This document shows positions 1 through 64,000 of a stretch of 64,000 nucleotides of DNA, in pieces (position 1 is the stretch's first letter; every line of letters begins with the position of its first letter). The DNA is taken from IMG/VR virus record IMGVR_UViG_3300020182_002698. The stretch is one strand, 5' to 3'. The position numbers and the translations under genes are program-made. The notes beneath the pieces were generated by a model. It was not told the DNA's origin. It saw only the letters and a program-made list of their open reading frames with translations, and did not search any database. Source of the stretch: a virus.

Positions 1-2680
1 GAGTTACTGTAGGAGTTACTGTAGAGGTGGGTGTTGGTGACACGGGACCTATTCTTCCCGCACAATTAACATTTATTTCTATTTCAACCTTTAGTTCAAT
101 AAATGCACCATTTAATGGGTCTATATCACCCTCACAATCACCTTTTACCGTAAATATATTATTTAGTAAATCCGTGGTATATGTAATTCCACTAAATTGT
201 GATAACATTCCTTGAACTATAGTTTCCCATTCATTATCTGAAGGAACATCATTTAAGGTATATCCAGTATAAAATGCGTTTTCTATAGTTTGACCTACAC
301 CATAACTACCCCCTGATATCGTGAGAACTCCAGTAAACACCGCGCTTTCTAAGTAACATCCATTTCCTGGTTGATTTAAATCTAAGAAAGCCTCGTTTAA
401 CATTTCATAAAACCCTCTCTTACCTTCTGAACTGGTTACAAACTCTTGCTCACATAAAGTATTAATTACGTAGTCATCAACGTTTTCATCATTACAGGTT
501 ATTGAAACACTCTTAATTATTGAACAACCTTCACTATCTACAATTGTTGCCGTATATGTACCTCCTGAAAGACCTGTTAAATATAAACCTGTCTGCGAAG
601 TAGGTACATTAGCTGACCACGTAATTGTGAATGGTGCGATACCATCTGTTATAGTTAAACTTGCAGTTCCATCATTACCTGAAACACATGGTGTACTATA
701 TAGTACTGCCTGTACTCCTCCTGTCCCTTCTAATATAGTAAAGTACTGTGTTACTGCACATCCTTCATTATCCGTAACAACAACTTGATACGAACCCTGA
801 GGTAAGTTATTTACTAATTCAACATTACTTAAAGACCCAATATTGTTAGAAACTACAGTTCCATCACTAATTTGTGATACCACATAACTAAGTGGATATT
901 TAATCTCAGTAGTACCCGATGAAACCTCTATATTTACCTCTCCATTTGACTGTCCGCAAGTTGTTGCGGTTAATGATGTCGCAACAGTAAACTTATTCTC
1001 ATTTAATATTGTGGCAGTGTCAGTATATTTACACCCATTAATTAATTCTATTCCGATTTGATATGTCCCAGAAGCAAGATTCTCAAAGGTATATGATTGA
1101 TTTGTTGTTGTTACCGTTTGGATATTACCTCCACTACCCGTTAAAGTATACGTTAATGGACCTTGATTGGCATTTACATTTATTTGAATTGACCCATCTT
1201 CACCACAATCAGAATTTTCAGTTATAATACTAACCAAACTAAATCCCGCGGTTGAGGTTAATTGAACGGGTTGGTTAATTGAACATTGTCCAGCATCTTC
1301 AATTAAGATATTATAAGCCCCTCCACATAAACTATTTAACGTAAATGTTGTTGAACCGTTCTGTATTTGTCCCGTACTACCTGAGAAATAATAAGGTAAG
1401 GTACCTCCAGTAACTGTAACAGTGATTGTACCATCACAATCAAAACAAGTTGGTTGTGTTCCTACTATATTTGAAACCCCCAATAATGGTAACTGCGGTA
1501 CTGTAAACCGTTTCGTTATTACACACCCATTCGCATCTGTCACAGTAACCGATGCATCCCCCGCGGGTAAATTAGATACAGATGGGGTAGTATCTAATGT
1601 TGACCAAAAATATGTAAAGGGAGGAGTACCACCTGTAAAGTTAGTAACCTCACCATACCCAGTATTTGCAACTAAACAAGGACTCGCACCTGTTATTAAA
1701 ACTTCATAATCAAAACTAGCAACTGAGTTAATTGTAACGGTATCCGTTTGTCCTGTTTGTCCGTTACCGTCTACTACAATTGCGTAGTATTCACCAGGTA
1801 AAATATCACTATCTATAGTAATTATATTTTCATTATAGAATTCGTCACTAAACTCATTTCCATTATAATAAAGATATACATGATACGGATACGACAATGA
1901 ATTACCTGAAATATTAATAATACCTGTAGTTAAGTTACATGTGATATCAACACCAGATATATCAACCTCAAAACAAGGGTTAACTACCACCTGTGTTGTT
2001 AATTCTCTAGCGGTAGGTAAAGTACTATCACTAATATTAAAAACGTAAGTAGTTGCAGATAAACCACTAAAATTAAATGGACCGTTACCTTGCGTTGTAG
2101 GTATAGTCCCTGGTGAGGAGTTAACTATTAAGTAAGGGTTAGTTCCCCCCTCTACATCAAGATATATTGACCCGTCATCACCACAGTCAGGGGTTCCTGA
2201 AAAAGTCACACTTAACGGTCCTTCATCACAATTGGGTGTACATTCAAAACTTGTAACGTCAATACCTGAATAAGGTAATGTAGTGTTTACGCAAAATACA
2301 ACTCCTAAACTTGAACCTCTTTGTGTGACTCCACAACAATCCATAAATTCATAGTTACCATTTGTTGTACCTGAAACACAATCAGGAACAACAGGTGGAG
2401 TCGGGGTAGGTGTCGGCGTTATAGTAGGTGTCGGTGTTGGGCTTGTGGGGATGTTAGCCGATGCATAACATATAGCACCTGAATCCATATCAATAACTTG
2501 ATATTCAAAACAAGTCCCAGTAATAAACGACTCAACGTCAAATTGAAATGGGAAATCACTATATGTTAGTGAAGACGCAACGTCTGTATATGTTGTTACA
2601 TCACAATCTTTTACACTAACTGTATAATTACCCGGATTTGGGTCTGAAACTCCTAATGATATGTTTACTATTTGACTCAT
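1..2680 (-). CDS. Large putative virion adhesin/fibre protein with ~7 SprB-like repeats and TP linkers; 3' end runs off the window (missing from ORF track)
   Basis: Manual translation from ATG at 2680 (MSQIVNISLGVSDPNPGNYTVSVKDC...) found no stop down to position 1. It contains GGTPPFTYFWS...NLPAGDASVTVTDANGC and similar units (LPQGSYQVVVTDNEGC, LSGGTYTATIVDSEGC) and PTPTPT linkers. Confidence 0.8.
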   Translation of the reverse strand, partial: MSQIVNISLGVSDPNPGNYTVSVKDCDVTTYTDVASSLTYSDFPFQFDVESFITGTCFEYQVIDMDSGAICYASANIPTSPTPTPTITPTPTPTPPVVPDCVSGTTNGNYEFMDCCGVTQRGSSLGVVFCVNTTLPYSGIDVTSFECTPNCDEGPLSVTFSGTPDCGDDGSIYLDVEGGTNPYLIVNSSPGTIPTTQGNGPFNFSGLSATTYVFNISDSTLPTARELTTQVVVNPCFEVDISGVDITCNLTTGIINISGNSLSYPYHVYLYYNGNEFSDEFYNENIITIDSDILPGEYYAIVVDGNGQTGQTDTVTINSVASFDYEVLITGASPCLVANTGYGEVTNFTGGTPPFTYFWSTLDTTPSVSNLPAGDASVTVTDANGCVITKRFTVPQLPLLGVSNIVGTQPTCFDCDGTITVTVTGGTLPYYFSGSTGQIQNGSTTFTLNSLCGGAYNILIEDAGQCSINQPVQLTSTAGFSLVSIITENSDCGEDGSIQINVNANQGPLTYTLTGSGGNIQTVTTTNQSYTFENLASGTYQIGIELINGCKYTDTATILNENKFTVATSLTATTCGQSNGEVNIEVSSGTTEIKYPLSYVVSQISDGTVVSNNIGSLSNVELVNNLPQGSYQVVVTDNEGCAVTQYFTILEGTGGVQAVLYSTPCVSGNDGTASLTITDGIAPFTITWSANVPTSQTGLYLTGLSGGTYTATIVDSEGCSIIKSVSITCNDENVDDYVINTLCEQEFVTSSEGKRGFYEMLNEAFLDLNQPGNGCYLESAVFTGVLTISGGSYGVGQTIENAFYTGYTLNDVPSDNEWETIVQGMLSQFSGITYTTDLLNNIFTVKGDCEGDIDPLNGAFIELKVEIEINVNCAGRIGPVSPTPTSTVTPTVT

Positions 2681-2684
2681 GATA

Positions 2685-5360
2685 TTATGAACAACCACTA
2701 CTTGATGAGAAATCGAATGATATAGTTGTAAGAAGATTTTGGTTAGTTCTACTAAATACCATTGAGTTTATATTTGCACATCCATTTGTACCTGAAAGGA
2801 ATGATGAGCCTCCAGCGGGTATATTTTCTGTTGTTAAGTTTCCACTACCTGATAAACCACACCTTAGGTATGTTATAGATTGTGCACTAAGAGATGTGTT
2901 AGTTATTGTAACATCATTTAAGCAGTTACAGTCCGTTCCACCACACGCAGTTGTCGAATCCGCACTTTCCAACCATGAAGTACCTACAGTCGTATTTTGA
3001 TACGTCTTCATCGATGAAGTGTTACCAACTATAGTGAAACAAATTCCATCGAATCCATCAGTTACTATTATATTATTTTGTGCTCCACCTAAGTAACCAC
3101 CCGCACCTCCTAACAATTCAGGCGCCTGTATTATATCTGACAATTGTACAACTCCACCACCCAATGAACTACCCGATACGAAATCACAGGTCATGTAAAC
3201 AAGTGCGTCTAATTTACTATTAGTAAGACCCCCTACCGTTGTCCCTGTATATGTATCACAACTTCTTAAGACAACATACGCTCCAGAACATTTAGCACCA
3301 GGCGTGTCGGGCTGACAACAAGATGTTCCGTTTGAACTGTGGAATTTTAACAATGCGGTTTCGTCGTAAGTTGGGTCATATACGTAACAGTCTTCAAAAC
3401 TTACATTTTGACTTGCAGTGTTAGTTACGGTGTGTGTGAATTGTAGGTATTCATCACCCGTTCCTGTGGGGTCTACAAATGGTATAAGGTCATTATATTT
3501 TGTAGGCGCTGCCATGAGGTCGCCAGCACCATAATTTTCCTCAAAACATGCGACATATGTATGTACACACCAATATGTTTGACTTTGAGATGATAAGCAA
3601 GTATCACAGTCGAGATATGTATTTTGTGTCGATGGTGTATTGGATGATGTAAATGGTGCAACATTACCTAATGTGTAACATATACTATCTAAGGATACTA
3701 TATCTCCTGTTGTAACACTTAATGAGTCTAATACTTGTGCGTGGTTAAGGACTGTAAGACCTGAGAAGTTGTTTTCACAACAAGGCGTTAATAAGAAAGA
3801 GGTATACGAAGGTGGTGAACTTGTTGGTGTAATTGTTGGTGTAACTGTTGGTGTAATTGTTGGTGTAACTGATGGAGTATTACTAGGAGCAATACATTCA
3901 TTCTCGACTATACAATCATCACAGTTATCATAATACTCTCCAGCGGTGAATACCGCATTGGTAGCTCCGGCTGGGTATGACTCGTCATATGTTACTCTCT
4001 TATAACAATTATTTATTATGAAATCCTGATTTCCTCCAAATTGGAAAGTTATTGCTCCTGTTTCTCCCAATGCTGGCCCATTACTCATATTGGTAACATT
4101 ATAAACTAACCCATCACAACATCCGCTTAATGAAACGTTATTCTCCACACATGCGTTACTAACCTGACAAGTATTACAATCCGTGTAAGTATTATTGGTC
4201 CCAAAAAGATTTGGGTATCCCGCAGTTGTATTGTAATACTCGGTATAACTTGAGTTATATTCTATCCTCTCAAAACATTGGTTCGTTTCAAGCGGACTCT
4301 CTCCTGTGATTGGTGTGATTATATCTCCTATATCCGGTATTGGAAATGTCAGGTTAAATGTCGTGCTCGTTCCCGTGAATATTGTAAACTCTCCCACTCC
4401 AGAACAACATCCACTAAACGAAAACGCATTTATAGGAGCCGCAGGTGGTGTTCCTGACGGCGTTACGGTTATAGATGGAGTTGCGGTTATTGACGGAGTT
4501 GCTGTTATTGTTGGAGTTGCAGTTATCGATGGAGTGGATGTAATTGACGGAGTCACAGTTATTGACGGAGTTGCCGTTATTGTTGGAGTTGCGGTTATTG
4601 TTGGAGTTGCGGTTATTGTTGGAGTTTGAGTTAACGATGGAGTAACACTATTAGACGCACCAGGTGTTGCGGTTATTGATGGAGTTGCAGTAATTGATGG
4701 AGTTGCCGTAATTGATGGTGTAGTAGTTACTGATGGAGTTACGGTAATTGACGGAGTGGTAGTAATCGAAGGAGTCGCACTTATCGAAGCTCCTGGCGTC
4801 GCGGTTACTGATGGAGTTGCGGTAATTGACGGAGTGGTAGTAGGGGTAGGGGGTCCAAACTCTAAATCACAATCTAAAAAAGTAGGTATACATGAAGAAC
4901 ACTTACCATAGTATAAGTTATTAGGTATTCCACTTAAGTCGGTAGGGTCAGTATTTACAACTAAAGAGGTTATTTCATAACATACTCCATAATATAAAAT
5001 ACTATCGTCTATTGGTGTGTCGGTTATTAGTGTATATAAGTGTCCCGAACCTGCATCACATCTATCCCACCGATAACAACTTTGGGATGGGTCCGACATT
5101 AACGATGAGATAAGTAAATTTGCCTCTTCACACGTTTCACAATCAACATACTCAATAAATGTACAATCGTCTCCATTTATTTCATCTAAAACTTTATTAG
5201 TATCTTCATTAATGTAATAACACCCATTATTTATATTATTACATTCAATATCCCAAATCTCACCTGAATTTAGGTGCGTAGTATTATTAAAAGTTAACCT
5301 ATATTCGGATTGGTCGTTACAATTTTGTATGATATAATTTACTGATGTCATGACGTACAA
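2685..5360 (-). CDS. Cys-rich repeat / Thr-Pro-Ser linker protein, putative virion appendage
   Basis: 891 aa ORF with five CC/C..C[YF]..CxxC..C modules and a ~130 aa TPSITA hexapeptide array. It lies in the baseplate operon and overlaps the upstream gene. Confidence 0.6.
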   Translation of the reverse strand: MYVMTSVNYIIQNCNDQSEYRLTFNNTTHLNSGEIWDIECNNINNGCYYINEDTNKVLDEINGDDCTFIEYVDCETCEEANLLISSLMSDPSQSCYRWDRCDAGSGHLYTLITDTPIDDSILYYGVCYEITSLVVNTDPTDLSGIPNNLYYGKCSSCIPTFLDCDLEFGPPTPTTTPSITATPSVTATPGASISATPSITTTPSITVTPSVTTTPSITATPSITATPSITATPGASNSVTPSLTQTPTITATPTITATPTITATPSITVTPSITSTPSITATPTITATPSITATPSITVTPSGTPPAAPINAFSFSGCCSGVGEFTIFTGTSTTFNLTFPIPDIGDIITPITGESPLETNQCFERIEYNSSYTEYYNTTAGYPNLFGTNNTYTDCNTCQVSNACVENNVSLSGCCDGLVYNVTNMSNGPALGETGAITFQFGGNQDFIINNCYKRVTYDESYPAGATNAVFTAGEYYDNCDDCIVENECIAPSNTPSVTPTITPTVTPTITPTSSPPSYTSFLLTPCCENNFSGLTVLNHAQVLDSLSVTTGDIVSLDSICYTLGNVAPFTSSNTPSTQNTYLDCDTCLSSQSQTYWCVHTYVACFEENYGAGDLMAAPTKYNDLIPFVDPTGTGDEYLQFTHTVTNTASQNVSFEDCYVYDPTYDETALLKFHSSNGTSCCQPDTPGAKCSGAYVVLRSCDTYTGTTVGGLTNSKLDALVYMTCDFVSGSSLGGGVVQLSDIIQAPELLGGAGGYLGGAQNNIIVTDGFDGICFTIVGNTSSMKTYQNTTVGTSWLESADSTTACGGTDCNCLNDVTITNTSLSAQSITYLRCGLSGSGNLTTENIPAGGSSFLSGTNGCANINSMVFSRTNQNLLTTISFDFSSSSGCS
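4455..4853 (-). repeat. Degenerate 18-bp tandem repeat encoding (TPSITA/TPTITA)n
   Basis: About 20 hexapeptide units visible in the translation; the DNA units differ mostly at synonymous positions. Confidence 0.9.
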
Positions 5361-8299
5361 TTAATATTTATGTTGACTCCAGCGTTTATTTGCAAACTTT
5401 CATTAGTAAAATCATTATTACACCCTATATTAGTAACTGTTATGTTATTACCGTTGATACTATAGGATAATCCGTCCTGAGATAAATTAGAAAGAGACGT
5501 TTCTACCGCAGTCAACCACTCAGTACTAGATGGGTAATCACCACTTCCATATCCAGTGTAGAATAAATCTTTTCTAAGTAATGAACCACTAAGTCTTATA
5601 TCCACATACCACAAACTTGTCAAAGTGTTTAATTGACAGTCACTTACATTATACCCTTCATTACCAACCGCACTGTTAATACTATTTATTAATGTAGTTT
5701 GTGGGTTTGTTAATCCAATATCACAACTTAAAGTTTGTGTAGTGCAATCATTACCAAGTAATTGACCTGTAAATGTACATGGAATACATGGTATCGGTAC
5801 TAACTCACATCCTCTTTGTCTTCTCCATACTACTTTTTGTCTCTGTAATACATTATTTTCCATTTTTTGACCCCCCATCCATATAGTAGATGCGGGAATC
5901 ATTTGTTCAATTAACTTCATCCAATAATCACCTATACCATTAGTGAAATCAATCATTTTTTGATAGGTATATTTGTTGGATGGTATACCTACGGACTCCT
6001 CTGAGTTTAAATATTTCCAATAAACTGATTGTAGTGTTGGATATCCACCTCCTTTACCGTCTGTTATTGTCTGTCTATTCCTAACATTAATCATGTTACG
6101 ATAAAAGGTCTGAGCAAATTCAAAAAATGTCTTTTCTTTTGGTTTTGGGTTAATTACTGTCCAATCAATCCCTTCAGGATATGGATAAGGTGATGTTAAA
6201 CCAGTTGAAGGGAACGGGTAATTATATTTTTTTGACATATCCCATATGTCGTATATAATCCCTTGTCCCATATTTAAACCTAAGTCAACATTTTTAGCAT
6301 TTAATACTAATTTTTCATTATTTACCACATAATAGGCATTATAACCAGCTTCGGTATTCCTCCTTAAACCTAATTCATTATCTGTCCAAGATTTATTATT
6401 ATCGTAGGTTCTTGTTAAACCAAAACCCAAATCCATATATGGAAAATCTCTAAATCTATCAAAATATTTTTGACCATAAGTAAATGGTTCTAATGTTGTC
6501 TGTATGTCAGGGTTTTGTCCTGTGAATACCGAACCTGTAGTGTCTAATACTGTAGGTGCTCTATGTTCAGGAGTCTGCTCATACCATCCCGCACCTTTTT
6601 CAAAAAATATTTCTTCACTGGATACCGGAGATTGTGGATATCCAAAACTATCAATAGGATAATCATTTCTAACAGTGTCTACGTTACTTAATGTTAGTTG
6701 AGTTGTGAATCCGGTATATGTCACCCCTTCAAAACTGAATGTGATGTTTGGGTCCAAGACCGGCGTTTCTGTAGTTTTAGTACCTCCCGTTATAGTTGCG
6801 TATTCTTCATTAAATCTTTCCACATTTATCGGACCATCAGCCAAATAAATAATTTCATTAAAATCTATTAACGCGTCGGGAGCACCGACTAATCTCATAA
6901 GTGCCTCTATTGAACGTCTTGTACCTTTAGATTTAAATAAGTAAGCAGAATTTAAAATTAAATTTCTATAATATTGATAACTAAGTTCGGTTGGTGTCTT
7001 ATTTACTGTCTGTCCAGGAAATACATTAGAATCTTGGTTTCCAAATACACTACTTAAGAACTTATCATTAGTTATGGGTGAGATGTTAGTGTCCCAACCT
7101 ATTGTCTGAGCCAAATTTGTTAGTAACTGAGAAGGTATATCGTTTTGTACAACATAATGAACTGAATTCATATATGATAACGCATCAATAAACTTTTTTG
7201 TTTCGTCAAAACTTCTACCATATAGTTGTAAAACCTTTTCTACATTTTTATTAGGTGTATCAAAATCTTTAAAAGCCCCTGTAGTTAAAAATCTCGATAT
7301 TAAATTACTTTTATATTCATCTATCTCATCAGATATACTATTTAATTGTGTTAAATAATTATCAAACCTATTTGTTCTTATATCTAAATTCCATACCCCA
7401 TCTAAACTCCATGTTATACTCTGATAAGCTTTATACACTTGTCCGTCTTGACCTTCCCTTAATATTTCAAATTTAGAAGTATAGGTTGGAACTACTAAAC
7501 GATTTAATAAGAAGTCCTCAACTTCGTTAAAGTCGTCAATAAATACTTTATCAGTTTCTTGTTTATTTGGTTTTAATAAAATATTATCTACTGAAGTAGA
7601 TTGACCACTGAAAGGATTTCCTTCTACTACAATTTGTACCGTCCCCGCCGATAGTTTTGGTGAGGGGTCGAAATCAACAAATTTATACTCAGTCTCTAAA
7701 TCTTCAAAAAATAAAGAATACTGTAAGAAACTTCTAGTAAGATTTCTTAATGGGCTTACCTCAAAAGGTCTAACAGAAATATTTCTATCCGAATTTTCTG
7801 AGTAATCGATATCGAATGGATTTTTAAATCTGGTAACGTCAATATCAAAAGTCGTTAAACCTTCAACATCATCATAAGAAATGTTATAAGCGGTGTATCC
7901 AGTGTTAAAATCATAATAAATTTTATCTACAGATATTGCGGCCGGAAAAAAATTAACTATATTTGTTACTGAAGATGACATTCTTTTTCTTAAAGAACCA
8001 TACATCGCAAAATTAGTAACCTGACTTATATCGTAATTAGGATAAACTTTAAAGTTTTTAGCTAAGACTATCTTAGACTCTTCAATACTGTCAAAGTCTA
8101 AATCATTTAATGAAATAGGATTAGAAAAGACACCAGTATCAAAAGTTCTATTAACCTTTTCAACAACATTTGTTGTGAACTCAAAATTTGACTGCGTAAG
8201 ACCTCCACCCTCAACAAGTTGTAAACCAACTAAGTTGTCAGAAAATGTTCCTCTAGCGTTAGGAGGAGCCGGTGGGTATCTAAACTTATTATCGGCCAT
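5348..8299 (-). CDS. Baseplate wedge protein, T4 gp7 / P2 gpI-like core with extensions
   Basis: 983 aa. Segment LLTNLAQTIGWD...YYRNLILNSAYLFKSKGTRRSIEALMRLVG resembles the gpI/gp7 wedge motif (KGT..SI..L...G). Lies downstream of the gp25 and gp6 homologues. Confidence 0.55.
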   Translation of the reverse strand: MADNKFRYPPAPPNARGTFSDNLVGLQLVEGGGLTQSNFEFTTNVVEKVNRTFDTGVFSNPISLNDLDFDSIEESKIVLAKNFKVYPNYDISQVTNFAMYGSLRKRMSSSVTNIVNFFPAAISVDKIYYDFNTGYTAYNISYDDVEGLTTFDIDVTRFKNPFDIDYSENSDRNISVRPFEVSPLRNLTRSFLQYSLFFEDLETEYKFVDFDPSPKLSAGTVQIVVEGNPFSGQSTSVDNILLKPNKQETDKVFIDDFNEVEDFLLNRLVVPTYTSKFEILREGQDGQVYKAYQSITWSLDGVWNLDIRTNRFDNYLTQLNSISDEIDEYKSNLISRFLTTGAFKDFDTPNKNVEKVLQLYGRSFDETKKFIDALSYMNSVHYVVQNDIPSQLLTNLAQTIGWDTNISPITNDKFLSSVFGNQDSNVFPGQTVNKTPTELSYQYYRNLILNSAYLFKSKGTRRSIEALMRLVGAPDALIDFNEIIYLADGPINVERFNEEYATITGGTKTTETPVLDPNITFSFEGVTYTGFTTQLTLSNVDTVRNDYPIDSFGYPQSPVSSEEIFFEKGAGWYEQTPEHRAPTVLDTTGSVFTGQNPDIQTTLEPFTYGQKYFDRFRDFPYMDLGFGLTRTYDNNKSWTDNELGLRRNTEAGYNAYYVVNNEKLVLNAKNVDLGLNMGQGIIYDIWDMSKKYNYPFPSTGLTSPYPYPEGIDWTVINPKPKEKTFFEFAQTFYRNMINVRNRQTITDGKGGGYPTLQSVYWKYLNSEESVGIPSNKYTYQKMIDFTNGIGDYWMKLIEQMIPASTIWMGGQKMENNVLQRQKVVWRRQRGCELVPIPCIPCTFTGQLLGNDCTTQTLSCDIGLTNPQTTLINSINSAVGNEGYNVSDCQLNTLTSLWYVDIRLSGSLLRKDLFYTGYGSGDYPSSTEWLTAVETSLSNLSQDGLSYSINGNNITVTNIGCNNDFTNESLQINAGVNININCTS

Positions 8300-9207
8300 T
8301 ACTGAGTGATATTAGTGAAGTTTTTACTGAAGTCTATATTGTCTCCTCTATTTTGTCTAACCTCGTATAATAAATTATTAAACTCATCTCTAATCTCATA
8401 TAGGTTATATTGTTTGTAAATGTTAAGGTCGTTGTCATATAAGGTATAAACACCATCTTCAATAGATTTAGTCTGATTACCGTAAAGAGCAATCGCTAAC
8501 GTATCTATATCATGCTCAGCTAATTCAATATCCAACGTTATCGGATTAAAAAATGTATTAGTGATTATTATATTTTGATTAGGTTGACCTATAAATGGAG
8601 TCGCACTCGGTTTATTAGATGGTGCACTTGCCGGTGAAACTGTACAAAACAATAAATCACTACCACTATCCACATATCTGTATCTAATAGACTTTTGTGA
8701 TGAGTTAGTAAGATTAGTAACTACAGGTTCGCAATAAAATGATGATGTTATAATTCTATAAAAATTAGTAATTTTTGTACCGTCATTATTTAAATACTCT
8801 ACTCTATGACCAACTAATCCTTGATTAATAAATCTATTCCTGTATTGAGAGGGAACATTATTTAAATCTACGATTATTCCTTTTACGTTAGGTAATGACG
8901 ATAATACTCCACAATCGGTAATTGTGGTTCGTATCTCCACAGGTCTGATATATAAAGTATATATACCTATTTGATTAAATTCATCCGCAGGTAATTTAAG
9001 GTTATATAACCCCCCTAATATCTCAAGGTCGGCATTTCCTCCTGTATCCGCGTTATGAAAATAAGGTGTTAATACTTCCGCAGCATTTAAAGTTTTTAAC
9101 TCGAAGTTATTGGTCACATCCCTTGACGGGGTATAATTTAATATTATTTCCACGTCCTCAGGGGACATGTCTGCTGGTCTTGTTGTTCCGTATGTTCCTA
9201 AAGCCAT
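8299..9207 (-). CDS. Hypothetical protein, likely structural (baseplate operon)
   Basis: 302 aa ORF, translationally coupled to neighbours; no recognisable motif. Confidence 0.5.
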   Translation of the reverse strand: MALGTYGTTRPADMSPEDVEIILNYTPSRDVTNNFELKTLNAAEVLTPYFHNADTGGNADLEILGGLYNLKLPADEFNQIGIYTLYIRPVEIRTTITDCGVLSSLPNVKGIIVDLNNVPSQYRNRFINQGLVGHRVEYLNNDGTKITNFYRIITSSFYCEPVVTNLTNSSQKSIRYRYVDSGSDLLFCTVSPASAPSNKPSATPFIGQPNQNIIITNTFFNPITLDIELAEHDIDTLAIALYGNQTKSIEDGVYTLYDNDLNIYKQYNLYEIRDEFNNLLYEVRQNRGDNIDFSKNFTNITQ

Positions 9208-9208
9208 T

Positions 9209-10279
9209 TTACAATTGTTCTTTTATTTTAAAGAAACCGTACCCATAAGATACTAAGTCTCCGATGTTATCAACTTCTCCGAGTCTCTGTATTCCTTCGA
9301 ACGCAGAATTTTTACCTCTATCAATAAATATTTGGGATTGTATTTCCGGTGAGGAAACTACACCAAATAATACTTCTTCTTTAGTAATTGGGTCTGCAAC
9401 AATCATGTTGTCGGTTATTCCACTAGATTCTATAAAAAATAAGGTCTTACCGTTAGGGTAATCGTAGTACACTACATCTTGTATTGTATATGCAGTATAC
9501 TCATCTGTTATCTCCGTAACTCTACCATAATCTTCATTATTCTTTTTTACGACAACCGAAGTATCATACTTTGTAGGTCCGTAAAGTTTTAAATTATTAA
9601 GTTGTGAAGAAGTAAATCCTGTTATAGTAAATGTCTCGTCACTTGTTTGAGCACTTACAGTATTTTCTGAGTCCCCCGTAAAAATAAAATTATAATTAAT
9701 CGGAATATTAGCCCAATTACCCCCTTGTTGAGTAAATGTTATAGTTTCTAAGGGATTTGTTATAGTGACTAATGTATTAGGTATCGACACTCCTTTAACT
9801 ATATTTGTCACACCCCACGGATTATTTTGTGTTAACTTTATTTTATACGATAAAGTTAATGGCGGATACTCATGTTCCATATAATTTGGATAAATCGCAG
9901 TAAAAGGTTCCACAGTACCATCCCCCCAATCTATAGTGTATGTAGATAGTTTTAAAAACTTTTTTAATTGGTCTGATGTGTTATATAATTTGATTTTAAA
10001 GTGGTTGGATGGGTCTCCACTAACTATAAAGTTAGATACCACATCTTTTTGTAAGACAAAACCATCAAATGCTGAGTAGAATCCCATATCATCAAAAGTC
10101 TGATTAAAAACAATAGGTATTGTTAAATCTGTTAATAAACTGTCTCCGTTAGTCCCTCCACTTAATATTTGTGTCATAGCAGAATAAACTCCAAACGTAT
10201 TACCACTATACGTTTGCTGAACAACATCACTTTTAAGTGATTCTGGAGATATTTTTATGTAGTGTATATCTTCGTTCAT
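9209..10279 (-). CDS. Hypothetical structural protein with PKD-like motif
   Basis: 356 aa; YTIDWGDGTVE resembles the PKD/Ig-like WDFGDG motif; operon context. Confidence 0.45.
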   Translation of the reverse strand: MNEDIHYIKISPESLKSDVVQQTYSGNTFGVYSAMTQILSGGTNGDSLLTDLTIPIVFNQTFDDMGFYSAFDGFVLQKDVVSNFIVSGDPSNHFKIKLYNTSDQLKKFLKLSTYTIDWGDGTVEPFTAIYPNYMEHEYPPLTLSYKIKLTQNNPWGVTNIVKGVSIPNTLVTITNPLETITFTQQGGNWANIPINYNFIFTGDSENTVSAQTSDETFTITGFTSSQLNNLKLYGPTKYDTSVVVKKNNEDYGRVTEITDEYTAYTIQDVVYYDYPNGKTLFFIESSGITDNMIVADPITKEEVLFGVVSSPEIQSQIFIDRGKNSAFEGIQRLGEVDNIGDLVSYGYGFFKIKEQL

Positions 10280-11667
10280 GACGGATTTACATATTCATAC
10301 CAGTTTATTGGTGTTACCGTACCGACCCTGTTTTGAGTGTTCATATTAATAACATCATATTCATAATTTTCGTAATCAATATTAACTTGGTAGTAAAAAT
10401 ACTTAGAACTTTCAAAATTAAACTTCTGAGATAATGCAGACTGTCGAGTATTCATCATCCTAACAAATTGTCCAGTTTTAGCGTTAAAAAACTTAGCACT
10501 CATATAAAACTTATCTATATCGATATAATTCGGATTTTTTAACCAATAAATAAAGTATCCTTCTTTATCACCAACATAATCCAATAAAAAATTAGGCATC
10601 TTTATCTGCGAATCAGAAGGTGCCACCGCAGTAGACGCAGTATTAGGAGGTAAATTTCCTGCATTATTGTTTATTTCCCCACCACTTCCAGGTGGTTGGA
10701 ATGATGCTGATGGTGTTGGTGATGGGGGTGTTGGTGTAGGTGTAGGCGTTGAACTGATTGATGGTGTTGGAGTCATCGACGGGTTTATACAATCGCAATT
10801 TCCAAGCGTAAAATCACTAAAATCATCTATTATATCATTAGGGGGTGCGTCCGGTATAATATCATCACCTATACTAATTATTTCAAAACATGTTCCCTGA
10901 TAATCTATTGTATAATTATTTTGAGGCCATGATAAAAGTTCATTAACGATTTGAACATCAATATATTTAGTTAACGAAACGCTATTACAGTTTAAAAATG
11001 TCGTCTCATAAGTATCGGGAAAAAACAATATTACATCATTAATTTTTGATGTAGATGGTGTAGGTGTAGGTGTGGGCACATAGTAAAGTGGGGCCGCAAG
11101 ACCAAAATCTCCACCACCTGGTAATATGTCTGGAATTGTTGGTCCCGAAACATATGGGTTAGATATCGGAGGTTCCGTTCCGGATAATCTAGTTAATCCT
11201 TGTTGTGTAGGTAATATAATGGTTAAATAAAGTTTTTGTGTCTCACTATTGTCAGTATCATATAAATCTAACTTAAAGAAACTATTTTTATATGAGTTAG
11301 CATTATAATATATCTCACCCTCAGTAAAGCAAGTTCCTGTGAAATTTGGGTTATCGGTAAACACATAGTCACTTGTCCATAAATTGACGTTAGATGGATT
11401 AGTTGCTCCTACATCAATACTTCTATCGAAAAAACTAAATTTGTGGTTAATACTAGTCTGTAATATATTATCTTTGTACCAATCTTTGTGAGTAAATCTT
11501 GTTAACTCAAAGTCTTCAATAGGATTTATTACTTTTTCTAAAGTCTCTTCTTCAAACTTATCCACCAAATCATCTCTACCTAATAAATCGGTATCAATTT
11601 GAATGGGTATGTTTATATACCTATCGTTAGGTGATATTTTAATTCTATATTTATTCACAGTAGTCAT
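10276..11667 (-). CDS. Hypothetical structural protein with TP linkers and one Cys-rich module
   Basis: 463 aa; PTPTPTPS linkers flank FLNCNS...GTCFEI...GNCDC, the same module type as in the 891 aa protein. Confidence 0.5.
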   Translation of the reverse strand: MTTVNKYRIKISPNDRYINIPIQIDTDLLGRDDLVDKFEEETLEKVINPIEDFELTRFTHKDWYKDNILQTSINHKFSFFDRSIDVGATNPSNVNLWTSDYVFTDNPNFTGTCFTEGEIYYNANSYKNSFFKLDLYDTDNSETQKLYLTIILPTQQGLTRLSGTEPPISNPYVSGPTIPDILPGGGDFGLAAPLYYVPTPTPTPSTSKINDVILFFPDTYETTFLNCNSVSLTKYIDVQIVNELLSWPQNNYTIDYQGTCFEIISIGDDIIPDAPPNDIIDDFSDFTLGNCDCINPSMTPTPSISSTPTPTPTPPSPTPSASFQPPGSGGEINNNAGNLPPNTASTAVAPSDSQIKMPNFLLDYVGDKEGYFIYWLKNPNYIDIDKFYMSAKFFNAKTGQFVRMMNTRQSALSQKFNFESSKYFYYQVNIDYENYEYDVINMNTQNRVGTVTPINWYEYVNPS

Positions 11668-13363
11668 TTATTGGGGCGAATGAAATATTACTATTGTTAA
11701 TATTTCTCTTCATAGGAGTTAGTAAAAATAGTATCTCACTAAATGGGTAGTGACATCCATTTAAAAAAGGATTATCTAAACCATTACCGTCACTGTCTTT
11801 ATATCCATATGGGTATAAATCTCTCCATCTCCATTGTTTTTCATATTTAGATAAAAAAGCGTAATCCGGAACTAAATCAACTGAATTTTCATCTCCAAGT
11901 TCAATATAGTCCGAATACACTCTTATGGGTACTGAATAATGTGGATTAAAAGCATATCCAGAAGGTAACGTATTAATACTGTTATTATCAAATACTTGTG
12001 GGTTATACGATATCTTGTGACTTATGTTAGACAATACAACTTCTTTTTGATTATACTTATTAAACTCACATATACCACCCATTAATTTATGACCAATTTC
12101 TAAATTTTCATTATAATGAAATGTATTTCCATTTTTAACGTAACTTCCGTTTGGTATGTCGTCTCTATTAGATGTGTTGTTTATATCCCACCACTCGTCT
12201 ATTTCATCTTCTAAAAAGTTTAATTCCCATCCGACCTGCACTCCCGTATTATTATTACTTACGTAAGGGTTATTAAACCAACCCATATAACCTTTATTTA
12301 GAATAGTTACAAACAATTCAGTTATAGGTCTATCTAAATTATCCCTAAGTGAAGATATATCTATATCTTTATCAAAAGAAAACCCTACTGTAGTATTACC
12401 ATCTTTAATTGAAACTCTCTGCACATTATTTGGTGTTAATGCCGAATACTCCAATTGTTTTTTAACGGGAAAAGGGTTAGTTTCATATGCCAACTTAGTA
12501 ATATCAGCATGAGTATTTTTAGTTAAAACTTTATGACACCTAACATAATATTCTGAGGTAGTCTCTTCTTTATTATTTATATCTGTAACTTTTTTAAAAT
12601 TACCTGTAGCGTAGTTACCAAAAAGTGGGTCAGTAAATCCATAATTAAATATAGAAAAAACTTTTTCCTGATTTCCGTAGTACAAATCACCTATTTCATA
12701 AACTTCAAAATATCGTTTACCATTTATTTCGTCTTTAGTGTAAATCCAATCACCAAGAGATAAGTTATGTTTAAATCCACAATAAAACGTAATAAGATTT
12801 TTCCCCCTGTCTTGTGTGTTAAGTATATAATACGGTACCCCTTCACTAACTACAAAATTATTTACCGAAGTTCCACTTTCAAAGTTTACAGTCTGTCTTA
12901 AATTTTGGTCTGTTTTATTTTCAGATGCATATGTGACATACGAAACCCAATTATATGACGAAGCGCTTTTATTTATAAATGGTATGTGACCTTCAATACC
13001 TCTAGTCCTAAAAAAAGTAAATTCGTCATATTGAGGATATCCTTTCCATTCACCTCCAAAAGTGAGAGTATTTAAAGTATCTGTATAGTATAGAGAGTTT
13101 CTAAATGGTTCGTAACTTGTTTGACCGCTAACAATATTATTAAATATATTAACTATCTTTCCAGCAATTCTAAATTTACTTGAATTTTGTCTTTCGTAGT
13201 TAAACCTTTCTTCTAAATTAAGTATTTTAGACCTTTCACCCTCTATAATATTTTTATTATTTCCTTGTAAATTTACATTTATTAATAAATCAGTATTAGA
13301 CGCACCGGCAAAACGGTCCTCTCCTCTAACAATTCTAATATCTGAATTTTTCTTATTACTCAT
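11651..13363 (-). CDS. Hypothetical structural protein (baseplate operon)
   Basis: 570 aa ORF overlapping both neighbours; Asn/aromatic-rich; no recognisable motif. Confidence 0.5.
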   Translation of the reverse strand: MSNKKNSDIRIVRGEDRFAGASNTDLLINVNLQGNNKNIIEGERSKILNLEERFNYERQNSSKFRIAGKIVNIFNNIVSGQTSYEPFRNSLYYTDTLNTLTFGGEWKGYPQYDEFTFFRTRGIEGHIPFINKSASSYNWVSYVTYASENKTDQNLRQTVNFESGTSVNNFVVSEGVPYYILNTQDRGKNLITFYCGFKHNLSLGDWIYTKDEINGKRYFEVYEIGDLYYGNQEKVFSIFNYGFTDPLFGNYATGNFKKVTDINNKEETTSEYYVRCHKVLTKNTHADITKLAYETNPFPVKKQLEYSALTPNNVQRVSIKDGNTTVGFSFDKDIDISSLRDNLDRPITELFVTILNKGYMGWFNNPYVSNNNTGVQVGWELNFLEDEIDEWWDINNTSNRDDIPNGSYVKNGNTFHYNENLEIGHKLMGGICEFNKYNQKEVVLSNISHKISYNPQVFDNNSINTLPSGYAFNPHYSVPIRVYSDYIELGDENSVDLVPDYAFLSKYEKQWRWRDLYPYGYKDSDGNGLDNPFLNGCHYPFSEILFLLTPMKRNINNSNISFAPINDYCE

Positions 13364-16300
13364 CTTGAGCGAAAATGTATTTTTTTATGTATCTATTCAT
13401 CGCACTTTTACCCCTTTTAAGACCAAAATAATAGTAAAAGGGTCCACCTACTTTAAAGTTACCACCATTCACATCATTCGTAGGGTATGAGTCGTATTCA
13501 GGGTCTGTCGAGCTTCTGTTATAAATATAACCAAGACCATATCCTGAATTAGGTTTCATATATGTACTATTGTTATTATAAAAATCATCTCCTTGGTATT
13601 TAGAGTTGAATATATATTCAGTATTCCATGAGTTATGTTGGGTCCCAAATAATCCATTGTCATTTACGTTCCACATATAATACGGAACTACTTGGGTATT
13701 CGAATATCCAAATGTATTTGTCGGACCTGTCGGTTCGGTTCCAAATGTAGTCACTCCATTCGTAATAACTCTCCTATTAATTGTATTCGAACTAAACCAA
13801 ATACCAAATCTATCATCTATTAAAGAAATACTATCTTCATAATTACCTTCTAAAAATGGTATAACACCATACTCAGAGTTAATACCTACCATTTGAGCGT
13901 AGTCCCCATCAACCCGACTGTCAAGTGGATTTGAGAGCCCTAAAATCTGAGTCTCTCTTGAGAAAAGCATTCCCACAGAACCGTCTCCAGCACCTAACAC
14001 TTGTTCCAAAAAGTTGGCGTTCGCCAAACGGGAGACTATAAATAAAATATCAATATTAGATGGGTCGTTATAACTTGTAGTTTCTATTGTATCAATTATA
14101 TAACCTTCAAATTCAGGTGAAAACGCAATCTCTTTTGTGAACTCATCTCTTGGTCCTAACTCATTAATAGTTGTTGGGTACCAAATGTTTTTATCATTTT
14201 GACCGGAGTAATAATCCCTACCTGGCTCCTGACCTATAAATTGATTCGTATCATCATTAAAAGGTGTCGAACGATAAAAGAATGAGTTTGTTTCGGTATT
14301 AAAATATAATGGTCCTTGGTACCTTCTATTGACCCAAAATTGTTGGGGGTCACCACAGAAACGATACCGTTTAGGTTGATTATCTGAATTATATATGGTT
14401 TGTTTTTGAAATGAGGGCATATATAGAGACCCATTTAACCAGTTATTTTGAAACATTTGCCCAATAACTCCCTGGCATAGTGCAAACATAAATCTTATCC
14501 TTACTCTCCATTCAAAAAACATTTGTATGTCTCTAGGAATTGTAAGTATTAATCTTCTAATCACGAAACGGTAACATCCGTTAACAACTCTTTCATCACT
14601 ATCAATAGGTCCAGGTAGGTCACATGGGTTAACAACTTCAAATTCCTCACCCTGTCCTTGATAACAGTTTAAAGGTACCATACCTTGACATCCGAAACTT
14701 TGTATTACTTCCGATGTTACTGAATTTGCGTCTTCTGAAGCGTCGGCAGCATTGCCAGTGTCGTCCGATGAAGTCACCACTTCTCCCTCTATATTTGTTA
14801 CCGTACCCTCTTCATCTAAAAAGAATAACTGTTGTCTTAGATTTAAATGTAATCCATACCTTCTAAATTCAGGTTCGTTATTGTTATATTCAAACCTATC
14901 AAATTGGTCTCCTGTTGGTATTCTATCCGACCTAAACACTAACCTGTTGACATTAGACATATTAGTAATTACCTGTTGGTCTGATAAATTTCTAGAGAGG
15001 TATAGTGGAGATACCGTAATGATTTTCGTATCGTCAGTATTTTTTAAGTTCCTTTTATCATTATTTTTATCTGAGTATTGATACCCGCAACCTTCTATTC
15101 CTCTTTGAAACCATGGGTCCATACCTTTGTTGGGGTATCCACTACCTGGTCCGTCAGGACAATTTACCCCATTACCATCAACACCCATATAATTTTTGTA
15201 ACGGTTATCATTAACTAATTGTTTATCTAAAGAAACGTATTTGTTAAAACATTCGGTAGAAAAGGATTGGTAATTTTCCCCGCTATTACCAAAATTAGCA
15301 GTATAAGATGGGTGATATAACGCTTTGGCACTAAATCCGTCTCCACCATATCCATAGTTATTAGTGTCTTCGAACTTAAGGTCATCACCCACCCACTTAA
15401 AGTGAGGTACTGGGGTTTTATTCGAATTTCTCCAAATACCGTCTTGGGTTGCGGTATTTTCACCTGTTAATACATTGGGTTGTATCGGTATATTTAAGTA
15501 GTATTCTCCTTCTACAGTTACTTCATTAGCCCAATCATCAAACTCACCCGAACTAGTCTCATATCCAAATAGTTTAGATAAATCATATTTCATCTTTTGC
15601 TTTGGACTATATGGGTCAACTCCTCTTGTTGCAAATACAATAACTAAATCATTTTCGTTAGTATTACCCTGTTTATAGAAGTGACTTACCGTCGCTAAGT
15701 TATGGGCATCTCCATCAGTTTGGTCATTTTCCTCACATTGGTAACCCACCTTATAATCTAAGAGATACCTCCTAAGTAATCCGTTAGTGGTTCCAGTAGT
15801 TATAGAGTTAACCTCAGACCTAGTCATACCTGTTATAACTTGGAAGTACTCTACTCCCGCCTTATATTTATAACTTGTAGTTGCACCAGTATTTACTATA
15901 GTGACTCCCTGTGCAGTACTTGCGACACCATTAGGTTTCAAATATTTTATATCTATAGTAGTGTAACCATTTTCATTATAATTTATGGAATTACCCGTAA
16001 GACCATTATTATTAAACTGATTACCGCTAGGGTAACGATTAACGTTAGGGTCTGAAATGGTAGACGGGTCATTAAAGGTAAATAACTGTCCTGGTATTAC
16101 TACACTACCTGGGTCCAATACCATAATAAAACAACTGTCTGTCCATGGCGTAGATGCGTTATATCCAAAGTGGTCGTTTACTGTCCTAACAAGCATTCTG
16201 TTAGTTGTTGATGGACCGAAGTTTTGGTTACCGTTATCTCCGAAGTACATATGTCTTCGGTTCATAAGATTTAAAGCTTGAGCCCATGTTGGGTTAGGTG

Positions 16301-18410
16301 AAAATCTCCATCTAGTTTTGCTCGGAGGTTCATTTGGCCCGTCTTTATATATGGGATATACAGGTGATTTATACCATTCGGGTTGGTCCCTTTCTCCATC
16401 TTTATCAGTTTCTAGTTTTATTTGGTTTTTATAAAATCCAGGACCACTGTTACTGTCATATCCACTACTTAAAAATCTACCAGTCCATGGAGACATAATG
16501 GTTGGTGTAGATGTTCCGTCAACATTCGCATTACACGCGTTTACCTGATAAGACTCACTCCAAGTAATATCCGCAATTGGTCCAAATGTTAGCTCATCCG
16601 CTAAGTCATTTAACTCTTGACTATCTTCTTCTGAAACACTATCAGAACTACAATTACAAGTCTCACAATCAGGATAACTAATCATAGGTAGTGAAATGTT
16701 TTTAAATGGATTTTCTTTAGGTAGTGGTTCGATTAATGCACTTTTACAATCTTCCCTACTTAGTCTCCTTGAGAAAATGGATATGATAACACACATCACA
16801 TATATAATTCCATTTATAATTGCTATTATAATATTTAGTATGGCCCTTACTATCGGATATAAAACAGCCAAAACATGCATTAAAATTATTAACGAAATAA
16901 ATGAAGGAACTAAAATAGTGATAAGATAATTAAATAAAAGTATAAAAAAGTTACCGTTTCTTTGTGCGTCATTTATGGGTGGTTTATTAATTTCTGACTG
17001 ACACGTTTTATCGTTAATCTCTTTTATCCCAAGATGTTTTATTCTATTAAACCCCCATTTAAATCTGTCAATATGAGACGCAACTGTATAAACTTTATTA
17101 AAATTAAACTCATAAAAACTATCATCACAATTAATAGCCGCGTTCTTATCGTAGTAATCATCCCAATTCAAAGAAAATGAATACGATTTATTCCATGTCT
17201 CTTCATCAGGTCTATCGTTAACGGTCGTTCCTGTCCATCCATGTTCTTTTATGTTGGGAATTAAGTAGTTCGCTCTTATTATTTCCCCGTCTAATCCCGA
17301 CTCATTTTGCCATTTTATTTTAAATCTACTTTTACTTTTAGTAGGGATTCCGATAGATGGGTCTATTGATATAATTTGTTCCCCGAATTCATTAGTTATT
17401 ACATAGTCTAAATTCATCGGAAGGTCAATTAACCACGTACCGTTATCGTCAATTATATTACCACCTTCTTCAAAAATAAATTGTTCTAAAATAGGATTAC
17501 CTGAAAAATCGACATCCGTTGTTTGTCTTATACATAGTATTTGACCCGGACCTGTAGATAAATCACATAATTTACCTGTATCATTTTTAGGTTTACAATT
17601 CCCTTTTAAATAATCCTCATCAGTACTACTAAATATGGAGCCCATAAAAACTGCCTGTGGTTGTATTTCAATACCTAAATCTCTTAAATCGAAATCACTT
17701 CTAGTAATCCCAACATCACATAAATCATTTTCACCCCAAAATGGTGTGACATCCACTTCTTGTACGCTATTGACTATTTGTGGTAAACTTTTTAAATCTT
17801 GTGAAGCTTTAAATTGTTGTCCATTAAACTGTGTCGGAACTCCCATCCCCATCCTTATTAAGTCAGAGGGTCGTAATGAGAATTGACCTATATTAGATAG
17901 GTCTAAGTCCATAACTAACTTTTGTTGACCCAATGGTACCCCGACTATCATAAAGTCTCCTGAGTTGTTTGTTTTTACTGTGTACTTGTAATATTTCTCG
18001 TAAACGTGTAAAACTTCTTTTCGAGTTAAAACATCTTCTCGGTCAGGAAAAGTACCCGTAGGTGTATGACCTCCATACTCTTTTACGTATGGTAAAAGAT
18101 TATATCTATACCCATCTTCATTTTTTGTCTGTATATTTTTATAAGGGTAAAGAGTAGATATAATATTATCATTTTGGTCAATATCATCTAATGGTACAAA
18201 TATAGAAATATTTACATTAGGTACTCCAAATCCACCATTAGCAATCACTCGTCCAGTTACAACTCCATAATCCGCACAAAATCTTTCATATAAATCTTCT
18301 TGTCGTAATTTTAACGATAAGATTTCCAAAAAATCAAAATCTTGCTCTATATTAAGACGTACTTCCCTGTCGACCCCAACTTTTGTTCTAAACCTATATG
18401 ACTTTGACAT
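13356..18410 (-). CDS. Very large baseplate-region protein with N-terminal carboxypeptidase-regulatory-like beta domain and an internal hydrophobic hairpin
   Basis: 1684 aa. VVTGRVIANGGFGVPNVNISIFVP...TNNSGDFMIVGVPLG resembles CarboxypepD_reg-type domains. A ~55 aa hydrophobic stretch lies at nt ~16770-16950. Confidence 0.5.
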   Translation of the reverse strand: MSKSYRFRTKVGVDREVRLNIEQDFDFLEILSLKLRQEDLYERFCADYGVVTGRVIANGGFGVPNVNISIFVPLDDIDQNDNIISTLYPYKNIQTKNEDGYRYNLLPYVKEYGGHTPTGTFPDREDVLTRKEVLHVYEKYYKYTVKTNNSGDFMIVGVPLGQQKLVMDLDLSNIGQFSLRPSDLIRMGMGVPTQFNGQQFKASQDLKSLPQIVNSVQEVDVTPFWGENDLCDVGITRSDFDLRDLGIEIQPQAVFMGSIFSSTDEDYLKGNCKPKNDTGKLCDLSTGPGQILCIRQTTDVDFSGNPILEQFIFEEGGNIIDDNGTWLIDLPMNLDYVITNEFGEQIISIDPSIGIPTKSKSRFKIKWQNESGLDGEIIRANYLIPNIKEHGWTGTTVNDRPDEETWNKSYSFSLNWDDYYDKNAAINCDDSFYEFNFNKVYTVASHIDRFKWGFNRIKHLGIKEINDKTCQSEINKPPINDAQRNGNFFILLFNYLITILVPSFISLIILMHVLAVLYPIVRAILNIIIAIINGIIYVMCVIISIFSRRLSREDCKSALIEPLPKENPFKNISLPMISYPDCETCNCSSDSVSEEDSQELNDLADELTFGPIADITWSESYQVNACNANVDGTSTPTIMSPWTGRFLSSGYDSNSGPGFYKNQIKLETDKDGERDQPEWYKSPVYPIYKDGPNEPPSKTRWRFSPNPTWAQALNLMNRRHMYFGDNGNQNFGPSTTNRMLVRTVNDHFGYNASTPWTDSCFIMVLDPGSVVIPGQLFTFNDPSTISDPNVNRYPSGNQFNNNGLTGNSINYNENGYTTIDIKYLKPNGVASTAQGVTIVNTGATTSYKYKAGVEYFQVITGMTRSEVNSITTGTTNGLLRRYLLDYKVGYQCEENDQTDGDAHNLATVSHFYKQGNTNENDLVIVFATRGVDPYSPKQKMKYDLSKLFGYETSSGEFDDWANEVTVEGEYYLNIPIQPNVLTGENTATQDGIWRNSNKTPVPHFKWVGDDLKFEDTNNYGYGGDGFSAKALYHPSYTANFGNSGENYQSFSTECFNKYVSLDKQLVNDNRYKNYMGVDGNGVNCPDGPGSGYPNKGMDPWFQRGIEGCGYQYSDKNNDKRNLKNTDDTKIITVSPLYLSRNLSDQQVITNMSNVNRLVFRSDRIPTGDQFDRFEYNNNEPEFRRYGLHLNLRQQLFFLDEEGTVTNIEGEVVTSSDDTGNAADASEDANSVTSEVIQSFGCQGMVPLNCYQGQGEEFEVVNPCDLPGPIDSDERVVNGCYRFVIRRLILTIPRDIQMFFEWRVRIRFMFALCQGVIGQMFQNNWLNGSLYMPSFQKQTIYNSDNQPKRYRFCGDPQQFWVNRRYQGPLYFNTETNSFFYRSTPFNDDTNQFIGQEPGRDYYSGQNDKNIWYPTTINELGPRDEFTKEIAFSPEFEGYIIDTIETTSYNDPSNIDILFIVSRLANANFLEQVLGAGDGSVGMLFSRETQILGLSNPLDSRVDGDYAQMVGINSEYGVIPFLEGNYEDSISLIDDRFGIWFSSNTINRRVITNGVTTFGTEPTGPTNTFGYSNTQVVPYYMWNVNDNGLFGTQHNSWNTEYIFNSKYQGDDFYNNNSTYMKPNSGYGLGYIYNRSSTDPEYDSYPTNDVNGGNFKVGGPFYYYFGLKRGKSAMNRYIKKYIFAQDE

Positions 18411-18483
18411 AAAATTACTTTTAAAATAAATAGTTATTTATACTAATTTTAAAACTATTTAAATAAAAGTATATGGAAGAAAA

Positions 18484-20322
18484 TTATGAGAAATCTACGT
18501 TCTTCAATTGTTTTATTCTAACTTTGATATCTTTTTCAGGAAACTTTACCTGATATATCTGATTTGGTTGTGCAAAAATAGTATCATCAATTAATTCAAT
18601 TTGTTTAGTGTTTTTGTCCAAATATCTTTGTGAAGTTTCTGAAGACGAATATTGACCCCCAGTTTTATTAAAAACTTTTAAATCCGCCAATGTACTAACT
18701 CCAGGAATATCTTGTATTAATCTCCTTATGTCGGATATATTTATGTTCTTACCTAATAGATTAGTCGATGGTGACATATATGAATTAACACTATCAACTA
18801 TACTCGTTATTACTTGTCCTTGATTTTCACTAGATTCCATTGACACTGAAAATACAAATTCTAAATCAATTACTTGAGCACTTCTTACTGAAATATAATC
18901 ATTAATCATCCTGTAATTAGATAAATAATTTGCAATATTTTGTTTTAATGTATTTGATACGTTACTAGTTAACTTACCATTATCATCAAATGATAATATT
19001 TCTATTTTAATCTTATTATCCTCTTCCGTTATAGACGCCTTAGCCGGCGCTCCAAACCTACTCGGCATAGTTCTAATTAAAGAATTATAATCATTTACCG
19101 TAACGGCCCTTTTTTGTGCCGCAAAATTATAGGTAACCATATTACGCACTTCCTCAGTAGTAGGTAAGTTACCCCCACCTATCGCTGCGGTTACATTATT
19201 AGACCTTAAACTTTGAATTACATTCTGATTAATGTTAGGTGATGGTCCGTTAACCGAAAAATTAATGGTTCCGATTTGGTTGATTGTGTTTACCCCGATG
19301 TTAGAACCTATCCCACCCCCTATTCTATATTTAACAAATAGTGTAGTATTAGCCTTAACAGTTCTACCTAACCCAATATTGTTTTGATAATTTTCAAGCC
19401 TAAGCGGTATTCCTGTTTTTGCAAATTGAGCTAACTGGTCGTCAGCAGTAACTGTAGCGGAACCGAAAGTTAATTTACAATAACCCTCAGGTGTATATTC
19501 AGAAATAAATCTACTTTCAGTTTCAATATAACGACCCACTTTTATCCCTGGATTATCTGAAGCCTTTGTGGGGTCTTCAACAAATACTGTATTTTCTGCC
19601 AACGCATCTACCTCATACCATCTATCAGGTGCAGTTATAAATTCACCATAAGTAGGTGGGCTTGAGTAAGTAATACCATCTTTCTGAATTAATGATGTTA
19701 TACTTATAACGTTTTTTTCAGGTAAGAAGAACTCATAAAATGGTTTAACATCATTATTATTAATTACTTTTTTAAATATTTTAGTGGTACCATTAACAAC
19801 AACCTCTCGTTTAGTTATAGTATAATTAATAATTCGATTATTACTATCAAAATTCGGTATTTTAGTTCTGTTAGGGAATCCACTACTATTATATTGAGTA
19901 CTAAAGTCGATATCGTCTTGGTTTTCAAATATTTGACCCGCACCTATAAACTGAGAACCTGACCTTATAATACCTAAATACCTACTGTCTTCTTGGTCTC
20001 CAAAAGCTGGAACAGTAATAGACACATCTAATAACGCAATAGAAGGTCTATTACCAGGTATTTTTAATCCATATGTTCTAGCGATATTATATATTGAAGA
20101 TTTTTGTTGAGCGTATTGTAATACAGTTTCTTGTATACTTCTGTCTATATGATAATTTAAGTTGTCTCCAATAGCCGCGTTTAAATCTAAAAATACTGAG
20201 AATACGGAAGCGTCATTAAAATTATCAATGAGGTCCGGATAATACTGTCTTGTAAAGTTTATAAGGTCTTGTCTTAAACCTTCAAAATCTCTTTCCGTAT
20301 ATGATATTTTACGATTAGCCAT
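18484..20322 (-). CDS. Baseplate wedge subunit, T4 gp6-like (baseplate J family)
   Basis: KISYTERDFEGLRQDL...SVFLDLNAAIGDNLNYHIDRSIQE..LQYAQQKSSIYNIARTYG and AQKRAVTVNDY are hallmark gp6 motifs; adjacent to gp25. Confidence 0.9.
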   Translation of the reverse strand: MANRKISYTERDFEGLRQDLINFTRQYYPDLIDNFNDASVFSVFLDLNAAIGDNLNYHIDRSIQETVLQYAQQKSSIYNIARTYGLKIPGNRPSIALLDVSITVPAFGDQEDSRYLGIIRSGSQFIGAGQIFENQDDIDFSTQYNSSGFPNRTKIPNFDSNNRIINYTITKREVVVNGTTKIFKKVINNNDVKPFYEFFLPEKNVISITSLIQKDGITYSSPPTYGEFITAPDRWYEVDALAENTVFVEDPTKASDNPGIKVGRYIETESRFISEYTPEGYCKLTFGSATVTADDQLAQFAKTGIPLRLENYQNNIGLGRTVKANTTLFVKYRIGGGIGSNIGVNTINQIGTINFSVNGPSPNINQNVIQSLRSNNVTAAIGGGNLPTTEEVRNMVTYNFAAQKRAVTVNDYNSLIRTMPSRFGAPAKASITEEDNKIKIEILSFDDNGKLTSNVSNTLKQNIANYLSNYRMINDYISVRSAQVIDLEFVFSVSMESSENQGQVITSIVDSVNSYMSPSTNLLGKNINISDIRRLIQDIPGVSTLADLKVFNKTGGQYSSSETSQRYLDKNTKQIELIDDTIFAQPNQIYQVKFPEKDIKVRIKQLKNVDFS

Positions 20323-20327
20323 ATAAT

Positions 20328-20807
20328 TTAAATATTAATTATTATAAAATCTCTACTTTCAAATGTAGTATCTTTAATAGAATAGTCTATTTTTACTTTC
20401 GCAGTATATTCATCTACCCCTTCACCTGCAGTTCTAAAAATGTCAAACATTTCATATTCAGAATTTTCGTCTTCGGTATTTAGAGTACCCGAAACATTCC
20501 TATCATCTTCACTATAAGGGGATATAGATATGTCATTAATCTGTAAATTAGGTATGTATTTATCAACTGATGTTTGTATATCTGATTTTATTGCATCAAA
20601 TGTTGGTCCGTCCATTGGTTCAAAAATAAACTCATATATCCTAGTTCCAAAGTCAGGTAAGTAATATCTACTACCTTTCCTTGTTAATATTAAATGTAAT
20701 AAATCCGTCCTTATCTCATCTTCGGCAGTTTTTGTCCGAGTGAGATAGTTACCATTAACACTTTCAGAAAATGGAAATTTTATACCATATGATTTATTTA
20801 TTGCCAT
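20328..20807 (-). CDS. Baseplate wedge / sheath initiator, T4 gp25-like
   Basis: LLHLILTRKGSRYYLPDFGTRIYEFIFEPMD matches the gp25/gpW motif (GER...P.FG..l...lFEP). Confidence 0.9.
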   Translation of the reverse strand: MAINKSYGIKFPFSESVNGNYLTRTKTAEDEIRTDLLHLILTRKGSRYYLPDFGTRIYEFIFEPMDGPTFDAIKSDIQTSVDKYIPNLQINDISISPYSEDDRNVSGTLNTEDENSEYEMFDIFRTAGEGVDEYTAKVKIDYSIKDTTFESRDFIIINI

Positions 20808-20841
20808 AACAATAAATATTCGATATAATATTTTTATAAAT

Positions 20842-20867
20842 AAAACCCACCTTTTTAGATGGGTTTT
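20842..20867 (-). terminator. Intrinsic terminator after nrdA
   Basis: Minus-strand RNA AAAACCCAUCU-AAAA-AGGUGGGUUUU followed by AUUUAU. Confidence 0.75.
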
Positions 20868-20873
20868 ATTTTA

Positions 20874-22580
20874 TTATCCTTCACAAGCAACACATTGTAA
20901 GTCGTTGAGGTTTAATTTCTTCCTTGAGAAAGCCTGAGCTGAGTTCATCGAATGTTGATAATATAGTGTTTTTACTCCTAGTTTCCAAGCGTCAATTAAC
21001 AGTTTATTTATATCTTTTGTTGGCATATCAGGTGAAACCATTAAGTTTAATGACTGTGATTGGTCAATATAGTCTTGTCTGATAGCCGCTTGGTTGATTA
21101 TGGACGCTTGATTTATTTCGGCAAATGTTCTAAATACATCTTTTTGCTCTTTAGTTAAAAAATCTAAGTGTTGAGCTGAACCATCTCTTTTCTTAATACT
21201 GTCCCACACTTGTTTGGTATCTTTACCTAACTCTTGTAATAGTTTTTTAAGTACCGGATTTTTAATAGTAACTTTTAATTTAGCAACGTCTTTAACATAA
21301 CAATTAGACCATATAGGTTCTATTGATTGTGATACTTGTCCTAAAATAAACGCTGATGAGGTAGTAGGTGCAATTGCATTTAGAGTAACATTTCTTCTAC
21401 CATAACCTTCAAGATATTCAGGTTCTCCAAAAATTTTAGCCAAGTCTTCAGAAGCCTTATATGACTTTTCTTTTATCAATTTAAAAACTTCTACATTAAG
21501 TTTAGCGCTTTCTTTAGTGTCAAAAGGTAAGTTTTTAGATTGTAATAGTGAGTGCCAACCTAAAACACCTAAACCTAACGCTCTTTGTCTTTTTGCGAAG
21601 TTATATGCCTTCTCCAAATAAAAGAATCCTCTTTTACCTTCTATAGTACCATCGTCTCTAATATTTTCAATTTTTGTTAAAAATTCACTTACAACGGCAT
21701 CTAAAAAGAAGGTCATTATCTCAACCGCATCTGTATTTTTCCACTCATCATAATGAAGTACATTCATGGATGAAAGAACACATACGAATGACTCCTCATC
21801 TGAGTTATGTAAAGCTATTTCCGAACAAAGGTTAGAGTTATAAATTTTAGCACCTTTATCTCTATAAACATCGGGAGCTTTATTATTCATAGTATCGTTA
21901 AACATAATATAAGGATATCCAATTTCCCCCCTTCTTTGTATTACTTTAGCCCAAATCGCTCTTTTTTCATTATCCCCACCTATCATATCATTCATAAACT
22001 CATCAGTAACAGTTACCGCATGTGTTAAGTCCTGAATAGGAAAACCTTCGGTACCAATTTCTAAAAATTCCATAATATCAGGATGTTCTACAGGTAAATA
22101 TGGAGAGAATCTACCTCTTCTAGTAGACCCCTGTGAAATATTATCGACAACACTTTCAAATAAGTTCATAAAATGAACTGAGCCTGGAGCATGTCCATTG
22201 TCTGTAATCTCAGCACCTCTTTCTCTAATATTACCAAAGTAACCTGAGGTACCTCCACCCATTTTACTCATTTCGCCCACTTCTGCTTGTGTATATAATA
22301 TTGACTCTATGTTGTCACATATATTTGACCCAAAACAACTGACAGGTAGACCTCTTTTTTTACCAAAATTAGCCCAAACAGGTGAAGATAGTGAATACCA
22401 TCCTCGACCCATATATTCATAAAATTTATCCGCGAACCCTTCAATTCCTAGTATTTTTTCAGCGTGATTAGCTATAGTGCGAATTCTATCTAACGCCTCT
22501 TCTCCGTCACTAAGATATCCTCTACGAAGAAAGGTAATGGACTCCTCATTTATCCATTCAAAATTTTCTCTATTTTCCAT
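20874..22580 (-). CDS. nrdA: Ribonucleotide reductase class I alpha subunit, no ATP-cone
   Basis: LPVSCF, SNLCSEI (N-C-E catalytic triad), VCVLSS, IAPTTSS, KTLYY and C-terminal CVACEG. Confidence 0.97.
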   Translation of the reverse strand: MENRENFEWINEESITFLRRGYLSDGEEALDRIRTIANHAEKILGIEGFADKFYEYMGRGWYSLSSPVWANFGKKRGLPVSCFGSNICDNIESILYTQAEVGEMSKMGGGTSGYFGNIRERGAEITDNGHAPGSVHFMNLFESVVDNISQGSTRRGRFSPYLPVEHPDIMEFLEIGTEGFPIQDLTHAVTVTDEFMNDMIGGDNEKRAIWAKVIQRRGEIGYPYIMFNDTMNNKAPDVYRDKGAKIYNSNLCSEIALHNSDEESFVCVLSSMNVLHYDEWKNTDAVEIMTFFLDAVVSEFLTKIENIRDDGTIEGKRGFFYLEKAYNFAKRQRALGLGVLGWHSLLQSKNLPFDTKESAKLNVEVFKLIKEKSYKASEDLAKIFGEPEYLEGYGRRNVTLNAIAPTTSSAFILGQVSQSIEPIWSNCYVKDVAKLKVTIKNPVLKKLLQELGKDTKQVWDSIKKRDGSAQHLDFLTKEQKDVFRTFAEINQASIINQAAIRQDYIDQSQSLNLMVSPDMPTKDINKLLIDAWKLGVKTLYYQHSMNSAQAFSRKKLNLNDLQCVACEG

Positions 22581-22595
22581 TTTAGTTATATCGTT

Positions 22596-23876
22596 TTAAA
22601 ATAAATCGTTTGATGTGATTGATTTTGATTTTTTACTATAGTTAATACTTCTTTTATTAAAGAAGTCTGTGTGTTTTGTAGTTAAAATCTCATCGTCAAA
22701 CCATTCCGTGGTTTCTAATATTGTTTCATTAACTTCAAAAACACTATCAATACCAATTGAATTTAAAGATACATTAAATCTGTGTTTAATAAACTCCAAT
22801 GTTTGTTTTTTAGTGAGAAATTCTAAGTCTCCCTCTTCAAAAATCCAATTTACCACTTCTTGCTCAGCCTCATACGCTTCGTGAGTTGAGATTATTAAAT
22901 CCTCCACTAGTTCTTGTGTCCACCAATCGGGGTTTTCTTGTTTGATTAAGTTAACCAACTCAAATCCAAATTCAGCGTGAATATTTTCTTCTTTCGATGT
23001 CGCTTCAACCGCATTACTAATCCCTTTCAATTTGTTTTTATGTTTATTAAATGACATAATAACTAAAAATTGTGAAAATAATGATACATTTTCAATAAAC
23101 ATAGAGAACAATACAATCGATTCAAAGTATTCTTTGTTTTCTACCGCTTTTGAGTTAGTAATAGATTTTTCTAAGTATTTAATTCTTCTTCTAATTGCGG
23201 GTACTTCAAGTAAATTTTCAAATTTTTTATTTAAACCTAAAAGCTGTATTAGGTGTGAATAAGCATCCGCATGTCTAACCTCTGATTCCGCAAAAGTAGC
23301 CCCTACACTTCCAATCTCAGGTTTAGGCATTCTTTTGTATATGTCACCCCAAAATGTTTTAACTGCAATTTCTATTTGTGATATTGCTAACATAGCTCTT
23401 TCAACTGCAGATTTTTCTTTCTTATTTAAATGGACCTTATAGTCTTGTATGTCGGACGTAAAATTAAATTCTGTGTGAACCCAATATGAATGTCTTATAG
23501 CGTCTACATATTCATTAAGATTAGGGTAATCATATGGTTTTAGATTTGTTCTTTTAGAAAAAATATTGGGTCTACTTTTTGAACGGTAAATGATGTACTC
23601 TTTCGCAACGTCATTCAAACCATTATCCATTAATTTATTTTCCACCATGTCGTGTATTTCATCAACATGAGGAACGTGTTCTTTATTATTCCTAAAAATC
23701 GCTTTAGTGGTTAGTCTAGCGATTTTTTCAGCCATTTCCTCATCTACCATTTCGATGCTTTTCATCGCCTTTATGACCGCCCTTTCAATTTTTTCAGAAT
23801 GAAATGGTACTTTATCTCCACTTCTTTTTACGACATAGCGTATATCTCTATCAATTTTATCTATTAATCTTTCCAT
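22596..23876 (-). CDS. nrdB: Ribonucleotide reductase beta subunit, class Id-like, with N-terminal ATP-cone
   Basis: N-terminal VVKRSGDKVPFHSEKIERAV...VENKLM..VAKEYIIYR is an ATP-cone. The ferritin-like core has QIEIAVKTFWG, ESEVRHADAY, IENVSLFSQF, EENIH and the tail SITSNDLF. Confidence 0.95.
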   Translation of the reverse strand: MERLIDKIDRDIRYVVKRSGDKVPFHSEKIERAVIKAMKSIEMVDEEMAEKIARLTTKAIFRNNKEHVPHVDEIHDMVENKLMDNGLNDVAKEYIIYRSKSRPNIFSKRTNLKPYDYPNLNEYVDAIRHSYWVHTEFNFTSDIQDYKVHLNKKEKSAVERAMLAISQIEIAVKTFWGDIYKRMPKPEIGSVGATFAESEVRHADAYSHLIQLLGLNKKFENLLEVPAIRRRIKYLEKSITNSKAVENKEYFESIVLFSMFIENVSLFSQFLVIMSFNKHKNKLKGISNAVEATSKEENIHAEFGFELVNLIKQENPDWWTQELVEDLIISTHEAYEAEQEVVNWIFEEGDLEFLTKKQTLEFIKHRFNVSLNSIGIDSVFEVNETILETTEWFDDEILTTKHTDFFNKRSINYSKKSKSITSNDLF

Positions 23877-23899
23877 TTTTATAATAATTTTAGGGTTTA

Positions 23900-25276
23900 T
23901 TAATTACTCTCCTTTTGTTTTTTTCTATCAAGGAGTTCTTTAATTCGTTTCCTATTGTTTTCTTCTTTTTGTTCTTCCAAACCTAAGAAGGTTACACTTT
24001 GTTCAGTATCTATAACTAACATCTCGTTATCAAATTTACAATTTTCAAACACAACACCGTCTTTCCCAATTCTAGACTTAGTGATGGCGATTGTAGCTAA
24101 ATTCATTTCTTTTTGCTGTAAGGATTTCGCGACAGAAATAATTACGTGCCCTACTTGAGCCTTTTTAATCGAGCCTCCCATTTGGTCAGTAGTAACCACA
24201 TCAGAAGATATAGAACTTCTATTACCTTGGGTTGCTGTCCATCCTACCAAATCCAATTCGTGACACATCGATTCAAATCCTCTCATTACTGAACCCTCAC
24301 TTTTCCACTCATCACCTAAGTTTTTGTCAGGAACTACACAATCAATATAATCTAGTACTACCATGTCAACTTTATTACCTTCTGCAGTCATCTTACGAAT
24401 TTGATTTTTAATCTGATTCATAGTAAGTGTATCTGACGGAAGTTTCTTTAAGATTAACTTATTTGGTGTATTTTCACGAATATCTTTAATTTTGTCCATG
24501 ACTTTGTCCTTATGTAAAGACAATAAATCAGGAGCTATTTCAGTCCATAACGTAAAATGTTTTCTTTGTATAATTTTAGGGTTATCCTCAAAGAATATCT
24601 GAAGTACGTTATAACCTAAATTAAATGCGTGGTTAGAGATTTTAGTTAGGAGGGTGGATTTTCCAACACCTGTAGGTGCTAATATAACTCCCAATTCTCC
24701 TTTCGCCATACCTCCTTTCAAAAGGTTATCAATACCTGGTATACCCATAGGTATCGGATGTCTAAAATCTTCTTCTAAAACGTCATCTAAGTTAGCAAAA
24801 ACATCTGCAGTTCCAGTGTCTACCTCACCAACTTGTAATGCTTCTCTAACCATTTCCTCCAAATGGTCATAACTCTCAAAATCACCTTTATCAATGATTT
24901 TCTGAGCCTTACCCATAACCTTTTGTAGTTCTTGTTGTTTACAGAATTTTAAAGCCTTTTCTTGTACAAAAATTTCACCTTCCGATGGGGCTTCCTTAAT
25001 TTGTTCTACCATATCCAAAACCATTTTTTGAGCCATGGGTGAGGACACTTCAGACTTAATAAGTTGTTCTAAGGTGTTGTAAGAAGGAGTATGTTCATAC
25101 TTTATATAATACTCCTTAATAATTTGCATAATCAGTTTAAAGTACTGATTGTCAAAGTATTTTGGTTCAATTACATCAACAATAGACGCCGCAAAGTCCT
25201 TGTAAAGAACGATGTTATTAAGTAGTTGATTTTGAAATGTGTTTCCGAGATAACCAAAATTTTTTTCCTTAGACAT
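23900..25276 (-). CDS. Replicative DNA helicase, DnaB / T4 gp41-like
   Basis: Walker A APTGVGKST, Walker B VVLDYID, TATQGNR and KSRIG motifs. Confidence 0.93.
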   Translation of the reverse strand: MSKEKNFGYLGNTFQNQLLNNIVLYKDFAASIVDVIEPKYFDNQYFKLIMQIIKEYYIKYEHTPSYNTLEQLIKSEVSSPMAQKMVLDMVEQIKEAPSEGEIFVQEKALKFCKQQELQKVMGKAQKIIDKGDFESYDHLEEMVREALQVGEVDTGTADVFANLDDVLEEDFRHPIPMGIPGIDNLLKGGMAKGELGVILAPTGVGKSTLLTKISNHAFNLGYNVLQIFFEDNPKIIQRKHFTLWTEIAPDLLSLHKDKVMDKIKDIRENTPNKLILKKLPSDTLTMNQIKNQIRKMTAEGNKVDMVVLDYIDCVVPDKNLGDEWKSEGSVMRGFESMCHELDLVGWTATQGNRSSISSDVVTTDQMGGSIKKAQVGHVIISVAKSLQQKEMNLATIAITKSRIGKDGVVFENCKFDNEMLVIDTEQSVTFLGLEEQKEENNRKRIKELLDRKKQKESN

Positions 25277-25315
25277 GTTTATCAGTTTTTAAAATACGTG
25301 TCTTAATAAATATAA

Positions 25316-25771
25316 TCAAACTAGGTTATATCCCGCGATTTCATATGTCAATTTGTCAGTAGAAAAAACATTAGTTAATGCCTTTAATACAGACTTCAAA
25401 TGAGGTCTTACGTCAACGGTATACCTTACTTTGGGTGGGTAAACTTTCCCATCCCATATACGATGGTATATAACATCATCATTCAATTTAATGTATACGT
25501 TAAAATCTTCTGCCTCGTCCGTCATAGACGTCTCCATAATCTTTGGGTCAGCAGCAATTTGATACTCGTTATCTAACATATAGGTTATAGATTTCATTTT
25601 AAGGTCGTTATGAATCTCCTCTTGAATTCCCATAACTGTCTCGTACAACTCAAAACTATTTTTCGCGTTTTTGTTATAACTTTTAACATTATAATATCTC
25701 TGAACAATGATATTATCATTAAGAGTTAGAAGAAACTCCATTTTAGTCATTTCACTTTTTTCCTTACTCAT
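25316..25771 (-). CDS. Hypothetical protein in the replication operon
   Basis: 151 aa ORF between the exonuclease and helicase genes. Confidence 0.55.
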   Translation of the reverse strand: MSKEKSEMTKMEFLLTLNDNIIVQRYYNVKSYNKNAKNSFELYETVMGIQEEIHNDLKMKSITYMLDNEYQIAADPKIMETSMTDEAEDFNVYIKLNDDVIYHRIWDGKVYPPKVRYTVDVRPHLKSVLKALTNVFSTDKLTYEIAGYNLV

Positions 25772-25789
25772 TTTTTAATTTTTTTTAAG

Positions 25790-26797
25790 TTAGTTTTTTT
25801 TAAATCTTCTTTTTTCTTTTCTTGTTAGTTTCATAAATGGGGTAAGAAAATAAACCCATGCGTTGTCAGTTTTAGGTAGGTATTTGAATATTCCATCATC
25901 CATCATCATCCTCATCAAATTTTGATACCCCCTACCTTCAGGGTCAATATCTTCAGAGTAATAAAGTTCAACTAGTTCTTTCGCTTCTTCAGTTAACAAA
26001 GGTACTGATAAATCCACAAGTTTCCTATTAATAACATAAAATTCATCACCATATACCCCTCTCTTAGTTTTACCCGATAGTAGGTTTTGTAACGCTCTGT
26101 TATCCTTATCATTTTCGTGTAGTTTTTCACCTTTTTCTAAAATATCGTCAACAGAGACCACGGAATCAACTATCTCAGGGAAAAGTTTTACAAAAGTTTT
26201 TTCACCAAAATAGTAAATACCATCAATATTGTCGGACTTATCTCCTGATATAATTTTAAAAGTAGAAACATTTTGATGGGGTATTGATATATCTTTCAAT
26301 TTAACTTTATCTCCGTACTTAATCATTTGTTTCTGTGTTGGAGAATATATTTGTACTTTTTCAGATATTAGTTGTGTTAGGTCTTTATCCGCAGAAAATA
26401 TAGTTTTGTTTTCATCCTCAGAGATATGACAATAATACGCTATCATATCATCTGACTCATTACCATCAACTATAATCTGACGTATAAACATTTCCTCAAG
26501 ATACTCTTTTACTCTTTTGAGTTGCCATTCAAATGATTGTTTTTGAATATCATTAAGTCTGTTATACCTTCTATTTTCTTTATATTCTGCGAAAATTTTC
26601 TTCCTCTGTATTGAGTTATCATTTCCGTCCCAAAAAACGATTACCTTATCATAGTTATACTCTGAAATAAATCTACGTAAAGTATTAACAAAGTGATATA
26701 TACCACCAATATGGTTACCTTTATGATAATACTCACGTACTCCATGATAACCTATCTTAAATAGGTTATTTCCATCCACTAATAAGGTCTTAGTCAC
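25790..26797 (-). CDS. 5'-3' exonuclease / flap endonuclease (T4 RNase H-like)
   Basis: LLVDGNN, FWDG, YKENR, ESDD, SADKDL and GDKSDNIDG motifs of the FEN/5'-nuclease family. Confidence 0.93.
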   Translation of the reverse strand: MTKTLLVDGNNLFKIGYHGVREYYHKGNHIGGIYHFVNTLRRFISEYNYDKVIVFWDGNDNSIQRKKIFAEYKENRRYNRLNDIQKQSFEWQLKRVKEYLEEMFIRQIIVDGNESDDMIAYYCHISEDENKTIFSADKDLTQLISEKVQIYSPTQKQMIKYGDKVKLKDISIPHQNVSTFKIISGDKSDNIDGIYYFGEKTFVKLFPEIVDSVVSVDDILEKGEKLHENDKDNRALQNLLSGKTKRGVYGDEFYVINRKLVDLSVPLLTEEAKELVELYYSEDIDPEGRGYQNLMRMMMDDGIFKYLPKTDNAWVYFLTPFMKLTRKEKRRFKKN

Positions 26798-26807
26798 ATT
26801 AAAATAC

Positions 26808-27812
26808 TTAAAGAATTAAACTTTCTTCTTCCAACTTAAAGTCACTACCTGTACCAATAATATCTTTCCAATATTCAGAGTTTTCAGATTTATACTTTTC
26901 GATAGATTTTTTTTCCTCAGAGGAATCCTTTCCGGGTAAAAACCCGTGAGCAGTAACTAATATTCTACCGTCTTCATAACCTAACCCATTAATGTGGTTT
27001 TTCATAACTGAGACCTTAGTTCTAGTTGCAAATTTTACTTTTCTTTTATCTTTAACCGCAGTTATCTTTGTAGTACCCGCATTTTTTTGATTTCCAAAAA
27101 GAAAAACTAATGATGAGTTTAACCAAATAGCCTCTCCTCCTTTAGCTTTAATCTTAGGCTGACCAAAAGGATTATCTGGAAGTTCAACCCATGGTTGGTT
27201 AACAATTACTAAAGTATTTTCGTGTTTTGAATCTGACCTACGAGAACCTGATATTCTTTGGTTTATTCCCATACCTATCTTATCTGCCAAAACTGCCGCA
27301 TTATGTTGCTTACCACCTTTACCGTCATATGTCATCTTACATGGAACTGAACCAACTGAATCCCATAAAAATAGTAAGTCATAATCCAAATCTCCACTAC
27401 TTTGAGCATCTAACAATTCATTAATAAAATTAGTAATTTGTTCAATATATTCAAAGTTATTATTAAAAAGGAAAAATCCATCCCAATCTAATTCTCCCGT
27501 TTCTTTATCAACAACTTCTTCACATTCAAAACCCATAAGTTTTGCATGCTCAAAAGACCATTTCTGCTCTGTTATTATAAAAACAGGGAGTATACCTTTT
27601 TTTTGTGCGTCAACAGCAGCTTTAACAAGTGCTGTAGTTTTTCCTGTATCCGAGTGACCTAAAAACATATTAAGGTGACCCATTGCCGGTCCAGGTACCC
27701 CTACTGCATCTAAGAAATCAGTACCTAAATCATAAAACCTTTGCGGTTTAAACTTAGCTGATGAAGAAAATTTCTTCTTAATATCTTTAAAGTCTTTCTT
27801 TTTAATTGCCAT
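26808..27812 (-). CDS. recA: RecA/UvsX-like recombinase
   Basis: Walker A GHSDTGKTT, LFLWDSVGS, VIVNQ, GGEAIW and VMKNHING motifs. Confidence 0.9.
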   Translation of the reverse strand: MAIKKKDFKDIKKKFSSSAKFKPQRFYDLGTDFLDAVGVPGPAMGHLNMFLGHSDTGKTTALVKAAVDAQKKGILPVFIITEQKWSFEHAKLMGFECEEVVDKETGELDWDGFFLFNNNFEYIEQITNFINELLDAQSSGDLDYDLLFLWDSVGSVPCKMTYDGKGGKQHNAAVLADKIGMGINQRISGSRRSDSKHENTLVIVNQPWVELPDNPFGQPKIKAKGGEAIWLNSSLVFLFGNQKNAGTTKITAVKDKRKVKFATRTKVSVMKNHINGLGYEDGRILVTAHGFLPGKDSSEEKKSIEKYKSENSEYWKDIIGTGSDFKLEEESLIL

Positions 27813-27828
27813 TTTTTTTTAATTAAAA

Positions 27829-27862
27829 TAATGGTGAGGAGGATTATCCCTCCTCACCATTA
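27829..27862 (-). terminator. Perfect 14-bp hairpin between ssb and recA (terminator or processing site)
   Basis: TAATGGTGAGGAGG-attatc-CCTCCTCACCATTA; followed by UUUUAAUU on the minus strand. Confidence 0.75.
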
Positions 27863-27875
27863 ACATTTGTAATCT

Positions 27876-28730
27876 TTAGAAAGGAAGATTTTCATCGACT
27901 TTAGTAGTCGACTGTGGGTCCTTTTCTTCATTAATTTTTACTTTCTCATCACCACCACCAATCGTTTCAATAGTATTGTCTCCATAAACAAACTTTTTAA
28001 GTTCTGAGTCCCATACAGGTGTCTCTCCCCTTGCGACCGCTTCAAGATACTCTACAGGTCTTTGTGCGTACACATCAGACCACGTCATTTCATCCTCCAT
28101 CCATTCTTTCATCGTATCACTATCATCACTTAGAGGTGTTGGGTCATCGTACATAATAGTTTGAACTACAGTGTACTCAATACCTGAGTTAGTTTTAGAT
28201 TTAGAAAGTTCGACAATTAAGTCTCTGCCCTCTTGAGAGTCAGTAACGTCTCCCTTAGCTCTCCATATTGGGATAATCTTATCCAAGATACCTTCTTGTT
28301 TATAGTTATCCTTAAATCTCCAAAATTTAACCCCGTCTGATTCATTATCACGGTCAACAACCTTTACTATATAAAACTTGCGTGGACGGTACTGCATAGC
28401 CAGTTTTTTATCTGACTCTTTTCCTGTTGACATAAGTTCTTCGTAGACTTCAGTCAATGGGGAGCGTTCACCATCATTTTTACCTGGGTCGTATAGTTTA
28501 ACCCATCTACCGTCTACTTGAACCTCGTGAAACCAAACTTCCTTAAATGGTGATGAACCATCGGGTGTTGGTAGTATCCTTATCTTAGACTGTCCGGATT
28601 TAGTACCTTTAGGTAGGTACGTAGTGAAGTACTTCTTCAACCTTTGCTCTTGAGTCATTCCATCCCCGTTACCGCGAGATGTGACATTTTTGTCGTACTG
28701 AGCTAGTACTGCGTCGAGTGCGTTTGCCAT
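27876..28730 (-). CDS. Single-stranded DNA-binding protein, T4 gp32-like (true start probably ATG 28730, MANALDAVL)
   Basis: KIRILP..DG..PFKEVWFH, FYIVKVVDR, VKFWRF, EGRDLIV and an acidic C-tail ending DENLPF. The track start at 28772 overlaps the promoter. Confidence 0.85.
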   Translation of the reverse strand: MANALDAVLAQYDKNVTSRGNGDGMTQEQRLKKYFTTYLPKGTKSGQSKIRILPTPDGSSPFKEVWFHEVQVDGRWVKLYDPGKNDGERSPLTEVYEELMSTGKESDKKLAMQYRPRKFYIVKVVDRDNESDGVKFWRFKDNYKQEGILDKIIPIWRAKGDVTDSQEGRDLIVELSKSKTNSGIEYTVVQTIMYDDPTPLSDDSDTMKEWMEDEMTWSDVYAQRPVEYLEAVARGETPVWDSELKKFVYGDNTIETIGGGDEKVKINEEKDPQSTTKVDENLPF

Positions 28731-28769
28731 TTTTCTTTTATTCTTTAAAAATTTATCTATTATTCTATA

Positions 28770-28800
28770 CAAATATAAATGATTTTTAACTTAAGTCAAA
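28770..28800 (-). promoter_or_regulatory. Bacteroidota primary-sigma promoter (-33/-7) for the ssb-recA-exo-helicase-nrd operon
   Basis: Minus strand TTTG-N19-TATATTTG matches the Bacteroides/Flavobacterium consensus TTTG-N19-21-TAnnTTTG. Confidence 0.8.
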
Positions 28801-28813
28801 TTACTGAGAATAA

Positions 28814-28839
28814 AAAAAGAGACTCAATAGTCTCTTTTT
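28814..28839 (-). terminator. Intrinsic terminator ending the upstream structural transcript
   Basis: AAAAAGAGACT-caat-AGTCTCTTTTT inverted repeat; U7 tail on the minus strand. Confidence 0.8.
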
Positions 28840-28863
28840 AATAAAAATATTTACACGGTTTAA

Positions 28864-29484
28864 TTACATGAGACCTTCATCTTCAAATGGTTGGTCGAAC
28901 GATTTTTTAATATTGCCGTCCGAATAACTTTCAATGTCATCACTTGTAAGTACGTATTCGTTTTTTCCTGTCTTTTCTAAATCTTCTTGCTTATCCATAA
29001 AGAAGTCAGTTAGTTTTTGATTATATGGATAACTATCTAAACTCCTTAACTGTAATTTTTCTTCAGGAGATTTTTGTCTATATTTTTCTATTTTAGTTTC
29101 CAACTGATTAATTCGGTCTAATATACTATCCATCTCTCCGAGTTTACTTGTTAAATCATCTAATTTACCAAACATAGTATCCATATATTCATCCTGTTTA
29201 TTAGACATATCTTTTTGTGTCGTCACTAAATCTGTAATGTCTAACTCTTCGGTACCGACTTCATCGGTAACATCAACTTCATCATCACCACTAACAACTT
29301 CAACGTCTGGGTCATCACTTACATCCACAGGTTCAGGGACTTCGTCAACCTCTAAGTCATCTGTCTGAGCAATGTCTTCACCACCTTCATCAGGTAAGTC
29401 CGTAACTTCCTCTTGCTCAAAAACATAATTATTTATGTTTTGATGTCTTTTTATTTCTTTTAATATTTTTTTATCTATTGACAT
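28864..29484 (-). CDS. Acidic / coiled-coil hypothetical protein, possible head scaffold or internal protein
   Basis: 206 aa; basic leader KKILKEIKRHQNINNYVFEQ, then a very acidic stretch, then a heptad-like region. Confidence 0.45.
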   Translation of the reverse strand: MSIDKKILKEIKRHQNINNYVFEQEEVTDLPDEGGEDIAQTDDLEVDEVPEPVDVSDDPDVEVVSGDDEVDVTDEVGTEELDITDLVTTQKDMSNKQDEYMDTMFGKLDDLTSKLGEMDSILDRINQLETKIEKYRQKSPEEKLQLRSLDSYPYNQKLTDFFMDKQEDLEKTGKNEYVLTSDDIESYSDGNIKKSFDQPFEDEGLM

Positions 29485-29497
29485 AATATTTTTTATT

Positions 29498-29722
29498 TTA
29501 TCCGTTTAATAGTGTCTTCATTCCCTGTGGGGTCTCAACTCTTAGAGTTTTATTAACTTTCATAGTATTATCTACTCTTTCGATTAACCCGTCTCTCATT
29601 CTTACCGTATAACAGTCTCCGGTATCTAAATCACACACTTCTTTATATCCGTTTCCGTTATCACGCTCAGTTAATCGACTATCCTTTTGTAGATATGTGT
29701 CTAATAAATTTTTTATGTTCAT
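29498..29722 (-). CDS. Small hypothetical protein
   Basis: 74 aa ORF preceded by the TATTTAT motif 13 nt upstream. Confidence 0.55.
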   Translation of the reverse strand: MNIKNLLDTYLQKDSRLTERDNGNGYKEVCDLDTGDCYTVRMRDGLIERVDNTMKVNKTLRVETPQGMKTLLNG

Positions 29723-29761
29723 TACTCTTTTTTATATAAATATATTGATTATTTGGAATAT

Positions 29762-32700
29762 TCAAATATCCCCCCTAGAAACTACCGATGTAAAAATATC
29801 AAGCCATTCTTGATACTCATCTTTGTATTGAGTATTACCATTTATTTTAGTTTTTATAATGGCAATAATCTGTTGTGGAGTCCCTTGTATTGGCTCAATC
29901 TCATATATTTGAGCTAAATATAAATACGCTAAAGCCTTAGGTGTTGTATTAGTCGTTTGAGTTTGTTGAAGTTCATTATCCATCGCCTCAAGTATTGAAC
30001 CCAGTGGGTTAAATGTAGCTCTCATAAAATCGAGCGAATCTTTAATACTTGAAAATGAAGCGATAGGAAATGTTTGTTCGTTAACAATAATACAAGTTTG
30101 AGAGTTGAAATATTGCGTCCTTTGTGTTGGTTTTATTTCTCTACTTGTAACCAAATCCATTAAATTATTATTATACACATTTTGCCTAACTGGTAGGTTA
30201 TGAGTAGCAATTCCATATATGAAAAATTTTAATTTATTGTTTGTGAATTGGTTGTTATTTACGTATTCTTTTACTTCTTGTCCATTAACAGTAGTTGGTG
30301 TCATATCAACAAATGTCTTATCACTATATTTAGTTAGTGATTTACATTTTTCTTCAGGGACTTGACTAACATTTTTGGATTCAGATAATGCAATTGTATT
30401 ATTTGTTTTTCCTGATGGGTTATTAACTTCAATAGACCTTAACTTCTTTTGATATAGGCCTAACAATTCTCTGTTTACACTGGCAACCAATTTATCTGGT
30501 TTTGGGAATGAGTATTTAGGCATTCTTACCCCTTCAAAATTAGTCGTGAATCCCCTCGTACTTATACTATGATTAACATTCATTATATAATATGGACCGT
30601 AAAACATAGGTACATTTGTTAGGTTAAAGTACATAGTCGGTTGTATCATAACATTACCTAAAGACTGTACCTGACATGTATAACTTCTAGATTTATAAAA
30701 ATTATAAAGTGATTGAGTTTGTTGTGCAACCTTTTGACCTGACGCCTGCGCACCTAATTGTTCTAAGACCCCAAATGTCGGTCCAATATTTTTATGTTGA
30801 TTCATGTCAATAGATACTGAGTTAAATACTCCTTGGTTTCTTTTACCAAAGTCTACTTGAAACCCAACACATCTATTACTATCCGAATAATTATCTTTAT
30901 TTTGTTGATTTTCTCTCAATGGACAGTCTGACGGGTTAGTAATATCAAATGAGTCATTACCTTTCCTAATATTTTTATTTTGTTCCATACCTAAATTTTC
31001 TGATGGAGGTCCCATCCATATCCCTAACATTTTTGGTCTACTGTTTCTCGCATCGACCTCCATGAATGTTCCAAACAAATCATTCGGTATATCTTGTGGG
31101 AAAGGTTCCCCTTTTTTTACTCTATCATCTCTACCATAAAAGTTTGTATATGCCGGTGTTGGCATAAAAACAAAATTATTTTTTTCATATATTGTCCCAA
31201 GTAAAGAATATACGGTAGTTTTATCATTTCTACCTCTTAAATACCCCTCAAGTTCTTTAATATTTATCACAATTTTATCCCCTATAGGTCTGTTGGCCCG
31301 GTCTAAAAATAAAAAATCTTCAAATATAGTTCTAGTTTTAAAATCTTGTCCAGACACCCACTTATCATTTAGTAGTTGGAACGATTTCCATAACTCTAAC
31401 TTAGGTACATTTCCATCAATTTTTGAAATTCTAAGCGCGTCATCCGTGACCGAAACAGAGGGTAATTGTCTGTTTAGTTTAATAAAAATATTATTTAATA
31501 TATTCTGTTGGAATTTTTCCTTACCTATAAGTGCGTCATTTAAATCTTTTATGAATTTACTCTTATTGTATGTGTTGTCTTGTGATTTTTTAGCTGCGTA
31601 TATTTTTATTAGGGATGATAAGTTTACAACGTTACTTTCGTTGAATTCGTAATCCATGTCTACGAAAAAATCTGTTAAATACGAACCATTATCAGAGTAT
31701 TTAAATCCGACCTCACTAAACTCTCCCACATTTAGATACATAGAGTTCCATGCGTCTGTGTAATTTCCCCTACTTTCACCTAAAGTAGTACTTCCACTTT
31801 GTGTTGGTAAACTGTTAGGGATGTATGTTTTAAAGTCATAAGGGTCCTTAATCATTTGATTACTGACTGTGGTTATTGAGCCGTAAACTTTATTGTCATA
31901 TTTTCCCGGATTTCCTATTTTTAATACAACTTCACGATATAACGCCTTTTCAATATGATAATTTAAAAAAGTAGTTAATTGCCCGTCACTTATATTCTTA
32001 AGGTCTTCATCTATGTTATTGGTTATTGTTGGCTTATCGATGATAAATAGTGACTTCATAACCGTAGATAAATTTATATTGTATCCGTTAACGTTTAATC
32101 CGTTAAATGTAGATGGTATGTTGTTATATATCCTTTCTAATTCTAGTATCCTTTCATTATCTATTTCGACAGGACCCATACTTAATTCTACAAACTTTTC
32201 AAATGTAGTTTCACCTCTATTTACCTTATTAATGTTATATTTAGTATCTACTTCACAAAAGTTTAAGAAGTAAGACTCAAAATTATCCAACATTTCTTTT
32301 GTGAATACTCCAAATATATCGTCTATAGATGAGTATTGTAAAGTATCTGAATTACTTATATTAAACGGTTGAGTGTTTTTATTTTCGGGGTCTATATTTT
32401 TAATGTACTGTAATGGTGTTGGTTTATTTACCATTTCATTAGAAAAATACCCGAAGTTAGATGACGCCCAAAAAGACCTGACACTTCCATTATAAATAGA
32501 ATTATTAGTTGTTAAATTCTGTTTATATTTACCCTGATTATTAAAACATTCAAACTCCGCTTGATTAAATTTAACATCACCAAAAGACGGTATAATTAAT
32601 ATCTTATCTTCTTGGTTTTCTCTAAAATCATAATTTCCTTTTATGTTAAAGTACTGTGACCAACTGTTCATATTGTATTGACCCCTCGTATCTCCGCTAG

Positions 32701-35700
32701 ATATTATTTTATCTATACTTCCATTATCTGAATTACCTATTTTTAAATTTTTCTCAGTTTGTGCGGTTTGTATTTCATCTGAAGTGTAAGACGTAAAAAT
32801 ATCTTTTTTAGTGAAGTAGTAATATAGTTCGTTTATTACCTTTGGATAAAATCCATTTTCTACTTTCTTAGTGACGTATGGGTATGTTATATTTAACACC
32901 TCATTAGGTATAGGGGAAATATCTTCCACTATAGTTCCGCTCACCTCCTCTAATTGTTTTATTGTAACGTTATTCCCACCATAATCTTCAAAAGTGTATG
33001 ACTTAGATGTATCTCCTCCAATAGGGTCATACGCAAATTTATAGTCAAAGTCTTTCCATACATCATCTAAAATGTCGACACCACTCTCTTTATATTCTTT
33101 ATATCTATGCCATATGGAACCATATTTTAATATCCAATAATAAGGGACTTTATGTACTGAAGAAAATTTATTTAATGTTGCAAAAATATAGTTTAAATCT
33201 GTAGTGACATTATTATTGTATGATTTAAATTTTTCTTTTAATGTTGTTAGAGGTAAGGAATTTAAATATAGATACCCTAAAGCCACGTATGGATTTTCTA
33301 TTTCATTTTTTTCATTTTCAACTCCTTTAAGAATTGCGTTAGTAAAATAAGGCGTATTTAATAATGACGTGGTTTGAGTTTTAGTTATAAAGTTTTTGGT
33401 AGTATCGTAATTATTACCGTATTCTAAAGTAGATTCTGTAATTATAAATTTTTCTTTTGTTCTATTATTATAATAGTTAATTACTTGATTATTAGTCTCA
33501 AATATATTTTCACTGTTACTGTTTGGATTTGGATTAATTTCCGAAACTTCTTGGTTAGGTGAGGTAGACGTGTTTGTTATCCATTCAAAATATGAAAACA
33601 TTTTTTTATCATATGTTTCGTCCTCATTAGAAAACGAAGCTATTGTCTTTTGGTCCTCGTTAAATGAAAACATTTTAGAAGTGTCGTTACTAATTCTTAT
33701 AGAATTGACTTTACTCCCTTCCGATAGATTGTTTTGTAACCAAGTAAGGTTATTAAATGGATAACCATCCGTAAATGTTAACTCGTCTGATTGATTTGAG
33801 TTAAGATATTTTATCAGTTTATCACTACTCTCACTAGACGAGGATACCCTAATCGAATTACCCTCTAAATATGAAAGTTTATAAACCCCAAAATCTTGAT
33901 TTATTAAAGACTTAATATATGGGGTAGTAAAATCACCCCTGTTAAATAAATTCCAACTCTGACCCTGTCCGTTATTAGAAATACTTCTCATGTATTTTAA
34001 TAAGTTTTCGTAACTGAATGAAAAGTTTTTTAATAGTTCAATTAATTCAGGAGATTTTACTACCGATTCTTGTAAATTAATGTATTCAAAATCACTGAAA
34101 ACACTATACAATTCATTATTATAACCACTTTCTCTATATAATTTAGTGTAGTTAGAATTTAAAAAAGTTCTTTCAAATAATTCGTAAAAAAATGAAACAA
34201 TCCTTAAATCATTATATGGCTGTCCTTGAAATGGGAACTCAATGGCGTTACAACTAATAAATGGGTTTTCTTTAAGTTCGTTGGGATAGTTAAAACCTAA
34301 TGTTTGATTTTCAATCTGTACCGACCCTTTAACAAACTCTTCAACAAACTGTATTTCAGGCCACACACTATATTTCCACCCTTGTACTTTATTAACTTCC
34401 GACGAGTCGCCAGGATATTTGTCTTCATATAGCTCGTTACCATCCTCATCTATAGAGGTTACAAAATATTGAGGCCACGGGTATATTGTTGGTGAATCTT
34501 CTTTTTCAGTTCCGTAAGCACTTAACCCATTTAATAAGGCGTTTACCATAGTTGTCTCTGTTCCTTCCGATTTTTCGGGTGACATAATGGCACCAACTCT
34601 AATGGGGTCTTTTCTTTTATCCCAAGCATCATCGTGAACTTTATCCATTAACCTTAAAAATCCGTCTGCGGATGCACATATCACAGCCATAACGTTATTT
34701 ATTGTAGGGTTAAATCCTAAACCAACATCAGGAGACTTTATTTTTTCGGCTAAAGCATAAGAAATTGTTTCTTCAACTTGTTGTTTTTTAGTTTCAAAAT
34801 TATCTTGTAATTCTTCTAATTTTCTTAAAAAACTATTTTTAGTTAAATTGTTAGAATTATTTTGGTCTCCAAATACAATATACTGATTTAATAAAGAATC
34901 TTCTTCGACTGTCAATGTTTCCGCGTTAACAACTGTAGGTGGCACCGCAAGTTCCTTTATAATCACATTATTTTTAAAGTCGGATAACTCTAACTCAGTA
35001 GGCGTCGCTTTGTATCTTAACTCATATGTATTATTATAATCCACTTCCGATTCTGTCGGTTTTTGTTTCTTAAAGTCAGATATCTTAATATCACAATTTA
35101 ATGAAGTCTCTATTTTTTTTCCATTCACTTTCACACTCCCATTAGTACCAAAAACAGGATTTTCATTAAGTATGGTATTGTATTTTTTAATTATACTTTC
35201 TAAGTTTGAGATTGAGTCTTTTCTTTTTTGTAGTTTTTCGTTTTTTCCTCCGTTATTTTTTATGGGATATAATATAGGTGAGTTTGGTGTTCTGTCTATT
35301 AAACCTAACCTGTTACTAATGTTTTCACTAAACCAATTATCCGTAAATAACCCATATATTTGATTCCTATATTCTGTAATCGTGTTTGAGTATTTTTGAA
35401 TTTCAGTTAGTGGAGACATATCTTCCTTACCATAGGCCTCCATAACATACCTTTCAAAATTTTGTAGTTTCATTAACATTTGATTAATTGTTAACTCTGG
35501 AAAATTATCTTCTATGAGTCCTTTGGCTTTGTAAGCGGAGTAGACCTCTTTAATTGTGTCGTAACCTTTTGTGGATTTTATTTGACGTAATTCTTGTGTA
35601 TCCAAACCTGGTTGACTACTAGTCTTATTAGTTCCTATTGTTGTAGTCCTACTGTACATATGTGGTAATGCAAATAACGCCTCTATTGGAATGTCCGATA

Positions 35701-36376
35701 ACATTGCATATGTTCGACTTATAAAATTGGTACTGATTTTATAGTTACCTGAAGATGGTTCAAATCTAGCGTTAAAATCTTTTAACATTAACTCATACCT
35801 AATAGCCTTACCATAGTATCCTTTAAGTGTTAATGTAAATAATGGATATGGGAACTGAAAGAATGCACTATACGGTGAGTTTTCTCCTTGTTCAAATAGA
35901 ACTCTTCCTTGCACATCCTCCATTTCAATACTAACTATAGCAGCAAAAGACGCATTAACTTTAACTGAAATATTAGTAATTCCTAACATTTGACTGTCAG
36001 CGTCCCCACCTCTATTTTGACCTAAAGTTAAATTATCAGTCCATGAGGTATCTAAGTAATCGTCTTGCGTTTGAGATTGACCATTATTAACGGTCTGAGG
36101 TTTCATAAAATTTATAACAGTAGACTTATCTTGGTCTAACGCCCCTATTCGTATATTTTCAATAGTATCCTGAAAATTACTACCCACAACTAATTTACTT
36201 CTAGGTATAACTTTAGTCTCTAAATTAGCGTACATAACTAACTCTTCTTGGTTGATTAACCGTTCAGATACTGTACCATCACTATCAACAACTTTATTTG
36301 GGTCTATAATTATTATGTTGTCATAGTCTGTTTCTACATATACGTCTTGATTGTTAAAAAATTTGTTACCTGCCAT
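29762..36376 (-). CDS. Giant baseplate hub protein (gp27/gpD/VgrG-like fold with large insertions)
   Basis: 2204 aa. C-proximal YTCQVQSLGNVMIQPTMYFNL...FYGPYYIMNVNHSISTRGFTTNFEGVR resembles the hub C-terminal motif. Follows the LysM/gp53-like gene as in contractile-tail gene order. Confidence 0.6.
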   Translation of the reverse strand: MAGNKFFNNQDVYVETDYDNIIIIDPNKVVDSDGTVSERLINQEELVMYANLETKVIPRSKLVVGSNFQDTIENIRIGALDQDKSTVINFMKPQTVNNGQSQTQDDYLDTSWTDNLTLGQNRGGDADSQMLGITNISVKVNASFAAIVSIEMEDVQGRVLFEQGENSPYSAFFQFPYPLFTLTLKGYYGKAIRYELMLKDFNARFEPSSGNYKISTNFISRTYAMLSDIPIEALFALPHMYSRTTTIGTNKTSSQPGLDTQELRQIKSTKGYDTIKEVYSAYKAKGLIEDNFPELTINQMLMKLQNFERYVMEAYGKEDMSPLTEIQKYSNTITEYRNQIYGLFTDNWFSENISNRLGLIDRTPNSPILYPIKNNGGKNEKLQKRKDSISNLESIIKKYNTILNENPVFGTNGSVKVNGKKIETSLNCDIKISDFKKQKPTESEVDYNNTYELRYKATPTELELSDFKNNVIIKELAVPPTVVNAETLTVEEDSLLNQYIVFGDQNNSNNLTKNSFLRKLEELQDNFETKKQQVEETISYALAEKIKSPDVGLGFNPTINNVMAVICASADGFLRLMDKVHDDAWDKRKDPIRVGAIMSPEKSEGTETTMVNALLNGLSAYGTEKEDSPTIYPWPQYFVTSIDEDGNELYEDKYPGDSSEVNKVQGWKYSVWPEIQFVEEFVKGSVQIENQTLGFNYPNELKENPFISCNAIEFPFQGQPYNDLRIVSFFYELFERTFLNSNYTKLYRESGYNNELYSVFSDFEYINLQESVVKSPELIELLKNFSFSYENLLKYMRSISNNGQGQSWNLFNRGDFTTPYIKSLINQDFGVYKLSYLEGNSIRVSSSSESSDKLIKYLNSNQSDELTFTDGYPFNNLTWLQNNLSEGSKVNSIRISNDTSKMFSFNEDQKTIASFSNEDETYDKKMFSYFEWITNTSTSPNQEVSEINPNPNSNSENIFETNNQVINYYNNRTKEKFIITESTLEYGNNYDTTKNFITKTQTTSLLNTPYFTNAILKGVENEKNEIENPYVALGYLYLNSLPLTTLKEKFKSYNNNVTTDLNYIFATLNKFSSVHKVPYYWILKYGSIWHRYKEYKESGVDILDDVWKDFDYKFAYDPIGGDTSKSYTFEDYGGNNVTIKQLEEVSGTIVEDISPIPNEVLNITYPYVTKKVENGFYPKVINELYYYFTKKDIFTSYTSDEIQTAQTEKNLKIGNSDNGSIDKIISSGDTRGQYNMNSWSQYFNIKGNYDFRENQEDKILIIPSFGDVKFNQAEFECFNNQGKYKQNLTTNNSIYNGSVRSFWASSNFGYFSNEMVNKPTPLQYIKNIDPENKNTQPFNISNSDTLQYSSIDDIFGVFTKEMLDNFESYFLNFCEVDTKYNINKVNRGETTFEKFVELSMGPVEIDNERILELERIYNNIPSTFNGLNVNGYNINLSTVMKSLFIIDKPTITNNIDEDLKNISDGQLTTFLNYHIEKALYREVVLKIGNPGKYDNKVYGSITTVSNQMIKDPYDFKTYIPNSLPTQSGSTTLGESRGNYTDAWNSMYLNVGEFSEVGFKYSDNGSYLTDFFVDMDYEFNESNVVNLSSLIKIYAAKKSQDNTYNKSKFIKDLNDALIGKEKFQQNILNNIFIKLNRQLPSVSVTDDALRISKIDGNVPKLELWKSFQLLNDKWVSGQDFKTRTIFEDFLFLDRANRPIGDKIVINIKELEGYLRGRNDKTTVYSLLGTIYEKNNFVFMPTPAYTNFYGRDDRVKKGEPFPQDIPNDLFGTFMEVDARNSRPKMLGIWMGPPSENLGMEQNKNIRKGNDSFDITNPSDCPLRENQQNKDNYSDSNRCVGFQVDFGKRNQGVFNSVSIDMNQHKNIGPTFGVLEQLGAQASGQKVAQQTQSLYNFYKSRSYTCQVQSLGNVMIQPTMYFNLTNVPMFYGPYYIMNVNHSISTRGFTTNFEGVRMPKYSFPKPDKLVASVNRELLGLYQKKLRSIEVNNPSGKTNNTIALSESKNVSQVPEEKCKSLTKYSDKTFVDMTPTTVNGQEVKEYVNNNQFTNNKLKFFIYGIATHNLPVRQNVYNNNLMDLVTSREIKPTQRTQYFNSQTCIIVNEQTFPIASFSSIKDSLDFMRATFNPLGSILEAMDNELQQTQTTNTTPKALAYLYLAQIYEIEPIQGTPQQIIAIIKTKINGNTQYKDEYQEWLDIFTSVVSRGDI

Positions 36377-36683
36377 AATAGAAGAAGTGAGTGTCTAATG
36401 CCTTTTTATAATCTTGTAAAGAATTTACCAAAGGAAAGGGTATAATTAAAACTGACCCGTCACTAATGTTGTTTTCCAACCCACCATATTTTGGGTTAGC
36501 CATTAATATTAACCAACCAAAATAAGGAGTACCATAAAATTCTTGGCTTAATTTATCTAACCTACTCTGTGTCACTTTATAAATAAATTTTTTATCTGTG
36601 GGTTTTGCAGGTAATGACACAAACGGTACAACCGTTTGTTTTCCGTTGATTAAGAAGTCTTGATATCTGTCGTAGTATCTCAT
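36366..36683 (-). CDS. Baseplate LysM-like wedge protein (P2 gpX / T4 gp53-like)
   Basis: YKVTQSRLDKLSQEFYGTPYFGWLILMANP matches the gpX/gp53 LysM-like motif. Confidence 0.8.
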   Translation of the reverse strand: MRYYDRYQDFLINGKQTVVPFVSLPAKPTDKKFIYKVTQSRLDKLSQEFYGTPYFGWLILMANPKYGGLENNISDGSVLIIPFPLVNSLQDYKKALDTHFFYYGR

Positions 36684-39600
36684 TAGTTAAATGTATATTT
36701 TCCGTTAAATTCTAAGTCTGTCCCTGAGTTTATACCATCAGTAAATATTGTATTAAAATAAAACACTTGATTGCTGTCAGCCTGCGATTGTGGTTTTTGT
36801 ATGTACGTAAAGTTTCTTTCTTTTTCTAAATTAAATGGATTATACAATGTAAATTTCTGAGAGAATCCAAACTTTAAAGAAGATATTTCTAGGTCGGACG
36901 AACGTTTTAATTCTTTATATACGTCAACCAATCCTGACTGTCCATCAATCGTTATCGGGTCTTGTCCGTCAAGTGATTCTGATGTGTTAGGGATTATTAA
37001 CGTATCAAAACCGTATAGAATTTCATTTATATATTTTACCCAATCCTCTTTAAGTATAAGCTCTTCACCTAAAATTGTTTTTTTAACAGATTCAGGGTCA
37101 TTTAATATGTTAAAATACGATGCAGTGCAAAATCTTGTTTGTGGTTCAGTATCATAGTCTTCAGATAAAAACCCTTGATAAAGGTTGTCTTTCCTTGGGT
37201 ATTTTCCAAGTTCATCATCAAATAGAATATTATAGAACGCCTCTAAATCTCCCGCAACTGTTTGTATGTCCGCAATCATTTCTAAATTTGTATTTGCCTG
37301 TGATGATGATGGGTCAACAGTACTACTACCTGAGAGTTCAAAAATATCTATACTTCCTGTTTTATTTTTATACCCATCCGTATTTGCCGTAATTAAATTT
37401 GAAATATCGTTTTGTCTAACAAAATCGGTCTGAACATTTAATAAGTCCGTAATTTTACTGTTAAAAATACTTTGAAATACTCCCATCCTTAGATTAATAA
37501 AAGATTTTAGATTTTTTTTGAATTTTTTAACATCGCTGTTTTTGAAGTTTTGTTTGTCAATATTAGTAAATGGACTCTTTAAGAAAGGATTTAAATTGTT
37601 ATCAATATCTTCTATTAATTTAGTTTTAAGGTCGGATTCTTTATCTTGTAGTTTAATTGGTTTACCAAAAATTCTTGTAGTAAATCCATCGGAACCGCTT
37701 AGGTATCCAGTTGAAGTTCCATTGGTATAGAGTCTATCTTGTGTGAAGTAACACACACCAATCTTAGATTGTAATCTGCTTATTGTTTCTAAAGAACTAA
37801 TTACATTTTGTACATATGCCTGAGATTTTAAAACATAATCTTTCATAAATGATTTATAGTTAATATCACCCGTTAAAAAATCTTCAACCTCTGTAGACGT
37901 TACCTGTCCTATAGTTTCGCCAGCCTCTTCGGTCCTTTCAACTTTCCCGTCTTTAACTGTAAAGTTACTATTCGCCTCTATTTTATCTAACTCGGACCTA
38001 TCCAAATCTGTAGTATCTTCTGTAGGTACTGAACGTTCATCATATATTTCAGTATTACCAAAATAATTAAATGAAACCGCATTTTGTAATCTACTAACAG
38101 GTTCTTTAAGACCTTGTCCCCCTATAAAATTAAATGACATATTTATATCGGCAATCATTGGTTGAACTCCTATACCTTCCGGATTTAAATCAAACGTTAA
38201 TGGTTCATAATTAATACTCATTTGTTGTATAACAATTTTAGTATGATAAAAATCACCTATTCTTAATATACAAATAGGTGGTGAACCAAACGCAGTATTT
38301 TTTATATCTCCCTGTCTAGGTTTACCGTCTTCACCTATTACCGGTATTGTGTCTCCGGGTCTTAAACATTGTTGTAAAAAAGTAAGACGTGAGTTTAGTC
38401 CTTCAGGTGTTATTGAGTGAAATGTCGGATGAAAAAAACTAAGTTTATCTTTTATTCCTTGATATACTTGTGGTGAGTCCTCTTTCATTTTGTTGAAGTA
38501 GTCGCACTCGGTTAGTAATTTTTTGACTATTATCTTAGCAACATTTCTTTTTTCTCTCACTTCTTTGGCTTCTATTTGTCTTTGAACTTCCGTCTTACCT
38601 GTAACGGTTTCAGTTATAATTGTTTCTTCAATAATAGGCTCTAAGTCTTGTGGATTGGGTTCTGGTGGAATTTCCTCAATTGTAGTAGCAAAGGAAACCG
38701 CTCTACACCCCATAGCTGCTGTGGAATATATTTTGTCAGCTCCTGTTAATTCTTCACTACACGAAACACCATTAATATTTGTGTTTTCACCTACGGTCAC
38801 TTCAATAATATTTAACTTATCTTGATGCTTGTCTAAATCTGAAAAACTTAAAATATATTTTTTTACTGAGTCTACCCTTCTTTTACTTAAGGATAAATTG
38901 TACGCATCACTATTAGGTGAAGAGGCGGAACCCTCTAATTTTATATTAACTATAGCTCCCTTATCAATCGCTTCTTTTATTTTAACACATAATTCTTTTG
39001 TTTTTTGTTCAATATTAAAAATATTTTCTTGGAAGAATACTCCAGTAGGTTCTTTTTGGTCCTCATCGGCGTATGTATAATAATTCGCTTGATTAAGAAT
39101 ATATGCGGATAAATTAGACGAGTAAGACTCTTCGGTGGTGGTTGAGTTTGCGTTTTGGGGGCCAGGAACATCATTGTCAAAGTAGAACGAATAACTATAA
39201 TCATTTGTAGTTATTATGGGTGTATATTCTTCAATGACGGGCTCTGTGGTTGTTATCTGAGTGCTTTGTATTTCATTTTGAAAATATTCATAGTCAGTGA
39301 CATTTTGTGTTGTAGTCACAATATCATATATATCTTTAAGAGTAAACTGAGGAAACCTCTGAGCTAATTCGTAAATATCATATTTTCTACATCCTGCAAA
39401 GAACGAATCAACAATATCATTTATCTTTTGGTTGTCTTTCCCGTCTAATTCTTTATCGACTATAGCGTTCAATATTGATGGGTGGTCAACAACTATCTTC
39501 CAGTTTAAATTACCCTGTCTAGTCGTGTAATTATATGTGTAAATGGGTTCAGGTCTTCCTAAAAATTGATTTGTAGTCCAGTCAGCACTATTTTGTTCAC

Positions 39601-41440
39601 TTACTTTCATATCATATGGTGGGAACCACATAATTCTACCACCGTTCGGACCTCTTTCACATGAAGGTAAATCTTGTACTGTAAAACCAGGTTTAGAGGA
39701 TGTTCTCCAAGCTAAATTTTCTATCGAAAACATGTACTTTTTTACCTTTCCGTCTTGAATATTAGTTGATTCATTACCTCTCCAAGGTGCGATATTTAAA
39801 TTATAGGTATTATCCAGTACTGAATATGTGAATTTTCTATTTTTTGTTGTTATACCCTCACTTTTTTGTAATTCATCGTTACTAAAGTACGGCATATCTT
39901 TAGTGAAAACTCTACAATACTCTATTCCTTTAATTTCACCAGTACTTAAGTCTTCGTATTTAAAAACTGTTGAGCCTTTTGTAATCTCGCGAGTACCGTC
40001 ATTAAATACTTTTGATACTTGATTTATTGCAGTACCAACGTGTTGTAACCTTGCGTCTCCTTGTAACCCTTCTGCAGAGTTAATTAACCTTTGTGTGTCG
40101 TCTAATATAGACCCTTGAGTAAAGGTGTATTGTGTTGATACACCCGCATCAAATGATGACCTAATACTCGATGGTGCTTTCTGCGTTTTCTTTTCAAACC
40201 TATCCGTTTCAAAATTACTGTCGAAATTGGTATTATCTATATTTCCCCCTATACCTACAAATTTTCCCGCAGATTTTACACCGTCTAAACTAGTCCATGT
40301 AAATCCTCCTTGTAATCTAGGTGCGTCATAATTACTATTGGTTTTGGTGTTAGACCTTAAAAATTTACTTCCGTTTAATCCAAATTTAAAATCGTTTGGT
40401 CCGTCTTTGGTTTCATATAATTTGGCAATTTCACCATACCCCCTTACTGCGGTTCTTACCTTATTACCAAATTGGTCTGTGGGTAATTCACCTGCCGGAG
40501 CGACCATATCAGTTAATTCTTGTTCTTTACTCCCTACGTAGTAATTTCCGGCGGGAGCTCGTAACCCAAAACTTCTACTATTTTCGGTATAGTCAGGCGC
40601 AAAAACATTTAATGATATACTCTTAAATAATCTTTTAGTTTGTCCCCTACCTGTATTTGATATGAATGTGTCAGACGACTTTTTATTGGCTTGTGGAAGT
40701 AATGTACCTCTACTACTGAATTCACCTTTATTACCTGAAGCCTGATTAATACTAGATTGTTGAGCCACTTCACCAAAATAACTTCCTGGTATCCATGAGT
40801 ATGGTGAGTATATTCCAGAAATTCTACTTATAAAATCTAAACCTTTACCTACTATGTTATTTGGAACAGAAATTTTCCAGTCACTTTCAATTAATTGTTC
40901 ATTTCCAGTCGCAATGGCTAACACATCAAAAGGGTCTCCTAACGCATCAAGTATATTTACCCTACCAAGTGTTTGTTGATAGGTTTCTTCCGCAACTCTA
41001 AATTGAAATTGTGTTTTTAGTTGGTTTCCTGCTATTTGAGCTAATGTAGAATCTTGTGCTAGTCTTCCGTTGGAACCCATAGGGTCTAAAGTTGTCAGTA
41101 GAGTAAGTGAGTTGTACGTTGAAGCAACAAACGTATAGTACGTCTCTCGTTGTTCTATTTTTCTTTCTATATCTCTAATGTTTATTAAATCATTGAATCC
41201 ACCTTCAGGTCCATATTGATTTTGTATAAACGCTCTTTTTTGTGCTTGGTCAGTTACTTGAGACTCTTCGATTCTAATGGCATCTAAAACTGCGACATCG
41301 TTAATTGAGAACTCCGAATTACCCGGTGAATCATTACCTTTATAACCTTCAGCATATGGTTCTAAATTCCTTACTAAAAGTTTTTTTCTAAAACCTTCAG
41401 TAGCGCTAAACGTTAATTGACTATTTGATTGGTTCGCCAT
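36683..41440 (-). CDS. Tail tube initiator-like protein with an inserted OmpA-C-like domain
   Basis: 1585 aa. It has two tube-fold-like segments (RIMWFPPY...FLGRPEPIYTYNYTTR and PPICILRIGDFYHTKIVIQQMSINY) and YFDND...IKLEGSASS...YNLSLSKRRVDSV. Position follows the tape measure gene. Confidence 0.6.
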   Translation of the reverse strand: MANQSNSQLTFSATEGFRKKLLVRNLEPYAEGYKGNDSPGNSEFSINDVAVLDAIRIEESQVTDQAQKRAFIQNQYGPEGGFNDLINIRDIERKIEQRETYYTFVASTYNSLTLLTTLDPMGSNGRLAQDSTLAQIAGNQLKTQFQFRVAEETYQQTLGRVNILDALGDPFDVLAIATGNEQLIESDWKISVPNNIVGKGLDFISRISGIYSPYSWIPGSYFGEVAQQSSINQASGNKGEFSSRGTLLPQANKKSSDTFISNTGRGQTKRLFKSISLNVFAPDYTENSRSFGLRAPAGNYYVGSKEQELTDMVAPAGELPTDQFGNKVRTAVRGYGEIAKLYETKDGPNDFKFGLNGSKFLRSNTKTNSNYDAPRLQGGFTWTSLDGVKSAGKFVGIGGNIDNTNFDSNFETDRFEKKTQKAPSSIRSSFDAGVSTQYTFTQGSILDDTQRLINSAEGLQGDARLQHVGTAINQVSKVFNDGTREITKGSTVFKYEDLSTGEIKGIEYCRVFTKDMPYFSNDELQKSEGITTKNRKFTYSVLDNTYNLNIAPWRGNESTNIQDGKVKKYMFSIENLAWRTSSKPGFTVQDLPSCERGPNGGRIMWFPPYDMKVSEQNSADWTTNQFLGRPEPIYTYNYTTRQGNLNWKIVVDHPSILNAIVDKELDGKDNQKINDIVDSFFAGCRKYDIYELAQRFPQFTLKDIYDIVTTTQNVTDYEYFQNEIQSTQITTTEPVIEEYTPIITTNDYSYSFYFDNDVPGPQNANSTTTEESYSSNLSAYILNQANYYTYADEDQKEPTGVFFQENIFNIEQKTKELCVKIKEAIDKGAIVNIKLEGSASSPNSDAYNLSLSKRRVDSVKKYILSFSDLDKHQDKLNIIEVTVGENTNINGVSCSEELTGADKIYSTAAMGCRAVSFATTIEEIPPEPNPQDLEPIIEETIITETVTGKTEVQRQIEAKEVREKRNVAKIIVKKLLTECDYFNKMKEDSPQVYQGIKDKLSFFHPTFHSITPEGLNSRLTFLQQCLRPGDTIPVIGEDGKPRQGDIKNTAFGSPPICILRIGDFYHTKIVIQQMSINYEPLTFDLNPEGIGVQPMIADINMSFNFIGGQGLKEPVSRLQNAVSFNYFGNTEIYDERSVPTEDTTDLDRSELDKIEANSNFTVKDGKVERTEEAGETIGQVTSTEVEDFLTGDINYKSFMKDYVLKSQAYVQNVISSLETISRLQSKIGVCYFTQDRLYTNGTSTGYLSGSDGFTTRIFGKPIKLQDKESDLKTKLIEDIDNNLNPFLKSPFTNIDKQNFKNSDVKKFKKNLKSFINLRMGVFQSIFNSKITDLLNVQTDFVRQNDISNLITANTDGYKNKTGSIDIFELSGSSTVDPSSSQANTNLEMIADIQTVAGDLEAFYNILFDDELGKYPRKDNLYQGFLSEDYDTEPQTRFCTASYFNILNDPESVKKTILGEELILKEDWVKYINEILYGFDTLIIPNTSESLDGQDPITIDGQSGLVDVYKELKRSSDLEISSLKFGFSQKFTLYNPFNLEKERNFTYIQKPQSQADSNQVFYFNTIFTDGINSGTDLEFNGKYTFN

Positions 41441-41479
41441 ACGAATCTATTTTTATATAAATAGATTAGATATTCATTT

Positions 41480-43573
41480 TTAAGCGGAATATGTATTATT
41501 AGAATCGGTAAGTATTGTCATTAGTTTACTTGTAAAAGTAGGGTTATTAACAATTTCATTTGCCAATTGTTCAGATGATATGTTTTGTGGGAGATTTCTT
41601 CCGTCAACCGATAAATCTATTTTACCACCCACATTTAGATTAATTTCACCATTAACATTATTGCCGGTGTCGTCCATATTTTCTAATAAACTAGTTCCAC
41701 CAATTATTATATCATCTTTCAAGAATCTTTGAACGGGCATTCCAGGTCTAGAAATAAAATCCTGATTCACAGGTGAGGTTGTGTCTGCAGATGTGTCAGG
41801 TGTTCCGGCAGCCGCATCGTCTATATTTTCACCCAAAAACATAGCAGCATTTGTAGCTAAATCACCAACTATATCACTAAAATTACCAAATAGTGTTTTG
41901 GCTGTAGTAAGTTGAGATAAAACACTATCAGGTATTAAACCTTCCATTTTAGTTTTAAATTCTGTAAGTCCACTCTCAGTTGATTGATATGCTGCGGTTA
42001 TAAAATTCTCAACACTAAGACCAGAATCTTTCATTAAGTTAGTTTCGGGTAACTTATCATTCATATCTATAAGTGACGTCTCAATCGCGGTTCCAAATGT
42101 AGATGAAATGTTAAATGCGGCATTTTTAAAATGTTTTCTTGCTTCTTCATCTTGAAATCCTTCAGCGATATTCTGAGTTAACGCGTTTCCATAAATTTTT
42201 AAATTTTCTTCATTAATAGAGGCGTCTAAACCTTCCCTAACAACTTCAGCGTAAGCATCTAAACCACCTAAAGCATCAATCACTCCATCAGTTTTTACAC
42301 CCACTAAAGTAGTTGCCGACTTAGCGCTTTGATTGGCCCCCGCAATTTCTTGAAGTGCTGTAAGTTGTTCCATAGCGATTTCTCTATCGCTCATTTCATT
42401 CTTACTTTGTTGCTCTTTTAACGCCTTAAAATCATCTTGATTTAAATCTGCTGCCGATTTAATTGCGGGAATCATCTTTTTAGTCGCCTCATCAAAAGTA
42501 GGTATGGACACTTTTAAGTCACCTCCCTCAATTGTACTCATATTTGCAACTAGTTCTTTAAACTCTTCAGGAACTGTGGCCGTTCCCAACATATCTAATT
42601 TTTTTGTTCTTTCAGCGGCTTTAAATGCGGTTTGAGTCATATCTTGGTAGGACATTCCAGCTAAATTAGCCGCCTCTCTTAGTCGATACATTTCCGTAAC
42701 AGGTATATCAAACTCACCAGTTTCCTCATTAAATACTGCAGCACTTTCAGCCATACCAACAACCGCATCCATCAATCCTTCAGTGTCTGTCTGAGCTAAA
42801 TGTAGTAATTTAAATGGGTCACCTAAATCTCCTACAGCACCTCCCAACATCTGAAATCCGGCTGCAGTTTCTATTGCCGTTTCAGGGTCAAGTAACTTTT
42901 CAGAAAGTGAAAACGTTTGGGATACGTCCATCCTTAACGCTTGTGCCTTCGCCACCATACGAGAAAATCCTTCTACACCATCTTTAAAATTGTAACTAGA
43001 TAACATTTTTATGTTACTACCTATATCTTTCATAAACTTACCAACATTAATACCATAATCCCTGGCTTGTTTTTGCATGTCACTAATTTTTGAGATTGCA
43101 TCTGATGTACCTACACCAATATTTCTAAATCCTTCAACAATTGGGACTATCTCAGCAGATGTAAGTCCAGCGTTACGTGCTAAGAGTTGCATATTTTCAA
43201 CTTGCTCAGAAGATAGTAAAGTATTAACCCCCATTACATCATTTATTTGTTGTATTAAAATTAAGTTCTCTTCTAATCCAACTCCAAATTTAGTAGTTTC
43301 AAATGTGGCTTCAGCCATAGTGGTCATTAACGCATTACCAATCGCACTAGTTTGTCCCATGGACTTAGTAGTTAGATTAAATGTTAGTTCTTGTAATTTA
43401 GCAGTATCTTCTATTACTGATGTCGGCATAATCATCCTCGCTAAACTTGAGGTTATATTTAATACCGTTGTATCTAAAAGTCCGGCGGCTTTATTTAAGC
43501 CGTCCATACCTTTACTAATATCGTTTATCGCGTTTTTAGCGTTATCTGCCGCTTCTCCAATTTTGTTAGCCAT
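41480..43573 (-). CDS. Tape measure protein (putative)
   Basis: 697 aa, Ala/Gly/Met-rich and helical-looking; sits between the tail chaperone pair and the tube initiator. Confidence 0.7.
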   Translation of the reverse strand: MANKIGEAADNAKNAINDISKGMDGLNKAAGLLDTTVLNITSSLARMIMPTSVIEDTAKLQELTFNLTTKSMGQTSAIGNALMTTMAEATFETTKFGVGLEENLILIQQINDVMGVNTLLSSEQVENMQLLARNAGLTSAEIVPIVEGFRNIGVGTSDAISKISDMQKQARDYGINVGKFMKDIGSNIKMLSSYNFKDGVEGFSRMVAKAQALRMDVSQTFSLSEKLLDPETAIETAAGFQMLGGAVGDLGDPFKLLHLAQTDTEGLMDAVVGMAESAAVFNEETGEFDIPVTEMYRLREAANLAGMSYQDMTQTAFKAAERTKKLDMLGTATVPEEFKELVANMSTIEGGDLKVSIPTFDEATKKMIPAIKSAADLNQDDFKALKEQQSKNEMSDREIAMEQLTALQEIAGANQSAKSATTLVGVKTDGVIDALGGLDAYAEVVREGLDASINEENLKIYGNALTQNIAEGFQDEEARKHFKNAAFNISSTFGTAIETSLIDMNDKLPETNLMKDSGLSVENFITAAYQSTESGLTEFKTKMEGLIPDSVLSQLTTAKTLFGNFSDIVGDLATNAAMFLGENIDDAAAGTPDTSADTTSPVNQDFISRPGMPVQRFLKDDIIIGGTSLLENMDDTGNNVNGEINLNVGGKIDLSVDGRNLPQNISSEQLANEIVNNPTFTSKLMTILTDSNNTYSA

Positions 43574-43597
43574 TATTAAGTATTATATTATAAATAC

Positions 43598-43790
43598 TTA
43601 TCTTTTAGATTTTACTTTTTCGGACTGTTGTTTTCGTTTATCAAATTCCTCAACTAACTTTCCTATAAAGTATTTTCTTTCGTATGTAGGCATATTAATT
43701 AAGTCGTTATAAGAAAAATTTGCATGACGAGTTAAGTAATATATTTCATCAAGCACAGATACCCTAGATTCAGAAGAAAGGCCGAAAAAA
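43598..43790 (-). CDS. T4 gp51-like / 'T' segment of the tail assembly chaperone, possibly expressed by frameshift
   Basis: VLDEIYYLTRHANFSYNDLINMPTYERKYF resembles the gp51-like motif (Y.D...MP.ER..F). The first ATG is inside the conserved motif, and the frame overlaps the end of the upstream gene in +1. Confidence 0.6.
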
Positions 43791-44525
43791 CTCCACCCCA
43801 AAGGTGACTCTAACTGTCAACTCTTCTCCTGACGGGGCGTTTAAACTCCTTTCTAAGTCTAATTTTGGTTCCGAATTAGAAAGGCTATTTCTTATGAATT
43901 TAGAATCCATAATTGGTAATTTTATGACGAAGCTTGTTATAAACTCTCTATCGGTGTTGTTGTCTACACTTACTATTTGTTTTGATAACCTATTGGTTAC
44001 TATGGGGGCCGTAACATTGTTTGGGTACTTCTCTAACATATCGTTAAGTTCCTGTACTTCTCCTACCGTAAGTAGTTTACATTTTACCATATTTCCTGAC
44101 TTAGGTAGTTTAAATGTAAATGTCCCGTCTTCTTCGGGTTCTTTTTCAAGTTTTTTGAAATTTAGCTCATCGAGACGAACCGTATGTTCAAATGAATTAT
44201 TAGTTTTAGGGTCTCTTAATGTAAAATTATAATCGGGACCAAACGCTGTGTTTCTCAAAAATATTAAAATAGCCTCTAAATCACCTTCTAATAAGTCATT
44301 AACCTTAACGTCTGGTTCATATATCTTATTTTTAACTAAATCATTTATAATGTTTGGATTTTTACCGTTTCCGGCAGATACCAAAATATTTTCATCCTGA
44401 GCTGTCAGATATCCAATTTTAAGACTCTTTTTTTTGTTTTTATAAAACTTACCCTGCGAGGGAAGTGTTACCACGTCATGTGGTAAATTAAAGTCTTGTT
44501 GTCCATATTGTTTCGCTTCGTCCAT
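43770..44525 (-). CDS. Baseplate hub assembly / tail chaperone, T4 gp26-like
   Basis: VTLPSQGKFY...YLTAQDENIL, DLEAILIFLR and a C-terminal FF; located between the tube and tape measure genes. Confidence 0.75.
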   Translation of the reverse strand: MDEAKQYGQQDFNLPHDVVTLPSQGKFYKNKKKSLKIGYLTAQDENILVSAGNGKNPNIINDLVKNKIYEPDVKVNDLLEGDLEAILIFLRNTAFGPDYNFTLRDPKTNNSFEHTVRLDELNFKKLEKEPEEDGTFTFKLPKSGNMVKCKLLTVGEVQELNDMLEKYPNNVTAPIVTNRLSKQIVSVDNNTDREFITSFVIKLPIMDSKFIRNSLSNSEPKLDLERSLNAPSGEELTVRVTFGVEFFRPFF

Positions 44526-44542
44526 ATTTTTGTGTAAAAAAA

Positions 44543-44568
44543 AACCATAGGGAATAAACCCTATGGTT
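44543..44568 (-). terminator. Intrinsic terminator after the tail tube gene
   Basis: AACCATAGGG-aataaa-CCCTATGGTT with a long U tail on the minus strand. Confidence 0.85.
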
Positions 44569-44602
44569 AATTATATAAACTATTATTTTTTTTTCAATAG
44601 TA

Positions 44603-45091
44603 TTAGTAAACCAAAATACATCTATCAGGACGTAATGTCGCTGTAATTGTTGCCAATGCGTCATCACTATATCCCAAACTATCAAAATTAACATCAGTTA
44701 AGAAAGTACCCTGTAGAATCCATTTTTCAACCGCAACTCCTGTAGGGTCTAACATTTCAAGGTCTAGGTCTTTCTTATAACCAGCTGCGTATCCCATACG
44801 ACCTGTAACGGACTCTGAGGTTAATCTTACCCATTCCATTAAGGCTTGTGCTGCCGATGGTCCTATGGGGTCTCTAAACGTCACGTTTATCGTATTCCAA
44901 GTAAATCTACCAGCAACATAAGTAGATGTGTTTAAGAAAGGAATCTCAGTTGCGTTAATTTGGACGTTAGGTCTAGATGTGGACTCAACATACCAAGAGT
45001 TAATACCCAATGATGAAGGAAAACTTAGAACAAATCTATTTTTTCTTTTCGGTTCATACGGTACGGGCATTTTCATTAATAAATCAGCCAT
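44603..45091 (-). CDS. Tail tube protein (T4 gp19-like)
   Basis: 162 aa; KRKNRF...WNTINVTFRDPI...ALMEW...GYKKDLDLEMLDPTGVAVEKWILQG is typical of tube proteins; near the sheath gene. Confidence 0.9.
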   Translation of the reverse strand: MADLLMKMPVPYEPKRKNRFVLSFPSSLGINSWYVESTSRPNVQINATEIPFLNTSTYVAGRFTWNTINVTFRDPIGPSAAQALMEWVRLTSESVTGRMGYAAGYKKDLDLEMLDPTGVAVEKWILQGTFLTDVNFDSLGYSDDALATITATLRPDRCILVY

Positions 45092-45212
45092 TGTATTTTG
45101 GTTTTAAATTTCGTTGTTTATTTTATTATAAATATCAGTGTTAAACTTTTTTCTCTTTACTTTTACTTTTTTAATTGTAAAATCCTTAACTAGAGATTAG
45201 AAACTAGAATTT

Positions 45213-46064
45213 TTAAACTTCTTTTTTTTCTCCTCCTTTAGTTAAATAAGTTTTTACTGGGCTTTCATCTTTATATTCTTTATCTAAAAATGTTTTTATA
45301 GATTCTATATTTCCTGGGTCGTCATCAGAAAATCCTATTTGAGGTACAAAGTTATTACTCACATCATTAGTAAATGATACTTTTTGACCTAATTTTTTAC
45401 TTTGGTATTTAACGTAATTAATAAACTCTCTTAACGCTTTTATCTTACCTTCCTCCGGATTAGAGGCCGACCCCTCACCATAAGTAACAGGATAATATTT
45501 ATTCATATCTAAATATTCTTTTATTAAAAGTTGGTCGTCTTTCATAAGTTCTCCTGATAAATCCCGATATTTTTTTAAGTTTTCTACTAACTTACTTGAG
45601 TCTATTCCATTGTGGTTTGTAACAATAAGGTTATAAATAGAGTCTCTTAACACTGACGGAGTGTGACCTCTAGCAGTAATAATTGCAAATATAGAACCTC
45701 CGTTAATACATTCCACAAAATCATTCCATGAAGGACCTGGAGAAGCTAATAAAGAGTCCACTATAAATTTCTTATCACCATCTACTCCAAAATTACGATA
45801 GGGATTTTCGGAATAACCTACAACAGTCTCATTATTATATTCAAAAGGCTCCACACCAATCTTTTGTCGATATTCGGCAAAATCTTCAGTAGACATACCT
45901 ATCTCATTACCTTCATCAGTTTTTAAAATTATTCGAGTCGGCATAACGACAATATTATCATCCCAGTCAAAAGCATAATACTTTAAGTCAGGTTGACCGT
46001 CTTCGATACCTTCACTTATAAATAATTTATTAAGACTTTGATGTATAATACTTCTTAGACTCAT
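45213..46064 (-). CDS. HAD-superfamily phosphatase
   Basis: Motif I FDWDDN, motif II ITARG, motif III GKIK, motif IV GFSDDD. Confidence 0.8.
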   Translation of the reverse strand: MSLRSIIHQSLNKLFISEGIEDGQPDLKYYAFDWDDNIVVMPTRIILKTDEGNEIGMSTEDFAEYRQKIGVEPFEYNNETVVGYSENPYRNFGVDGDKKFIVDSLLASPGPSWNDFVECINGGSIFAIITARGHTPSVLRDSIYNLIVTNHNGIDSSKLVENLKKYRDLSGELMKDDQLLIKEYLDMNKYYPVTYGEGSASNPEEGKIKALREFINYVKYQSKKLGQKVSFTNDVSNNFVPQIGFSDDDPGNIESIKTFLDKEYKDESPVKTYLTKGGEKKEV

Positions 46065-46069
46065 GTATT

Positions 46070-46207
46070 TTAATTATTTAGATTTTCAATTAATCTCTCT
46101 AATTGTGATTCCGTCAAAACAATATTTTGAGGTTTTTCAGAATAGGTCTTAACTCCATTACCATTAATTTGTAATGACTCTCTTAGTAATTTTTTTTTAA
46201 ATTCCAT
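46070..46207 (-). CDS. 45-aa small protein (missing from ORF track)
   Basis: MEFKKKLLRESLQINGNGVKTYSEKPQNIVLTESQLERLIENLNN*, translated manually; A-rich start context. Confidence 0.65.
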   Translation of the reverse strand: MEFKKKLLRESLQINGNGVKTYSEKPQNIVLTESQLERLIENLNN

Positions 46208-46243
46208 TTTTTTATTTTATTAAACGTTTAATTATATGGCTAA

Positions 46244-46273
46244 AAATGGGGGATACTTTTGTACCCCCCATTT
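46244..46273 (-). terminator. Hairpin after the sheath gene, probable intrinsic terminator
   Basis: Minus RNA AAAUGGGGGGUAC-AAAA-GUAUCCCCCAUUUUU. Confidence 0.75.
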
Positions 46274-46281
46274 AATAAATA

Positions 46282-49200
46282 TCAGATATCCTCAAATGAT
46301 GCACCTGTCGGAGTAATTAAGAATTCTATATCGATGAATTCTAACGCTCTTGTTGGTTTTAGATATATTTTACCTACTAAGGTGTTATTATCTAAATCTT
46401 CAGGAGTGTTCTGAACGACAACTCTAAAGTCAATCAAACCTCTATCTCTTCTGATAGAATCTAAGATTGGGTTTACTGAGTCCAAGAATTCTTGTCTTAC
46501 TTGGTCATCATTCTGTTCGAACAATAGTCTTACCGCTACTGCTGAAATCAACTTACGAGCTTGTAATAACAATCTTCTAACATTGATTCTGTCGAGTGCT
46601 GACTGTTTAACTTGAGTAGTTTTATTACCCCATATTACTGTACCAACATCTGAGAAAGTTGCGATTGGGTTGATTCTACCTTTATATAGAATGTCTCTAT
46701 CATCTTGAGTTAACTTCTTACGAGCTTTAATACCATTTACTAAACCTCTTGTATAACCCGCGGATGCGAACCATGGGAATGATATATTATCTGTTAACGC
46801 TAAGTTTCTAACAACTTCAGCGGTAGGTGGTAAGTAAATCTGTGTGTTATTAACAGTATCTCTTGTAAGAATCCATGGGTAATAAGTTGCAGTATAGTTA
46901 GAGTCAATTCCAGTATCTTCTAAGTTTTCGGTCGCTTCTTGTGGGTAAATAAAGTCAGTTGTAAAATTAGACGTAGTATTAACAAACATGTTATAGTCAG
47001 GTGTGGTACAGATATAAATTGAGTCCGCTCTATCCGTTTCAATCATATCAATCGCCTCCTCTACTAAGTTTGAGTTATTAACATAATCTATACCTGAAGT
47101 AGTAAACACATTAATATTTACAGCTTCAGGGTTAACAAAAGTCCACTGACCCCATAAGTAAGCATAATAGTCAGTATTACCCCAATCTTGTTTATCTGGA
47201 CCAACAATTGTTTTAAACGCCCCCCATCCTGTTGCACTTGGGAATCTAACTGATGGTGCCGCTCCACGTAGATATCCATTATTACCTAATATAAATGTAT
47301 CTCCATTAGTACGAGACTCTCGATAGATATCCCATCCATCAAATCCTCCAGTAGGAACTAATGTAAATTTACGAGAATTTAATCTGTAATATGGACTATC
47401 TTCGTTAGGTTCACTATCGAATGATGCGTCACCAACCTCAAACGCAGTTTCACCCGAAGTTACATACTGAGATGGGATTAGAACTACAGTCGCTCCTGAG
47501 TCCATATGATATCCTTTTGTTAATTCCGCCCACGGAGATGACTCAGTAGCGGTAGATAAGTTAGTCGGATTTTGTTTACCCTTATAAGAGGTAAAGTCGA
47601 CATCAATACCGACAGTATTCGATACACCTAAGAAAACTCTTCTTGGGTTATCGCCCGCACTTCTTGTTAAGTTATCTCCATTAGAAGACCCAAAAGGAGG
47701 GTTAAATAACACCTCACCTGGAGTATCATACTTAGTCTTATAAAGTAGGTGTGGTGATTTATAACTACTGTACTGTCGAGTTTGGTAACCTTTAAAACCA
47801 CAAGGTAATGAATCGGACGGAGCCTCTTCATTTACTTCTAACATAATATATCTTGACTTTAACTCAAAATCTCCATTAGCTGTACCGATTTTTTTAGCCA
47901 CATAACTATTAAGATTTATATCCATGGTACAGTTTGTGAATTTTTCTAATACGATTGGGTTAGAATCGGTATCATAAAAACTTCTAACAACAACGTCAAA
48001 GGTTAGGTTATTAAATGATATATTCATTATAGAGACTTTAATCTCTCTGTTCGCCGAGTTACCGTCTGAGATTGAAATAACTTTAAATAAGTCGGAAACT
48101 TCATTACCTCTTAATTCTGAAACTAAATATGGTGTAGAGGGGGTTTGATACCTATCTAAGTACCATCCGATACCTGTATTATCAACATCTTCTCTCGCAC
48201 TTTGTAATCCTAATAAAGTAGTATTTAATCCTCTAATCTTACCTTCTTTGTATCCTGTATTTAATAAGTTATAATAAATTTCCTCGACAAATAATGGAAT
48301 TTCATTACTTGGTTTAGAAAAATTACTTTGACCTAACACTTTACTTATAAAGTTAGGGTCACTTAAAGAAAGTGATGTGTTGAACGTAAATATCTCTGAG
48401 TCGTTTGTTATACCTGAAATTTGGAAATTAGAGAATGGATTATTAGTTATTCCTGAATATACTCCTGTAGAGTTAATTGTTACATTGGTTAATCCTGAAA
48501 CTTCGTAATCGGGATTATTAGAATTACTAGTTGTTGATATCCCTCTTGACCTTAGTGTACTAACAACCATATTATGGTAATCAGTGATTGGTGTTCCTGT
48601 ATATGTGGTAGTATATACAACACCCACACCTGTATAATTGTTACCTACAGTATTTGTTAATCCTGTGATAGACAATCCAAAACCGACACCACTGTATTCA
48701 CCTGTACCACTATTATATGGGAATAAAGCGTAATACCATGAATCATTTTCAGACGCTTCAAAATCTGCGGTATCAATGGTAAGACCATCCACACCCAATA
48801 CGTTAGTTGTACCTGTCCATGTTCCCGAAGCTCCAGTTATTGCGTCATAAGTTTCGCCACTAACAGTACCAAACATAAATGATGTGGCTCCTGAACTGAC
48901 GGGGTTAACAATACTTTGATAAACCGCAGATTCAAAGTTGCCCTGTAATGTTGATATATTACCTGAAAATGTTGTATAAGGTAATCCGAACACACTTTCT
49001 ATAGATGAAGGTAAGTTACTAAAATCAGTAATTTCAGTTGAACTACTATTACCTGATACACCACTAAAAGTTATTGTATAAGCAATTCCGTCAGAATCTT
49101 TAGGAGTAATTAATGATTTATTTACGTTACCCACCGTTGATATTGACCATGATGGTCCAGCATCGTATCCTGATAAACCTAAGACACGAGTCACAAAAAG

Positions 49201-49467
49201 TTGATTGGATTGTTGTAAGTAGGCTTTGGCAATATATGCCGCCTCATATTTTGGAATCTGTGTGTTTACAAATTTAGTTGGTTCTGTCCCCCCAAAAAAT
49301 GAGGTAAACTCATCAAAGTTTGTAATGAAGATAGGTTCGAACGCCGGACCTGATAAGGTTTCACCGACGACACCTAAAGTCGTTACACCGACACTTTGAG
49401 CCACAAAACTTAAATCTCTTTCTGATGTATATACACCTGGAGATACGAATACTTTTTCTGCTGCCAT
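46282..49467 (-). CDS. Contractile tail sheath protein
   Basis: VSPGVYTSERD N-terminus; YYPW, WFASAGYTRG, INPI, VIWGNKT, DRINVRRLL and IYLKPTRALEFIDIEF in the C-terminus. Confidence 0.97.
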   Translation of the reverse strand: MAAEKVFVSPGVYTSERDLSFVAQSVGVTTLGVVGETLSGPAFEPIFITNFDEFTSFFGGTEPTKFVNTQIPKYEAAYIAKAYLQQSNQLFVTRVLGLSGYDAGPSWSISTVGNVNKSLITPKDSDGIAYTITFSGVSGNSSSTEITDFSNLPSSIESVFGLPYTTFSGNISTLQGNFESAVYQSIVNPVSSGATSFMFGTVSGETYDAITGASGTWTGTTNVLGVDGLTIDTADFEASENDSWYYALFPYNSGTGEYSGVGFGLSITGLTNTVGNNYTGVGVVYTTTYTGTPITDYHNMVVSTLRSRGISTTSNSNNPDYEVSGLTNVTINSTGVYSGITNNPFSNFQISGITNDSEIFTFNTSLSLSDPNFISKVLGQSNFSKPSNEIPLFVEEIYYNLLNTGYKEGKIRGLNTTLLGLQSAREDVDNTGIGWYLDRYQTPSTPYLVSELRGNEVSDLFKVISISDGNSANREIKVSIMNISFNNLTFDVVVRSFYDTDSNPIVLEKFTNCTMDINLNSYVAKKIGTANGDFELKSRYIMLEVNEEAPSDSLPCGFKGYQTRQYSSYKSPHLLYKTKYDTPGEVLFNPPFGSSNGDNLTRSAGDNPRRVFLGVSNTVGIDVDFTSYKGKQNPTNLSTATESSPWAELTKGYHMDSGATVVLIPSQYVTSGETAFEVGDASFDSEPNEDSPYYRLNSRKFTLVPTGGFDGWDIYRESRTNGDTFILGNNGYLRGAAPSVRFPSATGWGAFKTIVGPDKQDWGNTDYYAYLWGQWTFVNPEAVNINVFTTSGIDYVNNSNLVEEAIDMIETDRADSIYICTTPDYNMFVNTTSNFTTDFIYPQEATENLEDTGIDSNYTATYYPWILTRDTVNNTQIYLPPTAEVVRNLALTDNISFPWFASAGYTRGLVNGIKARKKLTQDDRDILYKGRINPIATFSDVGTVIWGNKTTQVKQSALDRINVRRLLLQARKLISAVAVRLLFEQNDDQVRQEFLDSVNPILDSIRRDRGLIDFRVVVQNTPEDLDNNTLVGKIYLKPTRALEFIDIEFLITPTGASFEDI

Positions 49468-49605
49468 ATTAATTATTTTTCTTTTTATTTATTTTATTGA
49501 TAAATATTATAGAAAAAACCAAACGACAAATGTTATGGCGTTATATTTATTTACAAGTATGAAAAATTTCTTACTTTTTTCTACCTTTTTAAAAACCTTT
49601 CTTAA

Positions 49606-49755
49606 ATGATAAAAATAAAGAATTTAAAAATATCTGAAGAATCACATGATATGTTGAAAAAACACTGTCAAAAAAACGGATTAAAAATGTTTAAGTTTAT
49701 TGAAAAACTTATTGAAGAAAACTGTAAAGAAGAAATCGACATCTATGGTGAATAA
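49606..49755 (+). CDS. 49-aa ribbon-helix-helix-like DNA-binding protein (missing from ORF track)
   Basis: MIKIKNLKISEESHDMLKKHCQKNGLKMFKFIEKLIEENCKEEIDIYGE*; alternating beta strand (KNLKI) then helix-G-helix is the RHH pattern; divergent from the sheath gene. Confidence 0.65.
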   Translation: MIKIKNLKISEESHDMLKKHCQKNGLKMFKFIEKLIEENCKEEIDIYGE

Positions 49756-50805
49756 TTAATTACTATAGGGTATGTGTGCTTTTGTCTTAATAGTGGAATC
49801 CTTACTGTCATCTATTTTAACGACATCGAACTTAATGATGTCATTGGTGTTAACCTGTATATTACTTAAATCATCTCCCATATAATTGTCGTTAATATAT
49901 ACTGAAAACTCATCGACGTTATCTGTCGACAAAAAAGTTAGGTCTATGGTATATGGATATTTTTCAGATAAACTATTAATTCCCGACATAAATAAAATAT
50001 CTATGTCGAAGTTCTGAGGATTAGGTGGGTTTTTTCTAGCCCTTCTTGATTGTGTCCCCGTCTCCACTTCATATAATGTTAATGCCCTACTAATTGCCGG
50101 AGAAACTTGGAACTCTTCCTCGTCAATTAAAAAACCCATCATTAAGAACTCATAGTTTTGAACGTAGTACTTCCTTTTTTCAATATCCAATACTGACTCA
50201 TCAGATATACCATTTAAAATTATAGGAACGTAATGACCCTTAACAAATGTATAAGCTTGTCTTGAAGAAAATTTCTGTAAAACTAATTTGTTAAACTCAT
50301 TCAAGTGTCGCATTTTAGTACAAAATATTTTTATATTATACGTAATATCTACAGGTACGGGTTGAGGGATTTTATAAATATCCATTCCTTTTCTTTGACC
50401 GTCCCACGTTGGAACCTTAGCGTAGTAAAATTGTTTTCTGTTTGGTATGGTGTACTGTAGTGAAGGGTTGGTACCGTACTTAACGTCTGGATTTCTTACA
50501 GTTGCAATAAATGGGGGTTTGATGTTTTTATCTAAGTTCTGAAAATCCCAAGTCTCAGCAAACTGAGACCAGTTTTGAGTTGTAATAATAATATCAACAG
50601 GGTTAACTTTTTTACCCTCTGCAGTCATCTCTAAATCGTTCTTAACAAAATCTAACATACCCCTATCTAAGTCAGCATGTAAAACACTCTTAGGTAAATA
50701 TGTACCATCTTTTTGAATATATTCCAGTAGTTGCTCCCTCCTCTCTAATAAAATTTTATCAGGAGTTAAAGGTAGATGTTTTTTTATTTTTTTAGGAAAT
50801 GACAT
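49756..50805 (-). CDS. Tail terminator / tail completion protein (T4 gp15-like)
   Basis: PQPVPVDITYNIKIFCTKMRHLNEFNKLVLQKF resembles the gp15-like motif; position near neck and sheath genes. Confidence 0.65.
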   Translation of the reverse strand: MSFPKKIKKHLPLTPDKILLERREQLLEYIQKDGTYLPKSVLHADLDRGMLDFVKNDLEMTAEGKKVNPVDIIITTQNWSQFAETWDFQNLDKNIKPPFIATVRNPDVKYGTNPSLQYTIPNRKQFYYAKVPTWDGQRKGMDIYKIPQPVPVDITYNIKIFCTKMRHLNEFNKLVLQKFSSRQAYTFVKGHYVPIILNGISDESVLDIEKRKYYVQNYEFLMMGFLIDEEEFQVSPAISRALTLYEVETGTQSRRARKNPPNPQNFDIDILFMSGINSLSEKYPYTIDLTFLSTDNVDEFSVYINDNYMGDDLSNIQVNTNDIIKFDVVKIDDSKDSTIKTKAHIPYSN

Positions 50806-51278
50806 TAGATTACTATTTCATTTATATGGAAGATTTTATTTCGAGTATTAATCATATCAATCTCATTTGCGTTATAAATTGGTTCTTCGCTATCTTTTTT
50901 AACAAATGAATCGTATTTGTATGGGTTATATGTGATTACGTTATCATTAGTTTCTGCAGGCATTTCTTCACAAGGGAACTGACAATAGTCAACTAAATCA
51001 CCAATAACAAATGCGTGTACGTTCTTTCTCATTTCTTGTCTTACTTTGTCTTTTCCCCCCTTTCTTACCCTAAACTCTACATTTCTTAATTTAACGTAGT
51101 CGGCATACAAAATTACCCTACCCCCATAAGTCACTGAAAATGTATGTTTATGTAAGTTATAATATACCATAACCCTCAAACCAGTTAAATCCTCAGGAGT
51201 TAATTCTTCCTCCTGTTCAATAATTAAACCCATATGAGTCTTCATTTTATTAATTTCTTTTAATAGATATCTATTCAT
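50805..51278 (-). CDS. Conserved phage hypothetical protein (KNVHAFV.G type) with acidic leader
   Basis: VYYNLHKHTFSV...VKLRNVEFRV...RKNVHAFVIG; function unknown. Confidence 0.55.
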   Translation of the reverse strand: MNRYLLKEINKMKTHMGLIIEQEEELTPEDLTGLRVMVYYNLHKHTFSVTYGGRVILYADYVKLRNVEFRVRKGGKDKVRQEMRKNVHAFVIGDLVDYCQFPCEEMPAETNDNVITYNPYKYDSFVKKDSEEPIYNANEIDMINTRNKIFHINEIVI

Positions 51279-51790
51279 AATCCTCTAAATTCATTTTCAC
51301 TAACAGGTGATGCAGTAATTGACCTATAATAAGGTTTGTAACCACCATAAGTATGTTTATTATCACTCGTGACTCTTCCGTCATTAGATACCGAGTAGTA
51401 TCTAACACGAGATTCAGTCTCATAGTAACCTATATAATCACCATAATTAATATCTATTTCTAACTCATCTAAAGTCGTTTGATATACGCCAACCTTTAAG
51501 TTACCCGGCTCCATTTGTGTCATGTTACTATTACCGTAATTTTGATTTTCAGGTTGTTCTATTTGGACGTACCCCCTAAATTCAACGGGAGGATGGAACT
51601 TTACTCCGTCTTCTACGGTTTCACCGTAAACATCATCAGTTACTGTTTTTTGTTGGTCGATTCTATATAAAACTAACCTAAAATTCATATCACCCTCAAG
51701 CCATTCTCGACCCATTGCGATATCTAACTCAAAGTCTTCCGACCCGAAAAACTTTTCTAATCTTGTAATTGGAACCTTTCTATTACTCAT
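51275..51790 (-). CDS. Head closure / neck protein (T4 gp14-like)
   Basis: LYRID...DDVYGE...F.PPVE motif; context with gp13-like and gp15-like genes. Confidence 0.65.
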   Translation of the reverse strand: MSNRKVPITRLEKFFGSEDFELDIAMGREWLEGDMNFRLVLYRIDQQKTVTDDVYGETVEDGVKFHPPVEFRGYVQIEQPENQNYGNSNMTQMEPGNLKVGVYQTTLDELEIDINYGDYIGYYETESRVRYYSVSNDGRVTSDNKHTYGGYKPYYRSITASPVSENEFRGL

Positions 51791-51811
51791 TATTGATAAA
51801 TATTAAGTTAT

Positions 51812-53596
51812 TTGTTATATTTAAGTGTATTTAGTCGACTTTTGGAAAATAAAACATTAAATAGCTTGCCTGAAGTGAGGGCTCTTCGTATTTTAGAGAA
51901 ATACGAGGGGTATAATAATTACATTATCCGGTTACAGGATAAGATGAAAAAATTTAATCATTTTAAACTTACTCGTGCCCAAGCGGATTACATAATTAAA
52001 TTTAAAGATACTGTACCCAAAATAGCTAGAAGGTGGGTGGAACTTGATAGTTACTTTGGTCAAAAACTAATGAATGACAAGTTACTACCAAAGAGACCTG
52101 AAAAAATTTATGTGGAAAAATTATTAGTGGAGAAAGAAAAGTCGTACCACATATGGGGTAAGTTATTTGAAAGTGAGGAACTTACAGACATATGGTTACC
52201 TAAAGTTGCGTTAACAAAAAACAAACAAAGGGAAGTAAAAATCGACTATAGTAAGTACTCACATAGACCTCCGCTTTCACACCAAAAAGAATCTATAGAA
52301 AAACTTGTTGGTAATGACAAATATATATTGGCAGATGATATGGGTCTCGGAAAAACAACCTCAACAGTTATTGCGTCGATAGAGATGGGGATAGAAAAAG
52401 TATTAATTATATGCCCCGCATCTTTAAAAATTAACTGGGAGAGAGAAATACAAAATTATACGGAAAAATCTATTTCAATTATTGAGGGTAAAAAGTGGGA
52501 ACCTTCCGAGTATACCATTATAAATTATGATATATTAAAAAACTTTCACGACCCAAAATACCCCGATAAATCAGAGATTTTAAATTATGGTTTTGATTTG
52601 ATTGTAATGGACGAAGCTCACTACGTTCAAAATAAAAAAGCTCAAAGAACAAAAATTGTAAATGACATCGCTAACAAAATAGGTAAGGTATGGTTACTAA
52701 CGGGAACTCCGATGACCTCAAGGCCGATGAATTATTATAATCTTTTAGACTTAGTAGACTCTCCAGTCGCAGAAAATTGGATGGCCTACGCTATAAGGTA
52801 CTGTGCAGGTTATCAATTTAGTGTTGGTAGTAAAAGAGTTTGGAATGTTTCGGGAGCGTCTAATCTAGAAGAGTTAAGAGACAGGACAAAACCACAAGTA
52901 TTAAGAAGACTAAAGGAAGACATCTTGGACTTACCTGAAAAAATAATAACTCCAGTTTATTTAAGAACCAAGTCTAAAGAATATAAAAAATTGATGGGTG
53001 AATACTATGATTGGTATAATTCATCTGAAGACTCGAATTCACTGACAATACAATTTTCTAAGTTAATGAAAGTCCGACAAGTTATTGCTGAAGAAAAAAT
53101 AAAAGACACAATAGAAATTGCTCAGAACATAATAGACCAAGGTAAAAAAGTAATAATATTTACAAATTTTACAGATACACTAAATAAAATAAACGAACAT
53201 TTTGGTAAAGAGTCAGTTAAGTTAGATGGTAAAATGACCAAACCTAAAAGACAGGAATCTGTAGACGAGTTTCAAAACAATGATGACATCAAAGTTTTTG
53301 TAGGTAATCTAAAAGCTGCGGGAGTAGGAATAACCCTAACAGCTGCAGAGGCGGTTATAATGAATGACCTATCTTTTGTTCCTGCTGACCATTCACAAGC
53401 CGAAGATAGGGCGTATAGATATGGACAAAAGTTCTCAGTTTCAGTTTATTACCCGATATTAGAAAATACAATAGAAGGTATTATATATAATATACTAACT
53501 AAAAAGAAAAATATTTTTGAAACAGTTATGGGTGATAATGAAGGTAAAGGTGACGTAATGGAAGAAATATTAAATATGATTTCACAAGAAAGGTGA
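51812..53596 (+). CDS. SNF2-family helicase/translocase (SMARCAL1/HepA-like); start uncertain
   Basis: ILADDMGLGKT, VMDEAHY, LLTGTP, GITLTAAE and QAEDRAYRYGQ. Confidence 0.93.
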   Translation: MLYLSVFSRLLENKTLNSLPEVRALRILEKYEGYNNYIIRLQDKMKKFNHFKLTRAQADYIIKFKDTVPKIARRWVELDSYFGQKLMNDKLLPKRPEKIYVEKLLVEKEKSYHIWGKLFESEELTDIWLPKVALTKNKQREVKIDYSKYSHRPPLSHQKESIEKLVGNDKYILADDMGLGKTTSTVIASIEMGIEKVLIICPASLKINWEREIQNYTEKSISIIEGKKWEPSEYTIINYDILKNFHDPKYPDKSEILNYGFDLIVMDEAHYVQNKKAQRTKIVNDIANKIGKVWLLTGTPMTSRPMNYYNLLDLVDSPVAENWMAYAIRYCAGYQFSVGSKRVWNVSGASNLEELRDRTKPQVLRRLKEDILDLPEKIITPVYLRTKSKEYKKLMGEYYDWYNSSEDSNSLTIQFSKLMKVRQVIAEEKIKDTIEIAQNIIDQGKKVIIFTNFTDTLNKINEHFGKESVKLDGKMTKPKRQESVDEFQNNDDIKVFVGNLKAAGVGITLTAAEAVIMNDLSFVPADHSQAEDRAYRYGQKFSVSVYYPILENTIEGIIYNILTKKKNIFETVMGDNEGKGDVMEEILNMISQER

Positions 53597-53635
53597 GTTT
53601 GTTTTTATATTTCGCATTATTTATATATAAAAATA

Positions 53636-55195
53636 ATGGGTACTAAAAGGGCATTAAATAAAATAACTGATATAGAAAATCAGATTATAAGTGAAGGGAT
53701 AAAAAGAAAAGTATCACCGAACGTCCCAAAAGAAATTTTAAAAGAAATGAAAAAAATAGGTATCGAAAGATTACCTTACTCTTATTCAGCCTTAGAACGT
53801 TTTATAGATAAAGAAACTATGAACGTACACTACAATAAACATTATAAAGGTTATGTTAATAAACTTAATGATGCGATAAAAGATAAAAAGGGTAAGGACA
53901 AAAAATTAAAAGATATTGTGAAAACAATATCAATGTACGACAGAACTGTAAAAAATAATGCTGGCGGAGCGTTCAACCACGCATTGTTTTGGAAAATGTT
54001 AAGTCCTAAAAGGCAAAGATGTTCAGGAGAAATCTATGAGAAAATTATTAAAGAGTATAAAACGTTTAATAACTTTAAAAAGTTATTTGAGTCCGCAGCT
54101 CAAAAAAGATTTGGTTCAGGGTGGGTATGGCTTGTTTTAACAAAAAATAATAGGTTAAAAATAATGACTACTGCAAATCAAGACAACCCTCTTATGAATA
54201 CCATTAAAGACGGTGGACTTCCATTATTAGGTTTGGATTTATGGGAACACTCTTATTATTTAAAATATAGAAATAAAAAAGACGATTATATAAAAAACTT
54301 TTGGTCAGTAGTGAATTGGGATTTTGTGAACAACTTATATACATCTAACCCTAAATCCTCAATAAAGGAGTCGTTTAATAAAAAAAATCTTATTGTTGAA
54401 ATTGAGAGTCAGGGGTGTAATTCAAGACAAGTTAAACAGACCATAGAATTATTTAACACCAATCCTCAAATAAAGTGGAAATATCGTACCGTAATTGATA
54501 AGGTTTTTAAAGAAATCTTTAAAGATTATTGGAGAGAAAAAGAAGGAGAGCAGTTATCGGGTATATATGACTTTGAATATAAAGGGAGTGTTGAAGGAGG
54601 TCGGTCGGTATTAAATAAAATCAATACAAACGCAACTACATTTTGTATTTTAAAAAATGACATTAATATTACTTTAAAACATTATGGACACCCTCCGATT
54701 AGTTTTTACGGAAAAAATAAAAATGAACAAATAAAGGAATTATATCGATTTTTAAAATATATCATCCATTGGAAAGATAGTCTATTTAAAAATACATCAA
54801 ACACTTTTGACTCTATGTATACCGCGGTTAATAGAAAAAATAAACAAGGTGATAAAACTGAAAATTTAGCGGTTAAAGAATTACAAAAAGTGTTCGGAGT
54901 TTCTAACGTAAAAAAAGTTGGTGAATTAGGTAGTGTTATAGATGCTATCGGTGGTGTTGATGCGATTATAAGGACAGATAATGGAGATAAAACTGTACAA
55001 ATAAAACCATTTAGAGATTATATTATTGAAGATGGGAAAATAACTATGGTCGGAACAGGTGTTATAAAACAGTATAAAACCGATATGTTAGTATTTCATA
55101 ATAAAAATAAAGGAATAGTGGTATTTGATAATAACAACACCCAAATTAAAAACGGGAAATATGTTTTTGATAAAGAGTCTCAATATAAGTCTTGA
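53636..55195 (+). CDS. sodA: Mn-type superoxide dismutase fused to a C-terminal PD-(D/E)xK-like domain
   Basis: LPYSYSALE, HYNKHYKGY, NNAGGAFNHALFW, GSGWVWL, NQD and LDLWEHSYY give all four metal ligands plus the Mn-type GG/Q signature; ~280 extra C-terminal residues. Confidence 0.85.
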   Translation: MGTKRALNKITDIENQIISEGIKRKVSPNVPKEILKEMKKIGIERLPYSYSALERFIDKETMNVHYNKHYKGYVNKLNDAIKDKKGKDKKLKDIVKTISMYDRTVKNNAGGAFNHALFWKMLSPKRQRCSGEIYEKIIKEYKTFNNFKKLFESAAQKRFGSGWVWLVLTKNNRLKIMTTANQDNPLMNTIKDGGLPLLGLDLWEHSYYLKYRNKKDDYIKNFWSVVNWDFVNNLYTSNPKSSIKESFNKKNLIVEIESQGCNSRQVKQTIELFNTNPQIKWKYRTVIDKVFKEIFKDYWREKEGEQLSGIYDFEYKGSVEGGRSVLNKINTNATTFCILKNDINITLKHYGHPPISFYGKNKNEQIKELYRFLKYIIHWKDSLFKNTSNTFDSMYTAVNRKNKQGDKTENLAVKELQKVFGVSNVKKVGELGSVIDAIGGVDAIIRTDNGDKTVQIKPFRDYIIEDGKITMVGTGVIKQYKTDMLVFHNKNKGIVVFDNNNTQIKNGKYVFDKESQYKS

Positions 55196-55213
55196 TAAAT
55201 AAAGATTTCTAAA

Positions 55214-55220
55214 TATTTAT
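55214..55220 (+). promoter_or_regulatory. Representative TATTTAT motif (putative phage late promoter element)
   Basis: The same 7-mer lies on the coding strand upstream of at least 12 gene starts (see findings). Confidence 0.55.
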
Positions 55221-55234
55221 ATATAAAATATATC

Positions 55235-56347
55235 ATGTCAGCAATTAACGAACCACAAAGAAGTAAGCTATATACTCGTATAAAACATCTATTAGGTGCT
55301 CCCTTACGTGGTGTAGAAATTACCGATGAAATGATGGATTCACTAATGGAATTATCAATTCAAGACTACGCACAATATGTTAACGATTGGTTAATTGAGG
55401 CTCAATGGACATCATTGTACGGGCTAAATTTAGATGAACAGTCGGTAACTAGAGCTTTTATAACTCGTAGTTTAGATTGGGAAACACAGTATACATACGC
55501 TTACTCAAAAATTGTCGGTTTACAGGCTGGAGGTGACTCAGTATTAAAAAAAGATTTTATTACTTTAGTTCCTGGACAACAAATTTATGAGGTACCTGCA
55601 GGAAGAGAAATTAATGAGTTATTATGGTTTAGTAGGGCAGAGTTAGATGCGGCATTTTTTGACCCATTTATGGGTGGTTTTGGTGGTTTTGGTGGTGTAG
55701 GTTTAGGTGGAGGAGCGGGATTCTCTCAAATGGGTTCTCAGGGAAATTATTTTATAACACCGGCCTTTGATATGTTACTTAGAATGCAAGATATTAACAT
55801 TAAGAGAAGAATAATTTCAGGAGATTTAACTTATAGAATTACTGCACTACCTGAAGGTAAAAAGGCGGTTCATCTAATGAATGTACCTGGAGGTAAATTT
55901 GATTTTGGTAATATTCAATATAATCAATACGTTGTGTGGTATTGGTATTATGAAACTGATGACCGTGAGACCTGTTTAGCTGAAAATCCTGACATAGTAA
56001 GATTACCTTCAGATATCCCGATAGATGAAATGTTATGGGATGAGTTAAATAATCCAGCCCAAACATGGGTTAGGAGATGGTTTACTGCTTATGTAAAAGA
56101 ATCTTTAGGGAGGGTAAGAGGTAAGTACCTAGGAAATCTAAAAACACCTGACTCCGAAATACAAATGGAGTATGACTCACTTTTAACAGAATCAAAAGAC
56201 GAAAAATCAAAACTAATAGAAGAGTTAACTCAAAGGTTAGAAAGATTAAGGCCTGATAAAATGATGGAAAGACAAGCTAATGAAGCGGAAAATTTAAATA
56301 AATCATTACAATATCGGGCATTCCCAAGACAATTTTATTCAATATAA
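55235..56347 (+). CDS. Neck / head-tail adaptor (T4 gp13-like)
   Basis: LGAPLRGVEITDEMMDSLMELSIQDY at the N-terminus and WVRRWFTAYVKESLGRVRGKY near the C-terminus. Confidence 0.75.
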   Translation: MSAINEPQRSKLYTRIKHLLGAPLRGVEITDEMMDSLMELSIQDYAQYVNDWLIEAQWTSLYGLNLDEQSVTRAFITRSLDWETQYTYAYSKIVGLQAGGDSVLKKDFITLVPGQQIYEVPAGREINELLWFSRAELDAAFFDPFMGGFGGFGGVGLGGGAGFSQMGSQGNYFITPAFDMLLRMQDINIKRRIISGDLTYRITALPEGKKAVHLMNVPGGKFDFGNIQYNQYVVWYWYYETDDRETCLAENPDIVRLPSDIPIDEMLWDELNNPAQTWVRRWFTAYVKESLGRVRGKYLGNLKTPDSEIQMEYDSLLTESKDEKSKLIEELTQRLERLRPDKMMERQANEAENLNKSLQYRAFPRQFYSI

Positions 56348-56348
56348 T

Positions 56349-56681
56349 ATGGCAATTTTTAAATCAACACCAATTACAAAAATTATTAATGGTCTAACCA
56401 TTAAAACTTCAGAATCAACACTTTTAAGTAGTGAATCGTATACCACAAGCGGAGAGGCTGCGATTATTATTAAAGATGTTAAAGTCTGTAAATTACAATT
56501 AGATTCAAATACGACTGAACACGTAACAATTAAAGCGTTAACCGATGTTTTAGTGGTCGGAGATTATTCGATTGATGAGGAATTCGATGAAATAGAATTA
56601 CAGAATGGTGCGTCTGTAGAACTTAGATTTATAAGAGATGGTTGGTTTATTATGTCGTCTGATGGTCTAAAGAATTCATAA
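56349..56681 (+). CDS. Hypothetical beta-rich protein
   Basis: 110 aa ORF directly after the gp13-like gene; its 3' end overlaps the convergent polB by 32 nt. Confidence 0.55.
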   Translation: MAIFKSTPITKIINGLTIKTSESTLLSSESYTTSGEAAIIIKDVKVCKLQLDSNTTEHVTIKALTDVLVVGDYSIDEEFDEIELQNGASVELRFIRDGWFIMSSDGLKNS

Positions 56682-59409
56682 GAATTTTATTTTTCTCAAC
56701 ATAATTAGTGTTAACTAATTCTTCGGTTCCTTCTAAATACATGTAGAAAGGGTTAATTCCAACACTTTTCCAAAACACTTTTTCAGTGTCAGATAGGGTA
56801 AGTACCTCATCTAAAGTATCTTGGTCACCTTCTTTTCTTGGGTATCCTCTAACTAATTTAGTTTGAGTTTTTGTAAAAAACGGTCTATCTTCAGGATTTT
56901 CAATTAATATTTCATCTCGTATTTCAGGAGAAAATACAACTAATAGAGGTTCAATTCTCTTATTAAACGCAGTTACATAACGAGGAACATTATAATCTCC
57001 TAACTTATCTGGTGTATCTTCGATATCTTTTTCTTTTACATGATAACAGTTAATTACCACCTCATCTTTTTTCTTTTGTACATCTCCATGAGATTTACGG
57101 GTTCCGTTATTTACGTAGTAAATTGTATCTCCTAACCCGACACTTAAGTTATTTGCCAATGCTAATTCCATATGTGCTTGTCGAGACATAAAAGAACCTG
57201 ACTTAGTTCTTTTTGTAATATGAACTTTGTAATCGTCAAGAGACTGTTTTACACGAGCTTTGTTCGCTATTTTAGAAATAGGTATTTCTCTGTTATATAA
57301 TTTACCTAGATATTCATAGTATGAGTCTAAGAATTCTTGACCTTTACCGTCCAACAACATATTCAATCCTGAATCTAAGAACTCCGCAACATACGTCTGA
57401 AGTTTTTTAGACTTAATCGAGTTTCCTGTAAGTTTAACCTTACCCTTATCTGTAAGTAGTGCGTAGTTTTTACGTGCTACATTAATAGTTGCTGGCCATT
57501 GACCGTCAGTGTCGAGACCCATTTCTCCTCTCATAAATATATCATTATATTCTGCAACATCTGCTTCTGAGCCCGAATATTCTTTACCTTCTTCTACAAG
57601 ACCATTCAAACCTTTACCTACGTATTTGTGGTCTTCTCTACCATCAGGAACCGCAAAGTTAACACCATCAGTGTCCATAACTAATGGTTCGTACCCACGC
57701 TCCATAAACCACATAATCATTTGCCTTAGGTATTGTCTACCCGTACAAGTAATTTGTTCACCCATATCCATATCACCCCATGGAAATACGTGAGGAGCGG
57801 ACAGAGAACCAAAGAATGCGTTAATAAAAATCTTAATCGGAAGTTGTTTTCGATTGTACTGTGAAGACAATTTAGGGTCCGAAAGGTAATGGTCGGATGC
57901 TAACTTCTTATATTTAATACGGGTATCACGGAAATACTTCAACATACTCTTCATTGCCCCCGTAACATCACACTTAGGAAATACATCGTGCACGAGTTGA
58001 ATAGAGGGGTATAGAGACGAGTAGTCGAGCTTCAACACGTCAGTGGAGTACCCGACCTGTAATAGTCGAGACAGACCCCCTGTAAATGAACGCTTGTCCC
58101 CTTTCTTAGGTATTGCGAGCCCATGTTTATACGACCATGACATCATAATCATTTTCCATAGTGTTGCAGTACCCATTGTAGACAATCTCTCATATGTTGT
58201 AGGTACAAGTTTAGCGAGAAGGAAGTTGGCTTGGTTGAACTCTTCGTCAACCACCATAGTTTCCCAAATATCATCATACAGATATCTCTCGATGAGGTAC
58301 TCACCGTTTACTTCTTCATAGTGACCAGGGAACCTTTCCATAAGATTTTCTGTACCGGGAGAGCCCACCTCTTTATAACCGCCAGTCTTAGGGTTGAAAT
58401 AATAATCTTTATTATCAAAATATATTTTTCCAATCTTATCACCTTTGACGTATACACGATTTTCCTTTTCCGCTCCGATAAATTGAGTAATATACTTAAG
58501 ACCCCAACTTTTTATGTCTGAGTTAATTGCTTGAGCTCTCCTAACGGCATGTGCAATGTCTACAATATTATACCCCCACATCATGGTCTGAGTATAATCT
58601 TCCATCTCATTTGCAAGCTTCAACATCCCTTGTTTTTGTCTAAGTTTTTTTTCGGGGTTAAGGGTCTTAGCTATTTTTCCTATATCCAAACCCAACATTT
58701 CCGCTCTTGTTAAAATAAAAGGAAAATCGAAAAACGCTGAGTTATATCCACCAACTAATGTCGGTTTTAGATAATTAATGGCATTAAAAAATTCGACAAT
58801 CATCTCCTTTTCCTCCTCTTCATTTTGTGCCGATATCACCTTTTCATAACCTCTATTATCTTTCATGCCGATTAGGAATATTTTTTCAGTATTTGCATCC
58901 AAACCTGTGGTCTCGATGTCAAACACAAAACGATGTACTTCATCATACTCATCAAATCCCTTAAACAATCTTTTTTGTTTCTGACAAAGATACTGTTCTA
59001 CTGGAGATAGTATCGCAATCGCATTTGTATTCTCTCTATCCCAAGGATTTAATCCTCCATTTTTAAAAAAGTTAACTAAGTTTGAGTAGGTCTTGGTTGT
59101 CTTTACCATATACTTCAGACCTTGTTCCATTCTTACATCGCCATGAGTATCTAACGTTTCGATTAGAATACCGTGTTCTGACATGGCTTGTTTTTGTGCA
59201 TGTTTAGAACCGTTATAAAAATTCTTACCCTTTAAATCGCCGACCCATGCGAACGGTATAAAAGAGTCTGTTTTAATTTGTTTCCCGTTTGTAGGGTGTT
59301 GAATAACCTTAAAAATCTTATTAGACCTATAGTCATATTCTAAGGCTACAATATATTTTTCTTCATCCTCTCCGTGGAGGAACTTTTCAATTTCTTCTTG
59401 TGAGACCAT
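56650..59409 (-). CDS. Family B DNA polymerase with 3'-5' exonuclease domain
   Basis: ExoI FDIETTG, ExoII GYNSAFFDFPFI, ExoIII YLYDD; Pol motifs LDYSSLYPS, KIFINAFFG and MDTDG; no intein visible. Confidence 0.96.
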   Translation of the reverse strand: MVSQEEIEKFLHGEDEEKYIVALEYDYRSNKIFKVIQHPTNGKQIKTDSFIPFAWVGDLKGKNFYNGSKHAQKQAMSEHGILIETLDTHGDVRMEQGLKYMVKTTKTYSNLVNFFKNGGLNPWDRENTNAIAILSPVEQYLCQKQKRLFKGFDEYDEVHRFVFDIETTGLDANTEKIFLIGMKDNRGYEKVISAQNEEEEKEMIVEFFNAINYLKPTLVGGYNSAFFDFPFILTRAEMLGLDIGKIAKTLNPEKKLRQKQGMLKLANEMEDYTQTMMWGYNIVDIAHAVRRAQAINSDIKSWGLKYITQFIGAEKENRVYVKGDKIGKIYFDNKDYYFNPKTGGYKEVGSPGTENLMERFPGHYEEVNGEYLIERYLYDDIWETMVVDEEFNQANFLLAKLVPTTYERLSTMGTATLWKMIMMSWSYKHGLAIPKKGDKRSFTGGLSRLLQVGYSTDVLKLDYSSLYPSIQLVHDVFPKCDVTGAMKSMLKYFRDTRIKYKKLASDHYLSDPKLSSQYNRKQLPIKIFINAFFGSLSAPHVFPWGDMDMGEQITCTGRQYLRQMIMWFMERGYEPLVMDTDGVNFAVPDGREDHKYVGKGLNGLVEEGKEYSGSEADVAEYNDIFMRGEMGLDTDGQWPATINVARKNYALLTDKGKVKLTGNSIKSKKLQTYVAEFLDSGLNMLLDGKGQEFLDSYYEYLGKLYNREIPISKIANKARVKQSLDDYKVHITKRTKSGSFMSRQAHMELALANNLSVGLGDTIYYVNNGTRKSHGDVQKKKDEVVINCYHVKEKDIEDTPDKLGDYNVPRYVTAFNKRIEPLLVVFSPEIRDEILIENPEDRPFFTKTQTKLVRGYPRKEGDQDTLDEVLTLSDTEKVFWKSVGINPFYMYLEGTEELVNTNYVEKNKILMNSLDHQTT

Positions 59410-59478
59410 ACTTTTTAACTTTTCACCTGAGATATTATTCTCACATCGTTTTGACGTGATTTCTCTTGGTATTTGTTA

Positions 59479-59510
59479 CAAAGATAATCTACAATTTAAA
59501 GTTTGTCAAA
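59479..59510 (-). promoter_or_regulatory. Bacteroidota primary-sigma promoter (-33/-7) for DNA polymerase
   Basis: Minus strand TTTG-N20-TATCTTTG. Confidence 0.8.
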
Positions 59511-59859
59511 TAATATTAATAAATAAAGGCTCCCTGATTGGCGCTATTAAAATCCCGTCTTTGGTTGTAATTGAGAACTCTCCGATAAAACGACCTTTTT
59601 GGTTTGTATCTCTCGAAGTCCATTTATAATATATGTAATACTCTCGTGGTGTGTCAGGATTTATTAATAACTTTTCAGTTATGTATGCGTTATTCATAAT
59701 AATTTTTTCCAAACCATCCGACTCTCTTTTCATTGAAAACCTTATAACTGAGTTTACAAGTTCTTCATTAAATTTCTGATATGAGTCAGTTCTCCCATCC
59801 TGAACTATTTCCATAATTAGGATGGGAGACTCACTATTTTTATTTATAAAAAATTCCAT
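59506..59859 (-). CDS. BppU-N-like small baseplate/fibre-associated protein
   Basis: MEFFINKNSESPILIMEI...YKWTSRDTNQKGRFIGEFSIT resembles BppU N-terminal domains (Y.W...DT...G.F..EF). Confidence 0.55.
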   Translation of the reverse strand: MEFFINKNSESPILIMEIVQDGRTDSYQKFNEELVNSVIRFSMKRESDGLEKIIMNNAYITEKLLINPDTPREYYIYYKWTSRDTNQKGRFIGEFSITTKDGILIAPIREPLFINII

Positions 59860-59860
59860 A

Positions 59861-62800
59861 TTAACAAGACGGACATTCTATAATTTTGAACCCGTAAGCG
59901 GTACTGTTAAATAACCCTCCGTAAACTGTTAAAGTATAAATTGATTCTCCCTGAGGTTTTTCAAAAGAGAATACTCGTGAGCCATTTGAATATCCTCCAC
60001 AACCCGCATAAGTATCTAGGGGGATTGAAGGGGTCAAGCCGCATGAGCCAGGAGATACATAAACATTACTATTAAGATTAAAATATTCTAAAGTACCTCC
60101 AATTTGACCTTTTGCACCATATCTAGAAACACCATTATCGTCCCATACATTATCATATAATGGATATGTGTAATTACCAGCATCCGAATGGTAAGGGAAG
60201 TCGGTTACCGTAACAGGTACCGATTGGGTGCTGGTGAACTCTAACTGGTCAGTGTCGTTATTCCACGTAAATACATTACATATATACGGACTATTCTCAA
60301 CTCTACTATCAACCAAAGACTCATTAGATGGTTGACCTAACAGTAAACTATCGATAACAACCTCATCTGAGTTATTTTTAACAACAAACCGGTCATGAGC
60401 ACTCTGTGCGTATAATGCGAATTTTACCGTACCCGCACAAGACGATAAATTAAGTGTCGCATTTATAACGGTCTTTGATGTAGAATATGATTGTATAGTC
60501 CCATCGGGGTTTAAAACATTATTAAAGTTTGAAGTACTAATAGTAAAATTATCAGCACACTGTATAGCTTCAGGTATAGGTGATGACGTTACCGAAGGTG
60601 TTGGAGTAATGGTAGGTGTGATTGATGGTGTGATAGTAGGTGTGATGGTAGGTGTTGGTGTCGGTGTATTTGATGCACAACTTTCACATCCTAAGGGGTA
60701 AGTTAAAACCTGTCCTACAACGGGACCTAACTGTGTTACGCCAGACCACGGGATTGCTAATTCACTAGGAACAAAGCTAAGATAACAATCCCCATTTACT
60801 GATAACTCGTCTTGAAAGTCCACAAAATAATAAGTGGCCGATGCGCCGTATTGGGGTATGTAGCTAAAATCTGGTCCCGTTAAGTCGCCACTCGAATCCC
60901 ATATAAAATATCCGTTTCCTGTTGTACATCCGGTAAAATAACCCGTCACTGTACACTCTATATCGAATGCATTAGCGGCATCGAAACAATTATTTACTCC
61001 TCCCTGAAATATATCTTCGTCGTCTAAATAAAAATATGCAACATCTTCCGAAGGTGAAGTTCCGATTACCCTCCACGATAAGGGGTCTCCAGGGTTGGAA
61101 TAATTCCAAACAAATACGTCACCATTATTAAGAGATGTGATGGTACCATTAAAAATAACACCCAAAACATACCCATCAGTATCATCACTAACTGCTGAAC
61201 AACACGGAATCACTTCGTAATAAACAATGGGTAGTGGTGGTGAAGAACTTGGAGTCACTGAAGGTGTTACGGTCATAGTTACCGATGGTGTCATAGTTAC
61301 TGATGGTGTCATAGTTACTGATGGTGTCACAGTTACTGATGGTGTCACACTAGGTGTAACTGTTGGACATGGTTCACATAGTTGAGGGTTTAATATTAAG
61401 TCAGTACATATATTTTCTAAAAAGTTGTCTGAATTTATTGTAATACTACCGCTTCCACTACCTTGACCTTCAATGAATACAAAACAATTTCCTGAATATG
61501 AGAATCCATGAAATCCTAAAATAGGTTGGTCTCCCACTACTGTAACAAACAAATCTTCAACTCCACTTGTACAACAAGACTCCGCTCGATATAATGAAGT
61601 ACATGGGTTTGACGCTAAACACGAAGAACAGTTATCAAATCCGGTACTATTGTCTATTGTAAAAGAAGGTGTTAAAGTATTGTCTAATACAAAGTTTATC
61701 ACAGTATAACATTGTGGTAATATGTTTTGAGTCCCGTCACCACCAAAATAGAAAGTGTCATTTGATTGAGTTATTTGATTAGTAAACTGAACATGCTCCA
61801 AATATGTTTCATTATCGCAACACCCACTTAATAATACTTTATATACAAATTGTGTAGGTGTCGAACTTGGAGTGACTGTGGGGGTAACCGTATTAGTTGG
61901 TGTTATAGATGGTGTTATAGTTGGTGTTATAGATGGTGTTGGTGTCATTGAAGGTGTAGGTGTTGGTGTAGGAATCTCATCTTCAATACATTCTGTACAT
62001 CCTGAGTATACAGTATCAATACTAAAATTAATGACAGGTTGGTCTATACTGTTAACATCTCCCACATACTCATAGCAATTTTCTTCTTGAGTGACGTAGT
62101 AAATACCATTTAGTGTTGGATTAAGACCTTGAGTATACACCGAAGGACATGTTATTTGTTCTTGAATATATGATTGTAATTCTCCATATATTGACAACAT
62201 TACAAGTAGGTCCAAAGTAGTAAGGACCCCGTCAACTCCACCAAACGTATCACAAAAATATTCAATATTAGTACATGGACTATTAAGATAAAAAATGAAA
62301 CACGCAAACATTGCGGCGTCAGTTATAACACCATTTTCATCCGCTAAAGGTGCCAAATGTGATGGTTCTTGAATTACTGTAGGTATATTGTATGTCACAC
62401 CATCTGCGTTTGTATACGGTACTGTGTCGTAAGGATATGAAACTACGGTACATTGTTCGGAACAACCTGTATATTTTTGTAAACAAGGATGATTATTTGT
62501 ACATGAAGTACAACTTACTGACCCATAATTTTCGGTAATAGTCCCTTGTGAAGGCCCTGTTTGTGCCGACGATGAAAGTATTTTGTAACATCCAGAAGTA
62601 AAACTACTACTATAAGATGAGTTATTATTAATAAAATAAACGTAGTCATTAACGTTTGCAGATACGTTTAATGTGGTATTTGCAGTATAGGTAATTCCAT
62701 CACAACAACCTTCCAGTGTCAATAGGTTAGTTACGATAGTCCATGAGTCGGGAGTTGTACTTGGTGTGGGTGTAGGTGTTGGCGTTGGACAATCAGGACA

Positions 62801-64000
62801 TAACTGTTCACCACAAATGTTATTAAACACAAAACTGTTTTGACTAATTATAATTGAGGGATTATTTTGATTTTGTTCCATGTAGAGAAGTCTATAACAG
62901 TTACCGTTATAGAAAAATCCAGGGTTAAGGGATAATATAGGTGTAGAATTTAAAAGTAATTGTACCGTTATTTGGTCTCCGCTATTGCAACAATTTTCAG
63001 CTCTAAATAAACTGTTTGTTTGTTCACATGGGTCAAAGTTATTTTGATTATAATTAAAACATTGTAGACATGATAGATGAGTACTCGATACTGAGTGTAT
63101 TACATCACTTGCGTCTAAACCATTCACCCCAAATAAAGTATAACAACCAGGCTCAATCTGAGCGTTTCCATCATACATTATCCCATCAAAAAATACTATA
63201 GTTCCATTTTCAGGTAAATAGTCCATAGCAAAAGTCACTACAGTAACATCATATGGGGGACAACAAGATTTTGCATATGCGGCAAATTTATCCTCTGGTT
63301 GGTCTGAACATAAACTAGTACATATCGAGCTTTGACAGCTTTGAGCTGATGGTCCGTTAAAAATTAATTGTGTTTGTTGACCTGTTACCTGTCCATTACT
63401 AACCCAACAAGTACCATTATGAGTGACCGCATTACCATTAAATACCCAACCCCCCGTTTGAGTTTCCGTTAATAAAACTCTGGCTAATATAGTATCCTTA
63501 GGATTACAACAATTAATCCATTCATGTGTAGTGTATTGGGGAGGTGGAAAAGTATTATTTAAATATTGTGAATCAGAATTTACGTTAATTATCGCATTAG
63601 CGTCTGAACATACAATGTTTTCAAACTCATAATAACCTTGTTGTAAATCGGAAAAAGGTATACTAAAGGTTAATTCAGTTGAACCTAACGACTCTCTGAC
63701 GGTGATAGATACTGAACCACTTTGAGTGACAGTCGTCCCCACATCATCTTTTAATTTTAAATCAAAAGAGATTGTAGTGTTGACATTAACTAATATATTA
63801 GAAATTATATTAACGTAAGTGGTGGTTGTTCCTCCACCCGGTCCCGCTTCAAAAACATTATTTACGGTTAAACGAGGTATGACACCGGATATAGGGGTTA
63901 ACGTAGGAGTTGGTGTCGGTGTAAATGACAGTGTCGGTGTCGGAGTAACTAAATTAACACTACCAGTACAAGAACAACTTGTTACGGTATCTATTAATTC
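59861..64000 (-). CDS. Giant Cys-rich repeat / TP-linker protein; 5' end lies beyond the window (track's GTG start at 63742 is internal)
   Basis: The frame is open from 64000 to 63742 (ELIDTVTSCSC...KLKDDVGTTVTQ). It carries about nine Cys modules, five TP linkers and a dockerin/EF-hand-like motif. Confidence 0.75.
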   Translation of the reverse strand, partial: ELIDTVTSCSCTGSVNLVTPTPTLSFTPTPTPTLTPISGVIPRLTVNNVFEAGPGGGTTTTYVNIISNILVNVNTTISFDLKLKDDVGTTVTQSGSVSITVRESLGSTELTFSIPFSDLQQGYYEFENIVCSDANAIINVNSDSQYLNNTFPPPQYTTHEWINCCNPKDTILARVLLTETQTGGWVFNGNAVTHNGTCWVSNGQVTGQQTQLIFNGPSAQSCQSSICTSLCSDQPEDKFAAYAKSCCPPYDVTVVTFAMDYLPENGTIVFFDGIMYDGNAQIEPGCYTLFGVNGLDASDVIHSVSSTHLSCLQCFNYNQNNFDPCEQTNSLFRAENCCNSGDQITVQLLLNSTPILSLNPGFFYNGNCYRLLYMEQNQNNPSIIISQNSFVFNNICGEQLCPDCPTPTPTPTPSTTPDSWTIVTNLLTLEGCCDGITYTANTTLNVSANVNDYVYFINNNSSYSSSFTSGCYKILSSSAQTGPSQGTITENYGSVSCTSCTNNHPCLQKYTGCSEQCTVVSYPYDTVPYTNADGVTYNIPTVIQEPSHLAPLADENGVITDAAMFACFIFYLNSPCTNIEYFCDTFGGVDGVLTTLDLLVMLSIYGELQSYIQEQITCPSVYTQGLNPTLNGIYYVTQEENCYEYVGDVNSIDQPVINFSIDTVYSGCTECIEDEIPTPTPTPSMTPTPSITPTITPSITPTNTVTPTVTPSSTPTQFVYKVLLSGCCDNETYLEHVQFTNQITQSNDTFYFGGDGTQNILPQCYTVINFVLDNTLTPSFTIDNSTGFDNCSSCLASNPCTSLYRAESCCTSGVEDLFVTVVGDQPILGFHGFSYSGNCFVFIEGQGSGSGSITINSDNFLENICTDLILNPQLCEPCPTVTPSVTPSVTVTPSVTMTPSVTMTPSVTMTVTPSVTPSSSPPLPIVYYEVIPCCSAVSDDTDGYVLGVIFNGTITSLNNGDVFVWNYSNPGDPLSWRVIGTSPSEDVAYFYLDDEDIFQGGVNNCFDAANAFDIECTVTGYFTGCTTGNGYFIWDSSGDLTGPDFSYIPQYGASATYYFVDFQDELSVNGDCYLSFVPSELAIPWSGVTQLGPVVGQVLTYPLGCESCASNTPTPTPTITPTITPSITPTITPTPSVTSSPIPEAIQCADNFTISTSNFNNVLNPDGTIQSYSTSKTVINATLNLSSCAGTVKFALYAQSAHDRFVVKNNSDEVVIDSLLLGQPSNESLVDSRVENSPYICNVFTWNNDTDQLEFTSTQSVPVTVTDFPYHSDAGNYTYPLYDNVWDDNGVSRYGAKGQIGGTLEYFNLNSNVYVSPGSCGLTPSIPLDTYAGCGGYSNGSRVFSFEKPQGESIYTLTVYGGLFNSTAYGFKIIECPSC
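61272..61349 (-). repeat. Near-perfect 18-bp tandem repeat (GATGGTGTCATAGTTACT) encoding VTMTPS
   Basis: Two identical copies (61284-61319), one with a single mismatch, and partial flanking copies. Confidence 0.9.

Follow-up and report, generated by a model that had tools for sequence, protein, structure and literature searches.

The 64,000-nt stretch of viral DNA analysed here (the window), part of IMG/VR record IMGVR_UViG_3300020182_002698, carries an nrdB-nrdA operon that very probably specifies a functional class Id RNR of a jumbo phage, with the ATP-cone borne on the beta subunit and working as in Leeuwenhoekiella blandensis. The record is a jumbo-phage genome of 270 kb (88% complete), probably that of an uncultured tailed phage with hosts among the marine Bacteroidota, and profile searches find in it one RNR and one ATP-cone only. 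The features of the operon and its surroundings are given in Table 1.

Table 1. Features of the nrdB-nrdA operon and adjoining DNA, in window coordinates.
Feature	Coordinates	Strand	Evidence
Intrinsic-terminator-like hairpin, 3′ of nrdA	20838..20871	-	15-bp stem, then U-rich tract
nrdA, NrdAi minimal catalytic subunit without ATP-cone, 568 aa (P0002)	20874..22580	-	TIGR02510, 6DQX, 6DQW
nrdB, NrdBi radical-generating subunit with N-terminal ATP-cone, 426 aa (P0001)	22596..23876	-	Pfam, 5OLK, AF2 model
Disordered C-terminal tail of NrdB, residues 399-426	22599..22682	-	Low pLDDT, conservation
Ferritin-like metal-binding core of NrdB, residues 109-383	22728..23552	-	Mapping to L. blandensis, Foldseek
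ATP-cone of NrdB, residues 14-100, probable ATP/dATP overall-activity switch	23577..23837	-	PF03477
Replication module, co-oriented, upstream of nrdB	23900..28772	-	Pfam and PHROGs matches

The start of nrdA lies 15 nt past the nrdB stop codon, and nrdB itself starts 23 nt past the upstream helicase gene; the coordinates of this two-gene operon agree with those given in an earlier reading of the DNA (the sequence-only reading). The operon is the last part of a replication module that encodes a gp32-like SSB, a UvsX-like recombinase, a 5′-3′ exonuclease, an unknown protein of 151 aa and a DnaB-like helicase. RNA folding of the hairpin beyond nrdA gave -18.2 kcal/mol (z = -5.8), with none of 200 shuffles equally stable, and the structure is predicted to mark the 3′ end of the operon. 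This hairpin, and not the 'late promoter' motif TATTTAT, was used to set the operon boundary; the motif is not enriched across the window (52 found, 52.1 expected). A scan for sigma-70 promoters performed at about chance level (50 found versus 43 expected) and was left unused. The phage also encodes ThyA as well as Trx and Grx, the latter two as separate genes about 190 kb from the operon (G000:C1:225352-225830). ThyX was searched for and not found, and the 270-kb record contains no match to PF07972 (NrdI), an absence that is not absolute at 88% completeness.

At the family level, the Pfam and TIGR matches of both ORFs are strong and beyond chance. The domains recognised in NrdA are the RNR barrel and, with a weak match, an all-alpha domain; the length of the protein fits the minimal architecture of class Id catalytic subunits (median ~565 aa). 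It passes the TIGR02510 'NrdE-prime' model with 757 bits (cut-off 602), and its best PDB matches are A. ureae NrdA 6DQX (E = 1e-208) and 6DQW (E = 3e-175). The catalytic residues are present (C81, N248/C250/E252 and Y540-Y541), as is a C-terminal CVAC redox pair. A match to PF03477 (ATP-cone) is lacking in NrdA, while NrdB begins with one (E = 4.5e-21; 75.6 bits, cut-off 25.8) and continues with Ribonuc_red_sm (E = 3e-57). This arrangement had been noted in the sequence-only reading, as had the assignment to class Id (NrdAi/NrdBi) of the L. blandensis type; both stand, and all features that define the type at the sequence level are present.

The closest PDB match to NrdB is that of L. blandensis (5OLK, E = 3e-156), which aligns from residue 10 to 426 with 55% identity over 393 aligned columns. 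The next matches are likewise class Id proteins (6SF4, 8DQ3 and 6CWO/6CWP/6CWQ), and the following family appears only at 1e-26. An AF2 model of NrdB (pLDDT 88.6) returned 5OLK as the top Foldseek match (TM 0.84), and its core superimposes on the Mn-loaded L. blandensis protein 6SF5 with a TM of 0.98 and an rmsd of 1.0 Å. Six putative metal ligands, four carboxylates and two histidines, were recognised as E169, E199, H202, E262, E297 and H300, corresponding to E170, E200, H203, E263, E298 and H301 of L. blandensis (PMC6754362). All six, together with Y206, are invariant among 48 diverse NrdBi sequences. The first ligand lies in the motif QIEIAVKTFWG, which begins at residue 167, and is followed four residues later by K173, as the sequence-only reading had it; at least 90% of the 48 sequences share this lysine. 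By alignment, K173, W176, Y206 and T293 are the counterparts of L. blandensis K174, W177, Y207 and T294, W176 and T293 being assigned from their aligned positions. The lysine four residues after ligand 1 (Lys71 in Flavobacterium johnsoniae, Lys174 in L. blandensis) is a proposed superoxide attractor, the threonine partner (Thr191 and Thr294, respectively) keeps the tyrosine off the metal site, and the tryptophan of helix 1 (Trp177 of L. blandensis) is specific to NrdBi. The C-terminal tail has pLDDT values of 53, 48 and 52 over its last three 10-residue blocks, falling below 50 at residues 409-418. It contains the PCET tyrosine Tyr413 and ends in the alpha-binding sequence SITSNDLF, also pointed out earlier, which aligns with SITSDDLF of L. 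blandensis. In the tail, the 48 NrdBi all share Y413, D404 and F406, at least 90% of them have F426, and dN is ~0 within the clade.

The cone is, to judge from its sequence conservation, intact and kept by purifying selection. Its dN/dS is 0.047 over 34 unsaturated pairs and 0.057 between the window and its clade, many pairs being saturated at synonymous sites; values for the core, for comparison, are 0.02-0.04. All 79 extracted nrdB genes of the clade encode 426 aa with no indels, and the cone is modelled at a pLDDT of 78-95. Searched alone, it has no PDB matches other than the ATP-cones of 5OLK, 5IM3, 9D3X and 8P23, those of 5OLK, 5IM3 and 8P23 having been described as two-nucleotide binders (PMC11226230). 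Nucleotide-binding residues were assigned from the description of PcNrdD and from alignments to solved ATP-cones. The residues predicted to accommodate two nucleotides are K17-R18 as a phosphate clamp, Y97, which would stack against the second dATP, and R98; K17-R18 and Y97 align with Lys7/Arg8 and Tyr83 of PcNrdD, and also with the PaNrdA and LbNrdB cones. K17, R18, K29, I30, E79, Y94 and Y97 show no variation in either the viral clade or Flavobacteriaceae, so the alignment of binding residues proposed in the sequence-only reading argues against a degenerate cone. In L. blandensis, the dATP-induced beta4 interface involves Asp73, Met80, Lys89, Ile92, Ile93 and Arg95 (PMC5794259), the phage counterparts of which are D76, M83, K92, I95, I96 and R98. 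Five of these (D76, M83, K92, I95 and R98) count among the invariant positions, with conservation of at least 95% across the viral clade and at least 90% across Flavobacteriaceae; I96 is present in the window protein and is the exception.

Identity to characterised class Id enzymes is 55-60%, and the metal, oxidant and dATP inhibition proposed here rest on this homology. The predicted dimanganese site of NrdB would be oxidised by superoxide, with H2O2 less efficient, giving a Mn(III)/Mn(IV) cluster that would initiate the radical with neither a tyrosyl radical nor NrdI. ATP on the cone would let beta2 pair with alpha2 in an active enzyme. Two dATP per cone would most likely promote cone-cone contacts and the formation of beta4, as in L. 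blandensis, switching the enzyme off. NrdA would be re-reduced via its C-terminal cysteine pair, probably by the phage Trx or Grx.

The L. blandensis NrdAi/NrdBi enzyme (5OLK, 6SF4, 6SF5; Rozman Grinberg et al. 2018 eLife, 2019 JBIC) shares with the phage both the nrdB-nrdA operon and the domain order of NrdB, namely cone, short linker, ferritin core and disordered tail. The ligands, the Lys, Trp, Tyr and Thr residues and the beta4 interface residues are alike, and the C-terminus is nearly identical; the cone is ~39% identical (counted from the 5OLK alignment) and has two short deletions of 3 and 4 residues. Unlike the flavobacterial enzyme, the phage version is encoded by a jumbo phage, belongs to a separate viral clade and is known from sequence. 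The class Id enzyme of F. johnsoniae (6CWO/6CWP/6CWQ beta, 6DQW alpha; Rose et al. 2018, 2019) has the same Glu/Lys(+4)/Tyr/Thr signature, a minimal cone-less alpha and no NrdI, and its core matches that of the phage with a TM of 0.94-0.96 and 43-44% identity. Its beta subunit has no ATP-cone and thus, unlike that of the phage, no cone-type control of overall activity. A functional cone on a class Id beta is also found in Facklamia ignava Grx::ATP-cone::NrdBi (Rozman Grinberg et al. 2018 JBC), where it binds two dATP to give inactive tetramers and the cofactor is Mn(III)/Mn(IV). Glutaredoxin is fused to NrdB in F. ignava, whereas Grx and Trx are separate genes in the phage.

The viral NrdB sequences form a clade with 100% support, which branches as sister to the Flavobacteriaceae clade rather than within it, and Salicola phage SCTP-2 falls in a 96%-supported group shared with the window clade. 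This tree, built from a quick search, contains NrdBi relatives only and no Ia/Ib/Ic outgroup; it places the window protein among NrdBi in a separate viral clade. Placement with class Id rather than Ia, Ib or Ic comes from the PDB ranks and Foldseek. Full-length cone-NrdBi proteins occur in at least 87 deposited genomes of isolated phages, and the fusion in at least 502 IMG/VR contigs. Carriers include the strictly lytic Herelleviridae Romulus and Remus (Staphylococcus phages), as well as Sporosarcina phage Lietuvens and the jumbo phage SCTP-2. The virulent phages Romulus, Remus and Stau2 (all three Staphylococcus phages of the Herelleviridae), Lietuvens and SCTP-2 have a cone-bearing nrdB followed by nrdA as in the window, the identity being 46-50% with 96-97% of the query covered; these phages infect other hosts (Bacillota, Gammaproteobacteria), and database records mostly label the proteins 'class Ia' or give a generic beta-subunit name. 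Viruses are already listed in the 2018 discovery paper, and according to a 2026 preprint those with subclass Id are more abundant in the ocean than those with Ia (PMC12918982); neither ATP-cones nor allostery are covered by Dwivedi et al. 2013 (PMC3653736). The suggestion in the sequence-only reading that this enzyme is unusual for a lytic phage is therefore not upheld. As the arrangement is known in bacteria and common in phages, the result is a sound annotation and no surprise. Megablast with the operon as query gave no match among deposited phage genomes, a collection from which near-identical records may be left out; a close cultured relative of the clade is thus lacking there.

Given the position of the viral clade, an origin of the operon as cellular DNA, by host contamination or very recent host capture, is exceedingly improbable. 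The nearest named cellular homologues are indeed from Flavobacteriaceae (56-61% identity for NrdB, 61-67% for NrdA), but phage helicase and baseplate genes flank the operon in 54-78 of 80 related viral loci (the helicase being syntenic in 78) and in none of 80 cellular loci. Identity to GTDB species genomes never exceeds 61%, and this ceiling, with the tree placement, led us to reject recent capture from Flavobacteriaceae. There is likewise very little chance that NrdB is a diferric-tyrosyl protein, as in classes Ia and Ib, or a Mn/Fe protein, as in Ic, rather than a dimanganese one. Y206 occupies the radical position and the first ligand is Glu, as in Ic; however, classes Ia and Ib pair Tyr with Asp and class Ic pairs Phe with Glu, while class Id is recognised by the Tyr/Glu pairing together with Lys at +4 and a Thr partner (PMC8463856). 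The best sequence and structure matches are all class Id, with Foldseek core TM values of 0.94-0.98 for class Id, 0.79 for Ic and ~0.73 for Ia, and the search for NrdI was negative.

The remaining alternatives concern the cone. That it is a decaying relic without nucleotide binding is highly improbable: comparison of the phage clade with Flavobacteriaceae leaves just 20 invariant columns out of 88 in the cone, while the core has 150 out of 287, and no other support was found, whereas the score far above the profile cut-off, the dN/dS of ~0.05, the indel-free genes, the confident model and the invariant key binding and interface residues all speak against decay. An activator-only or differently tuned cone, which would bind ATP or dATP without shut-off and leave a class Id enzyme with no true off-switch, is unlikely. 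An unthrottled dNTP supply would profit a lytic phage, and the RNR of T4 is established to be dATP-insensitive; that enzyme is said, since work by Berglund in 1972, to have an ATP-cone yet no dATP inhibition. The low identity of the phage cone to that of L. blandensis leaves room for such tuning, and the cones of F. ignava and L. blandensis themselves differ in ATP stoichiometry (PMC6187632). Against this, the residues of the dATP cone-cone interface and the stacking aromatic are conserved in both the viral clade and Flavobacteriaceae, constraint on the cone matches that on the core, and the nearest solved cones include documented two-nucleotide binders. A dATP off-switch of the L. blandensis type thus remains the preferred reading.

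The phage clade also conserves a gene for an Fe/Mn-SOD fused to an uncharacterised C-terminal domain of ~285 aa, found in all five related contigs. The SOD gene is absent from the three isolated phages with cone-NrdBi that were checked, and on these counts the idea that SOD and cone-NrdBi are functionally linked in general was dropped. SOD inhibits assembly of the class Id cofactor in vitro (PMC8463856), and this, with the SOD of the clade, was counted against the proposed cofactor activation during infection. It is very unlikely that the SOD fusion controls assembly of the phage or host class Id cofactor, whether by removing O2.- or by supplying H2O2; if true, it would, together with the dATP-sensing cone, provide a two-level (redox and nucleotide) control of dNTP supply during infection.

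The operon leaves views of RNR classes and of phage nucleotide metabolism unchanged, and its chief value is in correct annotation. Many deposited phage genomes label the enzyme 'class Ia', and in these it is of the Mn-dependent, NrdI-independent class Id type, with the switch on the small subunit. The large uncultured marine jumbo-phage lineage described here, with at least 502 IMG/VR contigs, has long kept its own branch of cone-bearing NrdBi under strong constraint, which argues that virulent phages benefit from dNTP control that responds to dATP and ATP, and keep it.

The only ribonucleotide reductase (RNR) of the 270,383 bp record, and its only ATP-cone, are specified by two adjacent genes, with 15 nt between the nrdB stop codon and the nrdA start. 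Both ORFs lie exactly where the sequence-only reading had placed them, and Pfam searches confirm the domain arrangement it described. NrdB begins with an ATP-cone (residues 14–100; E 4.5e-21, 75.6 bits, cut-off 25.8) followed by an RNR small-chain domain, the core (residues 109–383; E 3e-57), whereas the Pfam matches of NrdA are limited to the RNR barrel and a weak all-alpha domain; it lacks an ATP-cone. NrdA also matches the NCBIfam model TIGR02510 ('NrdE-prime') at 757 bits (cut-off 602). The motif QIEIAVKTFWG (from residue 167) and the C-terminal SITSNDLF reported for NrdB are both present.

Features in the window and, where prefixed G000:C1, in whole-record coordinates
Feature	Coordinates	Strand	Details
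Fibre-like open-ended ORF	2–2698	-	899 aa; SprB repeats, PF13573, E 1e-15
Hairpin, 15-bp with U-rich tract	20838–20871	-	directly after nrdA; -18.2 kcal/mol, z = -5.8
NrdA (P0002)	20874–22580	-	568 aa
NrdB (P0001)	22596–23876	-	426 aa
ORF, no Pfam/PHROGs match	25316–25771	-	151 aa; replication module
ORF, no Pfam/PHROGs match	28864–29484	-	206 aa; replication module
Fe/Mn-SOD-domain protein	53636–55195	+	519 aa; SOD domain residues 44–233
ThyA	G000:C1:206922–207938	-	phage-encoded
Glutaredoxin and thioredoxin, adjacent	G000:C1:225352–225830	-	97-aa and 107-aa frames; outside window

When all PDB sequences were searched, the closest match to NrdB was the cone-bearing class Id beta of Leeuwenhoekiella blandensis (LbNrdB, 5OLK; E 3e-156, residues 10–426), followed by cone-less constructs of the same protein (6SF4, 6SF5) and the Aggregatibacter class Id beta (8DQ3). 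Flavobacterium johnsoniae class Id beta (6CWO, 6CWP, 6CWQ) matched at E 1e-88 to 1e-97, and the first family outside class Id was far behind (E 1e-26). For NrdA, the top match was the class Id alpha of Actinobacillus ureae (6DQX, 1e-208), ahead of that of F. johnsoniae (6DQW, 3e-175). With L. blandensis residue numbers (PMC5794259, PMC6754362) mapped via the NrdB–PDB alignment, all six metal ligands are found in NrdB (E169, E199, H202, E262, E297, H300), together with the class-Id-specific Lys173, the NrdBi-specific Trp176, and the non-radical Tyr206 with its partner Thr293. Among 48 aligned NrdBi (34–92% identity), the six ligands, Tyr206 and the C-terminal PCET Tyr413 are invariant, and Lys173 and Trp176 are kept in at least 90%. 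NrdA carries the catalytic C81, N248/C250/E252, the Y540–Y541 pair and a C-terminal CVAC redox pair. The AlphaFold2 model of NrdB (mean pLDDT 88.6) returned 5OLK as the top Foldseek match (TM 0.84, 393 columns); its core superimposes on Mn-loaded LbNrdB (6SF5) with a TM of 0.98 and rmsd of 1.0 Å, and scores 0.94–0.98 against class Id cores, while class Ic reaches 0.79 and class Ia roughly 0.73. Every sequence-level hallmark of class Id listed in the review by Ruskoski and Boal (PMC8463856) is seen, namely Tyr/Glu pairing, Lys at +4, a Tyr–Thr pair, an alpha of about 565 aa that lacks a cone, and the absence of NrdI, which was not found in the 88% complete record. A grouping of NrdB with class Ia or Ib, the outcome that would have told against the original assignment, is not what the best sequence and structure matches give, and the proposal of a class Id RNR with the cone on beta is supported by sequence, predicted structure and selection.

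Selection on the cone was assessed by Nei–Gojobori dN/dS over 80 phage-clade genes, all of 426 codons without indels. The cone gave 0.057 when the window gene was compared with the rest and 0.047 over the 34 pairs in which dS was not saturated; the core gave 0.043 and 0.018. Saturation of synonymous sites in many pairs makes these figures rough, yet constraint is plainly evident. Cone columns invariant both across the viral clade and across 77 homologues, mostly from Flavobacteriaceae, include the K17–R18 clamp, K29–I30, D76, M83, K92 and the last-helix residues Y94, I95, Y97 and R98; the clamp and Y97 are predicted nucleotide-binding residues. Equivalents of L. blandensis Asp73, Met80, Lys89, Ile92 and Arg95, which form the dATP-induced cone–cone interface of the beta4 tetramer (eLife, PMC5794259), are among them. 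Searched alone against the PDB, the cone matched only four entries: LbNrdB (5OLK), P. aeruginosa NrdA (5IM3) and the anaerobic RNRs 9D3X and P. copri 8P23. The enzymes of 5OLK, 5IM3 and P. copri are described as binding two nucleotides per cone (PMC11226230), and Tyr97 aligns with the Tyr of P. copri NrdD against which the second dATP stacks. The cone is confidently modelled, with the expected beta-hairpin and four helices. Taken together, the dN/dS values, invariant columns, PDB matches and predicted fold indicate an intact cone and make very unlikely the degeneracy that the sequence-only reading had named as a refuting outcome.

By homology, the Mn(II)2 form of NrdB would react with superoxide (or, at lower efficiency, with H2O2) to give the oxidised Mn(III)/Mn(IV) cluster, which would initiate the Cys radical in NrdA via W176 and Y413 of beta and Y540–Y541 of alpha; the CVAC tail would then be reduced by phage thioredoxin or glutaredoxin, the likely reductants of NrdA. 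ATP on the cone would favour active alpha2beta2, and two dATP per cone would bring about cone–cone contacts, and with them beta4 and the inactive complexes alpha2beta4 or alpha4beta4. In the leading alternative, the phage cone would sense nucleotides yet leave the enzyme switched on, as happens in T4; beside the predicted off-switch this appears improbable.

Relatives of NrdB number in the thousands in a large protein collection, and the best 120 of these combine cone and core, with a length of 426 aa in nearly every case (84–99% identity), several being from TARA ocean data. Relatives occur in at least 502 IMG/VR contigs; nrdB precedes nrdA in 79 of 80 examined, and the operon has a phage helicase, an exonuclease and baseplate genes as neighbours in 54–78 of 80 viral loci versus none of 80 cellular loci. 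The best matches among 185,579 GTDB species genomes (NrdB 56–61%, NrdA 61–67% identity) are mostly Flavobacteriaceae. A core-domain tree built quickly by maximum likelihood (121 rows, SH-aLRT support, rooted at the midpoint, with no outgroup from classes Ia, Ib or Ic) gave the viral clade 100% support and grouped it with other cone-bearing representatives and the jumbo Salicola phage SCTP-2 (96%), beside, not inside, a Flavobacteriaceae-dominated clade (97%), next to which Staphylococcus phage Romulus and Sporosarcina phage Lietuvens branch. This placement identifies the operon as a long-standing viral lineage, and recent host capture is rejected. Many NrdBi representatives (P0125–P0260) are 560–1300 aa long and match the query in two or three stretches, with breaks near residues 196–203 or 297–303, adjoining metal-ligand motifs, the pattern expected of intein insertions; the NrdB of the window has no such insertion.

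The source record (IMG/VR) is linear, 33% GC and 88% complete (CheckV); the window corresponds to its bases 12013–76012. Upstream of nrdBA and co-oriented with it are genes for a gp32-like SSB, a UvsX-like recombinase, a 5'-3' exonuclease and a DnaB-like helicase; gp25-like and gp6/J-like baseplate genes lie downstream. As a hairpin follows nrdA, and other strong terminator-like sites occur only upstream of the UvsX-like gene, nrdBA probably closes the replication transcription unit. The hairpin was not reported by a consensus terminator scan. The heptamer TATTTAT, a candidate late-promoter core, occurs 52 times in the window (52.1 expected by chance); any signal must lie in its position relative to gene starts, not in enrichment. 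Neither ThyX nor a tyrosine integrase was found in the 88% complete record; absence of the integrase fits a virulent lifestyle without proving it, the record being incomplete. SprB repeats are those of Bacteroidota gliding adhesins. Their presence in a fibre-like ORF and the near absence of Shine-Dalgarno-like motifs (4% of genes versus 9% at a control position, genome-wide) hint weakly at a Bacteroidota host; the nearest cellular NrdB homologues are mostly Flavobacteriaceae.

The record's only superoxide dismutase (SOD) is part of a longer protein, in which the ~285 aa after a complete SOD domain have no Pfam match. The same long ORF is present in all five related viral contigs that extend far enough, and in none of three isolated phages with cone-NrdBi. 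In vitro, assembly of the class Id cofactor is inhibited by SOD (PMC8463856), so it is mildly intriguing that one phage conserves both this gene and an RNR predicted to need superoxide for activation. To our knowledge, however, SODs are also present in every aerobic host with a class Id RNR, and no functional link between the two genes was seen in this analysis.

The sequence-only reading took an off-switch on beta combined with Mn dependence to be unusual for a lytic phage. However, a tblastn search of 50,697 deposited phage genomes with NrdB returned 87 records covering at least 80% of the query, which must take in part of the cone as the core is 76% of NrdB. They include the strictly lytic Herelleviridae Romulus, Remus, Stau2 and vB_SscM-1, as well as Lietuvens and the 440-kb SCTP-2, and most were deposited as 'class Ia'. 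In Staphylococcus Twort-like phages (e.g., PP995776.1, MW430345.1, KX171212.1) the cone-bearing class Id-like NrdB is labelled 'ribonucleotide reductase of class Ia (aerobic) beta subunit', probably a systematic mis-annotation. A 2026 preprint also reports that, across the global ocean, viruses with subclass Id RNRs consistently exceed Ia carriers in abundance (PMC12918982), and with the 87 records this leaves the supposed unusualness unsupported. The operon adds another case of the known cone-NrdBi type, in an uncultured marine jumbo-phage lineage.
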